IMG/VR virus record: IMGVR_UViG_3300027714_000001
Location: 1 to 64,000 of that record
Strand: one strand, 5' to 3'
Origin: a virus
DNA: 64,000 bases
The notes beneath the pieces are model-generated. The model was not told the origin of the DNA and made no database searches. It was given only the letters and a program-made list of their open reading frames with translations. The position numbers and the translations under genes are program-made. This document shows positions 1 through 64,000 of the stretch, one piece after another. How positions within the stretch are numbered: position 1 is the first letter of the stretch; each line of letters begins with the position of its first letter.

Positions 1-524
1 GGAGCGGACGGAGCGGACGGTAGAAGTATAGCTAACGTAACTAAGTCTGGAGAGACCGTAACAATCCAATATGATGATGGTTCTTCTGATGATACGTTCA
101 CAGTAGATAATGGAATCGATGCGGATCCTTTAGAAGTAGATACGGTTACTAAAGCAGGATTGAACACTACTATAACGTTTACGGATGGTACGCAATTTGT
201 TATAGGGGACGGACAGGCTGGAAGGGGTATAAATACCGTAAACAGAACTGGAGAAACCGTAACGGTTAGCTTTGACGATGGTTCAGTTGCTCAAACTTTT
301 GAAGTAGCGGACGGAGCGGACGGAGCGGACGGTAGAAGTATAGCTAACGTAACTAAGTCTGGAGAGACCGTAACAATCCAATATGATGATGGTTCTTCTG
401 ATGATACGTTCACAGTAGATAATGGAATCGATGCGGATCCTTTAGAAGTAGATACGGTTACTAAAGCAGGATTGAACACTACTATAACGTTTACGGATGG
501 TACGCAATTTGTTATAGGGGACGG
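1..524 (+). repeat. Direct repeat with 312-bp period in the fibre gene (1-212 = 313-524; a further partial copy to ~615)
   Basis: Identical nucleotide blocks seen directly. Confidence 0.95.
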
Positions 525-3500
525 TAGAGGTATAGATACCGTAACTAAGTCTGGAGAGACCGTAACGGTTAGCTTTGACGATGGTTCAGTTGATCAAACT
601 TTTGAAGTAGCGGACGGTCCTGACGCACCAACAGTACTATTAAATGCTTATGTTTCTGATTCATTACCTGTTGAAGCTGAGGAATCTGAAGGAAGAAAAT
701 ACTACTTTCAAGGAGACGGGTATTCAGGTGTAGGTATTATAAAAATACTTGGAATTGATTTTGAAAACGGAGCTCGCGCTAGTCTAAATGGGAACTTTTT
801 AGGTACTATGGGAGCTGCTGATCAAGTTACTTCTTGGTTTAGTTTCGAAGGAGATATACTAGAAGGGCTAAATACTATAAGTATTTGGTCGAGCAATGGA
901 GATGGGGGGACTATTCTAAGAGTTAATGCTACTATAGCTCCTAAAGGCGCAGCTGCTCCAGAAAAGTTTTCTTGGACAGTATATAGTGACTCAAAAACCT
1001 CTGGAAGCATATATACAACTAATTCTGGAAACAGGACATTTACAGGAGTATCTCATAATAGAAACAGCTCCTCTCCTGATACTAGCAGTCATAACTTTTA
1101 CAACTGGTATTTAAGTTTAGATGTTATAGACTTAACTAATGATAGTTATTTGTTTGGTAAACTAGGGGCTTCGCAAATAAATGTGGATGAAGTATTTGCA
1201 GAAGATATAACGGCTACAGGAAGTGTAACTATAGGTACTCCTGAATTAGGTACAGGAACTGTAGGGGCTACTAGAAGCGTTATTTTAAGTGCAGACCCAG
1301 ATGATTCTCCAATACATGTAAGAGGTTCTGATGGAACAGACATGTTACGTTTTATTACTAAATCTATAAATGGGAATCTCCTAGATTTTCTACAATTAGG
1401 TGGAGGATTAGCTCCAAGCACAATAACTTCTTTAGGCGTATTTAGTCCTGAAGTACTATCGGCACTTATACCTGAAGTAGCAGGAGCTACTGGAGGTACA
1501 GTATTACTCCCTAATATGCCGGTAAGTGCTTCTAGTAGTAACACTAAAGAATTTGAAATAGAGATAAATCCTTCTAATGACGGTAATGCTTTAGTGTCTG
1601 TATCCCTAATAAACTCTTACTCTGTACCTGCTACTAATTCTTACAACCACCCACATTTTAGGATGACTTTGTCTAGGTCAACTAATGGAGGGTCTAATTG
1701 GACAGTGTTAACTCAGGCGGAAAAAGTTGGTAGCTTTCATGCAGGAACTGCAGAAGACTATTCAGGCAGTGCTTCGTTATTACTAGAGTATTTAGACGAA
1801 GATCTTACCGCTACGCCAGGGCAAATAAAATATAGTGTACTAATGCAACTTCTTTCTGGTATAATGCCTTCCGACAATAGAATAACAGACTTTACAGCGT
1901 CTCAGCCAATGCAAGGTGGAGGCGCGGCGGGTGCAGCTACGACATTAGGCGGGTTTGACAGTGATTACCACTTAACCTATGAGAACTTTATAGGAGTATT
2001 TCCAAAAGACTCTGACAAGATTAATCGTACTGGGGACACTGGCTTAACCAACTCTTTCATTACAACAGGACATTTTGTTGCAGGAGAAGGAAGCGGCGCG
2101 GTAGGTCTGTCAATTAATGATGGGCATGGCAATGCTAACTTAACGTTTAACCACCATGAAGGTGTGCCTGATACCACAGGTAATTCCGCACGTATTGAAG
2201 TGAATGTGGACACCACTTCAACTGCCAATTTTAGTTTTGAGTTAAAAAGTAATACACAAAAAGGTGTTGCTGAGGCCCTTACACCAGTCCTTAACATCAA
2301 TGAGAATATTTCACTCTTTTATACTGGCGTAACGATTTCAGACAACAAGAGTTTGCGGCTGAACGACAATAGTTGGATATACTTTAATCGAGATGGTGCT
2401 GACTCGCTTCGTATGAACCACGGTACTCAGTCTAATGCGGGTGGTGCTTCTTTTGACTTCTACAACCAGTCAGCAGGTAAGTATGCTTATGTGCGTATGG
2501 GCAGTATTAACGTAAGTGGTAATGCTGATGTTTCGGGCAGTATGAACTTTACTGACGATAACGTAGTCAACCGTACATTTGATATGCTTGATAACGTTGG
2601 CACCCAGTACTTACTACTTTGCGCTAATACTGGTAGTAATAATGTTAGTGGTAACATTCGCATTGTTAGAACTAGTGTTAACTGGCAAGCAGCTAGTATT
2701 GATATTGTTATTACGTCTAACACTTCTAGTATTCAAGGGGGATCACTTGTTGCCCACCAAGAGAAACAAAGTGGTGAGACCTACGACTTAGTTACAGCCA
2801 CCTATAATGGTACAAGCTACGTAGCGATGAAGTACACAGGCAACCCTTACATGTACACGGGGAGGGTGACTTTTACAGGCAAGATGCAGTCTACTGTTGC
2901 TAACTTTATCACTAAAACTGACAGTGAAGTCACAGCCGTAGCAGCTTTATCCAGTGGTGGTGAGTTTGCTATCAAAACTAAAGAACTAAGGTTCAACGGT
3001 TATGATGTTTATCACGAAAATAATATCCCAACGTGGAACCAGAATACTACGGGCAATGCGGCCAGTGCCAATACTGCCAGTAACGCAGACAATGCTGACA
3101 CTCTTAATGGCAAAGATTCATCTAAGTTTGGAGCCGCCGATAATTCTGGTAAATCAGACCCTGACACTTATAAAATTACGTCTGGTTATCGCTTTGACCC
3201 TCATGCCAATAACCCCAGCTCGGAACACTATGCAATTAGCACTTTTGGTAATGGTGCTAACGTGGTCGGGCAACACGCTATACACTTTATTACAGGGGAC
3301 GCTTACACAAGAGCGTTCCCTAGCGGTAACTCGAATGTATGGCGCAAGCAATGGAATGATGGCAACGATGATGCCCTTGCTAAGTTATCTAATGACCAAA
3401 CGTTTACGGGTGACATTAAGTTTGACTCAGGGGATAACACGCACGTAAAAATTGTGTGTGGCGATAATGGTAATGCTGATTTAAGCCTTCTAGGTACAAA

Positions 3501-6500
3501 TCAAGGCACTGGCAGACTGTATGTAGGTCAGTCAGATTCTCACGGTGGGGGTATTGAATACAACGGAGATAGCAGCCCTGCTACTTCGGGTGCGGGCAGC
3601 GATTACATAACATTGTATAGGCGTTCAGCCTCGGTGAACTACTGGACAGCCAGAAACTTTGTAAACAGTAATAACTGGGAGTTTCGTAATGACGTAGAAG
3701 CGCCCTCATTTACGGGTGCTCTTAAAGGCAATGCAGACACAGTTACCAATGGTGTCTACACTACTGGCGATCAGGCTATAAAGGGAAGTAAATCATTTCG
3801 CGCTACAGATATTACGGGCAGTTACCATACTGCTGCTATTGAAATGCGGGAAGTTAACCATGTTACTACTAGTGAATCAGCCGATGCTTTTGCACCCGCG
3901 ATAGGATTTCATTGGGGGGGTACAACGCAAGGGCGTTTGAGTTTACATGCGGATGGACACTTCTACTTTGCTGATGGAATTAACCACACTACATTAAAAT
4001 CGCTTCATGCTAAATTTATAGGTGATCTCCAAGGGAACGTGACGGGCAATGCGGCTACGGTCAACAATGGTGTTTATACTTTTGGCAACCAGACAATAGG
4101 TGGTGTTAAGACTTACGATGGTGATGGGGTCTTTCGTACTGCCACAAAGTGGGAAGTTAGTGGATCTGATGATGCACACCAAAGGGCTGATGCCCGAACT
4201 GATGCAGGAGATGAAGCGCGTCTTTACTGGTATGGCAAAGACAGTGCTGGGGGTACTAGAAACTTCAAACACGCTTGGTATGATGGGTCTAGCTATATCA
4301 ATGTAACCGCTTCATCAGGAGGCAAGCTAACGTTTGGTAATGATTCGGACACCATATACATAGGCTCCAACCGAGTCTACACAGATGCCTACCATCCTGA
4401 TGCAGATACTGCGGATAACGCTATTAAACTTCAGGGGCTTAGACGTTCAACCGCAGCGGTTGATAATACAGTAGTATCAAGAGATGGTAACGCTGATGTA
4501 TATGCTCGTCTGTTAAGAGCAGACTATCAGGACAACAACTACATGGAAGGTGCTATTGCGTTTAGGGCTAGTCCTGATGGTGACAACTATACTAGATATT
4601 GTGATAGTCCTGCTGCTATAAGGAATTGGTTAGGTACTGAGGACGCTTCATTATTGACTACAGGCACTATTCCTTCCAATAGATTACCCGCCATCATAGA
4701 TGGCAATAAAGCATTCACAGGGAATGCTTTATTCGAGTCAACAGCTACTTTTGAAAACTCAGTTGTCGTTGAAAAAGCTCTGTTAGTTGAAGAAGGATTA
4801 GGCGTAGATGGTGATGGTTACTCTGCAATTAGTTATCCCGAAGGTGGGGGTTTAGAACTAGGCGGGAATACAAACGGAGCAATACAGGTAACACTTCCTA
4901 ATTCGTGGACAAACACAATGATGAAATTCACTGTGGAAGTATACGACTACTATAACGATGAATCTTTCACTGCTATTTTGTCAGGCTACACCTACAGTGG
5001 CAGTAATAACTGGTTTAACCCCTCAGTACAGATATTAGGCTCGCGTACTGACAACAACACTAAAATTAGGTTTGGTCACACAGGCACTAAGTGTTGTGTG
5101 TGGATAGGTGAATCTGCAGGAGAAGATGGCACAAACTCAACTTGGTCATATTTAAAAGTTATAGTTAAAGACGTTTTTGTAAGCCATTCCAATAGTAATT
5201 TTAGGACATGGAACACTGGCTGGAATTTAGCCATGACGGAAGCTGCGTTTCCACAGTCAGACTATACCTACAGCGGAGTAAATCTAGTATCGAGCAAAGT
5301 ATTTGCTGATGGTGGTAACAAAAGCTCACCTAGTATCACTTTTAGAAACGACTCAAACACAGGGTTTTTCAGCAAGGCTAACGGAAGCATAGGTGTTACT
5401 GCTAATGGTGTAGAGCAGCTAGCAATAACAACAGGGCCATATGGTTTGGATATGCAAAGCAGCATAGACATGAACAACTATGGTATTGATGACATAAGCC
5501 ATCTTCACTTTAAAGATAACGTCCGCTTCTACGATGGCGGGAACGACAGCTACTTAAACTTTAAATATGGTGATGGTGATAATGGCGGTATCCGTTTAGT
5601 TAATGGAAGCAATGAGCATAAAGGGCTACTGTACGCTAACAATTCTGGTTTTGGTTTACTAAACGAAACAGATCAATGGGCATTTAAGTGTGATGCTGAC
5701 CATTCGTACATGCTGGACAATGGTGCCACTAAGTTAAGTACCACAACAATAGGTGTGTTCGTAAATGGTGATATTAGCCTTTCAAATTACCTTAACGTAC
5801 ATGCTTCAAAAGGTATCACTTCGGCAGGCTGGATACATCTTCATAGGTACGGTAACAATGAAGAGGTAACGGTAGGTAACGACGGCACCGATGTAGGTCT
5901 TCGCGTACCTAATGGCAATACTGTTCTAAGGGATTTAAAGGTCTCTAAAGCTAGGTCAATAATTGAACTGGACTCAACTTCTGGAACAGAAGGTGAGGGC
6001 AGTACACTAAGATTTAACGGAGCAGGACAGAACGTACAGATTAGACATAACTTACACGACTCTACTCGCCCACCTTACGGCTTGCACATTGAAACAGGTG
6101 AAGGGGTTAGCCATACCCAAAAAGCGTATCTTGAAGTCGAAGGCGTTATGGTTTCAGACGAAGTAAATACGAACCTAGTTGAGCTTGGTTCTATGACGTT
6201 AAAGGAATCTTCGCATAGAAATGGTTTACTTCGTATAAGCGATACCACAACTAGCTGGTCAGGGATAATGATTGGCAATGACTATGAAGATTTATGGTCA
6301 TTCATGTCTAATGGGGATGAGTGCGGTCTGTATAATGACAGCACTAACGAGTGGCACATCAAGTCTGTGGATAACCATAGGACTGATATCTACTTCAATA
6401 ATGCTGTGAAGTTTGCAACTACAAACACAGGTATTGATGTAACAGGTAATGTCGTTGCTACTGGGACGGTCTTTGGAGATGAAGTTACTGAAACATCTGC

Positions 6501-6813
6501 TTTGAAATACAAGGACATTACGCATAGAGTTTCACTAAAAGATTCACTGTCTAACGTTATTGAGATTGGCAGAAAAGGTACTGCAATCGGTACGCTCAAA
6601 AATGATGATACTAAGAAAGTACATCGTTGGTTCATCGCTGATGAAGTTGCTGAAGTCACGCCTGAAGTTGTTCGTTACGTGAATGGTGAAGTAGACGGTT
6701 TAAGCTACTCAAGAATGTTACCAGATGCTTACGCAGCTATTGCTAAGCAGCAGGAGTATATTGAGAAGCTTGAAATTAGACTACAACGATTGGAGGCTTT
6801 ACTAAATGGCTAA
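1..6813 (+). CDS. Giant tail fibre protein with C-terminal intramolecular chaperone (peptidase S74-like); 5' end lies upstream of the window
   Basis: Frame open from base 1; G/S/T/N-rich beta-type sequence; N-terminal GRGI..V.K.GETVT repeats; C-terminal SALKYKDI..WFIADEVAEVTPEVV..LSYSRM plus coiled coil typical of S74 chaperones; T5 lateral-fibre position. Confidence 0.85.
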   Translation, partial: GADGADGRSIANVTKSGETVTIQYDDGSSDDTFTVDNGIDADPLEVDTVTKAGLNTTITFTDGTQFVIGDGQAGRGINTVNRTGETVTVSFDDGSVAQTFEVADGADGADGRSIANVTKSGETVTIQYDDGSSDDTFTVDNGIDADPLEVDTVTKAGLNTTITFTDGTQFVIGDGRGIDTVTKSGETVTVSFDDGSVDQTFEVADGPDAPTVLLNAYVSDSLPVEAEESEGRKYYFQGDGYSGVGIIKILGIDFENGARASLNGNFLGTMGAADQVTSWFSFEGDILEGLNTISIWSSNGDGGTILRVNATIAPKGAAAPEKFSWTVYSDSKTSGSIYTTNSGNRTFTGVSHNRNSSSPDTSSHNFYNWYLSLDVIDLTNDSYLFGKLGASQINVDEVFAEDITATGSVTIGTPELGTGTVGATRSVILSADPDDSPIHVRGSDGTDMLRFITKSINGNLLDFLQLGGGLAPSTITSLGVFSPEVLSALIPEVAGATGGTVLLPNMPVSASSSNTKEFEIEINPSNDGNALVSVSLINSYSVPATNSYNHPHFRMTLSRSTNGGSNWTVLTQAEKVGSFHAGTAEDYSGSASLLLEYLDEDLTATPGQIKYSVLMQLLSGIMPSDNRITDFTASQPMQGGGAAGAATTLGGFDSDYHLTYENFIGVFPKDSDKINRTGDTGLTNSFITTGHFVAGEGSGAVGLSINDGHGNANLTFNHHEGVPDTTGNSARIEVNVDTTSTANFSFELKSNTQKGVAEALTPVLNINENISLFYTGVTISDNKSLRLNDNSWIYFNRDGADSLRMNHGTQSNAGGASFDFYNQSAGKYAYVRMGSINVSGNADVSGSMNFTDDNVVNRTFDMLDNVGTQYLLLCANTGSNNVSGNIRIVRTSVNWQAASIDIVITSNTSSIQGGSLVAHQEKQSGETYDLVTATYNGTSYVAMKYTGNPYMYTGRVTFTGKMQSTVANFITKTDSEVTAVAALSSGGEFAIKTKELRFNGYDVYHENNIPTWNQNTTGNAASANTASNADNADTLNGKDSSKFGAADNSGKSDPDTYKITSGYRFDPHANNPSSEHYAISTFGNGANVVGQHAIHFITGDAYTRAFPSGNSNVWRKQWNDGNDDALAKLSNDQTFTGDIKFDSGDNTHVKIVCGDNGNADLSLLGTNQGTGRLYVGQSDSHGGGIEYNGDSSPATSGAGSDYITLYRRSASVNYWTARNFVNSNNWEFRNDVEAPSFTGALKGNADTVTNGVYTTGDQAIKGSKSFRATDITGSYHTAAIEMREVNHVTTSESADAFAPAIGFHWGGTTQGRLSLHADGHFYFADGINHTTLKSLHAKFIGDLQGNVTGNAATVNNGVYTFGNQTIGGVKTYDGDGVFRTATKWEVSGSDDAHQRADARTDAGDEARLYWYGKDSAGGTRNFKHAWYDGSSYINVTASSGGKLTFGNDSDTIYIGSNRVYTDAYHPDADTADNAIKLQGLRRSTAAVDNTVVSRDGNADVYARLLRADYQDNNYMEGAIAFRASPDGDNYTRYCDSPAAIRNWLGTEDASLLTTGTIPSNRLPAIIDGNKAFTGNALFESTATFENSVVVEKALLVEEGLGVDGDGYSAISYPEGGGLELGGNTNGAIQVTLPNSWTNTMMKFTVEVYDYYNDESFTAILSGYTYSGSNNWFNPSVQILGSRTDNNTKIRFGHTGTKCCVWIGESAGEDGTNSTWSYLKVIVKDVFVSHSNSNFRTWNTGWNLAMTEAAFPQSDYTYSGVNLVSSKVFADGGNKSSPSITFRNDSNTGFFSKANGSIGVTANGVEQLAITTGPYGLDMQSSIDMNNYGIDDISHLHFKDNVRFYDGGNDSYLNFKYGDGDNGGIRLVNGSNEHKGLLYANNSGFGLLNETDQWAFKCDADHSYMLDNGATKLSTTTIGVFVNGDISLSNYLNVHASKGITSAGWIHLHRYGNNEEVTVGNDGTDVGLRVPNGNTVLRDLKVSKARSIIELDSTSGTEGEGSTLRFNGAGQNVQIRHNLHDSTRPPYGLHIETGEGVSHTQKAYLEVEGVMVSDEVNTNLVELGSMTLKESSHRNGLLRISDTTTSWSGIMIGNDYEDLWSFMSNGDECGLYNDSTNEWHIKSVDNHRTDIYFNNAVKFATTNTGIDVTGNVVATGTVFGDEVTETSALKYKDITHRVSLKDSLSNVIEIGRKGTAIGTLKNDDTKKVHRWFIADEVAEVTPEVVRYVNGEVDGLSYSRMLPDAYAAIAKQQEYIEKLEIRLQRLEALLNG

Positions 6814-8077
6814 TATAAGTTTCTACCATGACTCAGAGAATGGCACTATCGTTATTGATGGTGTCGGTAACAGCACTAGTAACCGTGTGGAGCTTACACC
6901 TGACGATGTTTTAACTTTTAGCAATACAACAGCATCGGGCTTTGGAAGTGTAACTGTCAGCAGTTTTAGATCTGATCAGTTCACTTCTACTAGTTCGTTG
7001 TCTTTGTCTAAAGGGCAGAACGGTGCAAGAACAGTCAAGAGCTCACCTAACTTCACTACCGACACTATAACGTTCGCTAAGACTGGTGCTGCTACAGCTT
7101 ATGCTTACATTAATATCACATCGGGCGCTGACACAGACCCTAACGATTTTAACATAGGAATACCTGTACGAGGTGCTGACTTAGGTGTGACGTATTACTT
7201 TGAAGAGTTTAAAGTGAGAAGTATCAGTGAGCCTGTAGCGGTATCTGTAAATAGCAATAGCGCCATGTCTTTCGCCATTAAACCTGATGGTGGTAGCTAT
7301 GGTTCATGGGTTACTAGTGGTAATGTCAGTGTCAATGACTTTGTGAAAGTTAGAGGTACAGCGTCTTCTTCTTATAACACACAAGTGGTTTACACATTAA
7401 ACATAGGGAGCAATAGCGATAGTAATACGATAAAGACTAAGACTGATCCTGCGCAGGGTACGTTTATTGCTTTTCCGTATACAACAAATATCAGCTTAAA
7501 GAAAGTTTCTGAGTTCTTTGCGGCACCGCTTTCTCAAGTGCCAAGAGGGGCAACTGTTCCTAGATATATGAGCGCGTATAGAAGAGGCGGATTATACGTA
7601 CCTGACGTGACTCAAAACGCTAGTATCGCTACTACTGACCAAGCACAAGATTTAAAACTTTCTTCTTTTTCTGGCAGTGGTACTACTGTGTATTTCAATA
7701 AGAGCCCCGCTAACAAGATAGTCTCTATGAACGTTATAGGAGGCTCTGCAACAGCTAGTATAGCGTGGGTAGTTCAAGCTGACTGGACTCTAGGTCATAG
7801 CCCGTCTATGGGTTATAACGCTGAGTATAGATACACCTTTATAGAATTTGATCCTGAAGGACCACAGCATGGTACTGGTGCTACACTTAGTGCTACTAGT
7901 GGCGACCCTTTTGTCTATGACAAGACTAATACTGGTTTTGCTATAGAAGCTACATCGTCAGGAACCTTTGATCAACAATTTCAAGGAGAGATAACTATGT
8001 ATATGCGTTCTCTCCTAGACACGTCAGTAGTATTAACACAAGTTATTGGTTACACTATTGACTTTTACGGCAATTAA
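6806..8077 (+). CDS. Tail fibre tip / adhesin-like structural protein
   Basis: Overlaps fibre stop; S/T-rich beta sequence; ISL..MSAYRRGGLYVPD..LKLSSFSG segment typical of fibre-tip proteins. Confidence 0.6.
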   Translation: MANISFYHDSENGTIVIDGVGNSTSNRVELTPDDVLTFSNTTASGFGSVTVSSFRSDQFTSTSSLSLSKGQNGARTVKSSPNFTTDTITFAKTGAATAYAYINITSGADTDPNDFNIGIPVRGADLGVTYYFEEFKVRSISEPVAVSVNSNSAMSFAIKPDGGSYGSWVTSGNVSVNDFVKVRGTASSSYNTQVVYTLNIGSNSDSNTIKTKTDPAQGTFIAFPYTTNISLKKVSEFFAAPLSQVPRGATVPRYMSAYRRGGLYVPDVTQNASIATTDQAQDLKLSSFSGSGTTVYFNKSPANKIVSMNVIGGSATASIAWVVQADWTLGHSPSMGYNAEYRYTFIEFDPEGPQHGTGATLSATSGDPFVYDKTNTGFAIEATSSGTFDQQFQGEITMYMRSLLDTSVVLTQVIGYTIDFYGN

Positions 8078-8102
8078 GCCACAACTATTAGGAATTATTA
8101 CA

Positions 8103-8459
8103 ATGATTACAGCAACATTTACAGATCCACAAGGCCAGAAATGGGTTGACGCTAAACTAAGAGCTATCAACTTTAATGTTAACTGCAACAGTTCAATGAG
8201 CGTTAATCATAACGACTTAGATTCTCCTCAAGGGCGCACTAACATGAATGCCAGCGGTAACATGCAGGTTATATATTGGCCTAACCAAGAAGCTATTGAC
8301 GCAGGTCATACGCCATACTCTTTGGATAAGCCAGCTGATGATATGGGCGATAAGCAGTTCCGTGTGACTTTTGACATGATGCCTGTTGATGCAGCAGCAC
8401 TAGAAGCAGCATGTGAAACTCATTTGGTAGATGTGATACTCCCTCCAATGCAGGGTTAA
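8103..8459 (+). CDS. Tail-fibre-associated small protein, copy 1
   Basis: ATG at 8103 with AGGA SD; paralog of 8851-9207 (MITATFTDPQGQ.W.DAKL). Confidence 0.7.
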   Translation: MITATFTDPQGQKWVDAKLRAINFNVNCNSSMSVNHNDLDSPQGRTNMNASGNMQVIYWPNQEAIDAGHTPYSLDKPADDMGDKQFRVTFDMMPVDAAALEAACETHLVDVILPPMQG

Positions 8460-8496
8460 AATAAACTGGTTACTGTTGTTGTTTGCTTTACAATAG

Positions 8497-8820
8497 CAGG
8501 AAGCTAGCCTAGCCGGGGCTGCCAAAGATAATTGCGACTTTGGGTATAGTCTTATGGCAATATATAATATGACATACTACTACATACTAACAGAAAATGA
8601 ACCAACTACCCCTACTGAAAGAAAGGGGGCTGTGTTAGTTACACAAAACGTTAATGGGTATTCAGTACTAAATACATACTTTGGGGTTTCAGTAGAATCT
8701 CAAGGAAACTTTGAACATAGTTTCGAGGGTACAGTAACTATGTACGCTAAATCCTTAGTAAATAATGTTACTTTAGTACAAACTATAGGATATTCATTCT
8801 TCATACACAATAATTTATAA
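8497..8820 (+). pseudogene. Truncated duplicate of the C-terminal domain of the 6806-8077 protein
   Basis: FEGTVTMYAKSL...QTIGY aligns with FQGEITMYMRSL...QVIGY; homology continues upstream of ATG 8554 to an in-frame TAG at 8494. Confidence 0.7.
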
Positions 8821-8850
8821 TATAGGCTTAGGCCAACAAGGAAACAAAAA

Positions 8851-9207
8851 ATGATTACAGCAACTTTTACAGACCCACAAGGACAGACTTGGACAGACGC
8901 TAAACTTAAAGTTATTAACTACAGCGTTAACATTAATTCTAATATTAGCAAATCACACAATAATATGGAAAACCCTAATGAGAATTCTGAGGTTAGCGCG
9001 AACTTTAACATGCAAGTAGTGTACTGGCCAACTATTGAAGCTTTTAATGCGGGGTATAGTGCCTACAGCTTAAAGAATCTAGAGAACAATAGTATGGCTA
9101 CAGATAACTTTAGATTTAGTTCTAGTATTGCTCCTGCTACTCAAGAACAACTTGAACAAGCCTGCGAAGAATACTTAGAAACTGTACTTATCCCTCCTAT
9201 GGTATAA
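8851..9207 (+). CDS. Tail-fibre-associated small protein, copy 2
   Basis: AGGA SD; end-to-end paralog of 8103-8459. Confidence 0.75.
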   Translation: MITATFTDPQGQTWTDAKLKVINYSVNINSNISKSHNNMENPNENSEVSANFNMQVVYWPTIEAFNAGYSAYSLKNLENNSMATDNFRFSSSIAPATQEQLEQACEEYLETVLIPPMV

Positions 9208-9213
9208 AACCGC

Positions 9214-9252
9214 AAAAACCCCTATCAGCGCAAGCCGGTAGGGGTTTTTTAT
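9214..9252. terminator. Bidirectional intrinsic terminator between convergent late and replication genes
   Basis: AAAAACCCCTA..TAGGGGTTTTTT hairpin with flanking A/T tracts. Confidence 0.85.
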
Positions 9253-10112
9253 TAACTTAAGTTTTCTTCACAAAATTTCATTACTACACAAAGATTATCT
9301 ACGTCAGGGGCAATTATTGCATCCTCACAATGAGATACTAAATCTATTAGTGCGTAATTTTTTAGTATTAAGTCTTCGCTATTATTTATGTTTTGTATAA
9401 ACTTTTGATTTCCTGCAATAGGTATCGAATCATATATGTCGAAAGCAGACCCGTAAGTTTTAACTAGGTTATACGCTCTCTTGATACCTACACCAGGAAC
9501 TCCTGGAATACTGTCTGAGGTGTCTCCTTGTAATACTTTAATACTTAAAAATTCTTCTACAGTGTCGCACTCATGCTGCTCATAGAAGGTATCTAATGTA
9601 TACTCTTTTCTTGTTACAAACGAGAATCTACTAACATTTTCTGCTAAGAGTAAGTCCCAGTCTCCATCTGAACTTATTAGCCAAGTATGGTTATACATAT
9701 GAGAGTATTCTTTTACAATATATGCCGCAAGGTCATCTGCCTCAACATATTCAATTCTTAAGAGAGGATACCTAGATTGCGCTAATTCTAAAGCTCTCTC
9801 GTATCCCTCAAAGAATATCTTCATTTGTTCTTTTGCTTCATCTGTCTGATCTTCGTGAGTCTTTTTACGTCCTCCTTTGTAGCCTGCATCAATATCTTTA
9901 CGATACTTAGAATACTTCTTATCTGCTAACAGTATGATTGTCCTAGCCGAATAAGATTTTCCAAAAGAGCCTATAGTAGTTACAAACTCTGCTGCAAAAT
10001 CTACAACGCTTCTATGCTTAAATCTAAAGGCAAAGTTCATACAGTCTAGTATTACTAAGTTTTCTATGGGGTCTGCATTGACCACTTCATCTAATTCACA
10101 CAACCCTTTCAT
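9252..10112 (-). CDS. D15: Flap endonuclease / 5'-3' exonuclease (T5 D15-like)
   Basis: YKGGR, VEADD, SSDGDW, GDTSDSIPGVPGVGIKRA motifs; T5 synteny. Confidence 0.95.
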   Translation of the reverse strand: MKGLCELDEVVNADPIENLVILDCMNFAFRFKHRSVVDFAAEFVTTIGSFGKSYSARTIILLADKKYSKYRKDIDAGYKGGRKKTHEDQTDEAKEQMKIFFEGYERALELAQSRYPLLRIEYVEADDLAAYIVKEYSHMYNHTWLISSDGDWDLLLAENVSRFSFVTRKEYTLDTFYEQHECDTVEEFLSIKVLQGDTSDSIPGVPGVGIKRAYNLVKTYGSAFDIYDSIPIAGNQKFIQNINNSEDLILKNYALIDLVSHCEDAIIAPDVDNLCVVMKFCEENLS

Positions 10113-10564
10113 AAAATCAATTCCTCTATCTTCTTATGTTCTAACCATTCTTCGAATAAATATATACTAGCATTAATGTCCTCGTTTCCTAAGTCAGACA
10201 CCATCTTAAATCTATTCACAAATTCTAATTCGTCCTCTACCATTATTAGAGGCTTGCCTCGGTCTTTCTTAAAGATTAGCCCAGGCTTTCTATTCATTGT
10301 ATCAGCTTCTCTAACGCACTGTTCCCACCAACCAAATATGTTATTAGACTTAGCCCATAACAAGTTCTCTTGTATTACTGTCTCTGCAAAAGACTTACAT
10401 TCAAAGCAATAGTAGTAGTGGTTAGTTAGGCAGTACAGGTCTCCTTTCATAGAGCCTGCTCCTGACATAGGAACTCTGTCCCATTTTACCTTTGTCTTCT
10501 CTGATAACATATCTCTACACGCATATTCAAAACGTGAACCTTTCTGTGACTGCTTACTACTCAT
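10109..10564 (-). CDS. D14: Holliday junction resolvase-like endonuclease (T5 D14-like)
   Basis: KGSRFE...RVPMSGAG...GDL...ECK PD-(D/E)xK motif; synteny. Confidence 0.85.
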   Translation of the reverse strand: MSSKQSQKGSRFEYACRDMLSEKTKVKWDRVPMSGAGSMKGDLYCLTNHYYYCFECKSFAETVIQENLLWAKSNNIFGWWEQCVREADTMNRKPGLIFKKDRGKPLIMVEDELEFVNRFKMVSDLGNEDINASIYLFEEWLEHKKIEELIL

Positions 10565-12353
10565 TAATTAGCTCCGATATTTTATCCTTTTTAATAACAT
10601 TAATTCTGCTTGCCAGTGGGTGGGTATACCCATGACTAACTACAATAGAACATAGGTTAGTTTCGTTAAGTAATACTTCTATTAACGTATCTTTGCCTTG
10701 CTCGTCCAACACAGATACTACTTCGTCTAAGAACAGTAAGTCAATATCTACTTTTGAGATTGACGTCATCATTTTCCTAACAGCAAGTAGTGTAGATGTA
10801 TTGACTTTATTAAATTCTCCACTAGATAGTGACTTTATATCTACTTCAATACCATTATCGTACAAGTTTAACTGTAATTTACTATCATCTATTTTAAAAC
10901 CAAGTGCAAATTTTCCATCTGCTAAGACTTGTAAATATTCGTTAATTAAATCTTCAAATACTTTTACCATTGACTCTATCTTGTAAGCAATTAATCCTTT
11001 ACCTCCCATAGATTCTGTTAAGACTTTTAGTCTTTCGTAGAGTATTTTAGCTTCTTTTAGTTCTGCCTCGTTCTTTACAACCTGTTTCGTGAATGTGTCG
11101 AATTGATCCCGTAATATTTGTACTTGTGTATTATGTATATCAACTTTTCTATTCTTTGCATTTGCAGCAGAAATAATAGAAGTTTGAGTCGCTATTTTAG
11201 CATCTATGTCAGACATTTTACCCTGTAATATTTGTACTTGTAAAATCTCGCAATCAATCGTAGGATCATAAGCTTCTGTAGCTTTAGCCAACTTATTCCA
11301 ATATATCTCATAAGTTTTGTACTTACTTTCTAAAGCTTGCGCGCTTGCTAATTCTAGTTTTGATCTTTTTACGTCTAGGGTAATGTAGTCTACTTTAGTC
11401 TTAGCTCTAGCTAGAAGCTCTAGAGTATCGTCTATATCTATTGACTGCTTACAGGTAGGACACTTGTTTTTTACAAGACTTAACTTTTTATGTTCAGCTA
11501 ATACAATATCTAGCTCTCGTACGAAGGCTTGGTGCTTTACAAGTAGGGGGGTAGAGCTATTAGGTACAATACTAATAACAGACACAGGGTTGTCTATAAG
11601 AGTCTTCCATACGTCATGTGCTGTATTATTTGATTTTCTAACTTTGTTAGACAGCTCAAGATTTGTGAGGTCTGCGTGGATATTCATTTTTTCTTTAAGC
11701 AATTGAGGGTCATTCTCAGGAACAGTTATTAATTTTTGAACCTCTGCTATTACGGAGTTAGTTTCAAGCCATTGGGTAGCTGCCGTAGCTGCTCCTTGTA
11801 CATTATCCAGTTTCTCCTTCTGCTGCTTAAGCGCTTCTTTAAGAGTCTTTTCTGTTTCAACATAGTCTTCCAATCCTAGTAGTGATATAAGAAATTTCTT
11901 TCTATTTGCATCTGTAGCACCTAAGAAGTCTAGGCTGCTTGATATTGACTGATAAACTAGTTTAGTAAATGTGGTGAAATCCATACCAAGAGTAGTCTCT
12001 ACAGTTTTGTATGTCTGCGTAGTAGTGTGTCCACTAATTTCTTCATCATTTTTAAATAGTTTTACTTTGCTTGTGCTTCCTACTCTTTTATCTAAAAAGT
12101 AGTGGTCTTGCCCTACATCAAACTGCACAGATATAGCATAAGTTTTATCTTTAGTATATCTGTTTACTAACTCAGACTTCTTAATGCCTCTAGAGTTTTT
12201 GTTGTATAAGGCTTCTTCGAGTATAGTAGGAATAGAAGATTTACCTGCTCCATTCTCTCCTACTAGCTGAGTAACTCCACTACCTACACGGAACACATTA
12301 TTTGTCCCGTAGCTAAGTATGTTACTAAAGCCTATGCTGTTAATTTTAATCAT
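10557..12353 (-). CDS. D13: SbcC/Rad50-like recombination ATPase (T5 D13-like)
   Basis: Walker A GENGAGKS, CPTC zinc hook, LSSGE signature, LFLDE Walker B. Confidence 0.95.
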   Translation of the reverse strand: MIKINSIGFSNILSYGTNNVFRVGSGVTQLVGENGAGKSSIPTILEEALYNKNSRGIKKSELVNRYTKDKTYAISVQFDVGQDHYFLDKRVGSTSKVKLFKNDEEISGHTTTQTYKTVETTLGMDFTTFTKLVYQSISSSLDFLGATDANRKKFLISLLGLEDYVETEKTLKEALKQQKEKLDNVQGAATAATQWLETNSVIAEVQKLITVPENDPQLLKEKMNIHADLTNLELSNKVRKSNNTAHDVWKTLIDNPVSVISIVPNSSTPLLVKHQAFVRELDIVLAEHKKLSLVKNKCPTCKQSIDIDDTLELLARAKTKVDYITLDVKRSKLELASAQALESKYKTYEIYWNKLAKATEAYDPTIDCEILQVQILQGKMSDIDAKIATQTSIISAANAKNRKVDIHNTQVQILRDQFDTFTKQVVKNEAELKEAKILYERLKVLTESMGGKGLIAYKIESMVKVFEDLINEYLQVLADGKFALGFKIDDSKLQLNLYDNGIEVDIKSLSSGEFNKVNTSTLLAVRKMMTSISKVDIDLLFLDEVVSVLDEQGKDTLIEVLLNETNLCSIVVSHGYTHPLASRINVIKKDKISELINE

Positions 12354-13275
12354 TAACTATATCCTTGTATAGAGACATATAAGGAGCTGTGTCCTCTATA
12401 TTCTTAATATTGGTTAGATACTCTGCTAGTTCATCCTCTCGTGTGCCTTGCAGATTTAGTGTGCAAGGCGCGGATATATTTTTAGTGACCTTTTTTGACA
12501 GCAAAGAGTTGTCTCTGACTCCTGCCAGTTCTTCTAAGGTACCTTCTAGTTCGTATATTGTGTGGTGGTAGTCTGTAGGTATCATGTCAAGTTCTGAGCT
12601 AACTGTTTTCTTAATTAGCTGTGGCAGAAATAACTCTATCCACTCATGTTCTCCGGTCTCGCTGTCAATTAAAAACACTCCATTTGACCCTTTAGCTTCG
12701 TTACGATGAAACGAGGTAGTAAAAGGACTACCGGGATATAGTATGTTTAGTTGGGAACAGCTAGTACAGTGTAAATCTCCCGCAAATACTTTTTCATAAT
12801 CTTTGTACATATCTAAGTCAATCTCAGGTAGTACGTGTGGAGGAATCTCTGCTCTTACGTGGGTAAACGCGAACTTAGAACAGGCACTAGGCCATACTTT
12901 GTCTTTTATAATATTGTAGGGAATAAAGTCTATATCATGAATAGTTTGGAAATCTCTAATTAACCTAACACCCAAATCTTCTAACATGTCTGGTATATGA
13001 ATAAAGCAATCTACTTTCTTAGACATAAGTTCGTGATTACCTGGTATCATAATTATAGGTTTTGTTATACTACGTATAAAGCTGTACATTAGACCTACTT
13101 CTTCTACAGTGGGGGCAGCTACGTCTAGTAAGTCACCCCCAAATACGTGTATATCGCAATCTATCTTGTTTAGCTCTTTAGCCAACAACATAAATCTATT
13201 CCTTTGCCAACCTCTAGGAACATTTTTCTGCCCTAGTTTAATGTGTTGGTCTGCTGAGAAGCATATCTTAGCCAT
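12346..13275 (-). CDS. D12: SbcD/Mre11-like nuclease (T5 D12-like)
   Basis: DQH, GDLLD, GNHE, GDLH metallophosphoesterase motifs. Confidence 0.95.
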   Translation of the reverse strand: MAKICFSADQHIKLGQKNVPRGWQRNRFMLLAKELNKIDCDIHVFGGDLLDVAAPTVEEVGLMYSFIRSITKPIIMIPGNHELMSKKVDCFIHIPDMLEDLGVRLIRDFQTIHDIDFIPYNIIKDKVWPSACSKFAFTHVRAEIPPHVLPEIDLDMYKDYEKVFAGDLHCTSCSQLNILYPGSPFTTSFHRNEAKGSNGVFLIDSETGEHEWIELFLPQLIKKTVSSELDMIPTDYHHTIYELEGTLEELAGVRDNSLLSKKVTKNISAPCTLNLQGTREDELAEYLTNIKNIEDTAPYMSLYKDIVND

Positions 13276-13465
13276 CTATTTCTTCCTTAAATTTTATCAT
13301 TTCTTTAGCGTTGGTGGCTGCTTGTACAGGGTCACAGTAGTCTGAATCGCACTCTAGACACTCAGTAAACTTAAGTTCTAAAAAGGTTTCTTTGCCGTTA
13401 TACTCTACATGGTTAAGAGTTATTTGCTCTATTGCACCTTCTGCCCCGCATATTTCACAAATCAT
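13268..13465 (-). CDS. Small zinc-finger protein (YgiT/MqsA-N-like)
   Basis: CEIC...CLEC pairs. Confidence 0.6.
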   Translation of the reverse strand: MICEICGAEGAIEQITLNHVEYNGKETFLELKFTECLECDSDYCDPVQAATNAKEMIKFKEEIDG

Positions 13466-13512
13466 TCTATTCTCCTAAAACGAAAAAGGCGATCCGAAGA
13501 CCGCCCTTGTTA

Positions 13513-14181
13513 TTAATCTTCTAGTTCGTCGATAGCTTCTGCATCGTCAGATGGAGCAGGAGCAGCTTCTTTAGCTCCAGATAAGTGTTTCTCGATTCTT
13601 GCTGATTGCTCTGCATAAGTTTCTAGAGGAAACAATTCTTCCATTGTCTTAGACTCTGCAATAAGAGCTAAATCGTCATCTCCTAGGGGAGAAGACTTAC
13701 ACTTAAGTTGTCTTACAGTGTATTCTACGTTATAGGCTAGCGGTCCTGTTTTCTTACGGTTGACTGTCAACCAAGTACCTGTTTCTGTACAAGTAGGATC
13801 AATACCTAAGTCTTGCGCTACAGAAATTGTGTCGTTCATAATACCTTTCTTTAACTGTAAAACCTCGATGTTACCCGTAGCTTTGTTAATTACTTGACAT
13901 TTGTATGCCCACTGACATCTAAGGTCTTCGCCTTTATCGTTCTTGATACCCATGTCTCGTACAGGGCACGGACGGGAATTGTCAAACGTTTCTAAGTCAC
14001 GGTCGAACTGTAACGCTTCGAAAGGTAAATCTTTCTTGTTTGCACCAGTTACCCAGTAGGTAAAGTTAGGTAAAATACTCTGTGGCAAGATACGGAAAGT
14101 GTTGTCACCGTCTGCAAGCTTCATGTATTTAACTTCTGATTTTTTAGCGCCGCCGTGTAGTTTATTAAAGTCTATAGCCAT
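13513..14181 (-). CDS. D11: ssDNA-binding protein (T5 D11-like)
   Basis: KLADGDNTFRILP start, acidic C-tail, synteny. Confidence 0.85.
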   Translation of the reverse strand: MAIDFNKLHGGAKKSEVKYMKLADGDNTFRILPQSILPNFTYWVTGANKKDLPFEALQFDRDLETFDNSRPCPVRDMGIKNDKGEDLRCQWAYKCQVINKATGNIEVLQLKKGIMNDTISVAQDLGIDPTCTETGTWLTVNRKKTGPLAYNVEYTVRQLKCKSSPLGDDDLALIAESKTMEELFPLETYAEQSARIEKHLSGAKEAAPAPSDDAEAIDELED

Positions 14182-14184
14182 TTT

Positions 14185-14508
14185 TTATTTTTCCTTTTGA
14201 AATATTATGTAATTATCGGTTAGTGTTACTAGTGGGTTTTCTTTGACTACTTGCATTGGAATCCAGTTTGGTACTAGATCAAGTGAAAGATTAACTTCAC
14301 CTCTGTGCAAGTAGTCTTCATAGTTTCTTAGAGAACAAAGACCAAGATACTCGGCTTTGTGTCTGTCGGATAACCAAAAACTGTCCACTAAAGTCTTTGG
14401 TTTTACTATAAAATCGTGTCCTGTGTTATTCTGTTTGAAAGCTTCTAACATTAGACTAGGATCTCCGTGAGATACTATAAATATTGTTTCGTAATCAAAG
14501 AATCTCAT
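14185..14508 (-). CDS. Conserved T5-like hypothetical protein
   Basis: ATG 14508 with GAGGGG SD; position between D10 and D11. Confidence 0.65.
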   Translation of the reverse strand: MRFFDYETIFIVSHGDPSLMLEAFKQNNTGHDFIVKPKTLVDSFWLSDRHKAEYLGLCSLRNYEDYLHRGEVNLSLDLVPNWIPMQVVKENPLVTLTDNYIIFQKEK

Positions 14509-14520
14509 CTGCCCCCTCAT

Positions 14521-14657
14521 CATTTTAATACTATATAACAATTTTAGTTGTTAGTCAAGAAGTTTTTTAATTAGATTCTATATTCTGAATCTCTTTGCTT
14601 TTCCTTCTCATCATTTTAATACTATATAAGAATTTAGGCAGTTATGCAAGAAGTTTT
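14521..14657 (-). promoter_or_regulatory. Two tandem near-identical sigma70-type promoters
   Basis: TTGCAT-17-TATAGT and TTGACT-17-TATAGT in a ~91-bp direct repeat. Confidence 0.75.
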
Positions 14658-15965
14658 TTAAATTGAATCTATATCGCCCATCTCTTTAACTTTCCAACCT
14701 TGATTAATATAGAACCTTTTCCTAGCATTAACTTGACGTTTGCCCGTATTTCCTGACAGTCCTATATCAATAACTACAGGTGAGAACTTTCCTGGTAGCT
14801 CTCGCATAATACGACCTATTATCTGTTCTAGTAGCGGGTCATTATTTAAGGGGGCGCTTAGTATTACACAAGATAGGGCATTGATAGATACTCCTTCGCT
14901 AAATATTGACTGTGTTCCCCACATACATCTAGCTTCTGAGTCTAGGTCATTCATTTCGTCAAATATAGCTTGTCTATCTTTTATAGCACCTGTAACAAGT
15001 ACGCTATATTCTTTTGTTTTCATGTGTAAGTTTTCCAGAAAATCTGTCATAGTTCCTAAAGCAAGTACCTTATGTCCTGCGAATACGTAAGTGTCTGATA
15101 GGGTTAATACTTGTTGTATGTATTTAGGGTTGCTGTACAGCTTAGACATTACCGTAGTCCAAGGTATAAACTCGCTAGAGCTTAACTCTACTTTAGAAGT
15201 CCACAAATGTATAACTGGCTCCATCCTGTTTTCGTCTTTACCTATAAATAAGTCTTTACCAAAATAGTCAGGTAGCACACAGTGTAGTCCATCTTTACGT
15301 ATTAGAGTTCCTGATAGACCTACTTTGTGTTTAGCTTTCAAGGCATTTAATGTGTCTGTGAAAGTTTTTGCAGGACTACGATGTACTTCATCCGCAATGA
15401 TTAAACCAAACGTACCTGACAACTCTAAAGCCTTGTTTCGTAAAGTCTGTATGTTTCCTACTACAATATCTGGTGCTATATCGAATTTACCTCCTCCTAT
15501 GACACCACATTTAATACCAAACCACTTTTCTACTTCTTTAATCCACATGTCTCGTATAACTGTTGTAGTAGTTATAATAAGAGTCTTTTGTTGAAACTTA
15601 TGCGCTAGCCCTAGTCCTGCTATAGTCTTTCCCCAGCCTGGCTTAGCATTTACTAGCCCATTATGAGTTATTTGGTCTATGCAGTCTTGCTGGTCTTTCC
15701 GGGGCACAAATTTAGGCTTAGGTAGATTAATAGGAACTACTGCTCTCTTATCTATTATAGCATACTCGTCAGGTATAAGGTCTGCTCTGCCTGCGGGTAT
15801 TGTAACTACTTTATCAGACACTCTAGTAACATTTCTAATTATTACAGGGAATGGAGATACGGGTTGTTGACTAATTTCGTATGTAAGTTCTTCGCATAAC
15901 TTTAGGTCTAGTTCCGACCCTCTTTCGCAATTTATATATATTCTGTTAGATATTACTGCCTTCAT
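14658..15965 (-). CDS. D10: SF2 DNA helicase (T5 D10-like)
   Basis: AKPGWGKT, DEVH, LSGT, QIIGRIMR motifs. Confidence 0.95.
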   Translation of the reverse strand: MKAVISNRIYINCERGSELDLKLCEELTYEISQQPVSPFPVIIRNVTRVSDKVVTIPAGRADLIPDEYAIIDKRAVVPINLPKPKFVPRKDQQDCIDQITHNGLVNAKPGWGKTIAGLGLAHKFQQKTLIITTTTVIRDMWIKEVEKWFGIKCGVIGGGKFDIAPDIVVGNIQTLRNKALELSGTFGLIIADEVHRSPAKTFTDTLNALKAKHKVGLSGTLIRKDGLHCVLPDYFGKDLFIGKDENRMEPVIHLWTSKVELSSSEFIPWTTVMSKLYSNPKYIQQVLTLSDTYVFAGHKVLALGTMTDFLENLHMKTKEYSVLVTGAIKDRQAIFDEMNDLDSEARCMWGTQSIFSEGVSINALSCVILSAPLNNDPLLEQIIGRIMRELPGKFSPVVIDIGLSGNTGKRQVNARKRFYINQGWKVKEMGDIDSI

Positions 15966-16450
15966 ATTTTTTTCCTTGTAGACTTACGCATCTCATTACA
16001 AAGATCGTATAAGATGTAAGTTCTACCTATTCGCACGACTTGAGCATAGTTGTAATTTGCGTCTGTCACTGTGAATGTAGTGGGTACTTTGTCTAGTTTT
16101 ATCGCATAATGTCCCGCCTGTGTTTGCCACCTGCTTGTTATTCTGTGGCAACTAACTTCTGCAAACTCTTTAGGATTCCATCTAATTAGTGTGCCTGCTG
16201 CGTCCAAGAATAACTTGTACTTGCTAGAAATAATTTGACTCATACTAGTAATGATGTACTTTATCCTGTACAGTCCGTAAGGCTTATCTGTCTCACTAAG
16301 AAGCGCTACCCTACGCATAGGGTAACTACCTATCTTACTGGCTACATAGTCTAGTACGTATCTATTCTTATGAGTCTCTATTATTTTGTAGTTTCCTTCT
16401 TCGAATATTCTCAAATAAGGTCGTATTACGTAGAAAGGGAAGTTTATCAT
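15962..16450 (-). CDS. Conserved T5-like hypothetical protein between pol and D10
   Basis: Overlapping start/stop with neighbours; synteny. Confidence 0.7.
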   Translation of the reverse strand: MINFPFYVIRPYLRIFEEGNYKIIETHKNRYVLDYVASKIGSYPMRRVALLSETDKPYGLYRIKYIITSMSQIISSKYKLFLDAAGTLIRWNPKEFAEVSCHRITSRWQTQAGHYAIKLDKVPTTFTVTDANYNYAQVVRIGRTYILYDLCNEMRKSTRKKI

Positions 16451-18861
16451 ATAGCAGCAAGCTCGGGAAACATTTTAGCTAGTTTACCACAACCGTAGTC
16501 TTCTGAGCCACCTTCTTCTGAGTCTTGCTCAACACCGACTGGGCACCCAAGAATAGAACAGCCTCTGTCTATTTGAACATTGCGAACAATAAGTTCTAGA
16601 TAGTCAGGTACTAAGTCTTCTCGTACTTCTGCAACAATAGAGTCATGTACTAGCGCAAAAATAAGAGCATCCATACCTGTACGCATTATCTCGTTGTCTG
16701 CATCTACAGCACCTAATACTAAATGGTCTGAGCTTACAGATTGTATTACAGCATTAAAGCCTGAACGAACTTCTGCTGCGGCTACGCCTCTATCAACAGA
16801 GTTAATGTTGTGTAAACGTCTTTTACGACCGAAGTGATTGTATATAAATCCTTTAGCTTTAATCTGAGCATGACAGGCTTTAACCCATTTGTGTAGTTGT
16901 GGAAACTGTGCAAAGTAAGTCTGGATATAGCCTTTAGCAGTATCTACGTCACAGTCTTGTGGTAACCCTGCTTGGCCTAGAGCAATATTAATCTGCTCTG
17001 CAACACTAGCGGGTCCTGAGCCGTACAAAATACCGAAGTTAACAGCTTTAGCAGCTTGTCGCATATACGGGAACATTTTCTTTACTTGATTAGGCTCACA
17101 GTTTATCTTGAAAACCATGTGCGCTACAGTAGAGTGAAAGTCGGGGTACTTGCTAGGGTCTTTTTGCATATTAACAAAAATCTGTTGCATAGCTTTGTCA
17201 CCTGATAGTACAGCAGCATAATATACTTCTGCTGTTACCAAGTCAACTGCGACAATCTTGTATCCTGGCCTAGCTTTTACGCAACCCTTAATAATAGGAT
17301 TGTCTCTAGGAAGTTGCTGCATGTTAAATTTACCTGACGAACTAAGTCTACCTGAGCTGGTAGTTGTTAGGTTAAATCCTGTACGTACTCGGTTGTCTCT
17401 GTCAATAGCAGGCAACAACTTATCAATGTAAGTGTTCTTAAGCTTTGATTTTTGCTTAATGTTCATGATAAGCATAGGTATTTCGTGAAACTCTGCTAGT
17501 TCCATTAGCACTTCTGCATCAGTACATATAGCACCTGTATCAGTAAGCTTTCCTGTAGGATTAAGTCCGATAACATCAAACAGCAACTTTCTTAGTTGTA
17601 GTGGAGATGCAGGGTTAAATCTTTGTCCTTGTCCCTGTTCGAATATTTTTATTTCTTCGTAAGAGTACAGTTCTTCTTGTAATACTTCTATTTCTTGGGT
17701 AAGCAAAGTTTTAGCAAAGCGTAAACGATCTGCTGATACAGGAATGCCTCGGTCTTCCATCTTAGTAAGCAAATGTAGTGCAGGCAACATTAACTCATCG
17801 TAACATCTAAGAAGGTCGGCATTTTTTTCTAGTATAGGATAAAACTTGTGGTACAACTGTAGCGTTGCATCTGTGTCTTTAGCTGCATATATTTTTAGTA
17901 TGTCCCAAGGTATAAGATCATAACTAAATTCGCCTGCTTTTATCTTGTGAGTCTTACAGTAAGACTTTTTAAAGTCATCTAAGTCACGCTCGTAGTCGCC
18001 TAAGTTACCATACTTCATAGTAAGAGCTTTTAGTCCATGCGTACCTGTACGTTCGTCAAGTAAGTAATGTATAATCATAGTGTCGTGAACGTCACAACCT
18101 ATAAAGTTAGTACCTAGATGGTACTTGAAGAAGTGCATGTCAAACTTAGCATTATGAAACACTGTTCTACGGGTAGATACAATCTCTTGTAGTAAGTCAA
18201 TACATTCTTGGTCAAAGCAATCTGCGTCACAGTATATGCCTTGGTTGATTTCATGAGATATAGACATACCTAACATGTAGCCATCTCTAGCTGCTAATGC
18301 TGAGGTTTCTGAGTCTAGTCCTATAACTTTCCAGTTTGGGTTGTCTAGAACCATTACTAAGTAGCTTTTTATATCAGAAGTTTCTCTGTAGAACTCGTAA
18401 GTTCTTTCTATCTGCTCCTCGACTTTACCTTCTAGTAAATCTTTAAGTCTTGAAACTGTCTCGTCAAAAACAGGCCGGTTCTCCGGCTTAAACAATAGAA
18501 CCGCAGGGTTTATACTAACAAAGAAGTTAGTCTCATCATTCTTGCCTGGAGCTATTTTACCTGTGTAGTCTGAAACAGAAGATACTTTAGTAAACATCTT
18601 TACAGCTTCACTACCTATAAGAATTACTAGGTCGTATGCTTCTGAACAGAATCCTAAGTCCTCTTGGTCAGCCTCACCCTTAGCAATACGTTGTTGTACT
18701 ATAACATGTTCAGCTTTAGTTTGCACGACTAAGTCCACATCTTTCTTTAATAGACGTGTAACTTTTTTGCTGCTTAGATTGAATATATCAGGTTTTTGTA
18801 TGTTGAATGATTTCTCATAGTTTACCTTGCTTGGCATCTTTTGTATTACTGCTATTTTCAT
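16447..18861 (-). CDS. pol: Family A DNA polymerase with 3'-5' exonuclease
   Basis: DSET exo I, HNAKFD, YAAKD, SGRLSS, RQAAKAVNFGILYG, VHDS motifs. Confidence 0.97.
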   Translation of the reverse strand: MKIAVIQKMPSKVNYEKSFNIQKPDIFNLSSKKVTRLLKKDVDLVVQTKAEHVIVQQRIAKGEADQEDLGFCSEAYDLVILIGSEAVKMFTKVSSVSDYTGKIAPGKNDETNFFVSINPAVLLFKPENRPVFDETVSRLKDLLEGKVEEQIERTYEFYRETSDIKSYLVMVLDNPNWKVIGLDSETSALAARDGYMLGMSISHEINQGIYCDADCFDQECIDLLQEIVSTRRTVFHNAKFDMHFFKYHLGTNFIGCDVHDTMIIHYLLDERTGTHGLKALTMKYGNLGDYERDLDDFKKSYCKTHKIKAGEFSYDLIPWDILKIYAAKDTDATLQLYHKFYPILEKNADLLRCYDELMLPALHLLTKMEDRGIPVSADRLRFAKTLLTQEIEVLQEELYSYEEIKIFEQGQGQRFNPASPLQLRKLLFDVIGLNPTGKLTDTGAICTDAEVLMELAEFHEIPMLIMNIKQKSKLKNTYIDKLLPAIDRDNRVRTGFNLTTTSSGRLSSSGKFNMQQLPRDNPIIKGCVKARPGYKIVAVDLVTAEVYYAAVLSGDKAMQQIFVNMQKDPSKYPDFHSTVAHMVFKINCEPNQVKKMFPYMRQAAKAVNFGILYGSGPASVAEQINIALGQAGLPQDCDVDTAKGYIQTYFAQFPQLHKWVKACHAQIKAKGFIYNHFGRKRRLHNINSVDRGVAAAEVRSGFNAVIQSVSSDHLVLGAVDADNEIMRTGMDALIFALVHDSIVAEVREDLVPDYLELIVRNVQIDRGCSILGCPVGVEQDSEEGGSEDYGCGKLAKMFPELAAI

Positions 18862-18899
18862 ATTTATTCCTTTTCTTAATTTATAAAACCTATTATACG

Positions 18900-19772
18900 C
18901 TATATCCAGCTATTCTGCAAGTTGTTTCTCATATTTTCTAGGTGGTCGTCACTTAAAGTTGCAGGATCTTTTCCTTCTTTTAGACGAATAACATTAACTA
19001 CTAAATCTGTTTGCTGCTTTATCATATAGCTTAGGTTCTCTGCTGCTGCGTAGCCTGCTGCGTCCCCGTCCATCATAATATATATGGTATCTACTCCCAT
19101 AAGCAAAAACTGCTGTAAGTAGTCTAGCACATTGTCATACTTAACGCTTTTTGTTCCAAATATTGTTACTGCGTTAGTTAGTCCTTTACCATGTAAGTAT
19201 AATGCGTCCAGTAACCCCTCTACTAGTATTATAGAATTATTTAGCAATTTTATCTTGTTGGCGCTGGGGTACCACGGCAAGGATACTTCCGCAGGGTACA
19301 TCAAGTATTTTGGAGAAGCTTCTGAGTTTATATACCTCCCTTGAAATCCTACTGTAATTTCCCTATTGTCTGTTATAGGAAATACCATCCTACCTTCCAT
19401 ACCTATTTGATCTGATTTAAATGCTCCGAAACTTTTAATAATTTCGGCAGGTATACCTCTAAAAGGTTCATACATAAAAAAAGCGTCTGTGGGGGTTTCA
19501 AAACCTGACCAAGACGCTTTCCGTAGCTCATTCATTATATCTCTAGTAGCCTGTACTCTGCTGTTAAATATATTTCTATATTTATTGAAGCGAGTAAATA
19601 TGTTTCCTTTGTAGCCACAACCAAAACAGTGAAAAGTACCATCTTGACGATCTACTCGTAAAGATGGATTTGCATCATTATGGTCGGGGTTAAAGCATTT
19701 AACAAGAAGATCTTTTCCCTTACTAAAGAATCTTACTTCTTTTTCAGTTAATAATTTTTCTACTTCTGTCAT
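18900..19772 (-). CDS. DNA primase
   Basis: CFNPDHND...CFGC zinc finger, VEGLLD and DGD TOPRIM motifs. Confidence 0.95.
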   Translation of the reverse strand: MTEVEKLLTEKEVRFFSKGKDLLVKCFNPDHNDANPSLRVDRQDGTFHCFGCGYKGNIFTRFNKYRNIFNSRVQATRDIMNELRKASWSGFETPTDAFFMYEPFRGIPAEIIKSFGAFKSDQIGMEGRMVFPITDNREITVGFQGRYINSEASPKYLMYPAEVSLPWYPSANKIKLLNNSIILVEGLLDALYLHGKGLTNAVTIFGTKSVKYDNVLDYLQQFLLMGVDTIYIMMDGDAAGYAAAENLSYMIKQQTDLVVNVIRLKEGKDPATLSDDHLENMRNNLQNSWI

Positions 19773-21157
19773 ATTCCTAAGCCCTCTACTGCTTTTCCTA
19801 ATTTGCTATCTTCATCCTCTACAGGTTCTAGATCCTCAAGAACTACTGCTCTTGGGTCTATGCGTAGGGACGTCCAACTAATTCCAACTCTGTGTCTGCC
19901 TTCATCATTTGTACCTCTAGCTTTAGTAGTTTCTAATAACAAACTATTAGAGTCTTTAGAGTCTACTTTAAGTAGTTGTGCAACGTCAGCGGCATCTAGT
20001 ATTCCCTTAGAGAATCTAGCAATACCGTCTTCGTTCATTTGATAAGGACTTACTATACACATGTCATATTTCCTAGCTAAATTTTTTAGTGTCTTAGATA
20101 CTACAATCTGAGGTTTCCAATCGTACATATCTGTTGTACTATCTAGGACTAACTGGTTTAAGTAATCTACTACTCCCAGTCCTAGTTTGTCTCCATACTT
20201 TGATTTATATGTAGACAGTTTAGCATCAACTCCACCTACTGATAGGCTTCTGTCGTCTACTATTATAATTTTACCTTCTTCTTTTTCCTCACAAGTATCG
20301 TATAGTTCATCTTGAAAGTCAAAAATATCTACAGTCTTGCCTGAGTTAAAGTATTTATCGAAGACTTTATCGCCACCCTCGAACAAAGACGCCATAACTG
20401 CGGCCACTTTCCTAATATCATCGTCACATAGATTACCTTGTTTAAGGTCTGCGGTAGACACATCTGCGAGAATACATATTATTCTCTGCATAGTCTCACC
20501 AGCCGTCATTTCTATTGTGAAATAAATCGAAACATTCTTTTGTAGGTGTTGTTGTGCTACTAGGTTAGCGCAGAATATAGATTTTCCGCTACCGGCCTTA
20601 CCTCCAATAAGCACTAGCTCTTGTTTGTAATAACCTCCTGCTTCTTGATCCCATTCGTCGCAAACACCTGAGTAAACTTTTTGATTAAATAAAACGTCTG
20701 GTCTTTTAAATACTTTTATATCTGCTATAGTCTGCACACAGTTAGTAGAGGTAATCTTTTCTTCTAGTTTGTGTGTAAGTCCAGATACTTCGTCTAATAA
20801 AGAATGTCTGTCAGTCATGGAAATGGTTTCTAACATTCCGTCTATTAAATCTAAGATGGTATTTTGTGCGTATTGGTTAGCTAGTTCTTCTATGGCTACT
20901 TCTATATCTATAGGGCCTGGGTCTATTAATCTTAAAGAAGCTAAGGCAGATAAAACTTTTCTGTCCCGACTTCGGTAGACCTCTAATTCGCCTATATTGG
21001 GAATGTATCCCTTATCCTGATAGAAGCTATTTATGTGTTTTAATACTGAGGAGAAAGAGCTAGAGAAATAATCATTATTGATTTCTGAATAATATTTTAA
21101 AGCCTGTTCCCTGTCTTGTTGAAGGAGCAGATGTAGCGTTATTCCTTCTATATTCAC
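19769..21157 (-). CDS. Replicative DnaB-like helicase
   Basis: GGKAGSGKS, FTIEM, VDYLNQ motifs. Confidence 0.93.
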   Translation of the reverse strand: MNIEGITLHLLLQQDREQALKYYSEINNDYFSSSFSSVLKHINSFYQDKGYIPNIGELEVYRSRDRKVLSALASLRLIDPGPIDIEVAIEELANQYAQNTILDLIDGMLETISMTDRHSLLDEVSGLTHKLEEKITSTNCVQTIADIKVFKRPDVLFNQKVYSGVCDEWDQEAGGYYKQELVLIGGKAGSGKSIFCANLVAQQHLQKNVSIYFTIEMTAGETMQRIICILADVSTADLKQGNLCDDDIRKVAAVMASLFEGGDKVFDKYFNSGKTVDIFDFQDELYDTCEEKEEGKIIIVDDRSLSVGGVDAKLSTYKSKYGDKLGLGVVDYLNQLVLDSTTDMYDWKPQIVVSKTLKNLARKYDMCIVSPYQMNEDGIARFSKGILDAADVAQLLKVDSKDSNSLLLETTKARGTNDEGRHRVGISWTSLRIDPRAVVLEDLEPVEDEDSKLGKAVEGLGI

Positions 21158-21264
21158 TATTATACCTCAGTGTAATCTGGGAAGTATATATTTTCCATTA
21201 GTACCTCCTTAAAACAAAAAAGGGCGGCGAAAGCCACCCTCTTAATATAAATTACACCAGATTT

Positions 21265-22002
21265 TTAGTCAGAAGTCTTTTCAGCTAGTTTAGCATGCTT
21301 GGCTTCACCATCATAGTCAGTACAACTAACACCACGACGGGTTAATATAGATTTAATACCACGAGCACTACGGCCAGTCGCTTCTACAACATCTTCTACT
21401 GACATATTTGTAACGTCAATACCTTCTAGAATGTCCTTAGACTCTTTTGCTGTGCTTTTTTCTTGCTTGGGCATAGCTGCAATATCTTTTGAGCGTACTA
21501 ATGATAACGACTTACCACGCACACTTGCGATTGTCTTACCGAATGCTTCTGCAAGAACTTCCATTGTAGCTCCACCTTCTACTAAAGAAACAAACTTAGC
21601 TTCTTCGGCTTCTGTGTACGTACGAGGAGCAGCTTTCTTTTCTGCTTTACGAACTTTACCAAACAATTCCATGTTTAATAGCTTGCCCTGTACCTGTTTA
21701 GAGGTAAAGTCACCATTTTGGAAAGATGCTGCAATTTCTGCGTAAGTTAATAGGTTCTCATTAGCATTTACTAATGCTTCTAGAGCTGCTTCTTGCTCTG
21801 CTGTCCAAGCTGATGCTTTAGCAGTTGCCTTGGCTACAGTGAACTCCATTTTACGTAACTTGGCTCCGATAGAACGTGAAGTAGTACCCATTTCGTCTGC
21901 AATTTCTACTAGACGATCTTGAGATACTTCTGCTGTAATATCTCCTGCTAGTTGTGTTAGTGTTGCTGTGTTTATTTCGTTCCAGTTAATTTTAGTTGAC
22001 AT
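21265..22002 (-). CDS. D5: DNA-binding transcription regulator (T5 D5-like)
   Basis: Repeated WT/YT.EEE helical modules; T5 synteny after ligase B. Confidence 0.85.
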   Translation of the reverse strand: MSTKINWNEINTATLTQLAGDITAEVSQDRLVEIADEMGTTSRSIGAKLRKMEFTVAKATAKASAWTAEQEAALEALVNANENLLTYAEIAASFQNGDFTSKQVQGKLLNMELFGKVRKAEKKAAPRTYTEAEEAKFVSLVEGGATMEVLAEAFGKTIASVRGKSLSLVRSKDIAAMPKQEKSTAKESKDILEGIDVTNMSVEDVVEATGRSARGIKSILTRRGVSCTDYDGEAKHAKLAEKTSD

Positions 22003-22759
22003 ATATTTCCTCTAGGTCTGTTATTGTTAGTATTTGAATACCGTTATTTATTGCTTTTTTGTATGAAGATGATTGACTACCATCTTCGCTAATTAGATAC
22101 TTTACATCTTTTGTAACCGAACTTTTTACGTTGAACCCTAATGCTTCTAAATGAGCTTGGGCGGATGTTCTATTAGAGAAGTTGTCTAGCTTTCCTGTTA
22201 TTGATACAGTTGGCAGAGTTGTTTCAACTCGTACTTCCTGTGCGGTAAAAGTAGCTTCCCATAAATCTTTGTATATAGGCCAGTCTAATTCTATCCAGTT
22301 TATTAAATTTTCAGCTGCTTTGTCCCCGATGCCCTGCATTTTGCACATATTGAATGTGATGTTCGAAACTGAGTCGAATGAGAGTTTTCGCATAGCACCA
22401 TCTCCGATTAACGGGATAGAACAGGCAGCTAAAAAATCGTTTGGAGAAATACCTAGTCTAGTTCTATCTACTAAAACTTGTACTAGCTTGTGAGCCATAT
22501 GCTCTGATATTCCTTTAGATTGAGCGTAGTCAGTCGATAAGGTCAACAAATCGTTGAAATTATGTAGTCCTAGCTTTTCTAGTGTAGCTTCTCCGAATCC
22601 TTTTATCTTTAATTTTTTACAGAAGTTTTGTAGTCGCTTGGTAGATTGAGCAGGACAATCATCAGTATTTCTACAGAATAATTGGTCTTTGACTCGTTCA
22701 ATAGCAGAGCTACAAGAAGGACATTGTGTTGGAGCTAATATATTCATTATTTTTTCCAT
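21992..22759 (-). CDS. ligB: NAD-dependent DNA ligase subunit B (Zn finger, HhH, BRCT)
   Basis: PTQCPSC...CRN..CPAQ, IKGFGE, ITGKL...SSVTKDVKYLI. Confidence 0.9.
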   Translation of the reverse strand: MEKIMNILAPTQCPSCSSAIERVKDQLFCRNTDDCPAQSTKRLQNFCKKLKIKGFGEATLEKLGLHNFNDLLTLSTDYAQSKGISEHMAHKLVQVLVDRTRLGISPNDFLAACSIPLIGDGAMRKLSFDSVSNITFNMCKMQGIGDKAAENLINWIELDWPIYKDLWEATFTAQEVRVETTLPTVSITGKLDNFSNRTSAQAHLEALGFNVKSSVTKDVKYLISEDGSQSSSYKKAINNGIQILTITDLEEIYVN

Positions 22760-22854
22760 CTATAGTTAGTGCCTCAACTTCTGAAACTATTATAGCTAGA
22801 AATTGACAAAATTGCAAGAAGTTTTTAAAACTATTTTACGTGAGGTGTACTTAT

Positions 22855-23817
22855 TTAGTCGTATATCCTACCAATAATCTTAGGGATAATTTCGCCTGAA
22901 CGGATAACCTGTACTGTACAACCTATCTCTAGGTCAAGAGCTTCGATGTATGCTATATTATTTAAGGTAGCACGCGATATAGTTGCTTCTCCTATAACTA
23001 TTGGTTCTAAAATACCTACTGGAGTAACTTTACCACTCTTACCCGTCTGCCAAATAACTTCCATAAGTTTTGTACTTACTGCTTCAGCTTCTTCTTTGTA
23101 CGCAAATGCTCCGCGAGGGAATCTATCAGTAAACCCTAGTCTGTTAAACCCTACATTGGAATTAAGTCGGTACACTATACCGTCTGTAGGGTATATGTCT
23201 GACCAAGAAAATTCATCATTAGTAGATGCAGTTGAAAAGCCCCAATTATGTAAAGTTATTAAATCGTCTTTATAGGTTAATTCTAAACCCCATAGGTTTT
23301 GAACTACTTGTACGTTGTACGCAATGAACTCCATATCTCCTTCAGTACGTTTCTCCTGCCACACTTTCATATCTTTTTGATTTAGTGCACCACTAGCGTA
23401 GTTACGAGAGTTTTCCATATCTTTATGAGCGACTATCTCTCCAGTTATTTGTACAATGCCTTGTTTAGGAATAGTAGGAGGTACATTTAGAGTTCGTACT
23501 TTATCAGTAATGTCTCTGCCTTTAATACCATCTCCACGAGTCAAGGCTATTGTAAGCTTGCCATTAACATAGGTTAAGTCAGCTGCTGCACCGTCTAGCT
23601 TTTCAGATTTTACGTAGTCTCCTATAGGTAAAGCTCCGTCACGATCATAGTGCTTCTTTAAAGAGTACATTCTATACGCATGAGGAATTTCTCCTACGCC
23701 TGATATAATCTGGCCGTGGATACGTTCTAGTGCGTCATATTCTTCGTTACTTACAATAGGATTACCGTTATAGTATGCTTTTGAATATGCTGTCATTAAC
23801 TCTTTAATCTTTTGCAT
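22855..23817 (-). CDS. ligA: NAD-dependent DNA ligase subunit A (adenylation + OB)
   Basis: EKLDG, TRGDG, PTDGIV, WQTGKSGKVTPV, RSGEIIPKI. Confidence 0.95.
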   Translation of the reverse strand: MQKIKELMTAYSKAYYNGNPIVSNEEYDALERIHGQIISGVGEIPHAYRMYSLKKHYDRDGALPIGDYVKSEKLDGAAADLTYVNGKLTIALTRGDGIKGRDITDKVRTLNVPPTIPKQGIVQITGEIVAHKDMENSRNYASGALNQKDMKVWQEKRTEGDMEFIAYNVQVVQNLWGLELTYKDDLITLHNWGFSTASTNDEFSWSDIYPTDGIVYRLNSNVGFNRLGFTDRFPRGAFAYKEEAEAVSTKLMEVIWQTGKSGKVTPVGILEPIVIGEATISRATLNNIAYIEALDLEIGCTVQVIRSGEIIPKIIGRIYD

Positions 23818-24109
23818 CTTTTGCTTCCTGAATTACTTGATCTAAAACTTCTGCGTCACTTAACATACCTGTAAACGATTTATATAGTCTGGACGTAACA
23901 TGCAAGTTATACGGTAAAGTTACTCCGTTATTACTTGGAGCATATTCCCCTTCAAAGTCCATGTACCATTCTCGGATACCAACATAGGTTTGATCTCTAA
24001 ATTCTGAGATCGTGAACCTATATTGTATTCCTTTTAAGTCGTTTTCTAGTATGATTGTCTCTATGAGGTCAGTGTGTTCCTCGTAACGATCATTAGGTTT
24101 AGCGATCGT
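23804..24109 (-). CDS. PC4-like ssDNA-binding protein, non-ATG start (absent from ORF track)
   Basis: Manual translation ...ISEFRDQTYVGIREWYMDFEGEYAPSNNGVTL... is PC4-like; T5 position upstream of ligA. Confidence 0.8.
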   Translation of the reverse strand, partial: TIAKPNDRYEEHTDLIETIILENDLKGIQYRFTISEFRDQTYVGIREWYMDFEGEYAPSNNGVTLPYNLHVTSRLYKSFTGMLSDAEVLDQVIQEAKDAKD

Positions 24110-24365
24110 TCTGTAGTATTGCGCTAAGGGGGGTTAGCTTTTTTACTTTCTTATATTCGACTTTTACAAGTTTGTTGTAATTCCAGTTCCAAAGTAAAAC
24201 CTCAGTCTCAAGGTTTACTTTGATAGGATACTTAGAAGTCATAAACGGTTCGGTTATTTCTGCTGTACAAACTCCCCAAGCTGTTCCGCCTGTTACGGGA
24301 TTTTGGTAATACATGTAAAAATCTCCCATGTAATTCGCACTATTATCAAAAACAACTTTTAACAT
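24099..24365 (-). CDS. Conserved T5-like hypothetical protein
   Basis: ORF in operon between D3 and PC4-like gene. Confidence 0.7.
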   Translation of the reverse strand: MLKVVFDNSANYMGDFYMYYQNPVTGGTAWGVCTAEITEPFMTSKYPIKVNLETEVLLWNWNYNKLVKVEYKKVKKLTPLSAILQNDR

Positions 24366-24366
24366 A

Positions 24367-24777
24367 TTATTCTCCTACTAACGGCTGTAGTACACCAGTA
24401 AAGTACATTGCTGCTTTACCTGTTAATTTATCTAGAATCTCATTTTCTAGTGCAGCTGGATCGTTGTTAGATAACATAACAATAACATCTTTTAGAGCTT
24501 GGATAGCTTCTGCTTTGTTTACTCGCTTGCTAGTACCTGCGGCTGCTGTACCACCTGCTGCTTTAGCTGCGGGAGCTACTGCTGATTTTTTGATGTACAC
24601 CCCAGCTCTGCTAAGTATTGCACGAGTACCGTTTACGGCCTCTTCGTATTTAACAGCAAGTTCTTCTACAACTTCCATAGAGTTTAAGGCACGACTTTCG
24701 TCAGTGTCATACTCATTAGCCATAGTGTCTGTGTACTCTTGAATTACTGCGTCTTTCTTGTCTTGTGTCCAAGCCAT
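24367..24777 (-). CDS. D3: T5 D3-like DNA-binding protein
   Basis: MAWT..K...NGTRAILSRAGVYIKK...LTGKAA; synteny. Confidence 0.8.
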   Translation of the reverse strand: MAWTQDKKDAVIQEYTDTMANEYDTDESRALNSMEVVEELAVKYEEAVNGTRAILSRAGVYIKKSAVAPAAKAAGGTAAAGTSKRVNKAEAIQALKDVIVMLSNNDPAALENEILDKLTGKAAMYFTGVLQPLVGE

Positions 24778-24854
24778 TTTGTTTTTCCTTTTAGTTAATT
24801 TGAGAATCTATTATAAGCTAATTTGATACTTTGGTCAAGATGTTTTTTAATTTA

Positions 24855-25490
24855 TTATATGGGTTGCTCTTTGCTACAAAACTCGTCAGTAGGGAATTCG
24901 TGAACAACATAATTTCCTAGGTCTCTTGGCATAAAATTTAAATCTTCGTCACGACACAGCTTTATTATTTTTTCAACATGTTCTTTTGTAGATACATCAG
25001 GGTTAGTATTTATAGTAATTACTCCTGACTCACCCTTAAAGGCATTATCAAATCTAATAGAACTCTTTTTAGATAGTCCGCTAGGAGAGTAGTTTAAAGA
25101 CACACAACATTCTGAAAGACAACTAGCTTGATACTTTAATAAATAATTTCTTAAGTCTATTTGGTAAGGGGGACGTATAAATATAAAGTCAATGCTGTGC
25201 TTTAGTTTGGGAATAAATACTTCTATACGCTTAGACATCCAAGGTAACTTGTAGTAAGGGTTACGAGGGCCGAGGTCCGAGGGAGGTATAAAGTCTATTT
25301 TAGAACCTTCTAGGCCTATCTTAGTTAAAAACTCTTTAAACCCACAAGTAGTAATTTTAGATGTTGTGTAAATATCTATATCGTTGTAGTTGCCTCGATT
25401 TAGTATTAGTTTACGTGCGTAAGATCCTCCTATAACAAACTGCTCTGGAAATGTATCTCTGAGAGATTGTAGTAATTTTTCTACTATCAT
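24855..25490 (-). CDS. Pol-beta-superfamily nucleotidyltransferase-like protein
   Basis: VIGGSYAR...NDIDIY signature as in CCA-adding/poly(A) polymerase head domains. Confidence 0.55.
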   Translation of the reverse strand: MIVEKLLQSLRDTFPEQFVIGGSYARKLILNRGNYNDIDIYTTSKITTCGFKEFLTKIGLEGSKIDFIPPSDLGPRNPYYKLPWMSKRIEVFIPKLKHSIDFIFIRPPYQIDLRNYLLKYQASCLSECCVSLNYSPSGLSKKSSIRFDNAFKGESGVITINTNPDVSTKEHVEKIIKLCRDEDLNFMPRDLGNYVVHEFPTDEFCSKEQPI

Positions 25491-25756
25491 TTGGACACCA
25501 TTAAACTTTTCATTAGGTCAGGAAAGGTCATTGAGCCTTTAACTAATACTTTTCTTAATTCTTTCTCATCCCAACAGTCTTGGGGGCAGTCTATTTCTAG
25601 TTCGTACCCAAATTCTTTTATTACAGGTCCGCCTACCTCTACTCTGCTTAGGACTCCGTATACTGCTATTACTTTACAAGTGCCGTTACTTTCTGGAAAC
25701 TCTTTACTTACTAGCTGGACTCTTTCGCCTTTTTCATACAGGGGATGATTACTCAT
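25487..25756 (-). CDS. Hypothetical protein
   Basis: ORF overlapping neighbours. Confidence 0.6.
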   Translation of the reverse strand: MSNHPLYEKGERVQLVSKEFPESNGTCKVIAVYGVLSRVEVGGPVIKEFGYELEIDCPQDCWDEKELRKVLVKGSMTFPDLMKSLMVSK

Positions 25757-26427
25757 TGCATTGCCTTCTTTTTCTTGTTAGCTTCTACTAGAGTTTTGTT
25801 TACTTCGAAAGCAATTTCTTCGTTAGTAAGAGATGAACCTAGCAATTTAGATAAGTCTACACCTAGTTTTTCTATGTGAGACATGCTACCCAGTTCTGAG
25901 ACAGCTTGATAAGCGTACTCCATAGTGCCGTCTTTCCAGACACGAATACGGTAAGCGTTTTTGAATTTAGTTTTAACTTGAGCAATGCAACCATACTTAG
26001 CTGCCCAGACATACTGGCCGTCTGCAAAGCTATCTGCAATACATTCGTCAGGTAAAGCTGGAGGGCTTAGTGGATTAATTTTGTGATGCGTACGTAGCAT
26101 TGCACCATTTTTGTAAAGGTGATATTTGATTGTATCTGTGCTGCGGTAGAAAGACTCTGACAGCTCAGATAAAGAAGAACCAGAAAGATAGTCTGAAATT
26201 ATACCTACAAGCTCGTCATTGAGCAAAGGCAACTTACGCTTTTTTGCTCTGACTTCTTTGTCGATACGCTTTCGATTTAGGAAATCTTCTATTAGAGTCT
26301 CCATAGTACGGTTAGCAGAAACACCAATTATATCACAAGCGCCTTTCTTAGTGCCACCATCTTCTAGCCAATCTATAGCTCTGATAAATTGATCTTCTGT
26401 TATATCGTAAGTTTTTCGTCTAGCCAT
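25753..26427 (-). CDS. D2: T5 D2-like protein
   Basis: TKKGACDIIG and YLSG.SLSELS..FYRS helix-turn-helix-like segments; synteny. Confidence 0.8.
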   Translation of the reverse strand: MARRKTYDITEDQFIRAIDWLEDGGTKKGACDIIGVSANRTMETLIEDFLNRKRIDKEVRAKKRKLPLLNDELVGIISDYLSGSSLSELSESFYRSTDTIKYHLYKNGAMLRTHHKINPLSPPALPDECIADSFADGQYVWAAKYGCIAQVKTKFKNAYRIRVWKDGTMEYAYQAVSELGSMSHIEKLGVDLSKLLGSSLTNEEIAFEVNKTLVEANKKKKAMQ

Positions 26428-26495
26428 AATTTATTTGCCTTTTCGTTAATTTCTAAAACTATTATACGCAATTATTAGCTATTAGTCAAATGAAT

Positions 26496-26630
26496 TTAAA
26501 AATCATAATCACTAAGGCATCCTTCACATAGCAACTGATAGGCATGTTGTGGAATTTCATCCACTAACACTACGTTATCTATTTCTGTTAATTCTTCACA
26601 TTCTGTTTCGCACCAACTACATGTACTCAT
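26496..26630 (-). CDS. 44-aa zinc-finger microprotein
   Basis: Manual translation MSTCSWC...LLCEGC; ATGA overlap with upstream gene. Confidence 0.6.
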   Translation of the reverse strand: MSTCSWCETECEELTEIDNVVLVDEIPQHAYQLLCEGCLSDYDF

Positions 26631-26755
26631 ATGCTACTTCCCATTGAATGTAGTTCTACGCACTCTTTACAAAATAAAGATATTTCGTTTTCTACGAAAG
26701 AGTCATGTAAGGTAGTTACGTATACCTCTTTGTCGCAATATTCGCAACTACTCAT
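26627..26755 (-). CDS. 42-aa zinc-finger microprotein
   Basis: Manual translation MSSCEYC...FCKEC; ATGA overlaps on both sides. Confidence 0.6.
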   Translation of the reverse strand: MSSCEYCDKEVYVTTLHDSFVENEISLFCKECVELHSMGSSI

Positions 26756-27195
26756 ATCTGATTTCCCATTAGTTTGTCATTTAACTTTTCTAGTTTTTTC
26801 ATGTACTTAGTTTGAGCATTTAGCTCTGTAAGCAATATTTGAGCTGCCTGCAAGGTTAGATGGTAATTCTCTGCTAATTCATCATAAGAACTAAATCTTT
26901 CTGTAGATATAGGAGATACGTTATTTAACCATTTCTCTACACCCTCTTTAGAAAGTCTGTCAGGACTAGCTTCTTCTCTTAGTGTTCGTGGGTCTATTGC
27001 CATTTTTACTGTTCCTGGGTAGGTTAATATTGGGTTTTGTAAGAAGGGGGTGCTTTCTATAATAGGAATGCCCAAAAACTTTTGTAGTTTGTTTCTAGAC
27101 ATTCCTTTATATTTAACTTCAAATTTTGCTGTTAACTTAGCTAGGGCTTCCTCTGGAGTTTCTTTTTCTGATTTATTAAAGCTACTATACATCAA
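26752..27195 (-). CDS. Hypothetical protein
   Basis: ORF in operon. Confidence 0.6.
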   Translation of the reverse strand: MMYSSFNKSEKETPEEALAKLTAKFEVKYKGMSRNKLQKFLGIPIIESTPFLQNPILTYPGTVKMAIDPRTLREEASPDRLSKEGVEKWLNNVSPISTERFSSYDELAENYHLTLQAAQILLTELNAQTKYMKKLEKLNDKLMGNQI

Positions 27196-27436
27196 TATCT
27201 CTCTTTAAGCAAATAATTTTTTTCTTAAAATTAGCCACGTACTTCTCAAAGTTTGGTGGCAGTTGTTTTAGTTTTTGTACTAGATCAAAGAAGTCATGGT
27301 GTTGTGCCACAAACTCTGGAAGTACGCGACATACGGTAGTATATGTATCTTTGCCAGGTTTTACTTTAGTTGGCTTTTTCTTGTAAATACTATTATCAAA
27401 CTTCTTAGGAATCTCTCTCTTGGGAAACGGTTTCAT
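27185..27436 (-). CDS. Basic hypothetical protein downstream of obp
   Basis: ORF abutting obp stop. Confidence 0.6.
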   Translation of the reverse strand: MKPFPKREIPKKFDNSIYKKKPTKVKPGKDTYTTVCRVLPEFVAQHHDFFDLVQKLKQLPPNFEKYVANFKKKIICLKRDIDV

Positions 27437-30187
27437 TTATAACTCCTGTATTGGCTCTTGGTTAGGATTAAACTCTTTTGGTAATTCTACGCCTACTGTT
27501 TGCTCGCAATATTTTCTATACCACGAAATCAAAGAAATACTGTCTTTGCCTACTCCGCAACGCTTTAGAACTTGCTTTGCACGCTTTAGTCCACTAGAGT
27601 CCCTGTGTATGCCGTGTATAGACTCACCTGTCGCAAGATAGAATCTATGTCCTTTGGCGCGGAGAGCGAACATTAGAGCTTTTGGATCGGCAGCGAGTAC
27701 TTGCTCCCCGAAGTCTCTGTAGATTTTGTGGAAGAATTCTGCCTTCTCGTTAGGTTTCTCTTTGATAAATCTTTCTGCGTCTTCCCATGAAGGCTCACCC
27801 TCTATGTCATAATAAAACGTAAGCAATTGCTTAGCTTCATAAGCATCATTGTGGCGAACAAGGTTGATGTTTGATCTTGCACCTAGTATTGCGGTAACTC
27901 TTTCGATAAGATAGTTTTCTCTGTCCGTCTTGTCAATAGGGCTTAGGTAAGGAGTGTCCATAACTTGTATTTTTGCTCCTGCCTGTACTAGATAATAGTT
28001 GAATGTTGCGATATAAGTTTTATACTCGCGTTCTCTACGAGCAGCGTATGCTTTCCTAGCACCTATAGTAAATCCTTTGTCGACAGTTACGTCAGCATAG
28101 CCTGTAGAGTATACTTTCATATCTCTGAAATAGTAGTGTATTTCTTTAGGGTCCCGTTCTCGCATCATAGCTTGGTACCGCATATTAGGTGTGTGGTTCT
28201 CTGTATTAGTCAGCACAAAAACTGTGTCAAAGTAATTAAAGTCTACACCGTTAGTAATACTAGGACTACAAAATAAAGCGTCTATCTCTTGACGTCTAAG
28301 TGCTGCGGACGTATGGTTGACTATCTCGTCTACGTCTTTGTCTAGCTTAGAAGATGAATGTATAACCTTGATGTTTTTATCTGGTAACACTCTGTCAAAA
28401 GCGATTAGATACTCGTTAAGAGCTTTAGGAGAAGAATCCGAAACAAGCAAACATTTGTCTCCTATTTCTAGGTGGCCTTGTAGCGCACCCCACAGAGAGC
28501 TTTCCTTAGTATGTTTAAATACAGGTATGTTTTTTAGGTTTTGTCGCTTGTGATCTATTCTGCAAAGCTTTCTTGAACCTTCCATAAGATTAATATACTG
28601 TGCTACTGTTTCTTCGGATATGTCTCCATCACTAATGACTACTCTGTCAGTGTTTTGCAATAGCTCACTTAAAACTTCTGCTATCTGAATTTTGGTATCC
28701 TCTTTTATAATAGAGGCGAACAATAAATTATTCATTAACGAATCTGCTTCGTCGATAAACAAAAAGTCAAAAGAGTTGGTTAAGTGCTTAATCTTTAGCA
28801 ACGAGTGCAACGTACCTGACAATCGGTCTACTTCTCCAGATGCAAAGTCTAAGCAACCTGTAGGCGAGCGGAAATCTCTCGCAGGGCTGAAACGAGCTGT
28901 GTTAGACTCTACTAGTGCAGAGGTATCTGTGATTGCTAGGAACTTTCCGGGGATCTGTCCTGTTTTAAGCCAACGCTCAACATTGTAAGTTTTACCGCTA
29001 CCTAGTGTAGCTTTTAAGAATGTAACTGTATTCTTAGGAATATGCTTTTGAATGTCTAGGTATTTCTCGTGCGTGCCACTACTTATTTTATCTAGCTTTA
29101 GACCTAAGCATTCGGTAGGAAGCTCACGAACAGAACATGCTTTGATATTATTAATAGCACTTAGCTTACCTTGGCGGATGTACTCTTGAGCACTCCCAGG
29201 TCTTACACCTTCTATGATAGGAACTAATTCTTTTTCCAATTCTTTAAGTGAGTATTGACTTTGTATAGCACTGTGATATAAAGATATTACTGCGTTACGA
29301 AAACCAGAAGAATCTACTTTCCACGCACGTAAACTTTCTATCTTGTTATAGATAGTTAGGTTTTTATCTATGCCGCCTGTAATACTATCTAAGTAAAAGC
29401 TTCTTTCTTCCATAGTGGTAGCTATTGGCTTTACATAGGCAGCAGCAAACTCTGGAACTCTTGAGTTACTTCCGAAATGATAATACATTCTTTTACCTTT
29501 TAACGGGTCTACTGTACTATCTTCGAAAACAGGATATGAGGTATAGTGTGCTTGTATGTCGTGGTATAGAGCGGGGTCTATAAGATTTGTTGCAATTTCG
29601 AACTTTGCCTTGTAAGAAGAATTAATAATCGAAAATAAATTTCTAAGTTGCGCTTGCTCGATTTTGTGCGAATTTTGTAACCATAAGTGTAATTTTATAC
29701 AGTCAGTGAGTCCAGCACTAGAAGAGCCCTGAGCAATAAAGCCCATGTCGTCAGGAAAAATATTAGGGTTGCATTTATGCAAAATATTACATACATAGTG
29801 GCCGTGAGCAGCTATGTCAATATTGCTTAAATTAGGTGGGACTTTTAATTCGTCAATGTCCATACAAATAATATGGCTTTTGACGTTCTCTACTAGCTTG
29901 GCTTTACGTACAACGGTATCATTTATTTTAGCGTGCGTATATTTATGGCGAATAACTAGTGTCTTAGGGTTGTTACCTAAAGCTTCCAGAATAGGGCATA
30001 GCTCCAACAGTGTAGTTGGATTATGGAATTTGCCTAATCTAAACTTTCTAGGAAAGTTTGCAGGAGTCTTATTTAGGTTTTTATCTAAACGCTTAGTTAG
30101 CCACGTATTTTTGGCAAAAACTCTAAAATAGTTCCCGTCCTTGGAAACATCGTTGTAGTCACAAGCGTGTAATACGCTAAATGTCAT
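27437..30187 (-). CDS. obp: Replication origin-binding protein (primase-like N-domain + SF2 helicase)
   Basis: CMDID and KLHLW in N-domain; ATLGSGKT, FIDEAD, SPSITNGVDF helicase motifs; T5 synteny. Confidence 0.9.
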   Translation of the reverse strand: MTFSVLHACDYNDVSKDGNYFRVFAKNTWLTKRLDKNLNKTPANFPRKFRLGKFHNPTTLLELCPILEALGNNPKTLVIRHKYTHAKINDTVVRKAKLVENVKSHIICMDIDELKVPPNLSNIDIAAHGHYVCNILHKCNPNIFPDDMGFIAQGSSSAGLTDCIKLHLWLQNSHKIEQAQLRNLFSIINSSYKAKFEIATNLIDPALYHDIQAHYTSYPVFEDSTVDPLKGKRMYYHFGSNSRVPEFAAAYVKPIATTMEERSFYLDSITGGIDKNLTIYNKIESLRAWKVDSSGFRNAVISLYHSAIQSQYSLKELEKELVPIIEGVRPGSAQEYIRQGKLSAINNIKACSVRELPTECLGLKLDKISSGTHEKYLDIQKHIPKNTVTFLKATLGSGKTYNVERWLKTGQIPGKFLAITDTSALVESNTARFSPARDFRSPTGCLDFASGEVDRLSGTLHSLLKIKHLTNSFDFLFIDEADSLMNNLLFASIIKEDTKIQIAEVLSELLQNTDRVVISDGDISEETVAQYINLMEGSRKLCRIDHKRQNLKNIPVFKHTKESSLWGALQGHLEIGDKCLLVSDSSPKALNEYLIAFDRVLPDKNIKVIHSSSKLDKDVDEIVNHTSAALRRQEIDALFCSPSITNGVDFNYFDTVFVLTNTENHTPNMRYQAMMRERDPKEIHYYFRDMKVYSTGYADVTVDKGFTIGARKAYAARREREYKTYIATFNYYLVQAGAKIQVMDTPYLSPIDKTDRENYLIERVTAILGARSNINLVRHNDAYEAKQLLTFYYDIEGEPSWEDAERFIKEKPNEKAEFFHKIYRDFGEQVLAADPKALMFALRAKGHRFYLATGESIHGIHRDSSGLKRAKQVLKRCGVGKDSISLISWYRKYCEQTVGVELPKEFNPNQEPIQEL

Positions 30188-31332
30188 TTATTTAGTATGT
30201 CCATTATAACGCATGCAATAAACTCGAAATCGCTGACAGTACAACCTTTTGTAGTCATTGCGGCTGTACCTATGCGGATGCCACTAGTTTCTACAAAGCT
30301 TTTCTGGTCGTTAGGTATACTGTTTTTATTTACTGTTATTGCATTGGCTTCTAGGAGGTCAGCAGCTTCTCTACCAGAATGCTTAGTATTACTAAGGTCT
30401 AGTAAGATAATATGGCTGTCTGTGCCGTCAGTTTGCACTTTGTATCCGTTAGCCATAAATTGATGAGCCATAGCTTTAGCATTTAATACTACCTGATTAG
30501 CGTACTTCTCAAAGTCAGGGTTTAACGCTTCTGTAAAGCATTGAGCTTTAGCAGCTATTGTGTGCATTAGTGGTCCGCCTTGTGTGCCTGGAAATATAGC
30601 ACTGTTTATGGCTTTAGAATATTTCTCGTCATTCCACAAAATTATTCCGCCTCTAGGCCCACGCAAAGTTTTATGCGTAGTAGATGTAATAACATCTGCG
30701 TATCCTACAGGGCTATCATACACTTTACCTGCAATTAGTCCAGAGTAATGAGACATGTCGGCAACTAAGATAGCACCTACTTCGAAAGCAATTTGCTTAA
30801 ACGCAGACCAATCTATTGTTCTAGGATATGCACTAGCACCTGCAACAATTACTTTTGGCTTATGCTTCAAAGCAGCACTGTATACATCTAGCATGTCTAT
30901 ACGTCCAGACTCCTCATCTACTCCGTAAGTAGCACAATCGTACGTTTTACCTGACATATTAACAGGACTTCCATGCGATAAATGCCCACCTGCGGATAAA
31001 CTCATACCTAAGAGTTTATCACCTGGCTTCATAAAAGCTTGGTATACTGCGGAGTTTGCATTCGCTCCAGAATGGGGTTGAACATTAGCATAGTTACAAT
31101 TAAATAGCTTACATGCTAACTCTTGTGCGTATGTTTCTATAGCGTCCATGTTTTCACAACCGTTGTAATAACGTTTGCTTGGGTAGCCTTCTGCGTATTT
31201 GTTTGTAAATACACTACCTGATAGTTTTCGTACAGCCTTACTTGCAAAATTCTCACTAGCTATAAGCTCTATTGAAGAATCTTGTCTGTCTTTCTCTAAT
31301 TTTAATATTGTTTTAATGTATGGATGTATCAT
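30184..31332 (-). CDS. glyA: Serine hydroxymethyltransferase
   Basis: LIASEN, NKYAEGYP, GGHLSHG, TTHKTLRGPRGG, FPGTQGGP, SGIRIGT. Confidence 0.97.
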   Translation of the reverse strand: MIHPYIKTILKLEKDRQDSSIELIASENFASKAVRKLSGSVFTNKYAEGYPSKRYYNGCENMDAIETYAQELACKLFNCNYANVQPHSGANANSAVYQAFMKPGDKLLGMSLSAGGHLSHGSPVNMSGKTYDCATYGVDEESGRIDMLDVYSAALKHKPKVIVAGASAYPRTIDWSAFKQIAFEVGAILVADMSHYSGLIAGKVYDSPVGYADVITSTTHKTLRGPRGGIILWNDEKYSKAINSAIFPGTQGGPLMHTIAAKAQCFTEALNPDFEKYANQVVLNAKAMAHQFMANGYKVQTDGTDSHIILLDLSNTKHSGREAADLLEANAITVNKNSIPNDQKSFVETSGIRIGTAAMTTKGCTVSDFEFIACVIMDILNK

Positions 31333-31339
31333 TGTCTGC

Positions 31340-31957
31340 CTTTTTAAGTATGTTATTGTATCTTAATAAATTCTTTCTCTTAAGAACTACTTTTGCCACT
31401 AATGGGCAATTTCACATCGGTATAGTTGTTAGTATCACATACAGTATCTCGTACGTCACTAACCCTAACCCCGCAGGTTACTGTGTCAAACAGGGGATAT
31501 TTATTAAGTAGTTAAAGTTTATACCTACAGTGTAAAACATTTTTATTTTAGCTATAATAGCAATTTTGTATTCTTTACCCTCAGCCCCAAGCCAGTGTAC
31601 CCTGTCTAAAAAATTTATACGACGCAGTTCTCAGTCCATATAAAGCGATTTTTGGGATCGACCGTGCCTTCAAAGTACTTGCGTACCAACCTCCTGTCAT
31701 ATCCTCCGTTACAGAAGACAACCGATTAGTGCCCCACTAGCGGGCATTAGGTTTCTATAGTAATTTAGTAGTCGGGGATCAATCCTGTACCGTTTCCTAT
31801 AGGGTGAATTTGCTAATTCACGGGGTGTTACAGTTGTGGCCTACTCTACGTATTTATCCCACATACCGAAAAAGGTTGATATGTAGTTATACTGGATTTG
31901 CGCTCACGAAAATATAGTTAAAAAATGAATTACAAGATATTAATAATCTCGAACTAA
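31340..31957 (-). ncRNA. Long structured leader / candidate ncRNA (or origin region) upstream of glyA-obp
   Basis: ~620 nt without a credible ORF, downstream of a consensus promoter; several hairpins and long-range complementary blocks. Confidence 0.45.
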
Positions 31958-31963
31958 GGACAT

Positions 31964-31992
31964 ATTATACTTTATATGGTTGTTTTTGTCAA
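31964..31992 (-). promoter_or_regulatory. Consensus sigma70 promoter
   Basis: TTGACA-17-TATAAT on minus strand. Confidence 0.85.
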
Positions 31993-32001
31993 GATGTTTT
32001 T

Positions 32002-32592
32002 TTATTTTTTGGAACTGCAACCCGCTTTTTTGACTATACTAATATACAAGAGTATATCTTCAATAGCTTGTTCAACGGTAAAGTTATTGAATACATCAGC
32101 AGTTTTAATGCCGTCAATCTGTATGTAATCTCTGGAGTCTAGCATAAAGTTAGTCTCTCCACGATGCAGGTGCAATATAATAATGTTTTCTTTACCGAAT
32201 CTATTAGCAAGTACATTTACTTCGTCAGGAAAGCCTCCGTCACTGTATACACAATCTTTATTACTATGTATGTGTCTAGCACAGTCTACGGAAGAAAGCT
32301 GCCCAAAGTAGTCTTTACCAAAATGGGGCTTACACATAACCTCTGATATGTGTATAAGAAAACCTCTAGGACTAAATCCTAATAGTGCTTTATTGGGTAT
32401 TTCTTTTATAGACCTGTCATTGTATATTGTAAAGTACTGATCTCTAGTTAATCCTGTCATAGCTAAAGCTATATTATGTAGTGCTGTTTTAAACTCTAAA
32501 TGAGCACCCCCCAATTCTTTAACCAGCTTTAGGGCTAAAGTATCTTTACCAGACCCTGGAGGCCCGTTTAGTATGATTATTTTATTTTTCAT
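32002..32592 (-). CDS. Deoxynucleoside monophosphate kinase
   Basis: NGPPGSGKDT P-loop; SDGGFPDE; DSRDY. Confidence 0.8.
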   Translation of the reverse strand: MKNKIIILNGPPGSGKDTLALKLVKELGGAHLEFKTALHNIALAMTGLTRDQYFTIYNDRSIKEIPNKALLGFSPRGFLIHISEVMCKPHFGKDYFGQLSSVDCARHIHSNKDCVYSDGGFPDEVNVLANRFGKENIIILHLHRGETNFMLDSRDYIQIDGIKTADVFNNFTVEQAIEDILLYISIVKKAGCSSKK

Positions 32593-32791
32593 TTAATAGT
32601 CTCTTTTCTAGTGCAAGGTTCTCTAGATCTGAAAGCTTTAACATTCTGACTCGTATTTCTAATTGGTCTTGTAGTTCTTGGTTTTGCTCTTTAAGTGCTA
32701 AAATGTCTTCCCATAAATTATATATAACTTCATCCGTATCTGCCAATAGTTTAACATATTGTAATGTTTTTTCATCTGAGTATAGATTCAT
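32582..32791 (-). CDS. Small coiled-coil hypothetical protein
   Basis: ATG 32791 with AGGA SD. Confidence 0.5.
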   Translation of the reverse strand: MNLYSDEKTLQYVKLLADTDEVIYNLWEDILALKEQNQELQDQLEIRVRMLKLSDLENLALEKRLLNEK

Positions 32792-33134
32792 AAAAATTTC
32801 CTGTTTGTGATTAATTAAACATAGTATACTAAAAAACATACTATATGTCAACATGTTTTTATACTTATTTAGTCGGTATCACCTACCTAATAAATTAAAA
32901 CCGAGCTTGACAAAAGGCGAAAAATAAGATACAGTATATAACTAGAGGAGGAATACTTATGAATGAAATTGTACATGCACTAAACAGAGACTACGGTGGA
33001 GACTGGTTCTATAATATAGAAACTAAACTGTACGAAGACTTTGAGTCCGATAACATCTTTATGCCCGAAGATGTATCCTTGTAGCACGGAAAGCTACTTA
33101 CTATAATTAATCTACCAGCAAGGAATACCCATAC

Positions 33135-33830
33135 ATGAGCAGTAAACGCGAAAAACCTACTATTAAAAGAAAGTCAACTCCGTTCTGGGACAAAGCCCCA
33201 ATTAAGCCAAAAAATGCAAAACAGAAGTCTTATATAAACGCAATAAGAAATCACTGGATTACACTAGGCACAGGCTACCCTGGTACAGGTAAAAGCTACA
33301 TAGCAGCAGCACTAGCGGCAGAAATGTTAGAAGATCCTAGATGCCCAATAGAACGCATAGTTATATGTCGTCCTAATGAGGGCGTTGGGAAGTCAATAGG
33401 TATGTTAAAAGGTGGATTAAACGAAAAAATGATCCCATGGTGTGCCCCTATACTTGACGTATTAAAAGACAAGCTAGGAGAGTCCACAGTAGAGTATTTC
33501 TTAGAAAGAGAAAAAATAGAGCTTTTACCTTTAGAGTATGCACGCGGTAAAAGTTACGACAACACATTCATTATACTAGATGAAGCACAAAACGTAGACA
33601 AAGAGTCGTTAAAATGTCTTATGTTACGTATGGGCAGAGATTCTAAGCTAGTTATTGATGGAGATGTAGGACAGTGTGACATTGGAGAAGCTTCAGGACT
33701 AGCTCAGTTAATACAGCTAACAGCAGACTATGAAACTCCAATAGCCCACGTAGACTTTGACATTGAAGATATTGTACGAAGTGATATGTGTAAGTTTTTA
33801 GTCGGACTATTTGTAGTGGCTAATTTCTAA
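33135..33830 (+). CDS. phoH: PhoH-like ATPase
   Basis: GYPGTGKS, RGKSYDN, ILDEAQN, GDVGQCD, DIVRS. Confidence 0.95.
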   Translation: MSSKREKPTIKRKSTPFWDKAPIKPKNAKQKSYINAIRNHWITLGTGYPGTGKSYIAAALAAEMLEDPRCPIERIVICRPNEGVGKSIGMLKGGLNEKMIPWCAPILDVLKDKLGESTVEYFLEREKIELLPLEYARGKSYDNTFIILDEAQNVDKESLKCLMLRMGRDSKLVIDGDVGQCDIGEASGLAQLIQLTADYETPIAHVDFDIEDIVRSDMCKFLVGLFVVANF

Positions 33831-33837
33831 ATCAATC

Positions 33838-33862
33838 GCCCCGACTATGTTGGGGCTTTTTA
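33838..33862 (+). terminator. Intrinsic terminator after phoH
   Basis: GCCCCGAC..GTTGGGGC + T tract. Confidence 0.75.
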
Positions 33863-33936
33863 ATCTAAAAAACAAATAGACAAATTAGCAAAATACTTAT
33901 ATACTGTATTTTGAGTCAACATATAGGTAATAATAA

Positions 33937-36111
33937 ATGCAAGTAAAGAAAAGAAATGGCAATATTGAGAAATTTGACCCAAATAAAAGCAGACAGTGGG
34001 TTATGTGGTCAGTTGAGGGGTTAAAAGACAGAATAAAAATGGAATACGCAATCCTAGAAGAAACTTTTAACAGATTACCTGAGATTGTTACTACAGAAGA
34101 AATACATCAAACTATAATTAATGTGTGTCTTGATAAAGAAGATATACTATATAGTAGAGTTGCTGCTAAGCTAGAATTAGCTAGCATATACAAAGCTCAA
34201 GAACACAAACTAGGGCTATATAAGCCGTACAATGCAAGCTTCACTGACATTATGGAAAGGATGGAGACTAAAGGATTGTGGGCAGGCGCGTGGCTAAACG
34301 ATGAAGACCTTGTAGAAAAAGAAGACTTAATCAATGAGTGGTTTATAGAGCTAGAGGCACACGCATTAGAGTTTTGTACTATCAAGCAGTGGTCAGATAA
34401 GTATTCTATAAAAATAAAAGGCGAAGCAGTAGAGACACCAGCAGCAGGATGCTTAGCAATAGCTATTGCTTATCATGGAGTTACTGATTTAGCTTTCGGA
34501 GTTGCACAAGATTTAATAACATACAAACTAAACCTACCAACACCAGCATTAAACGGTTGTAGAAACGGTGACTTTAACAGTATCTCATGTTGTATCATAG
34601 AGGCAGGTGACACTGTAGAAAGTATTGACACAGCAGAAGCAATTGCAAGTGCTATGACAGCAAAGAAAGCAGGTATAGGTATTACACTAGATACTAGGTC
34701 TAAAGGTGACCCTGTAAAGAACGGAGCAGTTACTCACTTAGGTAAGCACCCTCTATATAAATCTATTGAGTCTAGCGTTAAAAAATATACACAGCTAACT
34801 CGTGGGGGTTCTGCTACTATGACGTTCAAGGCTATAGACCCAGAAATTATGAAAATGCTGCTTTGGAAAACACAAAGAATTGACTTAGCACAGCGCGTAG
34901 ACAAAATGGACTACAGCTTTGCATATAATGATTTCTTCGTAGAAAGCGTACTTAACAATGATGACTGGTACTTATTCAGCAAGCATTTCGCACCACAAGT
35001 ACATGACAACTTCCATTCACCAAATTACGAAGAATACGTAAAAGAAGCTTTAAACAACAACACCCCACACACTAAAGTAAAGGCTATAGACCTACTAAAA
35101 GAGTTCCTGACAAGCAGATGGGAAACAGGTAGACTTTACTGCATTAACGTGACAAGAACAAACGAACACACGCCCTTTATAGATACTATCGTACAATCTA
35201 ATCTTTGTTTAGAGATAGCTCTACCAACTAAGCCTTACATAGACTTAGATGATTTCAGAGCAGAGAACTCAATCGGAGAGACAGCATTCTGTACTATCGC
35301 AGCATTAAACGTAGCAAATATATCCTTCGAGGAATACCCAGCAGTAGCAGAAAGAGCATTACGTACAGTAACCAAAATGATGGAAAAAGCTCCTTGTCTA
35401 ACTAAAGGGCTAAAGAATTTACTACTATCAAGACGCTCAGTAGGTATAGGTATTACAGGTCTGGCTTCTTTAGTTTATAAGAACGGCCTAGACTACGATG
35501 AATCAAAAGAATCAATAAACTTTATAGAAGAAGCAGCAGAACTACATTATCATTCACTACTAACAGCTAGTCAAAAAATGTCAAAAGAAACAGGTATCGA
35601 AGTAAAAGGTATCAAAACTGACTGGCTACCAATAGATACAAAGAAAGGAGACAAAGAACCAGTATTTGATTGGGAAAAGCTTAGAGGTATTCCTAGAATG
35701 CACAGTGTACTAGTAGCTAACATGCCTACTGAGTCTAGCGCAGTATTTAGCAATGCTACAAACGGAGTATATCCTAGCAGAAGTAGAGTAATATACAAGA
35801 AGGCAAGAAAAGGTAAAGTACAATTTATAAGTCAGCATTTTACACCTGACAAGCTAAGTGCTTGGGATGTAAACATGGTACCTTACTACGGAGTAATCCA
35901 AAACTTTGCAGACCAATCAACCTCTGCCGACTACTACACGGATTTTACTAAGTATCCGAATAAAAAAGTACCAATGAAAGAACTAATTAGATGGTTTGTG
36001 AAACAGTGGAAAGCAGGCAGCAAAACCTGTTACTACCAGAACTTCCTAGATACTAGAGGGGAAGAAGTTGAACAAGAGGATTCGTGTGAAGGCGGATCTT
36101 GCAAACTTTAA
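33937..36111 (+). CDS. nrdA: Ribonucleotide reductase class Ia alpha subunit
   Basis: ATP-cone VKKRNG, ISCC, SNLCLEI, MPTESSA, C-terminal CEGGSCKL. Confidence 0.97.
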   Translation: MQVKKRNGNIEKFDPNKSRQWVMWSVEGLKDRIKMEYAILEETFNRLPEIVTTEEIHQTIINVCLDKEDILYSRVAAKLELASIYKAQEHKLGLYKPYNASFTDIMERMETKGLWAGAWLNDEDLVEKEDLINEWFIELEAHALEFCTIKQWSDKYSIKIKGEAVETPAAGCLAIAIAYHGVTDLAFGVAQDLITYKLNLPTPALNGCRNGDFNSISCCIIEAGDTVESIDTAEAIASAMTAKKAGIGITLDTRSKGDPVKNGAVTHLGKHPLYKSIESSVKKYTQLTRGGSATMTFKAIDPEIMKMLLWKTQRIDLAQRVDKMDYSFAYNDFFVESVLNNDDWYLFSKHFAPQVHDNFHSPNYEEYVKEALNNNTPHTKVKAIDLLKEFLTSRWETGRLYCINVTRTNEHTPFIDTIVQSNLCLEIALPTKPYIDLDDFRAENSIGETAFCTIAALNVANISFEEYPAVAERALRTVTKMMEKAPCLTKGLKNLLLSRRSVGIGITGLASLVYKNGLDYDESKESINFIEEAAELHYHSLLTASQKMSKETGIEVKGIKTDWLPIDTKKGDKEPVFDWEKLRGIPRMHSVLVANMPTESSAVFSNATNGVYPSRSRVIYKKARKGKVQFISQHFTPDKLSAWDVNMVPYYGVIQNFADQSTSADYYTDFTKYPNKKVPMKELIRWFVKQWKAGSKTCYYQNFLDTRGEEVEQEDSCEGGSCKL

Positions 36112-36143
36112 AAAACAAATTAAATATTATAAAGGAAAAATGA

Positions 36144-37490
36144 ATGTATACAGTGTATAGTAAAGACAACTGCCCTTGGTGTGTAAAAGCAATCGAGTTA
36201 TTAACAGAACATAACCTAGAACACACCGTAGTTAAAGTAGAGTCTATAGAAGAACTTACTACAAAACTACAAAACTACACAACACTAAATGAGATTAACA
36301 CAGTTCCTCAGATAGTAGAAGACAAGTTTTTAATCGGAGGCTACCAAGACCTAGTAAAAACACTAAAAGGTGCACATGGTATTATAAGCGGAAATAAGAT
36401 ACTCAAAACAAAGAAAACTGTTTTCAACGCTGATAATGTAGGACATGAGACAGGGGAATATCCTTTGTTCTTAGGTGACCAGTTAGGTTTCCTAGACACA
36501 ATCAATACTCCTTACCCTGTACTAGACGAGCTATACCAAGCTCAGCTATCACAAATCTGGAACGAGTTTGAGATAGACCTTACACAAGACAGACAAGATA
36601 TGATTAATGCTCGTCCCGAAGTTGTAGACCTTATGGTAAAGACAATCTTATGGCAACATCTAGCAGACTCTATTGCTTCTAGGTCAATTACAGGTATCCT
36701 TATGGATTACGTGTCTAACTCAGACTTAGAAAGCTGGTACAACTGCGTAGCGTTATTCGAAACAATACATGCTAGAAGCTACAGTTTAATTATCAAGCAG
36801 ACATTCAATAACCCTAACGAAGCGTTAAAGAATGGCTACGAAGATTTACAAGTAATACAGCGTTCAGATATATTACGTGACGCATTTGACGGATTAGGCA
36901 ACTTACCTTTCGATGCGCCTAGAGAAGAAAAAGAAGAAAAACTGTATATTGCAATAGCTGCATTGTATATGTTAGAAAGCTTAAACTTCATGGCATCATT
37001 TGCTATTACGTTCGGTATTGTAGAAACAGGAATCATGCAGGGTATTGGTCAAATAGTATCACTAATCTGTCGTGACGAATTGTTACACGCAAGAGGTGGA
37101 CGAGAAGTTCTAAATATCGAGTTTAAGAGAAATCCAGAACTTGCTAAGAGACTTAGACCTCACTTCCAGAAAATGTTTGACGCTATCGTGTCCACAGAAT
37201 TAGAATGGACAGACTATTTGTTCAGTCAGGGTCGTCAAGTAATTGGACTAAGCCCTGAGCTTATCAAAAAGTACGTATTGTTTATGGCACAGCCTGTAGC
37301 AAATACTTTAGGTCTAGTAACAGAAAAGATAGAAACTACTCCATTACCGTACATGGAGACTTACATTGACTCTAGTAAGGTTCAAGTTGCTGCACAAGAG
37401 CTACAGCTAACTTCATACCTAGTAAACTCAGTGTCCCCTCTAACAGATCAAGACGAGTTTCTAGCAGAACTTCGAGGAGAAATGTATTAA
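36144..37490 (+). CDS. nrdB: Glutaredoxin-NrdB fusion (RNR beta subunit)
   Basis: N-terminal YSKDNCPWC..TVPQI..IGGY glutaredoxin; ETIHARSY and RDELLH di-iron motifs. Confidence 0.93.
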   Translation: MYTVYSKDNCPWCVKAIELLTEHNLEHTVVKVESIEELTTKLQNYTTLNEINTVPQIVEDKFLIGGYQDLVKTLKGAHGIISGNKILKTKKTVFNADNVGHETGEYPLFLGDQLGFLDTINTPYPVLDELYQAQLSQIWNEFEIDLTQDRQDMINARPEVVDLMVKTILWQHLADSIASRSITGILMDYVSNSDLESWYNCVALFETIHARSYSLIIKQTFNNPNEALKNGYEDLQVIQRSDILRDAFDGLGNLPFDAPREEKEEKLYIAIAALYMLESLNFMASFAITFGIVETGIMQGIGQIVSLICRDELLHARGGREVLNIEFKRNPELAKRLRPHFQKMFDAIVSTELEWTDYLFSQGRQVIGLSPELIKKYVLFMAQPVANTLGLVTEKIETTPLPYMETYIDSSKVQVAAQELQLTSYLVNSVSPLTDQDEFLAELRGEMY

Positions 37491-37959
37491 AGCTATATTT
37501 GCTAACGATTTGGCAGGTGGTTTTGGAAATAAGGGAGGCCTACCCTGGCCTTCCAACTCTATAGACCTACAACACTTTAAGAAACAAACCCAAGGAGCTT
37601 ATATAATTATGGGCAGGAACACTTGGGAAACTTTACCAAAACTAAAAAATAGAACTCCTGTAGTGGTGTCTTCTAAAATAGGTAAAAATAAAGGGCTTTG
37701 GATACCTTCGGACATACTACAACAAGAACTAGAAGACTGTTGGCAAGGAGAAACTAACGCTTTCCTTATAGGAGGAGCTAAACTGCTAACACCTCAAAAT
37801 TTAAAGTTATGTACTAGCATAATTCATACTACTATAAAAGAAGTATATTACTCATGTGATACATATATCAATGAGAACACATTAGGGTTTCTAGGCACAC
37901 TAGACTCTCATCTAATCTACGAAGACAAGCATATAGAAATAAGAGAACATATCGTATAA
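37486..37959 (+). CDS. folA: Dihydrofolate reductase (probable ATT start)
   Basis: IKAIFA..GFGNKGGLPW, DLQHFK, IMGRNTWETLPKLKNR, IGG. Confidence 0.9.
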   Translation: MKAIFANDLAGGFGNKGGLPWPSNSIDLQHFKKQTQGAYIIMGRNTWETLPKLKNRTPVVVSSKIGKNKGLWIPSDILQQELEDCWQGETNAFLIGGAKLLTPQNLKLCTSIIHTTIKEVYYSCDTYINENTLGFLGTLDSHLIYEDKHIEIREHIV

Positions 37960-38804
37960 TGAAAAATTACTTAAATCTAATACATAAAATAATACTAGAA
38001 GGGGAAGATTCAAACGACCGTACAGGAGTAGGCACTAAGTCTATCTTTGGTACTCGTATGGAATGGGATTTAAAGAAAGGATTCCCCGCAGTAACTTGTA
38101 AGACATTAGCGTGGAAGTCAGTAGTATCAGAACTATTATGGTTTTTATCAGGATCTTCTAACCTAGAACATTTACGTACTAGACTACATGGGTATGGTAG
38201 TGATAAATCTACTATATGGGATGCTAACTACAAAAATCAAGGTAGAGCCTTAGGATACACTAAAGGCAATCTTGGGCCTATATATGGACACCAGTGGCGC
38301 AACTTTAACGGTATAGACCAGATAAAAAATCTATTAATGTCAATACGCATGGGAAATGCTACAGGAGTACACAGTAGACGTAATATAGTTACTGCTTGGA
38401 ATGTACCAGATATTCCACATATGACGTTACCTCCCTGCCACCACACCTTTCAAGTGCATGTAAATAAAAATAAAGAGCTAAGCTTAATGTGGCATCAGAG
38501 GTCTGTAGATGTATTTCTAGGATTGCCATTTAACATAGCAAGTTACGCTTTGCTTACACACATATTAGCTGAGATAACTGGCTGTACTGTTGGAAATCTA
38601 ATATTTACTGGAGGAGATACTCACATATACAAAAACCATATGGTATCTATAGCAGAGCTAATGGAAAGAAGTCCTGGACTGCTTCCAGAATTAGTTATTC
38701 CTAATCTAACAGACTTAGACTCTGTACTACAGTCTCCTATAGAAAACTTTAAACTTAATAACTACAATCCGCAAGGAAAAATCGTAGCACCAATGGCTAT
38801 TTAG
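37959..38804 (+). CDS. thyA: Thymidylate synthase
   Basis: DRTGVGT, ELLWFL, LPPCH, QRSVDVFLGLPFNIASY, DTHIY. Confidence 0.97.
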   Translation: MKNYLNLIHKIILEGEDSNDRTGVGTKSIFGTRMEWDLKKGFPAVTCKTLAWKSVVSELLWFLSGSSNLEHLRTRLHGYGSDKSTIWDANYKNQGRALGYTKGNLGPIYGHQWRNFNGIDQIKNLLMSIRMGNATGVHSRRNIVTAWNVPDIPHMTLPPCHHTFQVHVNKNKELSLMWHQRSVDVFLGLPFNIASYALLTHILAEITGCTVGNLIFTGGDTHIYKNHMVSIAELMERSPGLLPELVIPNLTDLDSVLQSPIENFKLNNYNPQGKIVAPMAI

Positions 38805-38933
38805 AAAATTTTAGTTGACTCTACAAGACCGCTACTGTATAATTTACTTATGCCGTAGCGGTTTTTCTGTATGTAAATAACCACTACTTCAAGGATAAGA
38901 ACACAGAAAGTTAATTAAGGAGTAATTAATACT

Positions 38934-39260
38934 ATGACGGGATTAGATTTTGCTTGGGCTTTTGAAAAAATATGGGTAGCAATATTCGCATATATCTTTT
39001 GGAAAAGCAAGGAGCTTAAAAAAGAAAACAAACAAAGAGACACAGACATTCAAAACTTACAATTAGCCCAGGCTAGAGCTTCAACTATATTTATTACTGA
39101 GACTCAAATGAAAGAAGCAGTTAGGGAAGCTTTATTGCCTTACAAAGAAGGCCAACAAGAAATAAAGATACTCCTAAAAGGCTTAAACGATCACATCTTC
39201 ACATTAAGTAAAGATGTGGCAGTACAACATGCTATAGGGGCGTTAAACAATGATAAATAA
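38934..39260 (+). CDS. Membrane-anchored coiled-coil protein
   Basis: N-terminal hydrophobic helix followed by coiled coil; AAGGAG SD. Confidence 0.6.
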   Translation: MTGLDFAWAFEKIWVAIFAYIFWKSKELKKENKQRDTDIQNLQLAQARASTIFITETQMKEAVREALLPYKEGQQEIKILLKGLNDHIFTLSKDVAVQHAIGALNNDK

Positions 39261-39633
39261 ACTTTTACTAGTAAACAGTGCGGAAGACGAAAGTCTACTA
39301 AAGTATCTAAAAGATAGTGGCTACTTAATAGTGTTTTGCAAGCCCAATGAGATAATAAAGACATGCAAGAAAGTAGCTCCTCAAATAATACTAATTCTAG
39401 ATATGCAGGACGATCTAGAATTAGTAGAGTTATTAAGTAACCCTGACATATCTAGTATACCTGCTATTCACGCTACAACAGGATACCCAGTAGACGATAC
39501 TTCTAAACATACAAAGTTTTTTGATATATCAAAGAAAGTAAACATTTATAAATCACTTATAAACATGAAGATTATATCAGACAAACTATCAAATATTATA
39601 GCAAAACAAGTTGACATAGAGGATGCTTTCTAG
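39250..39633 (+). CDS. CheY-like receiver-domain protein (degenerate)
   Basis: KLLLV..ED...GY.....APQIILILD...IPAI pattern. Confidence 0.5.
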   Translation: MINKLLLVNSAEDESLLKYLKDSGYLIVFCKPNEIIKTCKKVAPQIILILDMQDDLELVELLSNPDISSIPAIHATTGYPVDDTSKHTKFFDISKKVNIYKSLINMKIISDKLSNIIAKQVDIEDAF

Positions 39634-39795
39634 TATAATTGCATTTCAGATTTGAGAAAAGCGTTTTACAAAACAGTTTAAAAAACATCTTGCTATACAA
39701 GCCATTCTTTGCTATAATATGTTTCTGGAATTGAGAAAAAGCATAAAAAAGAAAACAAAAAACATCTTGCTATATCGGTCATAACTTGATATAAT
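39611..39795 (+). promoter_or_regulatory. Three tandem strong promoters ~78 bp apart at the start of the tRNA region
   Basis: TTGACA/TTGCTA-17-TATAAT at 39611, 39690 and 39767. Confidence 0.85.
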
Positions 39796-39828
39796 AGATT
39801 TTCAAATTAACTAAAAGAGAGAAAAATT

Positions 39829-40113
39829 ATGGGAAAGAAAACTAGCAATAAAGGTAAAGGTAGCTACGCAACTTATCAAGCAGAGGGTCGCCGAGATAAA
39901 AACCGTACTGCTCGTTTGCTAAAGCATCTTAAAGCTTACCCCGAGGATGCAGCAGCACAGTCTGCACTTAAACGAGCTAAGCCCCCACGCAGAGCTTCAG
40001 GTAAAAAAGGTAACTTTCCTGCACAAAAAACGTATCATATCTTAACTACAGCAGGTCACAAGGTAGAAATGCCCACGTTTGACCCTACAGTGCCAAAACT
40101 TGTAACTAAATAA
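39829..40113 (+). CDS. Basic hypothetical protein
   Basis: GAGAG SD, K/R-rich ORF, followed by hairpin 40119-40140. Confidence 0.7.
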   Translation: MGKKTSNKGKGSYATYQAEGRRDKNRTARLLKHLKAYPEDAAAQSALKRAKPPRRASGKKGNFPAQKTYHILTTAGHKVEMPTFDPTVPKLVTK

Positions 40114-40323
40114 CAGACTAGCCGAGCAACTGCTCGGCTACTTCTTGGAGAATAACATGAGAAACTTCGTAGCAAAATATGCTAGAATAAACAGAGCCTC
40201 TACACACAGAGACAAAACAAAATACCAACGCGGTTGGGAAATGGACTGGGACGAAATTGAGCCTCCACAATAGTTCTAACAAGAGACATTGTGCAGATTT
40301 AATTAACCCAAAAGGAACAACAA

Positions 40324-40959
40324 ATGATTGATGAAAATGCAGTAGAAGACGGCAGCAAACAAGCAGTTCGCAAAGAAACTCAAGATATTATTGACGCTTC
40401 TATGGATCACCAGTTTCAAGAGAATATGCGTAAGTATACTTTAGTAGGTGAGTTAAGTAACTGGCGTACTAATATGAAAGACAATAAACGTCGTCAACAA
40501 ATACTTAGCGGTCGAGCTAAGATTCTAGACCTAGTAAATAAAGCATGTTCGAGCTAATCCCACAAGATTGGGCAAAGCGTAGAACGCATACAAAACGGGA
40601 GAAGCCTGTAGCAATACAGGTATTCGACTACAAGCAAATTAATAACCATTTCTGTACTATAATAGTTCATTTTGAAGATGGCAGTTCTAAGGAGTTACTC
40701 TCTAGAGTTGTACAAAATCACATAACTAAAACTTGGGTGGTAGATGGAATGGAATACTCAGTGAGGGTAACATATAATGGAGATTAAAATGACACCAACT
40801 TTTCTAGAAGCTTTGAAAGCCTCACTAAAAATTAGCCTTTCTGAGCCTTCTTATAACATTATGAAAGATGCCTCGGCAGAAGATGACCCAGAAGTAGTAG
40901 AAATGTTAATAGGCAGAGCTGTTGTAAATGAACTTATAACGGACGCATTAAAAGATTAA
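40324..40959 (+). CDS. Three small overlapping hypothetical genes (40324-40557, 40545-40787, 40777-40959)
   Basis: Coupled ORFs. Confidence 0.6.
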
Positions 40960-40964
40960 AATAT

Positions 40965-41041
40965 GTGCGTGGGGCTGGATGGGTTTAGGCTGCGGATTGC
41001 AAACTCGTATCAAGCAGGTTCGATTCCTGTCACGTACTCCA
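40965..41041 (+). tRNA. tRNA-Cys(GCA)
   Basis: Cloverleaf, U73, encoded CCA. Confidence 0.9.
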
Positions 41042-41047
41042 AATTAC

Positions 41048-41230
41048 ACTAGTATGCTGCAAAGGTAGACAGGCACATAAACCGTTTAGGTGTGTTCCGT
41101 AAGAGGATAGCTACAATTCTATACAGGTAAAGTTTTAAGTCGGGATGCCTGGCGGTACTAACTGTATAGGAGCTGAGGAGTAATGCCTTCAGTATAGTGA
41201 TTGCGGGTTCGACTCCCGTTGCTAGTACCA
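41048..41230 (+). ncRNA. tRNA-like RNA with ~120-nt insertion in place of the anticodon arm
   Basis: Acceptor ACTAGTA/TGCTAGT + ACCA, D-arm CTG..CAG, T-arm GCGGG TTCGACT CCCGT. Confidence 0.75.
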
Positions 41231-41270
41231 AAATCGCATCGTATTGAATTAATTTATTAAGGAAATATGT

Positions 41271-41570
41271 ATGTCAAGAACAATCAGAAGAAAAAACGTA
41301 GCTTTTTGGTGGAATAAACAAGAATACCTACAAAGCCATGAGCATGACTGGTCTTATGGTAGCATTTACTGTAAGACAGAACAAGACTATAATACAGAAA
41401 CTCGTGTATTTTATAGTGATAAATGTAACCCTGCCCCGCACAGTAAAAATGTTAAACATGCGGAAAATAGTAAGCGTAGAGCAGCGGAAACTAGAAAACT
41501 AAAATCTTACAGAGGTTTTGGGTGGATAGAGTTCGAAAAGCTCTATGACGATAGATGGAACTGGGATTAA
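41271..41570 (+). CDS. Hypothetical protein
   Basis: AAGGA SD, MSRTIRRK start. Confidence 0.7.
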   Translation: MSRTIRRKNVAFWWNKQEYLQSHEHDWSYGSIYCKTEQDYNTETRVFYSDKCNPAPHSKNVKHAENSKRRAAETRKLKSYRGFGWIEFEKLYDDRWNWD

Positions 41571-41575
41571 ACAAT

Positions 41576-41661
41576 GGAAGATGATCTAGTCTGGGACTAG
41601 CGCCGCTTGCTAAGCGAACGGAGCCGAAAGGCTTGGGGATCAATACCTCCTTCTTCCTCCA
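41576..41661 (+). tRNA. tRNA-Ser(GCT)
   Basis: Long variable arm with GAAA loop; atypical T-loop; CCA. Confidence 0.8.
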
Positions 41662-41676
41662 AATTAAGGTAATAAC

Positions 41677-42400
41677 ATGTACGGACTATATAAAACTACA
41701 ACAGTAATGGACTACGAAGGGGACATTGATTCCTACAAAACTTTACTAGCTGTAGCCCCTAGTTCCTCAGAACTAGTGGAGCGTTGGGACAAAAAATGCG
41801 AAAAAGAGTTAAAAGCAGTAAGTGAGTTACACAAAAGCTATGCAGATAACGTACCTCCTAAGTTCCTGAAAGGACAAAAAAGCCTTGAGTATTTAGGAAA
41901 TACTGGTGGGGGATATAGTTACGTAAAAATTATTGTTACTATTGAACAAATAAAACAGTGGGACAAATAATGTTTACTGCCTCATATGACTTTGAGATAC
42001 AGCAGTTTTTTATATACTATAACCACGGATTAGTGGGGTATTTTGATCCCAAACAAAAACCCAAGTACATAGACTTTTGCGATATATATCTACCTTTACA
42101 TTTAAGTAAACTTCATCTCAAACAACTAGAAAAAATTCTAGATTTAAAAGGGTCAACAGAATAAAACAGGGAACTTATAAAGTAAGTGGCACAATCGTAC
42201 ATGATACTCCTAAACTTGTGGTTTTTATGATGAAACACCTTAACCCACCTGCTTACTCTCACAGACTAGTTAGGTACGAGGAACTAAGAGATCATTATAT
42301 TTTTAAAGTAGAATCCGAACTATTTGAGCTAAGAGAAGATGTTCCTATGTACCTAGTATATTTTAACGTAAACGGGGTTGTTTCCGTAGAAATTGTTTGA
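41677..42400 (+). CDS. Small hypothetical genes (41677-41970, ~41970-42164, ~42218-42400)
   Basis: Consecutive + strand ORFs. Confidence 0.5.
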
Positions 42401-42456
42401 CAGATTGCCCAAATAAGCGTATAATAGCTTTATTGAATTGATAAAAGGCTAATAAA

Positions 42457-42816
42457 TTGAGTACGACACTAGAACAAGACTGGCGGGCATACAATAAAAA
42501 AATGCGTCGTCAATGTATGCACCAAGCGCAGTTTAATACTCTTAGAGAGTACGAAAAGTACCGAAATGGTACGCTTAAGTATACTAAAGAATTTACGGAG
42601 CTAGAGAAAAAAGATATAATATATCGTAGAAATGCTGCTCCCTCCCCTAAAACATTAAAGCAACATCCACTACCTAACAAAAACCCAACTGCAAAGATTA
42701 AATCCCCTGAGTACACAGGCACACTAATCAAAGGCATTAGCACAATGCACAAAAGTAACGCAGTTCCGGTTATTAATACCCAAGAAATGATTGACCACGC
42801 AAATATGCGGAGATAG
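42457..42816 (+). CDS. Conserved phage hypothetical protein
   Basis: YTGTLIKGISTMHKSNAVPV motif recurrent in large phages; own promoter. Confidence 0.7.
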   Translation: MSTTLEQDWRAYNKKMRRQCMHQAQFNTLREYEKYRNGTLKYTKEFTELEKKDIIYRRNAAPSPKTLKQHPLPNKNPTAKIKSPEYTGTLIKGISTMHKSNAVPVINTQEMIDHANMRR

Positions 42817-42880
42817 TAAATTTATTTCTTGACAAAATACTTAAATTCTAGTATAGTATATTTAGTGGTTCAAAAACACT

Positions 42881-42958
42881 GGAGTCGTAGCTAAAGTGGC
42901 ACAGCACCCGCTTCATATGCGGAAGAATATCCGATTTCGATTATCGGCGACTCTACCA
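42881..42958 (+). tRNA. tRNA-Met(CAT), elongator type
   Basis: Cloverleaf, TT CAT AT loop, CCA. Confidence 0.8.
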
Positions 42959-42973
42959 AACAAGGTAAGCCTC

Positions 42974-43336
42974 ATGAACATTTATTTAGATGATGAAAGA
43001 GTTCCCAAAACAGAAAAAGACTGGGTAATTATCAGAGACGCAAACTCTCTAATAAATTTAATTATACATTTAGGAACCTTACCAGATCATATATCTTTTG
43101 ACCATGATTTAGGGGAAAATGTAAAAACTGGGTACGATGTTGTTAAATCTATAGAGTATCATTTACTGTCTGATTTAATAAACTGGAATCCTAGATTTAC
43201 TTTTACAGTACACTCAGCTAACCCCGTAGGAGCAAAAAACATACAAAGTCATTTGGACAACTTAATTAACCACATGAACCATACACAGGGAAAAAGTAAT
43301 GGCGAAATTACTGTTAGTAAAGGACTACCTATTTGA
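42974..43336 (+). CDS. Cyclic-phosphate-processing receiver domain protein
   Basis: MNIYLDDER, ISFDHDLG, GYD, VHSANPVG motifs; start taken as ATG 42974 after the tRNA. Confidence 0.75.
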   Translation: MNIYLDDERVPKTEKDWVIIRDANSLINLIIHLGTLPDHISFDHDLGENVKTGYDVVKSIEYHLLSDLINWNPRFTFTVHSANPVGAKNIQSHLDNLINHMNHTQGKSNGEITVSKGLPI

Positions 43337-43604
43337 AATAGACAGTCATAAGATAACCATACCTTCAGGGTACACTTGGGACGGAGCAAATATACCACTA
43401 ATTTTTCAGCCTATTGTAGGTAAAAGATTCGCAGTCATAAATATGCTGCCTTCCCTAGTACACGATTACCTAATAGAAATTAATTGGGACGTAAAAGAAA
43501 GAGATTTAAAATTCTACTCAGTTTTATTAGAAACTGGTAGAAACAAAAAAATAGCCTATATGATGTATCTAGCTGTTTGCTTATATAGTTTTATTTACTT
43601 TTAA
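43299..43604 (+). CDS. DUF1353-like protein
   Basis: IPSGYTWDGANIP...LVHDYL. Confidence 0.75.
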   Translation: MAKLLLVKDYLFEIDSHKITIPSGYTWDGANIPLIFQPIVGKRFAVINMLPSLVHDYLIEINWDVKERDLKFYSVLLETGRNKKIAYMMYLAVCLYSFIYF

Positions 43605-43605
43605 A

Positions 43606-43694
43606 GGAAGATGTAGTCACCGTTGGGTGTGTCCCTGGTCTTGAAAACCAGTGAGTCCAAAAGGGCAGGGGTTCGACTCCTCCTTCTTCCGCCA
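43606..43694 (+). tRNA. tRNA-Ser(TGA)
   Basis: Variable arm, G73, CCA. Confidence 0.85.
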
Positions 43695-44016
43695 AATTAT
43701 TATACTCTTAGAGTAAAAAATAGCACCGGGGGAACTTTGTGTTATATACATTTCAAAGAAGAAATATCTACAATTAGAGGTTACAGCTACACAGCCTCTT
43801 ATAAAAACAGGGATAAGCCCATATTTTCTTGCACTATACATTATATCTCAGATACCGAGGTATATTTGGGGGGTGCTATTGGCGTATGGGGAACAAAAGT
43901 ATTTAGAAAGTTGGCCACGGGTCTATCCCTTAGAGGCATAAAGCTAATAAGGTATGAACGAAACAAAGAATTAAAAGAAATAAATATAACTCGTTACGAG
44001 TAAAAAGGAAAATAAA

Positions 44017-44313
44017 ATGATTAGTGAAATTAATTTAAGTACACCTAAAACTACAGGAATAGTTGTGCCTACCTCAGCAGATTTCGTATTGCTACATACC
44101 TCAAAAACTAGAAGGTACTTAGAAGTAATAAATAACTCTGAGCAGGTAGTAGAGTTTGCCATAGGACAAAATTCACCTGCAAACGAAGACTATATAAAAG
44201 TAGGAGAGAATGGGCATTGGGCAGCAACACACACGGAATTCTTTTCTTCTATAACTAGTATTAAACTGTGGTTAAAAGCACCAGAAACTGCTAGTATCGT
44301 AATTATAAGCTAA
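44017..44313 (+). CDS. Hypothetical beta-rich protein
   Basis: AAGGA SD; coupled to next gene. Confidence 0.65.
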   Translation: MISEINLSTPKTTGIVVPTSADFVLLHTSKTRRYLEVINNSEQVVEFAIGQNSPANEDYIKVGENGHWAATHTEFFSSITSIKLWLKAPETASIVIIS

Positions 44314-45359
44314 TGGCTTATAGTTACTCTGGGCTACTTAAAAAAAGCTTTTCTTTCAATGAAATAAGTCTCCTATTTCCCCTGAGTTCAGAAGTTGTAA
44401 CTGATATTATTAAAAGGTTCTTTACGCCACTTCTAGGCTCAGGTGTGCAACATTATACCCATAACACCATTACTATGAGTGCAGATTTTGAAATAGAAAT
44501 AGATTATAAATTATATAATCTAACAACCGACAATGCATTAATCGGAGATACGGACGCACTCAGCGGGGATATTTGGAAAATTAACAAAGATAACAACAGT
44601 ATGCTTATAAGAATCGGAGGCACTACTTACACGACTACAGGCTCATACACGGAAGATTTAAAACTAAATACAGCTAAAATGACAAGAGTTGGCACCACAG
44701 TTAAGGTTTTCAGGAATGATGTAGAAATATACTCCGACACGATAGCCCTTGCTGATTTTACTATTGATATGGTTGGTACTAGACAGAATGGGGCTTATGA
44801 TTCATTTAGCGGGATACTTGCTAATTATAAAGTAACTAATATTGCATCTTTGGTTATGGACGCGCCACTTGACAAGCAGTACACAGCATCAGCGCCTACA
44901 GTTATAAATAAAGCCGATGCAAATAACAATCTGACAGCCGTTAACCTTGATAATGCTGGGTCTGAGTTTACTGCTAGTGATACGTATGGGTGGTTAGGTG
45001 AGAATAATGTCGGAGCACCAACTCGTATTTCCGATGACTGGACTAATAATGGAGATGGGAGTTACACGATAGATACACCTGACGGAAATTATGGCGACTG
45101 TGAACTTCAATTTGGAGTTAGCGAGGTGGGTTTCACGTATTTTGTTGAAATAACTATGAATGAGCCAACTGGAAATTCTAACCTTAGAATGAGGAGCTCC
45201 TACCCAAATATTGATTTTACTACAGCGGGTGATTATTCAAAGTTGGTAACAGCTCTCTCTTCTGCATGTCCAAAATTTAATAGGCGTGGAGGCGCTCATG
45301 CTTTTGCTCAAACTCTTTCTAATCTATCTAACAGACAGGTATTGGAGGTTGCATCGTAA
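44313..45359 (+). CDS. LamG/concanavalin-A-like beta-sandwich protein
   Basis: DFEIEI...RVGTTVKVFRND...FSGILAN pattern. Confidence 0.55.
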   Translation: MAYSYSGLLKKSFSFNEISLLFPLSSEVVTDIIKRFFTPLLGSGVQHYTHNTITMSADFEIEIDYKLYNLTTDNALIGDTDALSGDIWKINKDNNSMLIRIGGTTYTTTGSYTEDLKLNTAKMTRVGTTVKVFRNDVEIYSDTIALADFTIDMVGTRQNGAYDSFSGILANYKVTNIASLVMDAPLDKQYTASAPTVINKADANNNLTAVNLDNAGSEFTASDTYGWLGENNVGAPTRISDDWTNNGDGSYTIDTPDGNYGDCELQFGVSEVGFTYFVEITMNEPTGNSNLRMRSSYPNIDFTTAGDYSKLVTALSSACPKFNRRGGAHAFAQTLSNLSNRQVLEVAS

Positions 45360-45805
45360 TGAAAAAATGGAGCATGATAAGCGAACAGACAGAATTAACA
45401 AATCCCGCACTAAAATGGTTTAAACAGTGGGCGTCTATGATTGGCGTATCCCATGACACAGTAAACCGTATACATTGCCATTGCCCACCCGAGGATTTAT
45501 TAGTTGGAGTCGAAGAAGTGTTAATTTTTAACTCTGAACTTGCTGAAACTGATAGACCAGCAGCACTACTCCAATCAATAATACAAGCCGCTAAGTTTAT
45601 GCTTTCAAACTCTGCCAATATTTTAACGGGTGATGCTTGGCTATTCGATGAAATGTATAAAACAAATTACCATAGAATTTGGTGTGAGAGGCACAATACA
45701 ACGGAGTCTTTTGAGGCTGACTATCTAGCCGTATTTGGACAAGCAGCAGGGACAACAACACAAGAACAAGCAAGCAGATTAATTAAACAGTACTTCGGAG
45801 GTTAG
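45359..45805 (+). CDS. Hypothetical protein
   Basis: Coupled TAATG start. Confidence 0.65.
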   Translation: MKKWSMISEQTELTNPALKWFKQWASMIGVSHDTVNRIHCHCPPEDLLVGVEEVLIFNSELAETDRPAALLQSIIQAAKFMLSNSANILTGDAWLFDEMYKTNYHRIWCERHNTTESFEADYLAVFGQAAGTTTQEQASRLIKQYFGG

Positions 45806-45962
45806 ATGAGTTTAAATGATACAGAAGTTCAATTCCTTGTGAATGACTTAGGGGTTCCCCAAGGAAATACTGTATTATATTAGTTAATTTAAAAAACTTG
45901 TTGCGTAGTAGCTTATTGTTTGCTATAATATGTTTCTGGAATTGAGAAAAGGCAATTATATT

Positions 45963-46370
45963 ATGACTTCACAAGAACTACAAGATTATCTAACTGAGGA
46001 TGCAGCCGTGGGCGAACGATTTTATAGACAACAAGCAGAACGTGGTCGCAAAGGCTTACCTACAGGCTCAAGCACTTGTAGCGACCCTTATGCTACTTTT
46101 CCGAAAGGCGAAGGCAAAAAAACTGTTGCAAAAGCACCACGTAAATTAAAAGCAGATTATGTGTCAGAAATTGGCGTAGCTGGTATTGACAAGCTTACTT
46201 TAGTAGACTTGCAAGTGCTTGCTGCTCTAGTCACTGACATTAAACTTGTTATGCCTACTGGCAGACTCAAGTCGCCTTACATCGACCAGTGCAGTTTGCT
46301 ATGTCCCGAAGTTAAGTTCGACAAGCTTACTATTGCTACTCTCAAGTTACTTATAGGTAAGTATTCATGA
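45963..46370 (+). CDS. Hypothetical protein, paralog of 63522-63863
   Basis: Internal repeat K..Y...DKLT...L; start taken at ATG 45963. Confidence 0.65.
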   Translation: MTSQELQDYLTEDAAVGERFYRQQAERGRKGLPTGSSTCSDPYATFPKGEGKKTVAKAPRKLKADYVSEIGVAGIDKLTLVDLQVLAALVTDIKLVMPTGRLKSPYIDQCSLLCPEVKFDKLTIATLKLLIGKYS

Positions 46371-46553
46371 GAGTAATAGTTATAGCAAGTGTATCTCCAA
46401 CTAGCCTAGAGTATGACATAAACTATGCTTTGAGTGATGTTAAAAATTCGGAAGTAGTTTCAGATATAAAGTACGTAAATACTAGTGGTTCTTACAGTCA
46501 GTACGTAACAGCTATAATACACGTAGAACCAAAAGCAGAAACAATTTAATTAA

Positions 46554-46631
46554 GTCCCCATAGCTCAGTCTGTGTAGAGCGTTCGACTCATAATCGAAGG
46601 GTCACTGGTTCGAATCCAGTTGGGGACACCA
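46554..46631 (+). tRNA. tRNA-Ile2(CAT, lysidine type)
   Basis: Resembles bacterial ileX-type tRNA (CGACTCATAATCG..GGTC.CTGGTTC). Confidence 0.85.
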
Positions 46632-46689
46632 AATTCTTAAAAAACTTATTGACAAGAATATTAAATCTTGCTATAATAGTTATCTGGAA

Positions 46690-46966
46690 TCGAGAAAGGA
46701 AACGAAAAATAACCGAGTCACTATAAGTGATCCCGATTTATTGCCGTAGGATAGGTAGTACGTAACCGAAGCAATACGACCCTGGAGTGTCAAGCTACAA
46801 ACACTGGGCGTTATACCTGAAAAAACAAACCAAGAGCATGGCCGTATCAGTTCGAAACAACTGGGTCTTCGTGAAAGCCGAAGCAATTTAATAAAAGACT
46901 TTGAAGATAGATTGCTTCTATCCTAAAATACTTGTACAGACAGGCATATCTACTCAAAGTCTTTTC
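46690..46966 (+). ncRNA. Promoter-driven structured RNA(s)
   Basis: TTGACA-17-TATAAT at 46649; no ORF; 12-bp stem 46893-46904/46954-46965. Confidence 0.5.
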
Positions 46967-46973
46967 TTAAATT

Positions 46974-47049
46974 GGGGACATAGTGAAACTGGAGATCACA
47001 CGATTCTTCTAAATTCGTATTCGGGGTTCGAGTCCTCGTGTCCCTACCA
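46974..47049 (+). tRNA. tRNA-Arg(TCT)
   Basis: Cloverleaf, CCA. Confidence 0.9.
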
Positions 47050-47050
47050 A

Positions 47051-47141
47051 GCATGTGTAGACCAGTAAGGATCTGGGGCGGCCTGTAAAGTCGTCGTTGC
47101 CGAGAGGAGCCGTGTAGGATCGTTACCTACCACATGTACCA
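47051..47141 (+). tRNA. tRNA-Tyr(GTA)
   Basis: Long variable arm, CCA. Confidence 0.85.
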
Positions 47142-47143
47142 CA

Positions 47144-47313
47144 TTACTACTAGTATCGGAGAATGCTATGAGAGACAAAAATAGTTGGATTGAAGGCACA
47201 GATGTTTAATAGTGAAACTCAGGGATTTATTAAAGTAGGAGTGTGGGATGGTGAATACCATAGAATCTCACAAGACGACTGGCCAGGTGTTTAATTCAAA
47301 GGAACTAGTATAA
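47144..47313 (+). ncRNA. Structured RNA between tRNA-Tyr and tRNA-Asn
   Basis: Closing stem TACTAGT/ACTAGTA, internal hairpins, no ORF. Confidence 0.45.
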
Positions 47314-47321
47314 CAAATTTA

Positions 47322-47398
47322 GGGTGAGAAGCTTAAGTGGCATAAGCGACTGGCTGTTAACCAGAAGATAGAAGGTTCGAGTCCTTCCTCTCCCGCCA
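47322..47398 (+). tRNA. tRNA-Asn(GTT)
   Basis: Cloverleaf, G73, CCA. Confidence 0.92.
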
Positions 47399-47404
47399 CA
47401 TTAT

Positions 47405-47479
47405 AAGGACGAGCATAAGGTATGCGTCGGGTCTCCAAAATCTTGAAAAGACAGAGTTCGATTCTCTGCGTCTTTGCCA
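47405..47479 (+). tRNA. tRNA-Trp(CCA)
   Basis: CT CCA AA loop, G73, CCA; short D arm. Confidence 0.8.
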
Positions 47480-47517
47480 AATCCTCTACCTTAGGATAGC
47501 ACATTAGATTGTGTACT

Positions 47518-47540
47518 AGCCCACTTCGGTGGGCTTTTTA
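47518..47540 (+). terminator. Intrinsic terminator
   Basis: AGCCCAC TTCG GTGGGCT + T tract. Confidence 0.85.
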
Positions 47541-47676
47541 TCCTTCTAAAATAACTTATAAATGTTCTTGCTTAAACGCTAATTGTTTGCTATAATATGT
47601 TTCTGGAATCAAGAAAGGCTTTAGAAAATTTTGAACTTTATAAATGTTAACTCTCTCATCTTAGGAAAATAAATTA

Positions 47677-47997
47677 ATGAAGAAAATATTATTAGCAGTA
47701 ACATTAGCCACGATGTTAGTATCGTGTGCAGACAACAAAGTATTACCCCATTATGGAGAAGTAAAAACTTATGGACTAGTTGATGCAAGTGCAGTAAAAC
47801 TTCCTTGTGTTAATTATGAAGTAGCTATTGGAAACGTAATCTGGTCAGCTATTTTTGCCCCGACAGTAGCAGTCCCTATATACATGGTAGGCTTTAGTAT
47901 TATGGAACCGACAAGTGTTGACGAGCTTTGTATGATAAAGACATTTGATGAAACCGAAGTCGGCAACTTGTTTAGAGAATACGAAAAAACTTTGTAA
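47677..47997 (+). CDS. Lipoprotein
   Basis: MKK + hydrophobic segment + LVSC lipobox. Confidence 0.7.
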   Translation: MKKILLAVTLATMLVSCADNKVLPHYGEVKTYGLVDASAVKLPCVNYEVAIGNVIWSAIFAPTVAVPIYMVGFSIMEPTSVDELCMIKTFDETEVGNLFREYEKTL

Positions 47998-48049
47998 AAC
48001 TTCTTGACTAATAGCCAATAACTCGGTATAATAGTTCTAGAAATTGAGA

Positions 48050-48400
48050 ATAAAGGCTAAAGCAATTTAGTCTAGCCATACGCTTGAGGCTTAAGATAGC
48101 GGGGTCACTTTCAAGACCTATACTATGAAACAGATTCTATAGTCTGTAAAACTCTGGGGTCTAGTAGTTATGTGTCTCCTTAACAATACTACCGATTCAG
48201 TCACACTTCGTATTCAGGGTGATAGTTGGCTACTTAATGCTAGACGCGGGTACTTAGTCTATAAAATATAGTATCAGGGGATTAACTGGCCACTTTACTT
48301 AGCAGTTCGGGAGATCGTCACAGGAATAATGAGCCTGTAAATAAGTGGTGCAAGAGCGTAGAAGTTATAATAACGTGTCCACTCTAATCAACAACTTAGA
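48050..48400 (+). ncRNA. ~300-nt structured RNA candidate
   Basis: Promoter TTGACT-17-TATAAT at 48004; closing TACGCT (48079)/AGCGTA (48355); no ORF. Confidence 0.5.
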
Positions 48401-48454
48401 AAATAACTTAAAAAACAACTTGCATAACGACTTAAAAATCGGTATAATAGTTTT

Positions 48455-48629
48455 AGAAATTGAGAAAAGAGAGAAAAACTTCTCCTTGAAAAAGCGGTAC
48501 TTCACATCTTTTCTCAAATTTCTAATGTAAGAATCACTGGTAGACAATTCTGCCGTTGACTATGCTTCTTCAGGGGGTGTCTTCTCTAGTAACAACTTAG
48601 GTTGGAGAGTGATTCTTACATTAGAAATT
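48455..48629 (+). ncRNA. RNA closed by a perfect 22-bp stem
   Basis: Promoter at 48420; 48517-48538 is complementary to 48608-48629. Confidence 0.55.
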
Positions 48630-48724
48630 AAAATAACGCAGCAGACCTCTTGTAGGATTGATGAAGCGGAAATAAATTTTTAAAAGACTTGCATAACGGC
48701 TTCAAATCCGGTATAATAGTTTTA

Positions 48725-49395
48725 GAAATTGAGAAAAGAAAAAGAAACGAGTAGCGTGCGAAAGTGATGTTTTTTCTTTTCTGAAAGTTAGGGTAACGCT
48801 CGTGCACTGAGTGAAGGTTCAACTCCTTCTAGTAAATTTCTATTATGCAGGGTACAGTAACCTGACGATGAAAAATACTGAAACCTTTTAATATCCTAGT
48901 AATAAAGTAAAAAGATTCTAGGTAATCCTTCTGGCGATTCAAGTCTTAGATAGGCGGTGAGAAGTGTATTATACAGATGCGTCCGCGACCAACCAACTAA
49001 CACAAAGAATGATACGTAGCCATTACGTTAGACTGCAAACCGTTAAGGGCAGGCCAAGCTCCTAAGAAAACAATCTTGGAAGGCTTATACATATATTGCT
49101 TAGCACTTTGCTCCCTAAGTCTAGTGTGGAATCTATACAGAGGCAAATGCCTCTTTCAGGTCGAAATACCTAGACACACGAAATTGCTAGTCAGCGCAAT
49201 TAAAGATTAACTGATATACAAAGGTGTGACTCCTTTGTCCTTATTAAAGCGTATCTTGAAAGAGGAATAAGAACCTTACGCTGTGATAGCATCCTGCGGT
49301 AGTACGCTTTAATAAGGAAAGTTGTTCAACGGCAGCTCAAAGCGGCATAAAAGATTAATGCAAGGTAAATATTGTTTTCCTTGCGCTTTCCTTAA
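48725..49395 (+). ncRNA. ~670-nt non-coding transcript with several structured domains
   Basis: Promoter at 48689; T-arm-like hairpins; 16-bp stem 49238-49253/49303-49318; no ORF. Confidence 0.5.
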
Positions 49396-49416
49396 CTACT
49401 CAACAAAGGAACAAAA

Positions 49417-49770
49417 ATGGAATACACAATAAAGTGTGATACGCTAGACGTAAAAATGGTAGTTAAAGTTTTAAATAAGGAAAAGTTTGAAGCAGCCATG
49501 ACAAAGACAAATAAGTTTTGGAGTGGAAGCGAAGGAAGAGCTCTGTGTTACGGGGGACATGTACTGGCAGGACTTAAAATGTTTGCTCAAGAATGTCTTC
49601 AGCAAATCGCCTTTAATAACTTTCTTAATGGAGATTACTTAGAATATAAGTTTGATTGGAGCAAAGAAAACCAAGGTATTGAAGGCTTTTATAATTTCGC
49701 TACAGCAGGACTGAAAGTACTGGAAATTAATTCTTGGTTTGTCTGTACTGATGAAATAGAAATAAAGTAA
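49417..49770 (+). CDS. Hypothetical protein
   Basis: AAGGA SD. Confidence 0.7.
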   Translation: MEYTIKCDTLDVKMVVKVLNKEKFEAAMTKTNKFWSGSEGRALCYGGHVLAGLKMFAQECLQQIAFNNFLNGDYLEYKFDWSKENQGIEGFYNFATAGLKVLEINSWFVCTDEIEIK

Positions 49771-49814
49771 AAAACTTCTTGACTAAATACTAGAATCCCC
49801 GTATAATAGATTCT

Positions 49815-50957
49815 AGAAAGTTAAGAAAAGAGATTAATACGAAGCAAGATTTACTCACTTGTTTTTATAAAGGGCGGTTTTATAGTATTGTAAACGTCTA
49901 AAGGAAGAAAGGGTACAGAGTTCTTCACTATAGTTTTAATTTCTTTTCTTAATTTTCTATGCACACTAGCTTCGGCCACATAGTGTAAGAAAGTTAAAAC
50001 CCTTTCTGTCCAATAATCAACGTAAGTCCTGACCCAGGCATTGTAGGGAGAGAGGTGCAATTCCTACCATATCCACGAGTAACGGTCAGTTTACTGAACT
50101 AACTCTAGGGATAAGGTAGATTAAAGCAGGGCGGTTTAGCGTCCTTAAAATAACCCACTGAAAGGTGGAAAAGGTAACTTGTCAGGTTGCCGCTGTGTAG
50201 GCTCCGGTTTACAATAGTTTATCTAGACAAGCACAAGTTTCATTCCGTAAGAATGTCTTTGAGTCTAAAATCAGAGATAGCATTAAAAGGAACGAGCGTA
50301 GGTACTCCCGACAGGCGAGTATAGCGGCTAATAACCAAAAAGCCAAAATTAGACATGGGGACATATTTAAACCTGCAATCCACTCTAGTACGAAATATGC
50401 AAAAACTAATGTGTAGTTGTTTCAGTCCGAGTAGTCATATAAGGGCAGGCAGCAGTAACAAAGAATTGTTTGTAAATAGACAATCCTTAAAATACGGTGG
50501 AGTAGCGGGAACGCGAAAGACAATGTGGTGTGGAATATTTTGTAAGTCAAAAGCTTACGAACTCCTGACGGAACACATCGCAGACAACTAAATAACGCTA
50601 TTGGTTAGCATTTGACTCTTAATCAAACTATCGGGTTCAATTCCCCATTAATCAAAAGTTTCCGTCGGTACGTTATCGAAAGATTGCTAATCCCTGACAA
50701 TAATGAATCAGGGCATATAAAGGTCGAAAGCCTGCATATGTTTACAACGTAGATAAATTTAGTCTCTTAGCGGAGAGTAACAGCCCTAAAGGTTGGAAGG
50801 AATCGAAATGTAGAGTAGATACGTATGACAGTCTTATATGCTTACAAGACTTTAAAGACAAGCGCAATCGGTGGGATACTAGGGAGACCTAGTGGATACG
50901 CAGCTAACTCATATGGCTCGCAAAAGACCTGCTACTAGAAGCCTTAATCTCAGGCTG
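49815..50957 (+). ncRNA. ~1.1-kb large structured RNA, GOLLD-like candidate with embedded tRNA-Lys(CTT)-like element
   Basis: Promoter at 49779; no credible ORF; many hairpins; tRNA arms at ~50597-50647; 3' end AGCCTTAATCTCAGGCT. Confidence 0.55.
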
Positions 50958-51084
50958 ATATAAATTAACTCTTTAGAGAGTATTTATGGGGACACTTTAG
51001 CTTTACCTAAACGCGAATAAGGTATAAATTATAGTAAAGAAGTTGAAGACTAATGCATTAGTTGGATGGACTAAAATATTATAA

Positions 51085-51318
51085 TTGCTAGAGTCCCACC
51101 ATAAGTATTTTAAGAGCAAAAAAAAATTGTCAGCTACCCCTAGTTGGTCTGAGAGTACTGCAATAGGAGAGTTTTACTTTAATTGTCCTATAGGTTATCA
51201 TGTAGATCATATAGTGCATTTACAAGGGCTGATAGTTTGTGGCTTGCATGTGTTAGATAACTTACAGTATCTAACAGAAGAAGAAAATTTAACAAAAAGT
51301 AACGCCTTTATCGTATAG
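51085..51318 (+). pseudogene. Decayed HNH endonuclease
   Basis: YHVDHIV.LQG..VCGLHVLDNLQYL..EEN..KSN; N-terminus missing. Confidence 0.7.
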
Positions 51319-51381
51319 TCCGGTCAATTACGCTGGTTTTGTAATCCAGTTACGTAGGTTCGAATCCTGCTAGAGGCACCA
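51304..51381 (+). tRNA. tRNA-Thr(TGT)
   Basis: Cloverleaf, CCA. Confidence 0.9.
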
Positions 51382-51701
51382 AATTACATTTGACGTAATG
51401 AAACACTAAGTTCTTGCTAAAATACTAGTGTTCCACCGTAACAAGTAGTCTCCTCAACAGGATGAAAGCGACAACGGAACTAAGCAAACAAATACATATA
51501 AGGTTCGATCCCTTTTCTCTGGTGAGTATATGTATGAACAATAGAATTACTGTTCATCTTACATGTAGAATGGTTCATAGCCAGCTATTTTGTACAATGA
51601 ATAACATACCGTAGAGCAAGTCGCACTTGCTAAATATCTAAAGATATGATTTAACAGGTTTCTTTAGACATTACCTCAAATTTAATTTAACAGGAAAGAC
51701 A

Positions 51702-52019
51702 ATGAAGAAAATAGCAATAACAGCCCTTACATTAGGAATGTTAGCTTGTAGTTCTTCGAAGTCTACATTAATTAACGAAGATCATACAAGACTAAACATG
51801 GAAATAAAAGTTCATGTTTTTAAAAACAAGAAGCTATTAAATAGCGCACTAAAAAAAGAGTTTCCTCGCGAAATAAGAACTGTAGAAGGTTTTGCAGTAT
51901 GGTATAACACAGTAGAAGATTACTGCGAAATATATGTTACTAAACCAGACTCTAAGTTTGACATTAACACTTGGGGACATGAGCTAGCACATTGTGTGTA
52001 TGGCAGTTGGCACGACTAA
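51702..52019 (+). CDS. Lipoprotein with HExxH motif
   Basis: LAC lipobox; WGHELAHCVYG. Confidence 0.7.
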   Translation: MKKIAITALTLGMLACSSSKSTLINEDHTRLNMEIKVHVFKNKKLLNSALKKEFPREIRTVEGFAVWYNTVEDYCEIYVTKPDSKFDINTWGHELAHCVYGSWHD

Positions 52020-52251
52020 ACAGAGAAAAAACAAATGGTATTTACAATTTTATTAGTATTAGCAGTCTTTGCTGGAGCATCGTTCCACAAAGAAATCACA
52101 GTAGCAAAACACGTAGTCATAGGGCTAGTAAAAGGTGTCGTACAAAAGTAATGATTGAAGGAGTTGCATTAATAGCAGTAGTATTCTTAGGACTTTATAT
52201 AGGTGATGTAGAAAATTATTTACGTGCCTTAGTAAAGAGGAAATAAACAGC

Positions 52252-52330
52252 GCGGCGGTATGCTAATCTCGGTAACGCAATGAGACTTAAAATCTTATGA
52301 TTGAGGGTTCGACCCCCTCTCGCCGTACCA
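52252..52330 (+). tRNA. tRNA-Leu(TAA), short variable arm
   Basis: Cloverleaf, A73, CCA. Confidence 0.85.
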
Positions 52331-52345
52331 AATTAAGGAGCAGTA

Positions 52346-52591
52346 ATGCTTAGACGTAAAGAAGTAATTGTAGTTCCAGAAGGTGAATTAAAAGAAAAGC
52401 TCTTAGCTCTTATAGCCGAGGATCAAAAAGCTCCGACAGTTTTGACAGCCAGAAAGTTGTGGCGATATTTAAGAAAAGAAATATGTTCTAAAGAATCAAT
52501 ACACTATCGCTACCATAACAGAACAGAGTTACTAGAGATATGTGAAGGTTCTTCTAAAGACTTCTGGATGAAGTATACTTGGAATGTGTGA
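52346..52591 (+). CDS. Hypothetical protein
   Basis: AAGGAG SD. Confidence 0.65.
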   Translation: MLRRKEVIVVPEGELKEKLLALIAEDQKAPTVLTARKLWRYLRKEICSKESIHYRYHNRTELLEICEGSSKDFWMKYTWNV

Positions 52592-52725
52592 GAAATGTCT
52601 TTATGTATCTTGGATAAGAGGATATAAACTAAAACAGATTAGAGAACATTTCCCTAATCAAACTAGTATGTTATCAGATAGAGATATTCAAGACTCATTT
52701 AAAGTAATGATAACTAAAAAACTAT

Positions 52726-52808
52726 GCGTGGGTGGCTAATACAAATTGGCACAGTTACTGGGTTTAGAACCCAGGCCTTTGAGGGTTCGAGTCCCTCTCC
52801 GCGTACCA
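52726..52808 (+). tRNA. tRNA-Leu(TAG), short variable arm
   Basis: Cloverleaf with large D-loop, CCA. Confidence 0.85.
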
Positions 52809-52813
52809 AATAT

Positions 52814-52888
52814 AGTCGATTAGCTCAAAGGCAGAGCAGTGGTGTTACATACCAAAGGTTGGGATCTCGGAACTCCCATCGACTACCA
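52814..52888 (+). tRNA. tRNA-Val(TAC)
   Basis: Cloverleaf, atypical T-arm, CCA. Confidence 0.8.
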
Positions 52889-52949
52889 AGTATTTATTCA
52901 CATCAAGTTGACAAATGTGAATAAATATTTTAACTAAAGGAGAGTACAC

Positions 52950-53597
52950 ATGAAATTAGAAACATTTAATATTTTAATGTTCTTAGTAGAAAAAGTAGAA
53001 TCGGTAGTGTCAGACATTTCTGTAGCTACAGGTGGCATGTCATTCCAAGAATGGAAAGACGCAGGAGAGCCTAGCTTTAATAGCTCTAAAACCGAGGAAG
53101 ATTAATGGCCACTGAAGCAAAAGTTACCACAGACTATTACTTATGGCCCGATGGAGACTCGTTCCCCTGTGAAGAAGGTGAGCTGTCTTGGAAGTCTGAC
53201 GATTATGTCATAGTAGAGATACCTTCTTCTTACGAAGGATGCCATGAAGACTACCTAGAAGGTATGCACATGGAAATCAACTTAGGTCAAATGTGCGAGC
53301 GCAAGACTATTGTATAAGAAATTAAAGAAAGCGAATAACAAACATTGGAAATATTTGTTTGGGCTGCTTAGCGGTAAACATGATGTAGTTATAAAAAGCA
53401 CATGGGAATCAAAAGCTACAGGCAAAGAAGAATACGACTTTGGAAAAGGTTGGAATAGATACTACAGCTTTAATATATTGCTGCCTGATTTAAATGACCT
53501 AATATTTGACGACACTATTTTAGGTGAAGAAATAACAGGGTTTGACGTAGACCCTGTACAAAAGTTTGATGAAGTAGATCGTTTATCAAACAAGTAA
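52950..53597 (+). CDS. Three small hypothetical genes (52950-53105, 53105-53317, 53310-53597)
   Basis: SD-led coupled ORFs. Confidence 0.55.
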
Positions 53598-53603
53598 AAG
53601 CAT

Positions 53604-53678
53604 AGGAAAGTAGCTGAGATGGATTAGCGCGGGTGTGAAGTACCCGAGACGGCAGATCGTTACTGCCCTTTCCTACCA
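53604..53678 (+). tRNA. tRNA-Phe(GAA)
   Basis: Cloverleaf, CCA. Confidence 0.85.
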
Positions 53679-53758
53679 AATTTATTAAAAAACATGTTGC
53701 ACAATAACCGATAATTCGGTATAATATGTTTCTGGAATTGAGAAATAGCGAGAAAAAT

Positions 53759-54259
53759 ATGGATTACTTTATTGGTGATACCCACTTTGGACACCAAAAT
53801 ATCTTAGAGTTTGGCAGGCCAGGGTATAAAGACATTGAAGATCACAACGAGACTTTAGTGTCAAACTGGAACTCAGTAGTAACTCATAAGAACGACAGAG
53901 TTTACTTAATGGGTGACGTAGCTTTCTCTAGTCAGTACCAGTATTTAGCTAGACTTAACGGTAAGCTAACTATTGTGTTAGGAAACCACGACTACCACAG
54001 CAAAATAAAGATTATTCAGGACATTAGACCTGACGTTAGATTGTGTGGAGCTGTAGCATACGACAAGAGTTTTATCTTAACACACATTCCTGTACATCCT
54101 AGTCAGCTAGAGCACAGGTACAGCCACAACATTCATGGTCACTTGCACAGTTTCAAGATTGACGACCCTCGTTACATTAACGTTAGTTGTGAACAGATCA
54201 ATTCTACTCCGATTTCAATTGAAGAAATTAGAAAAAACATATTGACAGACAGCCAATAA
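53759..54259 (+). CDS. Calcineurin-like metallophosphoesterase
   Basis: GDTHFGH, MGDV, LGNHD, THIP, IHGHLH. Confidence 0.9.
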   Translation: MDYFIGDTHFGHQNILEFGRPGYKDIEDHNETLVSNWNSVVTHKNDRVYLMGDVAFSSQYQYLARLNGKLTIVLGNHDYHSKIKIIQDIRPDVRLCGAVAYDKSFILTHIPVHPSQLEHRYSHNIHGHLHSFKIDDPRYINVSCEQINSTPISIEEIRKNILTDSQ

Positions 54260-54735
54260 TTCGGTATAATATGTTTCTGGAATCGAGAAAGGAAACAAAA
54301 TGTATAGATTATTGTATAAAGGCGTAATTCATGATGTTCATTGTGATTGGTTTATTTTGCACTCAAAAATGTGTAAAAATATTAAACACCACAGCTGGAA
54401 TGTTGATTTCTGTGAGATAGTATAATGAAAAAGTTTATGACTAAGTTATTTACTTTCCTGTACTACACCATTCAGTTTGTAATACTTTATGGTATATTAC
54501 GTCCCCTAGTAGGAGTATGAAAATGGATAAAACTGATATATTATTTATTATATTAATAGTATTTTTTATAGGATTAACTGCGGTTAGTGTAAACACTGTT
54601 ATAAACACTCCGCAAGAAAAGGTACAGTGTGAATGAAAAATAATGTAATACTTCCCATACTAAAAGTAGTGTCAGCAATACTAGTAATGGTTTTAATATG
54701 TGTAGTTGCCCTAAGTATAAATACTTAAAAACAAT

Positions 54736-54810
54736 GCGGGCTTGGTGTTAATGGTAGCACGTTGTCCTTCCAAGTCAAATGTGCAGGTTCGAATCCTGTA
54801 GCCCGTTCCA
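54736..54810 (+). tRNA. tRNA-Gly(TCC)
   Basis: Cloverleaf, U73, CCA. Confidence 0.92.
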
Positions 54811-54814
54811 AATT

Positions 54815-54891
54815 ATAGCAGAATAGCTTATGTCAGGACAAAGCGTATCCTTCGGGGTAAGAATTCGGTTCGAATCCGATGTATGCGATCA
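54815..54891 (+). ncRNA. tRNA mimic with a UUCG tetraloop instead of an anticodon loop
   Basis: D-arm GCTT/AAGC, TATCC-TTCG-GGGTA, T-arm TCGG TTCGAAT CCGA; weak acceptor stem, no CCA. Confidence 0.6.
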
Positions 54892-54897
54892 AACAAA

Positions 54898-54973
54898 TAC
54901 GTGATAGTTTAAATATGAAAAATACAGGCCATTGCGGCTAGAGATGCTAGTGCAAGTCTGGCTCACGTAACCA
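54898..54973 (+). ncRNA. tRNA-like RNA with aberrant anticodon loop
   Basis: Perfect acceptor TACGTGA/TCACGTA + ACCA; arm GCC ATTGC GGC lacks canonical U33/R37. Confidence 0.6.
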
Positions 54974-55148
54974 AATTATTATAGTAAACTGGTTAATCCA
55001 CTAATCAAAAATGTAAGCTGCATACCAAAAATTTGCAGGTCAGCGTTGGTTCGCTGAGTAGGATTGATTACCCTATTACTTAATTGTGTATATTTGAGTC
55101 CCAAGAGGTCTTATGCAACAAATAATTGACTAGTTTACTATAATAATT
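54974..55148 (+). ncRNA. ~175-nt RNA closed by a ~24-bp stem
   Basis: AATTATTATAGTAAACTGGTTAAT pairs with ATTGACTAGTTTACTATAATAATT (two G-U pairs). Confidence 0.6.
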
Positions 55149-55188
55149 TCATAAAGAGATAAAAATGATCAAAGTAATTGGTAACAAC

Positions 55189-55262
55189 TTTCCCTTAGTT
55201 TAATGGTAGAACTATACCCTTTCAAGGTATCAGCGCGAGATCGATACTCGCAGGGAAAACCA
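55189..55262 (+). tRNA. tRNA-Glu(TTC)
   Basis: Cloverleaf, CCA. Confidence 0.85.
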
Positions 55263-55350
55263 AATTCAAGAGTAGAAAAAGGAAATACATTATGTGGGTA
55301 GAAGTAGAAGTAACAACAACAAAAACACATTTAGTAGAAGTAGACAAGCT

Positions 55351-56058
55351 ATGAAAACCGCTCTGTTCCTATTCGACTACACAGGCATTATGGCAATGCC
55401 TTGGGCTGAGGCGGGATATAGCTGTCTTTGCATAGATTCGCAACATCCCAAAGGCAACACCCCATCTAAAGTGCATAAAAATATAATCTTTGTAGGTCTA
55501 GAGATTAATGTTGATATGCCCATATTTCAGATTAGAAAGCTAACAAGTCACATACCTGACTTTATATTTGGATTCCCTCCTTGTACAGACCTAGCAGTCT
55601 CAGGAGCAGCACACTTTAAAAAGAAAGCGGCAGTAAATCCAAACTTTCAGAAAGATGCAATAGCATTATGTAGAACAGTAGAAACCTTGGGCAATCACTT
55701 TGACAGGCCCTGGGCATTAGAAAACCCCGTATCAGTATTAGCTACGCAATGGCGTAAACCTAACTTCTACTTTCACCCTTACGAGTTTGGTGGATATTTA
55801 CCAGAAGACGATAAGCACCCTTTTTACCCTGAGTACCTACCTCCTAGAGATTGTTACAGTAAAAAGACAGGTATTTGGCACAATGATAAATTCATAGTTC
55901 CAACTAAGTTACCTGTAGAGCTTATGACAAAAACTGGAGAATACTCAGCAATGTACTCTAAACTAGGGGGTAAGTCTATTAGAACGAAGAACATTCGTTC
56001 AGCAACTCCTAGAGGTTTTGCAAATTCTGTATTTGAAGCTAATAAACTTGTTGACTAA
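55351..56058 (+). CDS. DNA cytosine-C5 methyltransferase-like protein
   Basis: FLFD.TG SAM motif, FPPCTDLAVSG, ENP, TPRGFA. Confidence 0.8.
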   Translation: MKTALFLFDYTGIMAMPWAEAGYSCLCIDSQHPKGNTPSKVHKNIIFVGLEINVDMPIFQIRKLTSHIPDFIFGFPPCTDLAVSGAAHFKKKAAVNPNFQKDAIALCRTVETLGNHFDRPWALENPVSVLATQWRKPNFYFHPYEFGGYLPEDDKHPFYPEYLPPRDCYSKKTGIWHNDKFIVPTKLPVELMTKTGEYSAMYSKLGGKSIRTKNIRSATPRGFANSVFEANKLVD

Positions 56059-56110
56059 CAGCGCATTGTTTGCTATAATATGTTTCTGGAATTGAGAAAA
56101 GGAACAAAAA

Positions 56111-56431
56111 ATGTTTGTAAAAGTAATAACCGAAGGTGATTGTGAGGGAAGAACTACTAAAACAGTAGCTATCTTTCAATGTGATAATGAAAGACAAGTA
56201 GCCTCTTACCTGCTAGCTAATAAAATCAAACCTTATTACCATTTTACGTTTACTCAAGTTCGTAACCCTTTAGAAGATATTAGAAATTACGAAGTACCTG
56301 CAAATCTAGTTTTAAGCACAGATAACTATGGCAGAGCTAATATCTCTACTGGAGAGACAGAACAAGAACTGTTTATGAAAACATTAAACGCAGAACAGTT
56401 AAGAAAGTATAAAAAACTTATTGCAAAGTAA
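56111..56431 (+). CDS. Hypothetical protein
   Basis: Own promoter and SD; TEGDCEGRTTK motif. Confidence 0.7.
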   Translation: MFVKVITEGDCEGRTTKTVAIFQCDNERQVASYLLANKIKPYYHFTFTQVRNPLEDIRNYEVPANLVLSTDNYGRANISTGETEQELFMKTLNAEQLRKYKKLIAK

Positions 56432-56485
56432 CCAAATCTTTGCTATAATATGTTTCTGGAATTGAGAAACAAACGATTATTTAAA

Positions 56486-56562
56486 CTGGGTGTGGTGACA
56501 ATTGGACGTCTACTTGCTTTGGAAGCAAGGTCATGTGGGTTCGAACCCCACCTCCCAGACCA
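56486..56562 (+). tRNA. tRNA-Pro(TGG)
   Basis: Cloverleaf, C1-G72, CCA. Confidence 0.9.
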
Positions 56563-56767
56563 AATTTAAAAACTTCTTGACTAATAACCAATAATTCGGT
56601 ATAATAGTTGTAGAAATTAAGAAAAACCTACCCACTATACAATACACCAATAAGGGTACGCCCTCGCCTTAATGCAAGGTATAAGACAGAGTAAGTTATA
56701 GGGCGGCAAAGAAGTTGCGACAGATACTTCAAAAATCATCTACCTAGTAGGTGTCTAATCTTTAACT

Positions 56768-56842
56768 GGTGGTATAGTATAACGGCAATTATGACGCGTT
56801 GTCTGCGCGAAGATCGGGGTTCGATTCCCCGTACCACCGCCA
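56768..56842 (+). tRNA. tRNA-Asp(GTC)
   Basis: Cloverleaf, G73, CCA. Confidence 0.9.
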
Positions 56843-56856
56843 CTTTAGGAAATACA

Positions 56857-57138
56857 ATGTTTGAAATGATTAAACAATCACCAGACTACTTTCAGATTAA
56901 TACAAAAACAGGGAAATCAGTCGGTGAGATATACAAAGAATGTGATGGTCTTTATGTGTTCTCATTCACAGATACACCTAGAGGTTGTTTTGCAGGACAT
57001 TTCTTTAACTTTGTAGGTACTAGACTTAAAGAGCTAAATGCAGAGTTTTTAGCAGAGACAGAAGAATACTTCGAGGAACAAATGAGAAAGCAACTTGCTA
57101 AGTCTTTTCATAACCCCTTTTGGCCTGTATATAAGTAA
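56857..57138 (+). CDS. Hypothetical protein
   Basis: ATG 56857 with AGGA SD after tRNA-Asp. Confidence 0.65.
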   Translation: MFEMIKQSPDYFQINTKTGKSVGEIYKECDGLYVFSFTDTPRGCFAGHFFNFVGTRLKELNAEFLAETEEYFEEQMRKQLAKSFHNPFWPVYK

Positions 57139-57145
57139 TTATTGG

Positions 57146-57222
57146 TGTGAGCGTGGCAGAATGGATGATGTCCTTGATTGTGATTCAAGATCATGCGGGT
57201 TCGAGTCCCGTCGCTCACCCCA
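57146..57222 (+). tRNA. tRNA-His(GTG) with U at -1
   Basis: Cloverleaf, C73, CCA. Confidence 0.9.
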
Positions 57223-57233
57223 ATAACTATTTC

Positions 57234-57311
57234 GCGTCGCTAACTCAAATGGTCTAGAGTATCCGGCTTTTAACCGGAAGGTTCCCAGTTCGAGTCTGGG
57301 GCGACGCACCA
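57234..57311 (+). tRNA. tRNA-Lys(TTT)
   Basis: Cloverleaf, CCA. Confidence 0.93.
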
Positions 57312-57432
57312 ATTTGGCAACTAAATAGCGTAAGGAAATCCATTGCGAGCGCTACAAAAGTTTTAGTTGCAAGTCTTTCGATAAACTTAGTCCAATATGG
57401 ATAAGGAAGTTGAAAGGCGGATCTATTTCAAT

Positions 57433-57509
57433 TGCGAGTTAGAGTTCTGTTGAACTTATCGGTCTCATAAGCCGAATGAAGGTTGGTTAGATTCCAGCAC
57501 TCGCTACCA
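57433..57509 (+). tRNA. tRNA-fMet(CAT), T5-type initiator
   Basis: 1:72 mismatch (T:T), CT CAT AA loop. Confidence 0.8.
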
Positions 57510-57515
57510 ATCAAC

Positions 57516-57590
57516 ACTCCTGTAGCTTAACGGCAAAGCGCAGGCTTCTAAACCCTAGAAATGGGAGTTCAACTCTCCCCAGGAGTACCA
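57516..57590 (+). tRNA. tRNA with CTA anticodon (amber-suppressor-like)
   Basis: Perfect acceptor/D/T arms; loop TT CTA AA at canonical spacing; anticodon stem only 3 bp. Confidence 0.65.
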
Positions 57591-57723
57591 AATCAATAAG
57601 TATTAGCCGACTGGCTATAAAAATGGAGACGGATATGCGTTCTAACTAGATACCCCCTTGACGACTTTATATTACTAGTAGTACAACCAAACAGAAAACA
57701 ACTATTATATAAAGGAATCAAAA

Positions 57724-58289
57724 ATGAACTTAGTAAAATTAAAAATTAAAGTAAAACACCTTGCCCTAGAGCCATCCATTATTCGCCATGAAGAACGCAA
57801 AGTTAGTGGGATGAACAAATGGGATTTACAGCATCACAGAAAATGGAATGTGCGTAACGAAGCTAGGGCAACACAGTTAGCGATAGCCTTCTTGAAGGGT
57901 AAGCCTTACAAAAGCGTTGAACCTAAACTTAGGGACAAAAATGCAGGACAGCACAACTTGGTATTTCATAGAGTTCTAAGAATGGCTCAAAAGTATGGTA
58001 AGCCAAAAACAACTGCGGTAACTATAACTAACTGGAGGAACGCATAATGGCTAATCACGAACAGAGCTTAAAAGACGCTAAAGAGCGTGTATGTGACTTG
58101 AGATTGTCAATTGAGAAAGCAATAACCGCTTTAGAAGAACTAGAGGGAGCTATATGCGATATTGATAGCTTAGATAACGTCTCTCTTAGATGGGGGGGAC
58201 TCGATGTTCAGCCTTATATAAATAACATGATAAATAGCATAGCACTTAGTAGTGCTAAGTTTACTTACGAATTTGAAGAAAATCTGTAA
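57724..58289 (+). CDS. Two hypothetical genes (57724-58047, 58047-58289)
   Basis: SD, coupled TAATG. Confidence 0.7.
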
Positions 58290-58359
58290 AAACTTATTGA
58301 CGAATAACCTAAATGTTGCTATAATAGCTTTTCAAATTGAGAAATAAAGGAAAACTTTT

Positions 58360-58524
58360 ATGGCAAATGTTTATCAAAAAAATAATTTTAAAGACCGCGC
58401 TGACTACTTAGCGTGTTTAGCCGATGATAATGGCGTAGATGTTGTTTTAGTATTAATAGCCGCAGATTTACTTGGGCAAGAAGAAGACTTTGATGGATTA
58501 GTTTCCATGATACAAGATTTATAG
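58360..58524 (+). CDS. Small acidic phage protein
   Basis: Manual translation MANVYQKNNFKDRADYL...LLGQEEDFDGLV; promoter and SD. Confidence 0.65.
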   Translation: MANVYQKNNFKDRADYLACLADDNGVDVVLVLIAADLLGQEEDFDGLVSMIQDL

Positions 58525-58597
58525 GAGTATGGTCTAATGGTTATGACCTCGGACTTTGACTCCGATAGTGCTGGTTCGACTCCAGCTATTCCTTCCA
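58523..58597 (+). tRNA. tRNA-Gln(TTG)
   Basis: Cloverleaf, CCA. Confidence 0.88.
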
Positions 58598-58603
58598 AAC
58601 ACT

Positions 58604-58678
58604 AGTTTCTTAGTATACTGGCTATTACGCTCGGCTGATAACCGAAAGAAACAGGATCGTAACCTGTAGAAACTACCA
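58604..58678 (+). tRNA. tRNA-Ile(GAT)
   Basis: Cloverleaf, CCA. Confidence 0.9.
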
Positions 58679-58733
58679 ATTACGGGGAATCCCTATGGGA
58701 TGGACGTTCGGGTTGCACCCTTAAAAGAGTAAC

Positions 58734-59064
58734 ATGGAAAAACAAATATGTAAAAAGCTTAACGTTGACCCAAATACTCTGGCTAGGAAGAGCATTACCT
58801 ATGAGCAGTTTACTAGACGGTATATGTATTTCTTGTGCATCTAAAAGTGCTAAGTACCGCGCAAGGCTATATAATAGAATACCTAGTTGGGCTAACATAG
58901 AACAAATAAATGAGTTTTATAGTAATGCTAATGGCTATGAAGTAGATCACATTATTCCATTACACGGAAAATTAGTAAGGGGACTTCATGTATTAAATAA
59001 CTTGCAGTATTTAACTAAAGAAGAAAATCAGGAAAAAAGCAATAAATTTATTGTAAACAAATAA
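58734..59064 (+). pseudogene. HNH endonuclease, apparently frameshifted
   Basis: EVDHIIPLHGKLVRGLHVLNNLQYL...N; SD-led ATG 58734 is in another frame. Confidence 0.7.
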
Positions 59065-59065
59065 T

Positions 59066-59141
59066 GGGGATGTAGTTGTAATCGGTAAAACGACGCGCTT
59101 GCACCGCGTAGTACGGGGATCGTAACCCCGCTTCTCCACCA
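59066..59141 (+). tRNA. tRNA-Ala(TGC)
   Basis: G3:U70, CCA. Confidence 0.92.
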
Positions 59142-59147
59142 AACAAC

Positions 59148-59223
59148 GCAGGCGTAGTCAAAAGGATTGGCACTGGATTACGAATCCAGATTAATGTAGG
59201 TTCGAGTCCTACCGTCTGTACCA
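59148..59223 (+). tRNA. tRNA-Arg(ACG)
   Basis: Cloverleaf, CCA. Confidence 0.92.
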
Positions 59224-59253
59224 AATTTTAAATAACTACAGGAAATTAAACAA

Positions 59254-59775
59254 TTGGAAACTTTACTAGCATTTGGATTAGGTCTTTTAACATCTTACTG
59301 GGTTTTAGGGGCATTTATACTGTTTGCCATTTGGGTAGAGTCTAATGACTGTCACGGATGGTCAGCAACCTTTACTATATTAGGTCTAGTATCCGCATAC
59401 TTCATATTTAGTCTATCACCTTTACTGCTATTAGCTTACATTCCTGTTGGAATATTGTGGTCCGTCTGGAGATGGAAAGTCTATTGTAAAGACTGCCTTA
59501 AAAGAGCAAAAGCAGGAAATTTATATACAGGCAGTTGGAACGAAGTAGGCTCAAAAGAAAACAAAGAAGCCTCTAGGAGAGCACTTGAGTCCGCAACAAA
59601 ACTGAGTGGCAACGTAGACAAAATTGTTGCTTGGATTATATGTTTCCCTGCTAGTATGATAGAAAGACTAGCGTCTGACTTAATAGACTTCATAAGAATT
59701 GTAGTTACAGACTGGTGTGCCAAATTGTACACAGGCATTTCTGCCAATACATTAAAAGACTTCGACAAGGATTAA
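59254..59775 (+). CDS. Multi-pass membrane protein
   Basis: Three or four hydrophobic helices. Confidence 0.7.
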   Translation: METLLAFGLGLLTSYWVLGAFILFAIWVESNDCHGWSATFTILGLVSAYFIFSLSPLLLLAYIPVGILWSVWRWKVYCKDCLKRAKAGNLYTGSWNEVGSKENKEASRRALESATKLSGNVDKIVAWIICFPASMIERLASDLIDFIRIVVTDWCAKLYTGISANTLKDFDKD

Positions 59776-59953
59776 TTATGTTTCAACTACCTATATCATT
59801 TACTGCATACAACAAAGAGCACAAAAGAAACTTTCTAATTAAGTTTACTAATGTGCAAGGGGACTTCATTGATGAAACTGGTGTAGTACATAAATTAAAG
59901 TTTCTGACAGAAGAAGCTGCCGAGAAACCTCGGTTAAAAATATAATACAGAGG

Positions 59954-59985
59954 GGGCGGGCTTATTTTTAAGTTCGCCCTTTTTT
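59954..59985 (+). terminator. Intrinsic terminator closing the tRNA region
   Basis: GGGCGGGCTT..AAGTTCGCCC + T tract. Confidence 0.8.
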
Positions 59986-60008
59986 GTGTGAAAATAAGGA
60001 ATTAAGTT

Positions 60009-60326
60009 ATGCACTGGATTGATAGTTTTAGAATATTTCCTCGGATAGTATTAGTTCTGTACATTGCAGCACTTTGGGTTTGCCTAAACTGGTACTTAGA
60101 CTTTGATATAATATACCAAAAAGAGTGTGACCCTAGTACTCTAACTTTGTTACTAGATAGGAACATTCCATTAAAAGATTCACGAGACATAGCCTGTACT
60201 ACCACAGCAGCAGTGGGCAGACCTCACGGATATACCGCACTAATGTCAGTACTTGTAACCGCTGGAGCAGGTATATTTGGACTATACGTTAACTCGGGCA
60301 GAACGTCCCGTAAGGAGAAAGAATGA
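60009..60326 (+). CDS. Putative holin
   Basis: Two TM segments, charged C-tail, directly before spanins. Confidence 0.55.
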   Translation: MHWIDSFRIFPRIVLVLYIAALWVCLNWYLDFDIIYQKECDPSTLTLLLDRNIPLKDSRDIACTTTAAVGRPHGYTALMSVLVTAGAGIFGLYVNSGRTSRKEKE

Positions 60327-60700
60327 TACAGAAATATTTAATTATAGGGGCAGTTGTTGCTGCCCTAGCAGGTGGTGGAGCATACGGATTTAAGTTATAC
60401 CTAGATGAAAAAGTCTCTCATGGATTAACTAAACAATCTTTGTCTCAAGTTACAGGACAACTCGTACAGTACGAAGAAGATTTAGCTAATCTTAGAGGGA
60501 AGCAGGTTACTCTAGAAACAAAAAACAAAGACATTTCACTAGAACAAAGTGAGTATGTAAGAGAGCTAAACGGACACAGAAACAGAGAAGATGTGATTCT
60601 AAAGAAGAAGTCACGTATAACAATAAGAATTAACAAAGCGTACCAAAAAAGACAGAGAAAATTAGCTTGTGTTACAGGGGACTTTGCATTATGCGAATAG
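60323..60700 (+). CDS. i-spanin (Rz-like)
   Basis: N-terminal TM plus coiled coil. Confidence 0.7.
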   Translation: MIQKYLIIGAVVAALAGGGAYGFKLYLDEKVSHGLTKQSLSQVTGQLVQYEEDLANLRGKQVTLETKNKDISLEQSEYVRELNGHRNREDVILKKKSRITIRINKAYQKRQRKLACVTGDFALCE

Positions 60701-61008
60701 TAATACTAGCGGTATTTATGTTAGGATGTACCAGCACACCACTTCCTCCTGTGGTAGTGTCAAAGGCACCTACTTATCATCCAGGCTTTCCCGCACCGTA
60801 CTCTATGTGTGACGTTACATGGAAAGTTTTGGAAGATGCAGGAAAACCTATAGTATCGTTATCTTATAACGATAACTTAACAGCAGCTATATGTGATAGA
60901 GACAAGGATCGATATATACAACAGTTGCTACAACTAACATGTTACTATCGTTTAGATATTTCTGAACGAATTTGTACTAAGGAAACTAATGTCAACAAAA
61001 ATAAATAA
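60691..61008 (+). CDS. o-spanin lipoprotein (Rz1-like)
   Basis: MRIVILAVFMLGC lipobox, Pro-rich, overlaps i-spanin end. Confidence 0.7.
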   Translation: MRIVILAVFMLGCTSTPLPPVVVSKAPTYHPGFPAPYSMCDVTWKVLEDAGKPIVSLSYNDNLTAAICDRDKDRYIQQLLQLTCYYRLDISERICTKETNVNKNK

Positions 61009-61633
61009 AATTTACGCAAAGCCCGTAATAAGCAGTGTTTCATACATTTACATCTCAGGAGCAATAGGCGATCCCGGAGAATACATAGAAGAAATACAAA
61101 CTCTCAAGGAAGCAGAGCAGGGAGACGAAGTAAACTTATTTATTAATACGGAGGGAGGAAGTGTACACACAGCAGTACAAATAATTACAGCAATAACTAA
61201 CTGTAAGGCCAATGTGGTAGGACACATTGAAGGAATATGCCACTCAGCGGGTACGTATTTATTCTTATCTTGTGACGAGTGGGTAGTAAATCCACATTGC
61301 ATGATGATGATACATAACTATAGCGGCGGATCTTATGGAAAAGGCGAGGAGCTAGTAGATGGGGTTCTAGGAACACATCTTTGGATAACAGAGATGATGC
61401 ACAACATATATGAAACTTTCTTAACTCCAAAAGAGATTAAACAAGTAATAAAGGGTAAAGACATATACTTAACGTCTAGCCAAATACTAGAAAGACTTCC
61501 TAGACTACTGGAAGCAAGAGAGTTAGAAGATGAAATAGCCCAAGAAGAAGCTATGAAACTACTAGCTAAGCAATTAAAACAAACATTAGCGGAAGACGAT
61601 AATGAAGGAAAGAATCTTAGAGGAATTTCGTAA
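60989..61633 (+). CDS. ClpP-like protease
   Basis: INTEGGSV, CHSAGT, MMIH; T5 lysis-region synteny. Confidence 0.9.
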   Translation: MSTKINKIYAKPVISSVSYIYISGAIGDPGEYIEEIQTLKEAEQGDEVNLFINTEGGSVHTAVQIITAITNCKANVVGHIEGICHSAGTYLFLSCDEWVVNPHCMMMIHNYSGGSYGKGEELVDGVLGTHLWITEMMHNIYETFLTPKEIKQVIKGKDIYLTSSQILERLPRLLEARELEDEIAQEEAMKLLAKQLKQTLAEDDNEGKNLRGIS

Positions 61634-62057
61634 AGCCCCTGCAAACAGCAAGCTTTATCTTGGAGCAGATAGCGTCCGTTTTATTAAAGACGGACAAGCG
61701 TTTGCTAGAATCTCGGTAGTAGCAGTTATTCACTTAGCTGCTAGCAAAGGTTGTAAAGTTATAGGAGACAATTTTGTCAAACGAGTATATGACAGCAACC
61801 TAGGCAAACCACAACATAGAATGATGTTAGAGGTTTACGAAGTTTGTAAACTTTATCTAGAATTGGTAGAGCATCTTAGTGAGATAGATATTGAAGTGCA
61901 CTTGGACATTAGCGAAGATAGTCAATACGGGTCGTCATGTGCAGCTAAGCAAGCAGCAGGATACATTTTAGGTATGTGTAATGTACGCCCCATTATGAAG
62001 CCAAACGCTTGGGCAGCTTCTACTTGTGCAGACTTATTTAATAAAAAATTAGCTTGA
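61602..62057 (+). CDS. RNase H-like (YkuK-family) protein
   Basis: YLGADS, RMMLEV, EVHLDI, KPNAWAAS..AD. Confidence 0.8.
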   Translation: MKERILEEFRKAPANSKLYLGADSVRFIKDGQAFARISVVAVIHLAASKGCKVIGDNFVKRVYDSNLGKPQHRMMLEVYEVCKLYLELVEHLSEIDIEVHLDISEDSQYGSSCAAKQAAGYILGMCNVRPIMKPNAWAASTCADLFNKKLA

Positions 62058-62189
62058 CGTATTGGTTAGCTTTTGCTATAATATGTTTCTGGAATTGAGA
62101 AACAGATAAGCAAATAAATAAAACATAAATTGGTTTGACCAATAGCCAAATATTTGCTATAATAGTTTTAGAAATTGAGGAAACAGACA

Positions 62190-63056
62190 ATGAATAAAGA
62201 AATATTGTTAGACAGGTTAGAGAATATGTCTAATCGAGAGCTAAAAGAATTTTATCTGAAGTATCTGCCGCTCTTGGCAGATTCTATTAAAATTCAGTAC
62301 GACGACCAAGGTATGGAACACGAAGCTTACGGATATAAACGCTTACTTGACGAGTTTAGAACATCTAAAGGTTGGGGTGGAGAAAGAAGCGGAAGTAATT
62401 GGCATAGAAGATGCCAAGCTTGGAGCATGTCAGCCTTGCAGCACACTCAGTCTGGTGTCTGGCTAGCAGCAGGATCTACTTGGAAAGCTGGGTCTATACC
62501 TATATTTTTAAGCAAAGCAGTAAATTGCGTGACAAAGTCTGCTACAGACACAGAGGGCTACAACTATAAGAAGTTAGTAGAAAATAGTCTACCAACTGCC
62601 GCAGCAATGACAGGACAAGCTACAACTAGTGGCAGAATACAAACAAAAACAACTAATAAATCAAACACTCCAAAGGGATCACCAATGAAAAACACACTAA
62701 ATAAAATGCTAGAGACTAATAAAGAAGCCGCACACATAGCAGCAAAGCTAAGTGCAGGTAAAGTCAGCAACAACTTTGTGTTAGGTAAGCTAATGTCTGC
62801 TATGCCTTGGTATACCAAGCTTTTCTCTAAGAAAAGAGACTTAGTAGAAAACCCAATCGCCAAGTTAGTTACTGCACAAACAGCAGCAGCAGCTATTGCT
62901 CAGTTTGCTCCTACTAACAAAAAGTTAGAATACCTAGCAGATGCTATGGTTCAGGATGCCATGCTAGATGTTACCTACAACTCAGGCTTGCTAGAAGATT
63001 TAGTCAAAGAGTTAGAAAATTTGGTTAAGCTACCAGATAGTCTTGGCAAAGAATGA
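62190..63056 (+). CDS. Hypothetical protein
   Basis: Two tandem promoters upstream; GAGGA SD. Confidence 0.7.
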   Translation: MNKEILLDRLENMSNRELKEFYLKYLPLLADSIKIQYDDQGMEHEAYGYKRLLDEFRTSKGWGGERSGSNWHRRCQAWSMSALQHTQSGVWLAAGSTWKAGSIPIFLSKAVNCVTKSATDTEGYNYKKLVENSLPTAAAMTGQATTSGRIQTKTTNKSNTPKGSPMKNTLNKMLETNKEAAHIAAKLSAGKVSNNFVLGKLMSAMPWYTKLFSKKRDLVENPIAKLVTAQTAAAAIAQFAPTNKKLEYLADAMVQDAMLDVTYNSGLLEDLVKELENLVKLPDSLGKE

Positions 63057-63517
63057 ATCTGCAACAAAAGCTAAGCGAAAACTTTAGACTTGGTGAGCTT
63101 ACTAAGTCTAATACCGCAATCCGCTTAGGTATCGACAATACTCCGACATTCGAAGAACTAGAAAACCTAAGATCGTTAGCCTGTATAGTTTTACAGCCTG
63201 TACGAGAACACTTTGGTATCACACTAATAAGTTCAGGTTTTCGTTGTCAAAAACTTAACGCAGCATTAGGCTCTAGTGACCGCAGTCAGCACCTTACAGG
63301 CAACGCTGTTGACATAGAAGTTCCAGGGCTAGACAATTACGTACTAGCAACTTGGATACGAGATAATTTAGAGTTTGACCAGCTCATCCTAGAATTTTAT
63401 GACGGCATAGACCCTGCATCAGGTTGGGTTCATGTATCCTATAAAGACTTAGGCAACCGAGGGCAATGTCTTACTATAAACAAAGGCACTGTAAAACGTG
63501 GCTTAGTAAAGGAGTAA
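63053..63517 (+). CDS. Endolysin, peptidase M15A
   Basis: SSGFRC..LN...SQHLTGNAVD...WVHVSY. Confidence 0.9.
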   Translation: MNLQQKLSENFRLGELTKSNTAIRLGIDNTPTFEELENLRSLACIVLQPVREHFGITLISSGFRCQKLNAALGSSDRSQHLTGNAVDIEVPGLDNYVLATWIRDNLEFDQLILEFYDGIDPASGWVHVSYKDLGNRGQCLTINKGTVKRGLVKE

Positions 63518-63521
63518 CTAT

Positions 63522-63863
63522 TTGGAAGAAAAACCAGTAAACATAGCGTCTTTAGGTATAGGTAACTGGAGTAGTGGGGTAAAATCGACAAAGTCAAAGA
63601 TAGAACTTATTAGAGACATTTGCAGTATTACAGGCAGTAAAAGCTTAGATATTGCTGCCCTCACTATAAAAGATATAAAAAGCATACTAAAATCAATAAA
63701 AGCAGGAAACACTATAACTGACAGTATACTACCACAAGCTAGGACTAAAGCTCCTTACTTAGATATACTAAAGCCTATGTTTCCTTCTGTTACTCTAACC
63801 AAATTATCTGTTTCTTCACTAAAAGAACTTATACAGGCAGTTACTTATGAAACCCAGAACTAA
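63522..63863 (+). CDS. Hypothetical protein, paralog of 45963-46370
   Basis: LP..RTKAPYLD...TKLSVSSLKELI. Confidence 0.65.
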   Translation: MEEKPVNIASLGIGNWSSGVKSTKSKIELIRDICSITGSKSLDIAALTIKDIKSILKSIKAGNTITDSILPQARTKAPYLDILKPMFPSVTLTKLSVSSLKELIQAVTYETQN

Positions 63864-64000
63864 AAATGTACTCATATTATTTATTATCATAGTAGGTATT
63901 ATGTGTATTGTTGCTCCCCTAGTATTAGGAAGTGCAGCACTTATAGTCTATCTTACAACACTCTCTTTAACTGACGTACTGCTAAGTCTAATCTCAGTAA

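Follow-up and report, generated by a model that had tools for sequence, protein, structure and literature searches.

RNA genes and a repeated promoter/leader cassette in the tRNA region of an uncultured marine T5-like phage

Introduction

Phage T5 has strong sigma-70 early promoters, followed by a conserved transcribed leader with a Shine-Dalgarno sequence, and small stable RNAs are produced from its tRNA region. RNase III processing stems of the rRNA and T7 types constitute a second known system. GOLLD RNA was reportedly described by Weinberg et al. in 2009. Other GOLLDs form 14-mer cages, as seen by cryo-EM, their linkers can carry tRNAs and their expression rises during lysis (10.1101/2024.12.08.627333).

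The locus analysed in this work (46690-51060 of the window, a stretch of 64,000 nt) belongs to an uncultured marine T5-like phage (106-kb record, direct terminal repeats present); all the features described below are on the + strand. The ribonucleotide reductase of this phage was nearest to those of T5-like Vibrio phages (~50% amino-acid identity), and a T5-type origin-binding protein is encoded (phrog_3712, E 1e-219). At the sequence level, matches to cultured T5-like phages were confined to tRNA-Asn and GOLLD. As in T5, the genome combines strong sigma-70 promoters, a conserved transcribed leader with a Shine-Dalgarno sequence, and a tRNA region in which small ORFs and HNH endonucleases are scattered; unlike in T5, the cassette appears to drive RNA genes as well, and its leader would be neutralised there by a complementary "anti-leader".

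Results

The region is a genuine RNA-gene island within the tRNA region of the phage. Approximately 3.3 kb of the 4.4 kb is neither protein- nor tRNA-coding; the large non-coding share claimed in the original prediction was thus confirmed, at an amount higher than the 2.5 kb proposed. The separately promoted non-coding units of that prediction are also present, but the largest corresponds to the known GOLLD RNA, the first is a tRNA operon, and two ORFs had been overlooked. Between the tRNA operon, the protein genes and GOLLD, three non-coding modules specific to this lineage (B3 and the cores of units C and D) are located in 48004-49416 and conserved with a single metagenome relative, L024. 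L024 shares the order C, D, DUF2528, GOLLD, and the arrangement of the modules otherwise differs. Conserved folded RNAs without a catalogued family account for only ~0.5 kb of the island. The whole locus can probably be read as tRNA-island RNA genes organised in short units, each started from the standard early promoter/leader cassette: a tRNA operon, two protein genes, GOLLD, and the B3, C and D modules outside Rfam.

The five promoters predicted originally were all found, and were copies of one early-promoter cassette: 46649..46677, ahead of the tRNA operon (TTGACA-17-TATAAT, TG-extended, 12/12 sigma-70 consensus); 48004-48032 (promoter B, 11/12); 48420-48448 and 48689-48717 (promoters C and D, both TTGCAT-17-TATAAT); and 49779-49807 (promoter E, 11/12). 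A sixth copy (47568..47596) precedes a 106-aa ORF. The cassette consists of the -35 box, 17 nt, TATAAT and a conserved leader with GAGAAAAG at its end; it is present in ~26 copies genome-wide, and in about half of them (~13) an ATG lies 26-34 nt past the -10 box. Promoter-like sites as such were not enriched (15 vs. 15.6 in shuffled sequences), so the raw count is no help; credibility comes instead from the ~26-fold recurrence of a single extended cassette, to which all five belong.

A strong anti-leader, pairing with the Shine-Dalgarno-like leader, was detected only at the 48420, 48689 and 49779 cassettes (C, D and GOLLD): 48453-48484 with 48493-48526 in unit C, 48729-48754 with 48757-48786 in unit D, and 49814-49850 with 49922-49960 in unit E, ahead of GOLLD (~24 pairs, -30 kcal/mol). 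The z-scores of these duplexes were -6.3, -3.2 and -9.8, respectively. The design of unit E is present twice in L024, where the sequence changes match as judged by eye. The anti-leader is not universal, since the C+D unit of L024 is devoid of one.

The RNA units would have taken over the cassette from mRNA units, adding a downstream anti-leader against the Shine-Dalgarno-like leader, and this pairing would keep ribosomes off. The resulting 17-27-bp stem may shield the 5' end, or its cleavage by RNase III may free the mature RNA. As in the rRNA- and T7-type stems, long and almost perfectly paired duplexes (17-27 bp; 48517-48629, 49814-49960 and 46884-46974) are positioned beside or ahead of the mature RNAs, cleavage here being putative; unlike them, the stems are local 5' hairpins, and the RNA ends are not paired together.

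The 46649 unit (unit A) is a tRNA operon, consisting of a 290-nt leader without ORFs (46680..46973), two tRNAs, two further putative tRNAs and an intrinsic terminator predicted at 47518-47535. Taken as a whole, unit A folded no better than shuffled sequences (z -0.95, the value for the whole leader); the final 90 nt of the leader (46884-46974) fold into a hairpin of ~21 bp (-28 kcal/mol, z -5.4) abutting tRNA-Arg. The tRNA-Arg(TCT) (46974-47049) and tRNA-Asn(GTT) (47322-47398) were detected by ARAGORN at default settings, and the tRNA-Tyr(GTA) (47051-47141; 24 bits on the Rfam tRNA model at 47051-47138) and tRNA-Trp(CCA) (47405-47479) only under relaxed settings. The last is aberrant: by eye, its anticodon loop has 9 nt and its D-loop 3 nt. 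Also by eye, the spacer between tRNA-Tyr and tRNA-Asn contains two mini-ORFs.

Two protein genes are located inside the island. The 106-aa ORF (47677-47997), preceded by an AGGAAA Shine-Dalgarno sequence, has a lipoprotein-type N-terminus and no match in Pfam or PHROG. The second gene (49417..49770) encodes a 117-aa DUF2528 protein (Pfam PF10800, E 1e-22; phrog_646); of all frames, it alone is conserved at the protein level in L024 (54% amino-acid identity). These two genes and the tRNA operon at 46649 contradict in part the original description of the units as ORF-free, which was valid for 48004-48294 and, in the sense that no frame is conserved as protein with L024, for units C and D.

The 49779 unit (unit E) is the full-length GOLLD RNA, the largest member of the island. 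The original prediction had likened this ~1150-nt unit to GOLLD; the likeness was more than a comparison, as 49961..50956 matched Rfam RF02032 (175.2 bits vs. a gathering score of 150 bits, E 1.6e-47) over positions 1-416 of the 416 of the model. The RNA is ~1000 nt long from 49961, and 1145 nt from the transcription start, both above the ~800 nt taken as the minimum for GOLLD. Its 3' domain (50523-50956), aligned in five phage copies (the window, L024 and three Vibrio phages), showed 92 predicted pairs, 42 of them compensatory; the 5' domain, conserved with L024 from ~50129, showed 11 compensatory pairs. No flanking helix was found pairing the ends of GOLLD, nor those of D. By family membership, the ~1-kb GOLLD described here would fold and self-assemble into a 14-mer cage.

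The GOLLD linker harbors an acceptor-less tRNA-Lys(CUU)-like module (50589..50655), detected by ARAGORN under relaxed settings and without any Rfam match at E ≤ 1; in the cage, the linker, and hence this module, would face the interior. The linker module of L024 scored 37 bits on the Rfam tRNA model (RF00005, model positions 6-65), and another module, inserted in helix H4 of the L024 D element, scored 19 bits (positions 10-63); acceptor stems are absent from both, because the matches are restricted to these positions. A full tRNA was defined as a cloverleaf with an acceptor stem and more than 29 bits on RF00005, and the embedded modules fall outside this definition. The anticodon stem of the linker module covaries between the window and L024, and the anticodon itself is CUU in the former and CUC in the latter.

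The full-length match, the covarying 3' domain, the variable 5' domain, the tRNA-like insert in the linker and the location in a phage tRNA island are all shared with known GOLLDs. The Vibrio phages D260, D239 and D69 likewise carry GOLLD within tRNA clusters, and a tRNA-Thr is located 350 nt downstream of the GOLLD described here. In D260 and D239 a tRNA stands directly ahead of GOLLD, at the place of the leader hairpin; here, unlike in known GOLLDs, the RNA is not directly behind a tRNA, but has its own sigma-70 cassette and the ~24-bp leader/anti-leader hairpin. Further differences were the lack of an acceptor stem in the linker module and the additional conserved non-coding modules flanking the RNA.

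Unit B includes a 5' part (48004..48294, with promoter B) that has no ORF and is absent from L024, and the B3 element (48295..48419; 84% identity to L024 328-502), which runs into the A-rich region upstream of promoter C. The unit as a whole gave no structure signal (fold z about -0.1). B3 was thermodynamically unstructured (z +1.3) and nearly invariant (~70 consecutive bases identical to L024), leaving no variation on which covariation could be tested. Its nucleotide identity to L024 is above that of the adjacent protein gene (71%).

Unit C (48420..48688, fold z -4.2) contains a perfect 22-bp inverted repeat (48517-48538 with 48608-48629) and a core of ~90 nt (48530-48616) with three hairpins conserved in L024. 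In unit D (fold z -2.0, moderate), a variable 5' part including the promoter (48689..49043) aligned poorly with L024 and contained an at best very weak tRNA-like stretch (48772-48837, ARAGORN relaxed). It is followed by a core of ~370 nt (49044..49416), comprising a conserved hairpin block (49046-49085) and a 3' domain of six helices with compensatory pairs (49175-49405). The hairpins and long closing stems of the original prediction were therefore real for unit C, for the 46884-46974 hairpin and for the leader stems of C, D and E, but not for unit A as a whole or unit B, and were moderate in unit D.

Compared with L024, and with helices picked by RNAalifold, a program biased towards covarying pairs, these two sequences gave 38 pairs for the C core (6 compensatory, with both sides changed; 100% paired) and 53 for the D core (10 compensatory, none broken), vs. 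0-2 compensatory pairs in the slid controls. The G-U pairs were consistent with the + strand only, and large indels separated the conserved blocks. Units B, C and D gave only chance-level matches to Rfam, ROOL (RF03087) included (at most 23 bits, a long way under the gathering scores, at E ≤ 10), and no self-cleaving ribozymes (HDV-like, hammerhead, twister) were found in 46000-52500 at E ≤ 1 or in 47990-49430 at E ≤ 10. The comparison supports C and D as structured RNAs outside all Rfam families. The original claim that most members resemble no nameable family therefore holds for these two, but not for the 49779 and 46649 units.

Like ROOL and other large RNAs of phage tRNA islands, C and D are phage-encoded, adjoin tRNAs, measure several hundred nt and show conservation in junctions and loops and variation in stems; unlike these, they match no Rfam family in sequence or structure and are known from one narrow marine phage lineage. 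A covariance model of D (R1) matched the window and L024 only, neither C nor D was found in the three Vibrio phages with GOLLD, and unit C is possibly absent from some relatives, although the joints there either coincide with a 31-nt repeat or have short flanks. Both cores, C and D, would be stable structured RNAs produced alongside GOLLD at an early stage of infection.

The D core might instead be a structured 5' untranslated region controlling the translation of DUF2528, an explanation that is unlikely but the strongest of the alternatives. In both the window and L024 the core stops right at the Shine-Dalgarno sequence and start codon (ATG) of this gene, no terminator was found between core and gene, and the alignment showed a conserved CGCTTTCCTTA 12-20 nt ahead of the Shine-Dalgarno sequence. 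One possible switch, noticed by eye, would be the pairing of a CUUUCCUU stretch with either an upstream GGAAAG or the AAGGAA Shine-Dalgarno sequence. Against it, ~370-700 nt far exceeds the usual length of leaders, helix H4 of L024 carries the tRNA-like insert, the DUF2528 genes of L025, L026 and the prophage loci lack a D-like element, and the alternative pairing depends on inspection by eye. A free-standing D RNA is preferred here.

Four marine metatranscriptome studies yielded RNA-library contigs over GOLLD (from 49995/50077 to 50862/50918); as assembled contigs, these give no strand, ends or reliable levels and may include DNA carry-over. B3 was covered in three of these four studies (contigs of X8, X12, X14 and X16); X12 and X14 cover little beyond GOLLD and B3, and X12 also has one contig inside DUF2528.

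Discussion

The idea in the original prediction that GOLLD, C, D and the tRNA-like modules constitute one coordinated system, acting on host translation or as decoys for anticodon nucleases, appears improbable. Acceptor-less tRNA-like modules do occur in both phages within the GOLLD linker, and in L024 also within D helix H4, the order of the units from C to GOLLD is maintained, and all of them share a tRNA cluster in which aberrant tRNAs occur as well; but C and D are missing from the three GOLLD-carrying Vibrio phages, the tRNA-like stretch of D in the window is very weak at best, and the different linker anticodons of the two phages (CUU vs. CUC) argue against one fixed target. Even less probable is a version in which new classes of structured RNA, represented by the cores of C and D and perhaps also by B3, work with GOLLD as one early RNA system, for instance as acceptor-less tRNA mimics for anticodon nucleases or tRNA enzymes, or by co-assembly with the cage.

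The least likely explanation is that the ORF-less units other than GOLLD and the tRNAs are functionless debris (duplicated cassettes, decayed ORFs or tRNAs, recombination in a fast-shuffling region): the poor folding of units A and B, the rearranged modules of L024, the tRNA-like remnant in the variable part of D and the 46649 leader (25 nt, 96% identical to the ORF-leading 54242 cassette, with ATA replacing its ATG) would fit, but B3 is more conserved than the neighboring protein gene, C and D retain every helix through 16 double changes, the anti-leaders are specific to the C, D and GOLLD units, and RNA-library contigs cover ORF-less units.

Read as short RNA units driven by a shared early cassette, the island offers, in its anti-leaders, a hint of how phages convert a promoter cassette for mRNAs into one for RNA genes, and the anti-leader could serve as a search rule for RNA genes elsewhere among phages. 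At present, annotations of islands of this kind abound in spurious "hypothetical proteins" of tiny size, the Vibrio phage records being one example. The C (~90 nt) and D (~370 nt) cores, with some covariation and some presence in RNA libraries, are cheap candidates for new families. For GOLLD, a structurally spectacular RNA, this is a new setting: in this T5-like lytic phage the RNA has a strong promoter to itself, a defined hairpin at the 5' end, a tRNA-mimic linker and conserved non-coding neighbors, which would provide concrete handles on the production and the partners of GOLLD.

Origin of the sequence and search for relatives

The source of the sequence reads as an uncultured marine T5-like phage. 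The full IMG/VR virus record, of which the window is the first 64 kb, comprised 106,179 bp with direct terminal repeats; its ribonucleotide reductase was nearest to those of T5-like Vibrio phages (112-116 kb), at about 50% amino-acid identity; it encoded a T5-type origin-binding protein (phrog_3712, E 1e-219), together with a DNA polymerase and helicases; and the runs containing window DNA were marine metagenomes in every case. At least 24 tRNA genes lay on the + strand between 40.9 and 59.3 kb. Three further tRNA matches exceeded the Rfam gathering score without a default ARAGORN call (40965-41038, 52726-52805 and 52814-52885), and a tRNA-shaped element directly 3' of tRNA-Gly (54815-54891) had a C(UUCG)G tetraloop hairpin in place of the anticodon arm and a canonical GGTTCGAATCC T-arm.

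The stretch had no megablast match among 50,697 phage records, and distant blastn matches were limited to tRNA-Asn and the 3' domain of GOLLD (described below). Exact-motif scans of IMG/VR (promoter box, D motif, B3, GOLLD motif and C motif) and motif scans of the GTDB genomes were equally negative. Among the protein-guided scans, one gave only DUF2528 loci, 45% identical and apparently of prophage type; DUF2528 homologs with 75% (P0002) and 66% (P0003) identity also exist. The sole useful relative, obtained from a metagenome scan, was L024, a marine metagenome contig of 3.6 kb with the order promoter, B3, promoter, C, D, DUF2528, promoter plus hairpin, promoter plus hairpin, GOLLD and tRNA-Thr.

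Promoter cassettes

The original prediction had placed five promoters in the island, at 46649, 48004, 48420, 48689 and 49779 (units A, B, C, D and GOLLD respectively). A genome-wide scan recovered all five as copies of one cassette: a -35 box TTGACx, 17 nt, TATAAT and a conserved leader of the form A(T/G)nTTTCTGGAATTGAGAAAAGG. About 26 copies were present in the genome, always in the same orientation as the genes. Approximately half of them had an ATG 26-34 nt past the -10 box, which indicates that the GAGAAAAGG box acts as a Shine-Dalgarno sequence. The five units carried the cassette and no ATG, as had been claimed for them; a sixth copy in the island, at 47568, drove a real ORF. Comparison of the units with one another revealed no paralogy outside promoter and leader. 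Elsewhere, tandem copies less than 80 nt apart preceded single ORFs (39611-39800 and 62054-62165), either as stacked promoters or as relics of cassette-mediated recombination.

The tRNA operon and the protein genes

The first unit (46649), taken to be a non-coding RNA, proved to be a tRNA operon (ARAGORN; terminator at 47518-47535). A leader of 290 nt, in which the last 90 nt folded into a hairpin of 21 bp directly against the first tRNA (z -5.4), was followed by tRNA-Arg(TCT), tRNA-Tyr(GTA), a 180-nt spacer, tRNA-Asn(GTT), an aberrant tRNA-Trp(CCA) and the intrinsic terminator; tRNA-Tyr and tRNA-Trp were called by ARAGORN at relaxed thresholds only. In the tRNA-Trp(CCA)-like gene (47405-47479) the acceptor stem, T-arm and CCA end were normal, but the D-loop had 3 nt and the anticodon loop 9 nt; its product may decode in an unusual way or act as a mimic. 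By eye, two mini-ORFs could be read in the Tyr-Asn spacer (47139-47321), one of 13 and one of 21 codons, both preceded by a good Shine-Dalgarno sequence (GGAG/AGGAG).

The description of the range as ORF-free did not hold for two protein genes (47677-47997 and 49417-49770). The product of the first gene, 106 aa long, carried a lipoprotein signal (MKKILLAVTLATMLVSC) and matched no family. In T5, superinfection exclusion is the task of a small lipoprotein, Llp, of which the 106-aa product could be an analogue. The second encoded a DUF2528 protein (Pfam E 1e-22) and was the only frame between 46.7 and 51.3 kb kept as protein with respect to L024. Outside it, similarity to L024 appeared in all frames of both strands, the pattern expected of non-coding DNA. 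Two other frames were rejected as genes, neither with a family match: the 61-aa frame at 48345-48530 stopped after 27 codons in L024 (by eye), and the 78-aa frame at 50355-50591 had no corresponding + strand ORF there.

At the downstream border, a 77-aa ORF with a TTG start (51085-51318) carried an HNH/endonuclease VII-like motif (phrog_26577, E 7e-12; phrog_1035) and overlapped the start of tRNA-Thr. A 99-aa ORF just before tRNA-Ala (58765-59064) contained a paralogous stretch, 70% identical. Both look like remnants of homing endonucleases, found next to tRNAs in other T5-like phages too.

A new member of the GOLLD family

Most members of the island had been thought to resemble no family that could be named; the largest unit (49779) was GOLLD. 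Rfam RF02032 matched 50523-50956 across the whole model (175 bits vs. a gathering score of 150, E 1.6e-47), and GOLLD was also found within the tRNA clusters of the Vibrio phages D260, D239 and D69. In the 3' domain, both sides were changed in 42 of the 92 predicted pairs among five phage copies. The 5' domain was conserved with L024 from about 50129 and showed 11 compensatory pairs. The linker contained a tRNA-Lys(CUU)-like module without acceptor stem (50589-50655), whose L024 counterpart scored 37 bits on the tRNA model (positions 6-65) with a covarying anticodon stem; the Vibrio phage linkers had no tRNA-like module. Neither in GOLLD nor in D did the two ends pair better than in shuffles. 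Published members of the family have tRNAs in their linkers, assemble into a 14-mer cage and are expressed increasingly during lysis (10.1101/2024.12.08.627333).

In the Vibrio phage records, the GOLLDs (L021, D260, 5020-6300; L022, D239, 5360-6550; L023, D69, 5565-6440) were annotated as runs of "hypothetical proteins" of 30-60 aa on both strands.

Conserved modules B3, C and D

Between 48004 and 49416, where conservation and covariation were judged against L024 alone, three modules were conserved. An Rfam search of this region, ribozymes included, gave no family match even at E<=10, in agreement, for C and D, with the prediction of RNAs outside known families.

B3 (48295-48419) was 84% identical to L024, with about 70 bases identical in a row, and was thus conserved above the DUF2528 gene (71%). 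It was thermodynamically unstructured (z +1.3), offered no variation for a covariation test and ended in an A-rich tail entering promoter C. The hairpin-rich structure attributed to unit B was not found, its fold being no better than that of shuffles.

The C core (48530-48616) consisted of three hairpins closed by a stem, enclosed in the window by a perfect 22-bp duplex; the fold of unit C overall had a z of -4.2. With respect to L024, 6 of its 38 pairs were changed on both sides, with all cells paired (0-2 double changes in slid-partner controls). In the D core, variable stems and large indels alternated with conserved single-stranded blocks. The hairpin block at 49046-49085 was conserved, with a covarying stem (CCAAG/CTTGG vs. 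CTAAG/CTTAG), and the 3' domain of D (49175-49405) comprised six helices and 53 pairs, with 10 double changes and none broken (slid controls 0-2). Several invariant G-U pairs in the D core were compatible with the + strand only. Helix H4 of D in L024 carried a tRNA-like insert (19 bits, model positions 10-63). The 5' parts of D (48745-49043) and of B (48035-48294) showed no conservation with L024. R1, a covariance model built on the 3' domain of D, found no match in D260, D239, D69 or other loci, and motif searches allowing 2 mismatches found none either.

Leader and anti-leader

For 26 cassettes, a complement to the 30-nt leader was sought in the 260 nt downstream. Such an anti-leader stood out at only three, those of units C (48420, z -6.3), D (48689, z -3.2) and GOLLD (49779, z -9.8). 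In L024, the leaders of the two cassettes preceding GOLLD differed from each other, and each anti-leader fitted its own version (by eye). For units A and B and for the C+D unit of L024, complementarity was no better than in shuffles; the absence from the C+D unit of L024 means that the device is common, not universal. The stem would hide the Shine-Dalgarno-like leader from ribosomes, and would in addition either shield the 5' end or be a target of RNase III. In D260 and D239, a tRNA-Ser(GGA)-like gene (ARAGORN, relaxed threshold only) preceded the 3' domain of GOLLD by about 490-670 nt and lay directly before the 5' region, which fits with a need of GOLLD for a defined 5' end. An RNA contig of the identical strain (run X8) began at 49995, just past the GOLLD hairpin, though contig ends prove little.

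Contigs from RNA libraries

Thirteen marine metatranscriptome runs contained part of the stretch, and assembled contigs, without strand or ends, were examined from four of them (X8, X12, X14 and X16, from four studies); uncovered parts carry no evidential weight. In all four runs, contigs spanned 49995/50077 to 50862/50918 and others covered B3 and promoter C; D was also covered in X8 and X16, and X12 and X14 had almost no cover besides GOLLD and B3/promoter C. Depth in X8 was 88 for GOLLD vs. 4-12 for its neighbours, a hint only, since depth cannot rank genes. These strandless contigs would fit a phage whose most abundant RNAs are GOLLD and its neighbours. Assembly effects may account for two contig joints, 48471>48741 (at a 31-nt repeat) and 48472>49044 (short side). 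Loose ends in X8 at 47996 and 48050 were traced to the promoter locus of the phage itself at 56.5 kb and do not indicate a variant.

Composition of the island

The observation of a non-coding island was borne out in part, for its five ATG-less promoter cassettes, but not for the tRNA operon and the protein genes inside the range. GOLLD, a known family with a new member here, accounts for about 1 kb, the tRNA operon for about 0.9 kb and protein-coding sequence for 0.7 kb. The interpretation as RNAs of unnamed families is likewise supported in part: approx. 0.5 kb (B3, C core and D core) is conserved, does not code for protein and belongs to no known family, and the predicted helices of C and D survive 16 double substitutions between the window and L024.

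What the first reader, a model, noticed from the sequence alone, without database searches (positions are those of the whole stretch)
49815..50957. ~1.1-kb GOLLD-like giant RNA with an embedded tRNA-Lys(CUU)-like domain
Seen: promoter TTGACT-17-TATAAT at 49779, then 1.1 kb of hairpin-rich sequence (e.g. CCACT GAA AGGTGG, CACT..AGTG-type stems). At ~50597-50647 it has D, anticodon (TTTGA CTCTTAA TCAAA) and T arms without an acceptor stem. It ends ...ACTAGG GAGA CCTAGT GGATAC...AGCCTTAATCTCAGGCT. Known: GOLLD RNAs are ~800 nt, lie near phage tRNAs and can contain a tRNA. The 3' end matches my recollection of the GOLLD 3' domain, which is unverified. Inference: a long GOLLD variant or a new class in a T5-like phage.
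Basis: partly seen in the sequence, partly recalled or inferred. Interest (0 to 1): 0.85.

Follow-up and report, generated by a model that had tools for sequence, protein, structure and literature searches.

The report
GOLLD RNA in a marine T5-like phage
This is a genuine member of the known GOLLD family of giant phage RNAs, sitting among the tRNA genes of a marine T5-like phage; it carries a worn-down tRNA copy in its linker and an unusually long leader, so it is a new example of a known RNA, not a new class.

Summary
The Rfam GOLLD model (RF02032) matches window 50523-50956 end to end at 175.2 bits (cut-off 150).

The 400 nt upstream (50123-50522) align block by block with the 5' domains of 12 other phage GOLLDs. 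They share 45 covarying pairs, 91.6% paired against 35-43% in slid controls. The canonical GOLLD is therefore about 830 nt (about 50123/50129-50956), not 1.1 kb.

The other roughly 310 nt (49815-50122) are a lineage-specific leader behind a near-consensus sigma-70 promoter. The leader starts with a 23-bp RNA stem.

A 994-nt metatranscriptome contig covers 49966-50959 exactly. Thirteen marine RNA runs from seven studies hold part of the stretch.

The tRNA-Lys(CUU)-like element lies in the GOLLD linker. There, 11 of 119 sampled IMG/VR GOLLDs carry real tRNAs scoring 40-61 bits, two of them tRNA-Lys(CUU). Here it scores 19.8 bits (cut-off 29), ARAGORN does not call it, and its acceptor stem is gone. 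It is most likely a decaying embedded tRNA.

The host phage is a 106-kb, terminally repeated, distant T5 relative. Verdict: new member of a known kind, of modest interest.

The parts
49779..49807 (+). Sigma-70-type promoter, TTGACT-17-TATAAT; the predicted transcription start is about 49814-49816
   Evidence: It matches 11 of 12 consensus positions. It is one of 18 promoters with at least 11 of 12 matches in the window, all co-oriented with the local genes. That it is used is inferred, not shown.
49815..49959 (+). Leader domain 1: a long stem of 23 contiguous pairs, two of them G-U, closing three small hairpins. It is lineage-specific and not part of the GOLLD consensus
   Evidence: The inverted repeat 49814-49840 / 49933-49959 has 27-nt arms, 89% complementary. 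The + strand fold has z -3.16 for 49815-50060. The two G-U pairs are C-A mismatches on the minus strand, so the stem is better as + strand RNA. The one RNA run from this phage whose contig reaches furthest upstream does not cover it; that is a weak hint only.
49960..50122 (+). Leader domain 2: local hairpins with no counterpart in other GOLLD loci. It includes a possible relic promoter (TTTACT at 50091, TAAGGT at 50113)
   Evidence: The RNA contig in run X8 includes it from 49966. The fold is only weakly better than shuffles, z -1.68. blastn finds no homologue among 121 GOLLD loci. In relatives, promoters lie 10-75 nt upstream of the 5'-domain start.
50123..50522 (+). GOLLD 5' domain. It begins with the GGGCGGTTTAGCGTCC block
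   Evidence: It aligns with the 5' domains of 12 GOLLDs. There are 45 pairs in 10 helices, 91.6% paired against 35-43% in slid controls. The covariation score is 0.715 against 0.10-0.18, and 0 of 500 shuffles reach it.
50523..50582 (+). First hairpin of the Rfam GOLLD model (model positions 1-62)
   Evidence: cmscan alignment. It is 75% identical to Vibrio phage D51 across 50486-50574.
50583..50652 (+). GOLLD variable linker holding the tRNA-Lys(CUU)-like element (core 50595-50650)
   Evidence: It falls in the unstructured linker columns of RF02032. The tRNA model gives 19.8 bits, below the cut-off of 29. ARAGORN makes no call. It aligns position for position with real linker tRNAs of other GOLLDs.
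50653..50956 (+). GOLLD conserved 3' core, including the long-range helix 50657-50667 / 50818-50827 and the terminal TAATCTCA hairpin
   Evidence: RF02032 alignment. A relative about 95% identical, seen in RNA runs X13 and X17, shows two compensatory double changes in hairpin 50877-50894 and diverges immediately after 50955.
49966..50959 (+). Extent of the single 994-nt metatranscriptome contig, identical to the window
   Evidence: Run X8, record 19, depth 22.6, with no loose ends. Three further runs of the same study hold 0.70-0.71 of the sampled words, which fits the same extent.

Best explanation
The locus encodes a GOLLD RNA (Rfam RF02032) of a marine T5-like phage, placed inside the phage's tRNA gene region.

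Transcription most likely starts at the near-consensus promoter at 49779-49807 (inferred). The RNA then has four parts:
- a roughly 310-nt lineage-specific leader, whose first 145 nt form a long 23-bp stem;
- the canonical GOLLD 5' domain (50123-50522);
- a hairpin and a 70-nt linker;
- the conserved 3' core, ending at 50956.

The abundant RNA species seen in metatranscriptomes runs from about 49966 to 50959. This suggests that the long-stem part of the leader is removed, for example by a double-strand-specific RNase (inferred).

By homology with the solved GOLLD env-38 structure, the RNA should assemble without protein into a closed 14-mer cage. The 5' domains would form the caps, the 3' domains the ring, and the linker would point into the interior (inferred from PMC12286853).

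The linker is a tRNA-derived element. It is homologous in position to the intact tRNAs that a subfamily of GOLLDs carries there. Here the acceptor stem is lost, the D stem is shortened and the T stem is weakened. It is therefore most likely neither excised by RNase P and RNase Z nor aminoacylated. It persists as a relic or as a structured filler of the linker.

The biological role of GOLLD remains unknown in the literature. I commit to 'self-assembling RNA cage acting during lytic growth in connection with the phage's tRNA and translation programme'.
For: - Family: RF02032 gives 175.2 bits against a cut-off of 150, over the full model 1-416, E 1.6e-47.
- 5' domain: covariation over 45 pairs in 13 sequences, 91.6% paired against 35-43% slid, and 0 of 500 shuffles reach the observed score.
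- Context: 20 tRNA genes on the same strand flank the locus. Small ORFs inside it have no family match.
- RNA evidence: 13 RNA runs from 7 marine studies hold part of the stretch. One 994-nt RNA contig equals window 49966-50959. A relative about 95% identical carries A50881G with T50890C and G50882A with C50889T, both compensatory in one hairpin. Its sequence departs from the window right after 50955.
- Linker tRNA: 11 Rfam-confirmed GOLLDs carry linker tRNAs scoring 40-61 bits at the same place, two of them tRNA-Lys(CUU). In a tree built from the 315 nt after the linker, all tRNA-bearing GOLLDs and the window fall in one clade of 31 rows (SH-aLRT 96).
- Promoter: 11 of 12 matches, one of 18 co-oriented promoters.
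- Cage and interior linker: PMC12286853.
Against: - No transcript ends are mapped. The RNA evidence consists of assembled contigs, which cannot show starts, ends or strand, and RNA libraries can contain DNA.
- The use of the promoter and the removal of the leader stem are inferences.
- Cage formation is extrapolated from one solved homologue. The long leader could interfere with it.
- The tRNA-like element keeps a perfect anticodon stem-loop and a canonical T loop, which may mean it is still under selection and not decaying.
- Folding energies of the linker are no better than shuffles (z about -0.8).
- No close relative was found that would allow a covariation test on the leader or the linker.
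Confidence: 0.85

Rival explanations
1. The tRNA-like element is a functional module, not a relic. It would be an acceptor-less mimic of tRNA-Lys(CUU), with an anticodon arm and a T-loop/D-loop elbow, displayed in 14 copies inside or at the opening of the GOLLD cage. It would bind or titrate a tRNA-recognising factor such as an anticodon nuclease, a modification enzyme or the ribosome.
For: - The anticodon stem is a perfect 5 bp with a 7-nt loop that keeps U33 and A37. The T loop is canonical and the D loop keeps GG.
- The anticodon stem differs from that of the L033 and L046 tRNA-Lys(CUU) by paired changes.
- Lys anticodons are the commonest among linker tRNAs: 3 of 12, plus this one.
- Host tRNA-Lys is a known target of an antiphage nuclease, and phage T5 counters it with its own tRNA-Lys (PMC11464382).
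- The GOLLD literature proposes that linker tRNAs are caged (PMC12286853).
Against: - Its nearest GOLLD relatives (Vibrio phages D51 and D69, and L032) have linkers with no tRNA at all, so the element is dispensable within the clade.
- The T stem has a C-C mismatch, which becomes C-U in the 95% relative, and the D stem has only 3 bp.
- The fold is no more stable than shuffles.
- A competing fold without a D arm is at least as stable.
- There is no evidence for any binding partner.
Confidence: 0.2
2. The 1.1-kb stretch holds two independent RNAs: a short leader RNA of about 145 nt from the 49779 promoter, closed by the 23-bp stem, and a separate GOLLD of about 830-990 nt made from its own weak promoter or by processing of a longer tRNA-region transcript.
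For: - The leader stem domain is self-contained.
- The RNA contig begins 7 nt after the stem ends.
- A promoter-like relic, TTTACT-16-TAAGGT, lies at 50091-50118, where relatives have their promoters.
Against: - The RNA contig starts at 49966, well upstream of the relic promoter, so at least part of the leader is contiguous with GOLLD.
- The relic matches only 7 of 12 consensus positions.
- There is no terminator-like site between 49959 and 50123.
- No RNA contig covers 49815-49959.
Confidence: 0.15
3. The region is protein-coding, with small phage ORFs like those annotated in the Vibrio phage records, and the RNA structure signals are incidental.
For: - ORFs of 30-78 aa exist on both strands.
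- GenBank records of Vibrio phages D51 and D69 annotate small hypothetical CDSs over the homologous stretch.
Against: - The ORFs at 49851-50060 (minus strand) and 50355-50591 (plus strand) match no PHROG family.
- The stretch matches a covariance model above its curated cut-off.
- Substitutions among relatives are compensatory in helices.
- The annotated CDSs in D51 and D69 lie on both strands over the same RNA.
Confidence: 0.02

Closest known systems
GOLLD RNA, Rfam RF02032 (for example env-38, the 833-nt marine metagenome GOLLD whose cryo-EM structure is a 14-mer cage; PMC12286853)
   Same: - The conserved 3' region matches the full model above the cut-off.
- The 5' domain is less conserved but covaries with other GOLLDs.
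- A variable linker follows the first hairpin of the Rfam model.
- It is phage-encoded, lies in a tRNA island and comes from a marine source.
- The canonical length, about 830 nt, compares with 833 nt for env-38.
   Different: - About 310 nt of extra leader follow the promoter, of which at least 155 nt are contiguous with GOLLD in an RNA contig.
- The linker is 70 nt against 42 nt in env-38, and it is tRNA-derived.
- Assembly into a cage has not been tested here.
GOLLDs with an intact tRNA in the linker (IMG/VR loci L033 and L046 with tRNA-Lys CUU; also L044, L037, L039, L043, L064, L093, L110, L119)
   Same: - The insertion point is the same.
- The window falls in the same clade of 3' domains.
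- L033 and L046 have the same anticodon (CUU), the same anticodon-loop sequence and a near-identical T loop.
   Different: - Those tRNAs score 40-61 bits and ARAGORN calls them. The window's element scores 19.8 bits and is not called.
- Only 3 of 5 positions can still pair where the relatives have their GCAAA/TTTGC acceptor pairing.
- The D stem has 3 bp and the T stem has a mismatch.
GOLLDs of Vibrio phages D51 (118 kb, T5-like) and D69 (187 kb), GenBank OZ196642 and OZ195729
   Same: - They are the nearest 3' domains, at 66-68% identity.
- They share 5'-domain blocks.
- They lie in tRNA regions.
- D51 also carries the T5-type origin-binding protein.
   Different: - Their linkers hold no tRNA-like element.
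- The leaders are not homologous.
- In GenBank these loci are annotated as small hypothetical proteins, not as RNA.
ROOL RNA (the other phage-borne cage-forming RNA)
   Same: It is a large ornate phage RNA found near tRNA genes, with a disordered interior linker.
   Different: Its sequence and fold are unrelated, and the window has no ROOL match.

Membership tests
GOLLD (RF02032) | Covariance-model score at or above Rfam's gathering cut-off (150 bits) over the conserved 3' region | tested here: met
   The score is 175.2 bits, E 1.6e-47, over model positions 1-416 without truncation, at 50523-50956 on the + strand.
GOLLD (RF02032) | A less conserved but structured 5' domain of about 400 nt upstream of the 3' region | tested here: met
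   Window 50123-50522 aligns with 12 GOLLD 5' domains. There are 45 pairs, 37 of them with changes on both sides. Cells are 91.6% paired against 35-43% in slid controls, and 0 of 500 shuffles reach the observed score.
GOLLD (RF02032) | A variable linker between the domains, sometimes holding a tRNA | tested here: met
   The 70-nt linker at 50583-50652 falls in the unstructured model columns. Eleven sampled GOLLDs hold tRNAs at the same place. This feature is described in PMC12286853.
GOLLD (RF02032) | Encoded by phages or prophages, usually next to tRNA genes | tested here: met
   The source is a 106-kb virus record with terminal repeats. Twenty tRNA genes lie between 42881 and 59223 on the same strand.
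GOLLD (RF02032) | Expressed as a discrete RNA of more than 800 nt | tested here: inconclusive
   A 994-nt contig in an RNA library covers 49966-50959, and 13 RNA runs hold part of the stretch. Contigs show neither ends nor strand, and DNA carry-over is not excluded.
GOLLD (RF02032) | Self-assembly into a homo-14-mer cage | not testable with these tools
   This is known only for env-38 (PMC12286853). It needs in vitro transcription followed by cryo-EM or mass photometry.
tRNA (RF00005), for the linker element | Covariance-model score at or above the cut-off (29 bits) and a call by a tRNA finder | tested here: not met
   The score is 19.8 bits and ARAGORN makes no call. The reported E-value of 0.52 is multiplied over 4227 families. 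For the tRNA family alone it would be about 1e-4, by my division, so tRNA ancestry is credible.
tRNA (RF00005), for the linker element | A 7-bp acceptor stem | tested here: not met
   Only 3 of 5 positions can pair where relatives have GCAAA/TTTGC. An alternative closing stem exists, but it uses up the D arm.
tRNA (RF00005), for the linker element | An anticodon arm of 5 bp with a 7-nt loop containing U33, and a T arm with the TTCRANY loop | tested here: met
   The anticodon arm is TTTGA-CTCTTAA-TCAAA. The T loop is TTCAATT, on a stem of 3 G-C pairs and one A-U pair with one C-C mismatch between them.
ROOL | A match to the Rfam ROOL model | tested here: not met
   Neither the gathering-threshold scan nor the scan at E up to 10 gives a match.

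The most novel reading that the evidence does not exclude
The acceptor-less tRNA-Lys(CUU) mimic is kept on purpose. Because RNase P and RNase Z cannot excise it, it would stay tethered inside the GOLLD cage in 14 copies. There it could act as a decoy or sponge for a host factor that recognises the tRNA-Lys anticodon arm, for example an antiphage anticodon nuclease of the kind that T5 counters with its own tRNA-Lys. The long leader, processed at its 23-bp stem, would time or control assembly. This would give GOLLD its first function.
Probability: 0.08. Interest if true: 0.75.

Novelty: new member of a known kind. Interest (0 to 1): 0.3.

Why it matters
GOLLD is one of the largest bacterial and phage RNAs with no known function, and it was recently shown to form an RNA-only cage. 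This locus adds five things:

- **A T5-like example.** It is a GOLLD in a complete T5-like marine phage genome. Three classical Tequintavirus genomes have none, while a T5-like vibriophage has one that is annotated as protein.
- **Environmental RNA evidence.** The RNA appears in metatranscriptome libraries from several independent marine studies.
- **A stage in linker evolution.** It is an intermediate between GOLLDs with an intact linker tRNA and GOLLDs with none. That bears on whether the caged tRNA is cargo or passenger.
- **A long leader.** The structured leader is unusually long and could be a handle for studying maturation.
- **An annotation fix.** The small 'hypothetical proteins' called over GOLLD loci in phage records are probably spurious.

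None of this changes what is known about the family.

Tried and rejected
- **Close relatives.** I searched for relatives that would allow covariation tests on the leader and the tRNA-like element. Three exact or degenerate DNA patterns found nothing in IMG/VR or the metagenome contigs. megablast of 20 kb of the window against GenBank phages found nothing. Relatives of the upstream ORF are unrelated prophage contigs at about 45% identity, and I did not examine them further.
- **Leader homology.** blastn of 49771-50122 against 121 GOLLD loci found nothing credible. Rfam at E up to 10 gave only noise, such as snoRNA models. Long leader stems are not a shared feature: D51 and L032 each have one unrelated inverted repeat upstream, and D69 has none.
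- **Coding potential.** The 69-aa ORF (minus strand) and the 78-aa ORF (plus strand) inside the RNA match no PHROG family.
- **Variants in the 5' domain.** I mapped the metatranscriptome variants of the 5' domain onto the consensus pairs. Nineteen of 22 sites fall outside the 45 consensus pairs and 3 lie in a highly diverged patch, so the result is uninformative.
- **Uncovered stretches.** Stretches without RNA contig cover (49815-49965 and 50960-51403 in run X8) cannot be read as absence of transcript.
- **Earlier notes.** The scan holds no earlier notes for this genome.
- **Papers not held.** The original GOLLD paper (Weinberg et al. 2009) and the Mycobacterium GOLLD paper are not in the library. 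Statements about them rest on citations in PMC12286853 and PMC7567579.
- **New class.** Rejected because the family model matches above its cut-off.

Full report
**1. The observation**

- The promoter TTGACT-17-TATAAT lies at 49779-49807 and matches 11 of 12 consensus positions.
- A scan of my own found 18 promoters in the window with at least 11 of 12 matches. All have 17-18-nt spacers and all point the same way as the local genes. A simple base-frequency estimate of mine gives about one such site by chance, so the set looks real.
- No ORF of 30 aa or more lies on the + strand between 49771 and 50186. The small ORFs elsewhere in the stretch match no phage protein family.

**2. Family**

Rfam's GOLLD model (RF02032, 416 positions) matches 50523-50956 on the + strand from first to last model position. 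The score is 175.2 bits against a curated cut-off of 150, E 1.6e-47 (repeated). No other Rfam family except tRNA reaches its cut-off in the window. ROOL does not appear even at E up to 10.

**3. Host genome**

- The window is part of an IMG/VR virus record of 106,179 bp with direct terminal repeats, rated complete.
- It encodes a family-A DNA polymerase, ribonucleotide reductase, an SbcC-like nuclease and a T5-type replication-origin-binding protein.
- The origin-binding protein is 35.7% identical over 99% of its length to those of Tequintavirus phages.
- Twenty tRNA genes lie on the + strand between 42881 and 59223, and GOLLD sits among them. 'T5-like' is justified, as a distant marine relative.
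- Three classical Tequintavirus genomes (Bf23, Shivani, SHSML-45) have no GOLLD match. Vibrio phages D51 and D69 each have one. D51 also has the T5-type origin-binding protein.
- In both Vibrio phage records the GOLLD stretch is annotated as small hypothetical proteins on both strands.

**4. Where the GOLLD begins**

The Rfam model covers only the conserved 3' region. A pattern built from the 3' end fetched 119 IMG/VR loci.
- In these loci, upstream tRNA genes end 860-1000 nt before the GOLLD 3' end, and downstream tRNAs begin 12-22 nt after it.
- Aligning the upstream regions of the window's nearest relatives shows that homology starts at the block GGGCGGTTTAGCGTCC (window 50129). This block is identical in L043 and L093. 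Homology then continues block by block to the Rfam start.
- In seven relatives a sigma-70-like promoter lies 10-75 nt upstream of that block.
- RNAalifold on 13 sequences gives 45 pairs in 10 helices, including long-range ones. Thirty-seven pairs have changes on both sides.
- Counted against controls, 91.6% of cells are paired against 34.6-42.8% when partners are slid. The covariation score is 0.715 against 0.10-0.18, and no shuffle of 500 reaches the observed values. The structure was derived from the same alignment, which inflates the contrast somewhat. The gap is nonetheless large.

The canonical GOLLD is thus about 50123/50129-50956, roughly 830 nt. The solved env-38 RNA is 833 nt (PMC12286853).

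**5. The leader**

Between the promoter and the GOLLD 5' domain lie about 310 nt that no other sampled GOLLD shares.
- The first 145 nt are closed by an inverted repeat, 49814-49840 with 49933-49959.
- On the + strand this gives 23 contiguous pairs, two of them G-U. On the minus strand those two become C-A mismatches. The stem is therefore better as + strand RNA.
- The remainder (49960-50122) folds into local hairpins that are only marginally better than shuffles.
- It contains TTTACT-16-TAAGGT at 50091-50118, at the place where relatives have their promoters. This may be a decayed promoter (my reading).

**6. RNA evidence**

- Thirteen RNA-seq runs from seven marine studies hold part of the stretch. 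Four runs of one study each hold 0.70-0.71 of the sampled words.
- Laying four runs shows one 994-nt contig in run X8 identical to window 49966-50959. Its depth is 22.6, against 2.8-8.1 for the patchy neighbouring contigs.
- Runs X13 and X17, from other studies, hold a relative about 95% identical. Its contigs end their match at 50955 and continue with unrelated sequence. Conservation therefore stops at the GOLLD 3' end.
- In the 3' region that relative differs at A50881G with T50890C and at G50882A with C50889T. These are two compensatory double changes in the hairpin 50877-50894.
- It also differs at A50545G, which turns an A-U pair into G-U. Its other differences lie at unpaired or loop positions (mapped on the alignment).
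- These are contig data. They show presence in RNA libraries and bridging across the linker. They do not show ends, strand or level. The 5' limit at 49966, 7 nt after the long stem, is a hint that the stem is removed from the mature RNA, and no more than that.

**7. The tRNA-like element**

It lies entirely in the linker columns of the GOLLD model. ARAGORN does not call it.
- The tRNA model gives 19.8 bits against a cut-off of 29. The E-value of 0.52 is multiplied over 4227 families, so for the tRNA family alone it is about 1e-4 by my division.
- Among the 119 IMG/VR loci, 12 carry a tRNA or tRNA-like element at the same place. Eleven of these are Rfam-confirmed GOLLDs (159-213 bits) whose linker tRNAs score 40-61 bits.
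- The anticodons are Lys CUU (twice), Lys UUU, Arg UCU (twice), Thr, Asn, Ser, an opal suppressor, and two with odd loops.
- Aligned to them, the window keeps the D loop with GG, a perfect anticodon arm with the same loop as the CUU tRNAs, and the T loop. It has only 3 of 5 possible pairs where the others have the GCAAA/TTTGC acceptor pairing, a 3-bp D stem, and a C-C mismatch in the T stem.
- A tree of the 315 nt after the linker puts all tRNA bearers and the window in one clade of 31 rows (SH-aLRT 96). The window sits next to D69, D51, L032 and L109 (support 86, weak). That group is sister to a clade in which 9 of 11 carry tRNAs.
- D51, D69 and L032 have linkers without any tRNA trace, and so do L104 and L118 inside the tRNA-rich clade.
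- The simplest history is one or a few captures of a tRNA into the linker, followed by repeated decay. The window is an intermediate stage.
- Two folds compete. The other has an AU/GU-rich closing stem and no D arm, which is the minimum-energy fold and the fold in the Rfam tRNA alignment. Neither is more stable than shuffles.

**8. How it most likely works**

Shown here:
- family membership;
- a conserved structure in both domains;
- presence in RNA libraries.

Inferred:
- transcription from the 49779 promoter;
- removal of the long-stem leader;
- assembly into a 14-mer cage with the linker inside, by homology with env-38 (PMC12286853);
- no excision of the tRNA-like element, because RNase P and RNase Z need an acceptor stem (established knowledge).

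The function of GOLLD is unknown in the literature. It accumulates during lysis and was dispensable in one Lactobacillus prophage (as cited in PMC7567579).

A speculative alternative is that the tethered anticodon-arm mimic of tRNA-Lys is a decoy for tRNA-targeting defence. The precedent is that T5 neutralises the PARIS nuclease with its own tRNA-Lys (PMC11464382). I give this less than 10%.

**9. Verdict**

This is a real, correctly recognised GOLLD RNA, and a new member of a known family. Three particulars are worth recording: the T5-like marine host phage, the degenerate linker tRNA and the long structured leader. Interest is modest.

Noticed in passing
window 57516-57590 (+): A tRNA with anticodon CTA, an amber suppressor that ARAGORN labels 'Pyl', scores 57.6 bits on the Rfam tRNA model. 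It sits among the phage tRNAs, although the long ORFs of the window read normally under code 11.
   Followed up: no
window 51085-51318 (+): A 77-aa ORF matches phrog_26577 (E 7e-12) and the C-terminal part of an endonuclease VII family. Its end overlaps the first 15 nt of tRNA-Thr (51304-51381). It may be a remnant of a homing endonuclease in the tRNA region.
   Followed up: partly
window 38815-62135 (+) and 24838-32851 (-): Eighteen near-consensus sigma-70 promoters (at least 11 of 12 matches, spacers of 17-18 nt) are all co-oriented with the local genes, as expected for T5-type early promoters.
   Followed up: partly
window 50545-50561 and 50601-50617: A 17-nt stretch, 82% complementary, links the loop and 3' arm of the first Rfam hairpin with the D-arm and anticodon 5' half of the tRNA-like element. 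It could allow an alternative pairing, or it could be chance.
   Followed up: no
L001 (Vibrio phage D51, OZ196642.1, 67607-68020) and L002 (Vibrio phage D69, OZ195729.1, 99273-99683): Both GenBank records have a GOLLD above the Rfam cut-off (177.7 and 186.2 bits). In both, the stretch is annotated as several small hypothetical proteins on both strands. blastn suggests about 290 Vibrio phage records share at least part of it.
   Followed up: partly
L033, L039, L046, L064, L093 (IMG/VR GOLLD linkers): Linker tRNAs with different anticodons share nearly the same 5' flank and acceptor half (GGTTCGCAAA). This suggests one ancestral embedded tRNA whose anticodon changed, or a constraint imposed by GOLLD. 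L093 has an 8-nt anticodon loop, L073 a 6-nt loop, and L043 an opal-suppressor anticodon.
   Followed up: partly
L043 8908-9279: A permuted or alpha-type tmRNA gene lies about 1.8 kb upstream of the GOLLD in this IMG/VR contig.
   Followed up: no
IMG/VR GOLLD loci: In many loci a tRNA gene starts 12-22 nt after the GOLLD 3' end, often tRNA-Met, Arg or Ala. RNase P cleavage of that tRNA could therefore define the GOLLD 3' end. The window lacks such a tRNA; its next one is 348 nt downstream.
   Followed up: no

What the first reader, a model, noticed from the sequence alone, without database searches (positions are those of the whole stretch)
54815..54891. Anticodon-less tRNA mimic with a UUCG tetraloop
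Seen: directly after tRNA-Gly are a D-arm and a perfect T-arm (TTCGAAT), but the anticodon arm is TATCC-TTCG-GGGTA, a C(UUCG)G tetraloop. The acceptor stem is poor and has no CCA. Random decay is unlikely to give this extra-stable loop. Inference: an elbow-presenting decoy for anticodon nucleases, tRNA-modifying toxins or other tRNA-binding proteins.
Basis: partly seen in the sequence, partly recalled or inferred. Interest (0 to 1): 0.75.

Follow-up and report, generated by a model that had tools for sequence, protein, structure and literature searches.

The report
Crippled tRNA-Arg copy in phage array
This 75-base stretch is a tRNA gene copy that can no longer read codons, sitting in a T5-like phage's row of tRNA genes; its "UUCG tetraloop" is what is left of an arginine (UCG) anticodon loop after a small deletion, so it is most likely a decaying gene and not a purpose-built decoy, though a decoy role cannot be excluded.

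Summary
At 54817-54891, 6 nt after tRNA-Gly and 6 nt before a degenerate tRNA-Gln-like gene, lies a tRNA-sized element. It has an intact D arm (GG in the loop) and a T arm with loop TTCGAAT. Its anticodon arm is TATCC-TTCG-GGGTA, its acceptor stem pairs at only 4 of 7 positions, and TCA stands where all 26 tRNAs of this genome have CCA.

It is certainly tRNA-derived, but the argument that decay could not produce this loop fails. CUUCGG is the native sequence of positions 32-37 of phage tRNA-Arg(UCG): 20 of 21 unique genes have the loop CUUCGGA. The element also carries the arginine mark A20 (42/44 phage tRNA-Arg, 10% of other tRNAs). Losing A38 plus one stem pair gives the "tetraloop".

The codons it would serve are the rarest (CGA 3.4, CGG 0.7 per 1000), and tRNA-Arg(ACG) and tRNA-Arg(UCU) are present. 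Its cloverleaf is the weakest in the array (-7.5 kcal/mol against an MFE of -15.2). No homologue was found, and close relatives could not be reached.

Best reading: a non-decoding relic of tRNA-Arg(UCG), confidence 0.55. Rival: a selected sealed-anticodon mimic, 0.3. This scan has noted such UUCG-sealed look-alikes before on other DNA, and I found several in IMG/VR. Phage T5 has annotated tRNA-like RNAs and a tRNA pseudogene.

The parts
54242..54270 (+). Consensus sigma-70-type promoter (TTGACA-17-TATAAT) that probably drives the unit of small ORFs, tRNA-Gly, the element and the tRNA-Gln-like gene
   Evidence: 12 of 12 matches. No terminator-like site on the + strand between it and 55400.
54736..54810 (+). 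tRNA-Gly(UCC), bona fide, with encoded CCA
   Evidence: (57.4 bits)
54817..54891 (+). The element: a 75-nt tRNA-derived, non-decoding gene in register with the array (6-nt spacers aattat and aacaaa)
   Evidence: not called
54817..54823 (+). Acceptor 5' strand AGCAGAA; pairs with 54881-54887 at only 4 of 7 positions (A.G, G.A and A.G mismatches)
   Evidence: by hand; pair probabilities of 0.035 or less
54826..54844 (+). D arm: stem GCTT/AAGC, 11-nt loop ATGTCAGGACA with G18 G19 and A20 (the arginine identity mark)
   Evidence: A20 statistics (42/44 tRNA-Arg against 46/441 other tRNAs)
54846..54859 (+). Anticodon arm TATCC-TTCG-GGGTA. It can equally be read as a 4-bp stem plus the 6-nt loop CUUCGG, which is positions 32-37 of tRNA-Arg(UCG) without A38.
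   Evidence: (loop CUUCGGA in 20 of 21 unique phage tRNA-Arg(UCG) genes); hairpin -3.3 kcal/mol
54864..54880 (+). T arm: stem TTCGG/CCGAT (U.U at 49:65, then 4 Watson-Crick pairs), loop TTCGAAT
54881..54891 (+). Acceptor 3' strand GTATGCG, discriminator A, then TCA in the place of CCA
   Evidence: all 26 other tRNA genes of the genome end in CCA
54898..54973 (+). Neighbouring degenerate tRNA-Gln(UUG)-like gene: perfect acceptor stem plus CCA, but A33, C37, no GG in the D loop and T loop TGCAAGT
   Evidence: called only at lowered ARAGORN thresholds; cloverleaf -10.1 against MFE -19.8

Best explanation
The element is a former tRNA gene, most likely tRNA-Arg(UCG), kept in its slot in the tandem trio tRNA-Gly / X / tRNA-Gln-like of a T5-like phage's tRNA array.

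How the loop arose (inferred): loss of about three bases in the anticodon arm (A38 plus one stem pair) left C32-U33-U34-C35-G36-G37. This folds into a C(UUCG)G-capped hairpin, so the 'tetraloop' is the remains of U33 plus the UCG anticodon.

Other damage (shown): three acceptor-stem mismatches, CCA changed to UCA, and a U.U pair in the T stem.

Expression and processing (inferred): it is co-transcribed from the promoter at 54242-54270. It is released as a fragment of roughly 75-87 nt when its neighbours are matured by RNase P at the 5' end of the next tRNA and by 3' trimming of tRNA-Gly.

Consequence (shown from the sequence): it cannot read codons and very probably cannot be aminoacylated.

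Status (inferred): a decaying, redundant gene copy with no selected function of its own. Its origin from a tRNA gene is near-certain, an arginine origin is likely, and the lack of any function is the weakest step.
For: Position in the array:
- It lies in register with 6-nt spacers like five other tandem pairs, and TCA stands exactly where all 26 tRNAs have CCA.

Arginine origin:
- A complete IMG/VR enumeration of CTTCGG-N10-13-GGTTCGAATCC gave 109 loci. Of these, 26 are ordinary tRNA-Arg(UCG) in which CUUCGG is positions 32-37, and 20 of 21 unique genes have the loop CUUCGGA.
- GGA (A20) in the D loop occurs in 42/44 phage tRNA-Arg against 46/441 other tRNAs, and the element has GGACA.

Redundancy:
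- CGA and CGG are the rarest arginine codons (3.4 and 0.7 per 1000), and tRNA-Arg(ACG) and tRNA-Arg(UCU) are present.

Weak fold:
- The cloverleaf is -7.5 kcal/mol against an MFE of -15.2, with z = -0.04 relative to shuffles. The genome's ordinary-length tRNAs with a firm call mostly have cloverleaves of -13.7 to -30.1, usually within 0-6 kcal of their MFE; tRNA-Trp (-10.4) and tRNA-Pro (gap 11.3) fall outside.
- It fails Rfam tRNA and ARAGORN.

Neighbourhood and relatives:
- The next gene is also a degenerate tRNA.
- The two complete relatives have tRNA-Tyr, not this element, after the homologous tRNA-Gly.
- Phage T5 has an annotated tRNA-Gln pseudogene beside its Gly/Gln genes.
Against: - All universally conserved core nucleotides and the D and anticodon stems are intact, while the damage sits at the acceptor/CCA end. 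Of 5 visible point defects, 4 fall in 17 of 55 scorable sites (p about 0.03, post hoc, my arithmetic). That pattern is also what a selected non-chargeable mimic would show.
- Phage genomes are compact, and T5-like arrays are known to make stable tRNA-like RNAs.
- tRNA look-alikes with a CUUCGG loop and well-paired stems recur in unrelated IMG/VR phages.
- The arginine assignment rests on the loop and A20 only. Overall similarity does not single out tRNA-Arg, and the D arm resembles T5 tRNA-Gln1.
- No relative close enough to test conservation could be retrieved.
Confidence: 0.55

Rival explanations
1. A selected, non-decoding tRNA mimic ('sealed anticodon'). The body and elbow of a tRNA-Arg are kept, while the anticodon loop is closed and the acceptor/CCA end disabled. 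The RNA then binds some tRNA-recognising protein without entering translation. Candidate partners are an arginine-tRNA-directed anticodon nuclease of the colicin D type (which cuts after position 38, the base missing here; my own knowledge), a modification enzyme, or RNase P.
For: - The core nucleotides and three of the four stems are intact, and the defects cluster at the acceptor end (p about 0.03, post hoc).
- The arginine identity marks A20, C35 and G36 are kept.
- Sealed CUUCGG tRNA look-alikes with good stems exist in other phages: the L220 type in 5 contigs, and L278, L318, L365, L371, L339, L360.
- The tRNA region encodes RNA-repair-type proteins: cREC_REC PF20274 at 42896-43336 and a Metallophos_2 phosphoesterase at 53726-54259.
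- T5 makes stable tRNA-like RNAs.
Against: - There is a single copy with no detectable homologue.
- The cloverleaf is thermodynamically disfavoured: pair probabilities are about 0.1 for the anticodon stem and 0.03 for the T stem.
- The other sealed look-alikes differ from it. They have well-paired acceptor helices, many have their own promoter and U-tract, and 0 of 8 have A20.
- The loop needs only a one-base deletion from tRNA-Arg(UCG).
Confidence: 0.3
2. A structured spacer that does not fold as a cloverleaf. The RNA adopts the long irregular hairpin of the minimum-free-energy fold (54843-54886) and serves only as a processing spacer between tRNA-Gly and the next tRNA.
For: The MFE structure is -15.2 kcal/mol, twice the stability of the cloverleaf.
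Against: - The MFE is no better than that of shuffled sequence (z = -0.04).
- Real tRNAs are also often mispredicted.
- This reading does not explain the tRNA-like nucleotides or the exact register in the array.
Confidence: 0.08
3. A still-working tRNA-Arg with an unusual short anticodon loop.
For: U33-U34-C35-G36 and A20 are present. ARAGORN calls some 6-nt-loop tRNAs elsewhere.
Against: - There is no CCA in a genome where every tRNA encodes it.
- Three of the 7 acceptor pairs are broken.
- The stem has 4 bp and the loop 6 nt.
- No program calls it a tRNA.
Confidence: 0.04
4. A chance resemblance in intergenic DNA.
For: It fails both tRNA finders.
Against: - It lies in exact register in the array.
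- It has the full T-loop 11-mer (16 found against 0.3 expected).
- It has a D arm with GG, and it is the only such descriptor hit in 1.24 Mb.
Confidence: 0.03

Closest known systems
Phage tRNA-Arg(UCG) genes (Rfam RF00005 tRNA)
   Same: - The loop sequence C32-U33-U34-C35-G36-G37 (CUUCGG).
- A20 in the D loop.
- A short variable region beginning AGA.
- T loop TTCGAAT.
- A position inside a phage tRNA array.
   Different: - It lacks A38 and one anticodon-stem pair, so the arm has 14 nt instead of 17.
- The D loop is long (11 nt).
- The acceptor stem pairs at 4 of 7 positions.
- UCA stands in place of CCA.
- It scores below any reportable Rfam tRNA match.
tRNA-Gln2(CUG) pseudogene of phage T5 (AY543070, 29344-29419, flagged pseudo)
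   Same: A non-functional tRNA gene copy kept in tandem with tRNA-Gly and tRNA-Gln, with spacers of about 7 nt, in the tRNA region of a T5-type phage.
   Different: The T5 copy keeps a 7-nt anticodon loop, a full acceptor stem and CCA. The order of the trio also differs.
T5 RNA3 'putative tRNA-like RNA' and the tRNA-like stable RNAs RNA1 and RNA2 (AY543070)
   Same: Non-decoding tRNA-like genes lying a few bases from true tRNAs in a T5-type array. RNA3 is 73 nt and has a 6-bp stem with a 6-nt loop in the anticodon position.
   Different: - RNA3, RNA1 and RNA2 have well-paired acceptor stems; RNA3 ends in ACCA, while RNA1 and RNA2 show no CCA at their annotated ends.
- RNA3 has no UUCG and no clear D arm.
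- The element's covariance model did not hit them.
Sealed-anticodon CUUCGG tRNA look-alikes in other uncultured phages (IMG/VR loci L220/L223/L285, L278, L318, L365, L371, L339, L360). I know of no publication on them.
   Same: A tRNA-sized cloverleaf with CUUCGG where the anticodon loop should be, and the T loop TTCGAAT. They score 16-32 bits with the element's model.
   Different: - They have well-paired acceptor helices.
- Several stand alone with their own promoter-like sequence and a U-tract.
- None of the 8 that ARAGORN parses has A20.
- The anticodon stem has 5-6 bp.
mascRNA, YrlA/Y RNA tRNA-like module, tmRNA tRNA-like domain
   Same: Non-decoding RNAs that present a tRNA-like elbow (from the literature, my own knowledge).
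   Different: No Rfam family other than chance-level matches hits the element. Those RNAs have different connectivity and good acceptor helices.

Membership tests
Canonical tRNA (Rfam RF00005) | Scores at or above the family's gathering threshold (29 bits), or is called by ARAGORN | tested here: not met
   No match even at E<=10 in a 701-nt search. ARAGORN is silent at default, 80% and 70% thresholds.
Canonical tRNA (Rfam RF00005) | A 7-nt anticodon loop with U33 and a purine at position 37, on a 5-bp stem | tested here: not met
   The loop is 4 nt on a 5-bp stem, or 6 nt on a 4-bp stem.
Canonical tRNA (Rfam RF00005) | A 7-bp acceptor stem followed by a discriminator and CCA (encoded in this genome) | tested here: not met
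   4 of 7 pairs, and A-UCA at the end. All 26 other tRNAs end in CCA.
Canonical tRNA (Rfam RF00005) | D arm with G18 G19, T arm with the T-Psi-C loop, and U8, A14, A21 | tested here: met
   All are present. The T stem has one U.U pair.
Relic of tRNA-Arg(UCG) | Occupies a tRNA-gene slot in register with the array | tested here: met
   6-nt spacers on both sides, as in five other tandem pairs.
Relic of tRNA-Arg(UCG) | Loop sequence CUUCGG (positions 32-37 of tRNA-Arg(UCG)) | tested here: met
   20 of 21 unique phage tRNA-Arg(UCG) genes have the loop CUUCGGA. In one search all 14 canonical loops that begin CUUCGG are tRNA-Arg(UCG), and the only 2 others are 6-nt-loop calls that ARAGORN labels ?(Glu|Arg)(tc).
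Relic of tRNA-Arg(UCG) | A20 in the D loop (ArgRS identity element, known from E. coli; my own knowledge) | tested here: met
   The element has GGACA. GGA occurs in 42/44 tRNA-Arg against 46/441 other tRNAs.
Relic of tRNA-Arg(UCG) | An intact orthologue at the same place in relatives | not testable with these tools
   The nearest reachable relatives (49% identity in the origin-binding protein) have tRNA-Tyr after tRNA-Gly.
T5-type tRNA-like stable RNAs (RNA1, RNA2, RNA3) | Lies in the tRNA region of a T5-like phage | tested here: met
   T5-like gene content: phrog_3712, PolA, SbcC, RNR. The element lies inside the array.
T5-type tRNA-like stable RNAs (RNA1, RNA2, RNA3) | Sequence or structure homology to T5 RNA1, RNA2 or RNA3 | tested here: not met
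   Model R1 hits T5 tRNA-Gln1 (25.9 bits) but none of RNA1-3.
T5-type tRNA-like stable RNAs (RNA1, RNA2, RNA3) | Accumulates as a stable RNA during infection | not testable with these tools
   The phage is uncultured and there are no RNA data.
Sealed-anticodon CUUCGG tRNA look-alikes of other phages | CUUCGG cap in the anticodon position of an otherwise tRNA-like cloverleaf | tested here: met
Sealed-anticodon CUUCGG tRNA look-alikes of other phages | A well-paired acceptor (closing) helix | tested here: not met
   4 of 7 pairs here, against 7 of 7 in the L220 type and long helices in L365 and L371.
Sealed-anticodon CUUCGG tRNA look-alikes of other phages | The cap and fold are conserved among related phages | not testable with these tools
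   No homologue of this element was found.

The most novel reading that the evidence does not exclude
The element is a deliberately disabled tRNA-Arg. Its body, elbow and arginine identity marks (A20, C35, G36) are kept. Its anticodon loop is sealed by loss of the very base (38) after which arginine-tRNA-specific anticodon nucleases cut. Its CCA end is spoiled so that it stays out of translation. It would then be an uncleavable sponge for a host tRNA-Arg-directed nuclease or other tRNA-binding defence protein, and one of a recurrent, unpublished class of sealed-anticodon phage tRNA mimics.
Probability: 0.25. Interest if true: 0.65.

Novelty: new member of a known kind. Interest (0 to 1): 0.3.

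Why it matters
As a relic, it is an ordinary by-product of tRNA-array turnover in large lytic phages. It is useful mainly as a caution: a C(UUCG)G "tetraloop" in the anticodon position is one deletion away from any tRNA-Arg(UCG), so the loop alone is no sign of design.

If it were instead a selected mimic, it would add an array-embedded, arginine-derived, non-chargeable form to the sealed-anticodon tRNA look-alikes seen in other phages. It would also point to a concrete target class to test, namely tRNA-Arg-directed nucleases.

Tried and rejected
- Alternative 7-nt-loop registers (Arg CCU, Arg UCG, Pro CGG) tried by hand do not give paired stems. Rejected.
- The hairpin as the variable arm of a class II tRNA: the 24 IMG/VR hits to TCCTTCGGGG...GGTTCGAATCC are almost all long-arm (class II type) tRNAs with a UUCG-capped variable arm. 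Here only 35 nt lie upstream and 4-5 nt separate the hairpin from the T stem. Rejected.
- Single-sequence covariance model R1 found no homologue in the window, the rest of the genome, about 0.66 Mb of loci, or five related virus records. The hit L009:514-583 lies in coding sequence and was discarded.
- A cloverleaf descriptor scan of 1.24 Mb found only this element and misparsed real tRNAs.
- Relatives sought through the phosphoesterase, the methyltransferase and the origin-binding protein in IMG/VR and the metagenome collection reached at most 57%, 52% and 77% identity. The 77% contig is only 4.8 kb. None carries the element.
- A scan with the conserved tRNA-Gly 19-mer gave 15 loci, none with the element.
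- BLASTN of the element against GenBank phages gave only chance-level hits. The LR756504 hit is coding sequence.
- Isotype assignment by global alignment to 512 phage tRNAs was inconclusive.
- A recurrent UCA 3' end in sealed look-alikes (L220 type, L278, this element) was not consistent across the full set. Dropped.

Full report
SETTING

The window is the first 64 kb of a 106,179-bp IMG/VR virus record with direct terminal repeats. Its gene content is T5-like: a phrog_3712 origin-binding protein, family-A DNA polymerase, SbcC, DnaB-type helicase and ribonucleotide reductase. Between about 41 and 59 kb lies a tRNA array of 26 genes, one or more for every amino acid, mostly with U34 for the four-codon boxes. 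A GOLLD RNA lies among them. There is no close relative among GenBank phages.

THE OBSERVATION

- tRNA-Gly(UCC) ends with CCA at 54810.
- After the spacer aattat comes a 75-nt unit, 54817-54891.
- Its parts are: AGCAGAA; UA; D stem GCTT/AAGC around the 11-nt loop ATGTCAGGACA; G; TATCC-TTCG-GGGTA; AGAA; TTCGG-TTCGAAT-CCGAT; GTATGCG; A; TCA.
- The D stem (4 of 4 pairs) and the anticodon stem (5 of 5, one U-G) are intact.
- The T stem has one U.U pair.
- The acceptor pairs at only 4 of 7 positions, with A.G, G.A and A.G mismatches.
- After the spacer aacaaa, a second odd tRNA begins at 54898.

ARAGORN does not call the element at any threshold tried, and the Rfam tRNA model gives no match at E<=10.

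It is nevertheless not a chance look-alike.
- The 11-mer GGTTCGAATCC (one mismatch allowed) occurs 16 times in the window against 0.3 expected. The 16 comprise 13 called tRNAs (one counted on both strands), this element, and one large tRNA-like RNA.
- A descriptor for a cloverleaf with a 4-nt anticodon loop found no comparable uncalled hit in 1.24 Mb of phage DNA.
- The unit sits exactly in register. Five other tandem tRNA pairs in this genome also have 6-nt spacers, and TCA stands where every one of the 26 tRNAs has CCA.

WHAT THE 'TETRALOOP' IS

A first pattern scan showed that UUCG caps are common in the variable arms of long-arm tRNAs. That reading does not fit here.

A complete enumeration of CTTCGG-N10-13-GGTTCGAATCC in IMG/VR gave 109 loci. 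Of these, 26 are ordinary tRNA-Arg(UCG) in which CUUCGG begins two bases before the anticodon, so it is C32-U33-U34-C35-G36-G37. Twenty of 21 unique genes have the loop CUUCGGA, and 20 of 21 have GGA in the D loop, some as GGACAA.

Across 485 unique phage tRNAs, GGA (A20) is found in 42 of 44 tRNA-Arg but in only 46 of 441 others. The element has GGACA.

So the loop and the D loop both point to tRNA-Arg(UCG). Deleting A38 alone turns that loop into C(UUCG)G. Here one stem pair is missing as well, which makes the arm 14 nt long instead of 17.

The assignment is not proven. Global similarity does not single out tRNA-Arg. The D arm also resembles that of T5 tRNA-Gln1, the best T5 hit to the element's model.

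IS IT STILL USEFUL TO THE PHAGE?

Points for decay:
- CGA and CGG are the rarest arginine codons in 52 long ORFs (3.4 and 0.7 per 1000), and tRNA-Arg(ACG) and tRNA-Arg(UCU) are present.
- The cloverleaf is worth only -7.5 kcal/mol against an MFE of -15.2, and the MFE is no better than that of shuffles (z = -0.04).
- Ensemble pair probabilities are about 0.1 for the anticodon stem and 0.03 for the T stem.
- The genome's ordinary-length tRNAs with a firm call mostly have cloverleaves of -13.7 to -30.1 kcal/mol, usually within 0-6 kcal of their MFE; tRNA-Trp (-10.4) and tRNA-Pro (gap 11.3) fall outside.
- The next gene (54898-54973) is also degenerate: A33, C37, no GG in the D loop, cloverleaf -10.1.
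- The two complete relatives, at 49% identity in the origin-binding protein, have tRNA-Tyr after the homologous tRNA-Gly.
- A scan with a conserved tRNA-Gly 19-mer found no other relative with the element.

Points for retention:
- Every universally conserved core base and three of the four stems are intact, while 4 of the 5 visible point defects hit the acceptor/CCA end. By my own arithmetic that gives p about 0.03, chosen after seeing the data.
- T5 itself carries annotated tRNA-like stable RNAs (RNA1, RNA2), a 'putative tRNA-like' RNA3 and a tRNA-Gln pseudogene next to its Gly and Gln genes.
- I found tRNA look-alikes with a CUUCGG loop and good stems in unrelated IMG/VR phages. The L220 type occurs in five contigs. 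L278, L318, L365, L371 and L360 stand alone behind promoter-like sequences, and most of them are followed by a U-tract. L339 has ACCA.
- Those look-alikes differ from this element, however. They have well-paired closing helices, and none of the 8 that ARAGORN parses has A20.

The scan's earlier notes report sealed-anticodon mimics in some 60 genomes. I treat that as a lead only.

LIKELY MECHANISM

A perfect consensus promoter lies at 54242-54270, and no terminator-like site follows on the + strand. The element should therefore be transcribed with three small ORFs, tRNA-Gly and the tRNA-Gln-like gene. It would be freed as a by-product of their maturation.

With a 4- or 6-nt loop it cannot decode. 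With UCA and a mismatched acceptor stem it should not be charged.

I rate the readings as follows:
- Relic without a function of its own: 0.55.
- Selected sealed mimic: 0.30.
- Non-cloverleaf spacer: 0.08.
- Working tRNA: 0.04.
- Chance: 0.03.

LIMITS

- The 93% and 75% relatives seen at protein level could not be read, so conservation, which is the decisive test, remains open.

Noticed in passing
window 54898-54973: A tRNA-Gln(UUG)-like gene. It has a perfect acceptor stem (U1-A72) and CCA, but also A33, C37, a D loop without GG and the T loop TGCAAGT. ARAGORN calls it only at lowered thresholds. A normal tRNA-Gln(UUG) lies at 58523-58597.
   Followed up: partly
window 41049-41231: A 183-nt tRNA-like RNA 7 nt after tRNA-Cys. 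It has a 7-bp acceptor stem (ACTAGTA/TGCTAGT), the T arm GCGGG-TTCGACT-CCCGT, discriminator A and CCA, with about 110 nt of extra hairpins inserted. It recalls T5 RNA1 and RNA2 ('tRNA-like stable RNA'). No tool called it.
   Followed up: partly
window 50523-50956: A full-length GOLLD RNA (Rfam RF02032, 175 bits) inside the tRNA array.
   Followed up: no
window 57516-57590: A tRNA with anticodon CUA (an amber suppressor, labelled Pyl by ARAGORN). TAG ends 6 of 52 long ORFs, so the code looks standard and the role of the suppressor is open.
   Followed up: partly
window 42896-43336 and 53726-54259: Two RNA-end-processing-type proteins inside the tRNA region. One has a cREC_REC 'cyclic-phosphate processing receiver' domain (PF20274, 79 bits). 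The other is a Metallophos_2 phosphoesterase (PF12850). They hint at tRNA repair or conflict with host tRNA nucleases.
   Followed up: partly
window 54973-54997 / 55125-55149: A 25-nt inverted repeat, 92% complementary, enclosing 127 nt just after the tRNA-Gln-like gene. It is one of several long closing helices that first readers noted in this array.
   Followed up: partly
window 52814-52888, 53604-53678, 47051-47141, 58604-58678, 59066-59141: Several apparently functional tRNAs have non-standard T loops. Phe, Tyr, Ile and Ala have ATCGTTA or ATCGTAA, and Val(UAC) has CTCGGAA. ARAGORN misses tRNA-Val(UAC) at 52814, while Rfam finds it.
   Followed up: no
L318:4931-5007, L365:4382-4459, L371:6761-6835 (- strand), L278:5664-5739, L223:5462-5535: Stand-alone tRNA look-alikes with a CUUCGG loop in unrelated IMG/VR phages. 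Each lies behind a promoter-like sequence, and three share an upstream CGCGAAAATTACA-like motif. Most are followed by a U-tract, and there are no tRNA genes nearby.
   Followed up: partly
L307:19952-20041 (G002, - strand) and its G003 counterpart in L305: A 90-nt tRNA after tRNA-Gly in the relatives. ARAGORN labels it Ala(GGC), but it folds as tRNA-Tyr(GUA) with an 8-bp acceptor stem and a variable arm.
   Followed up: partly
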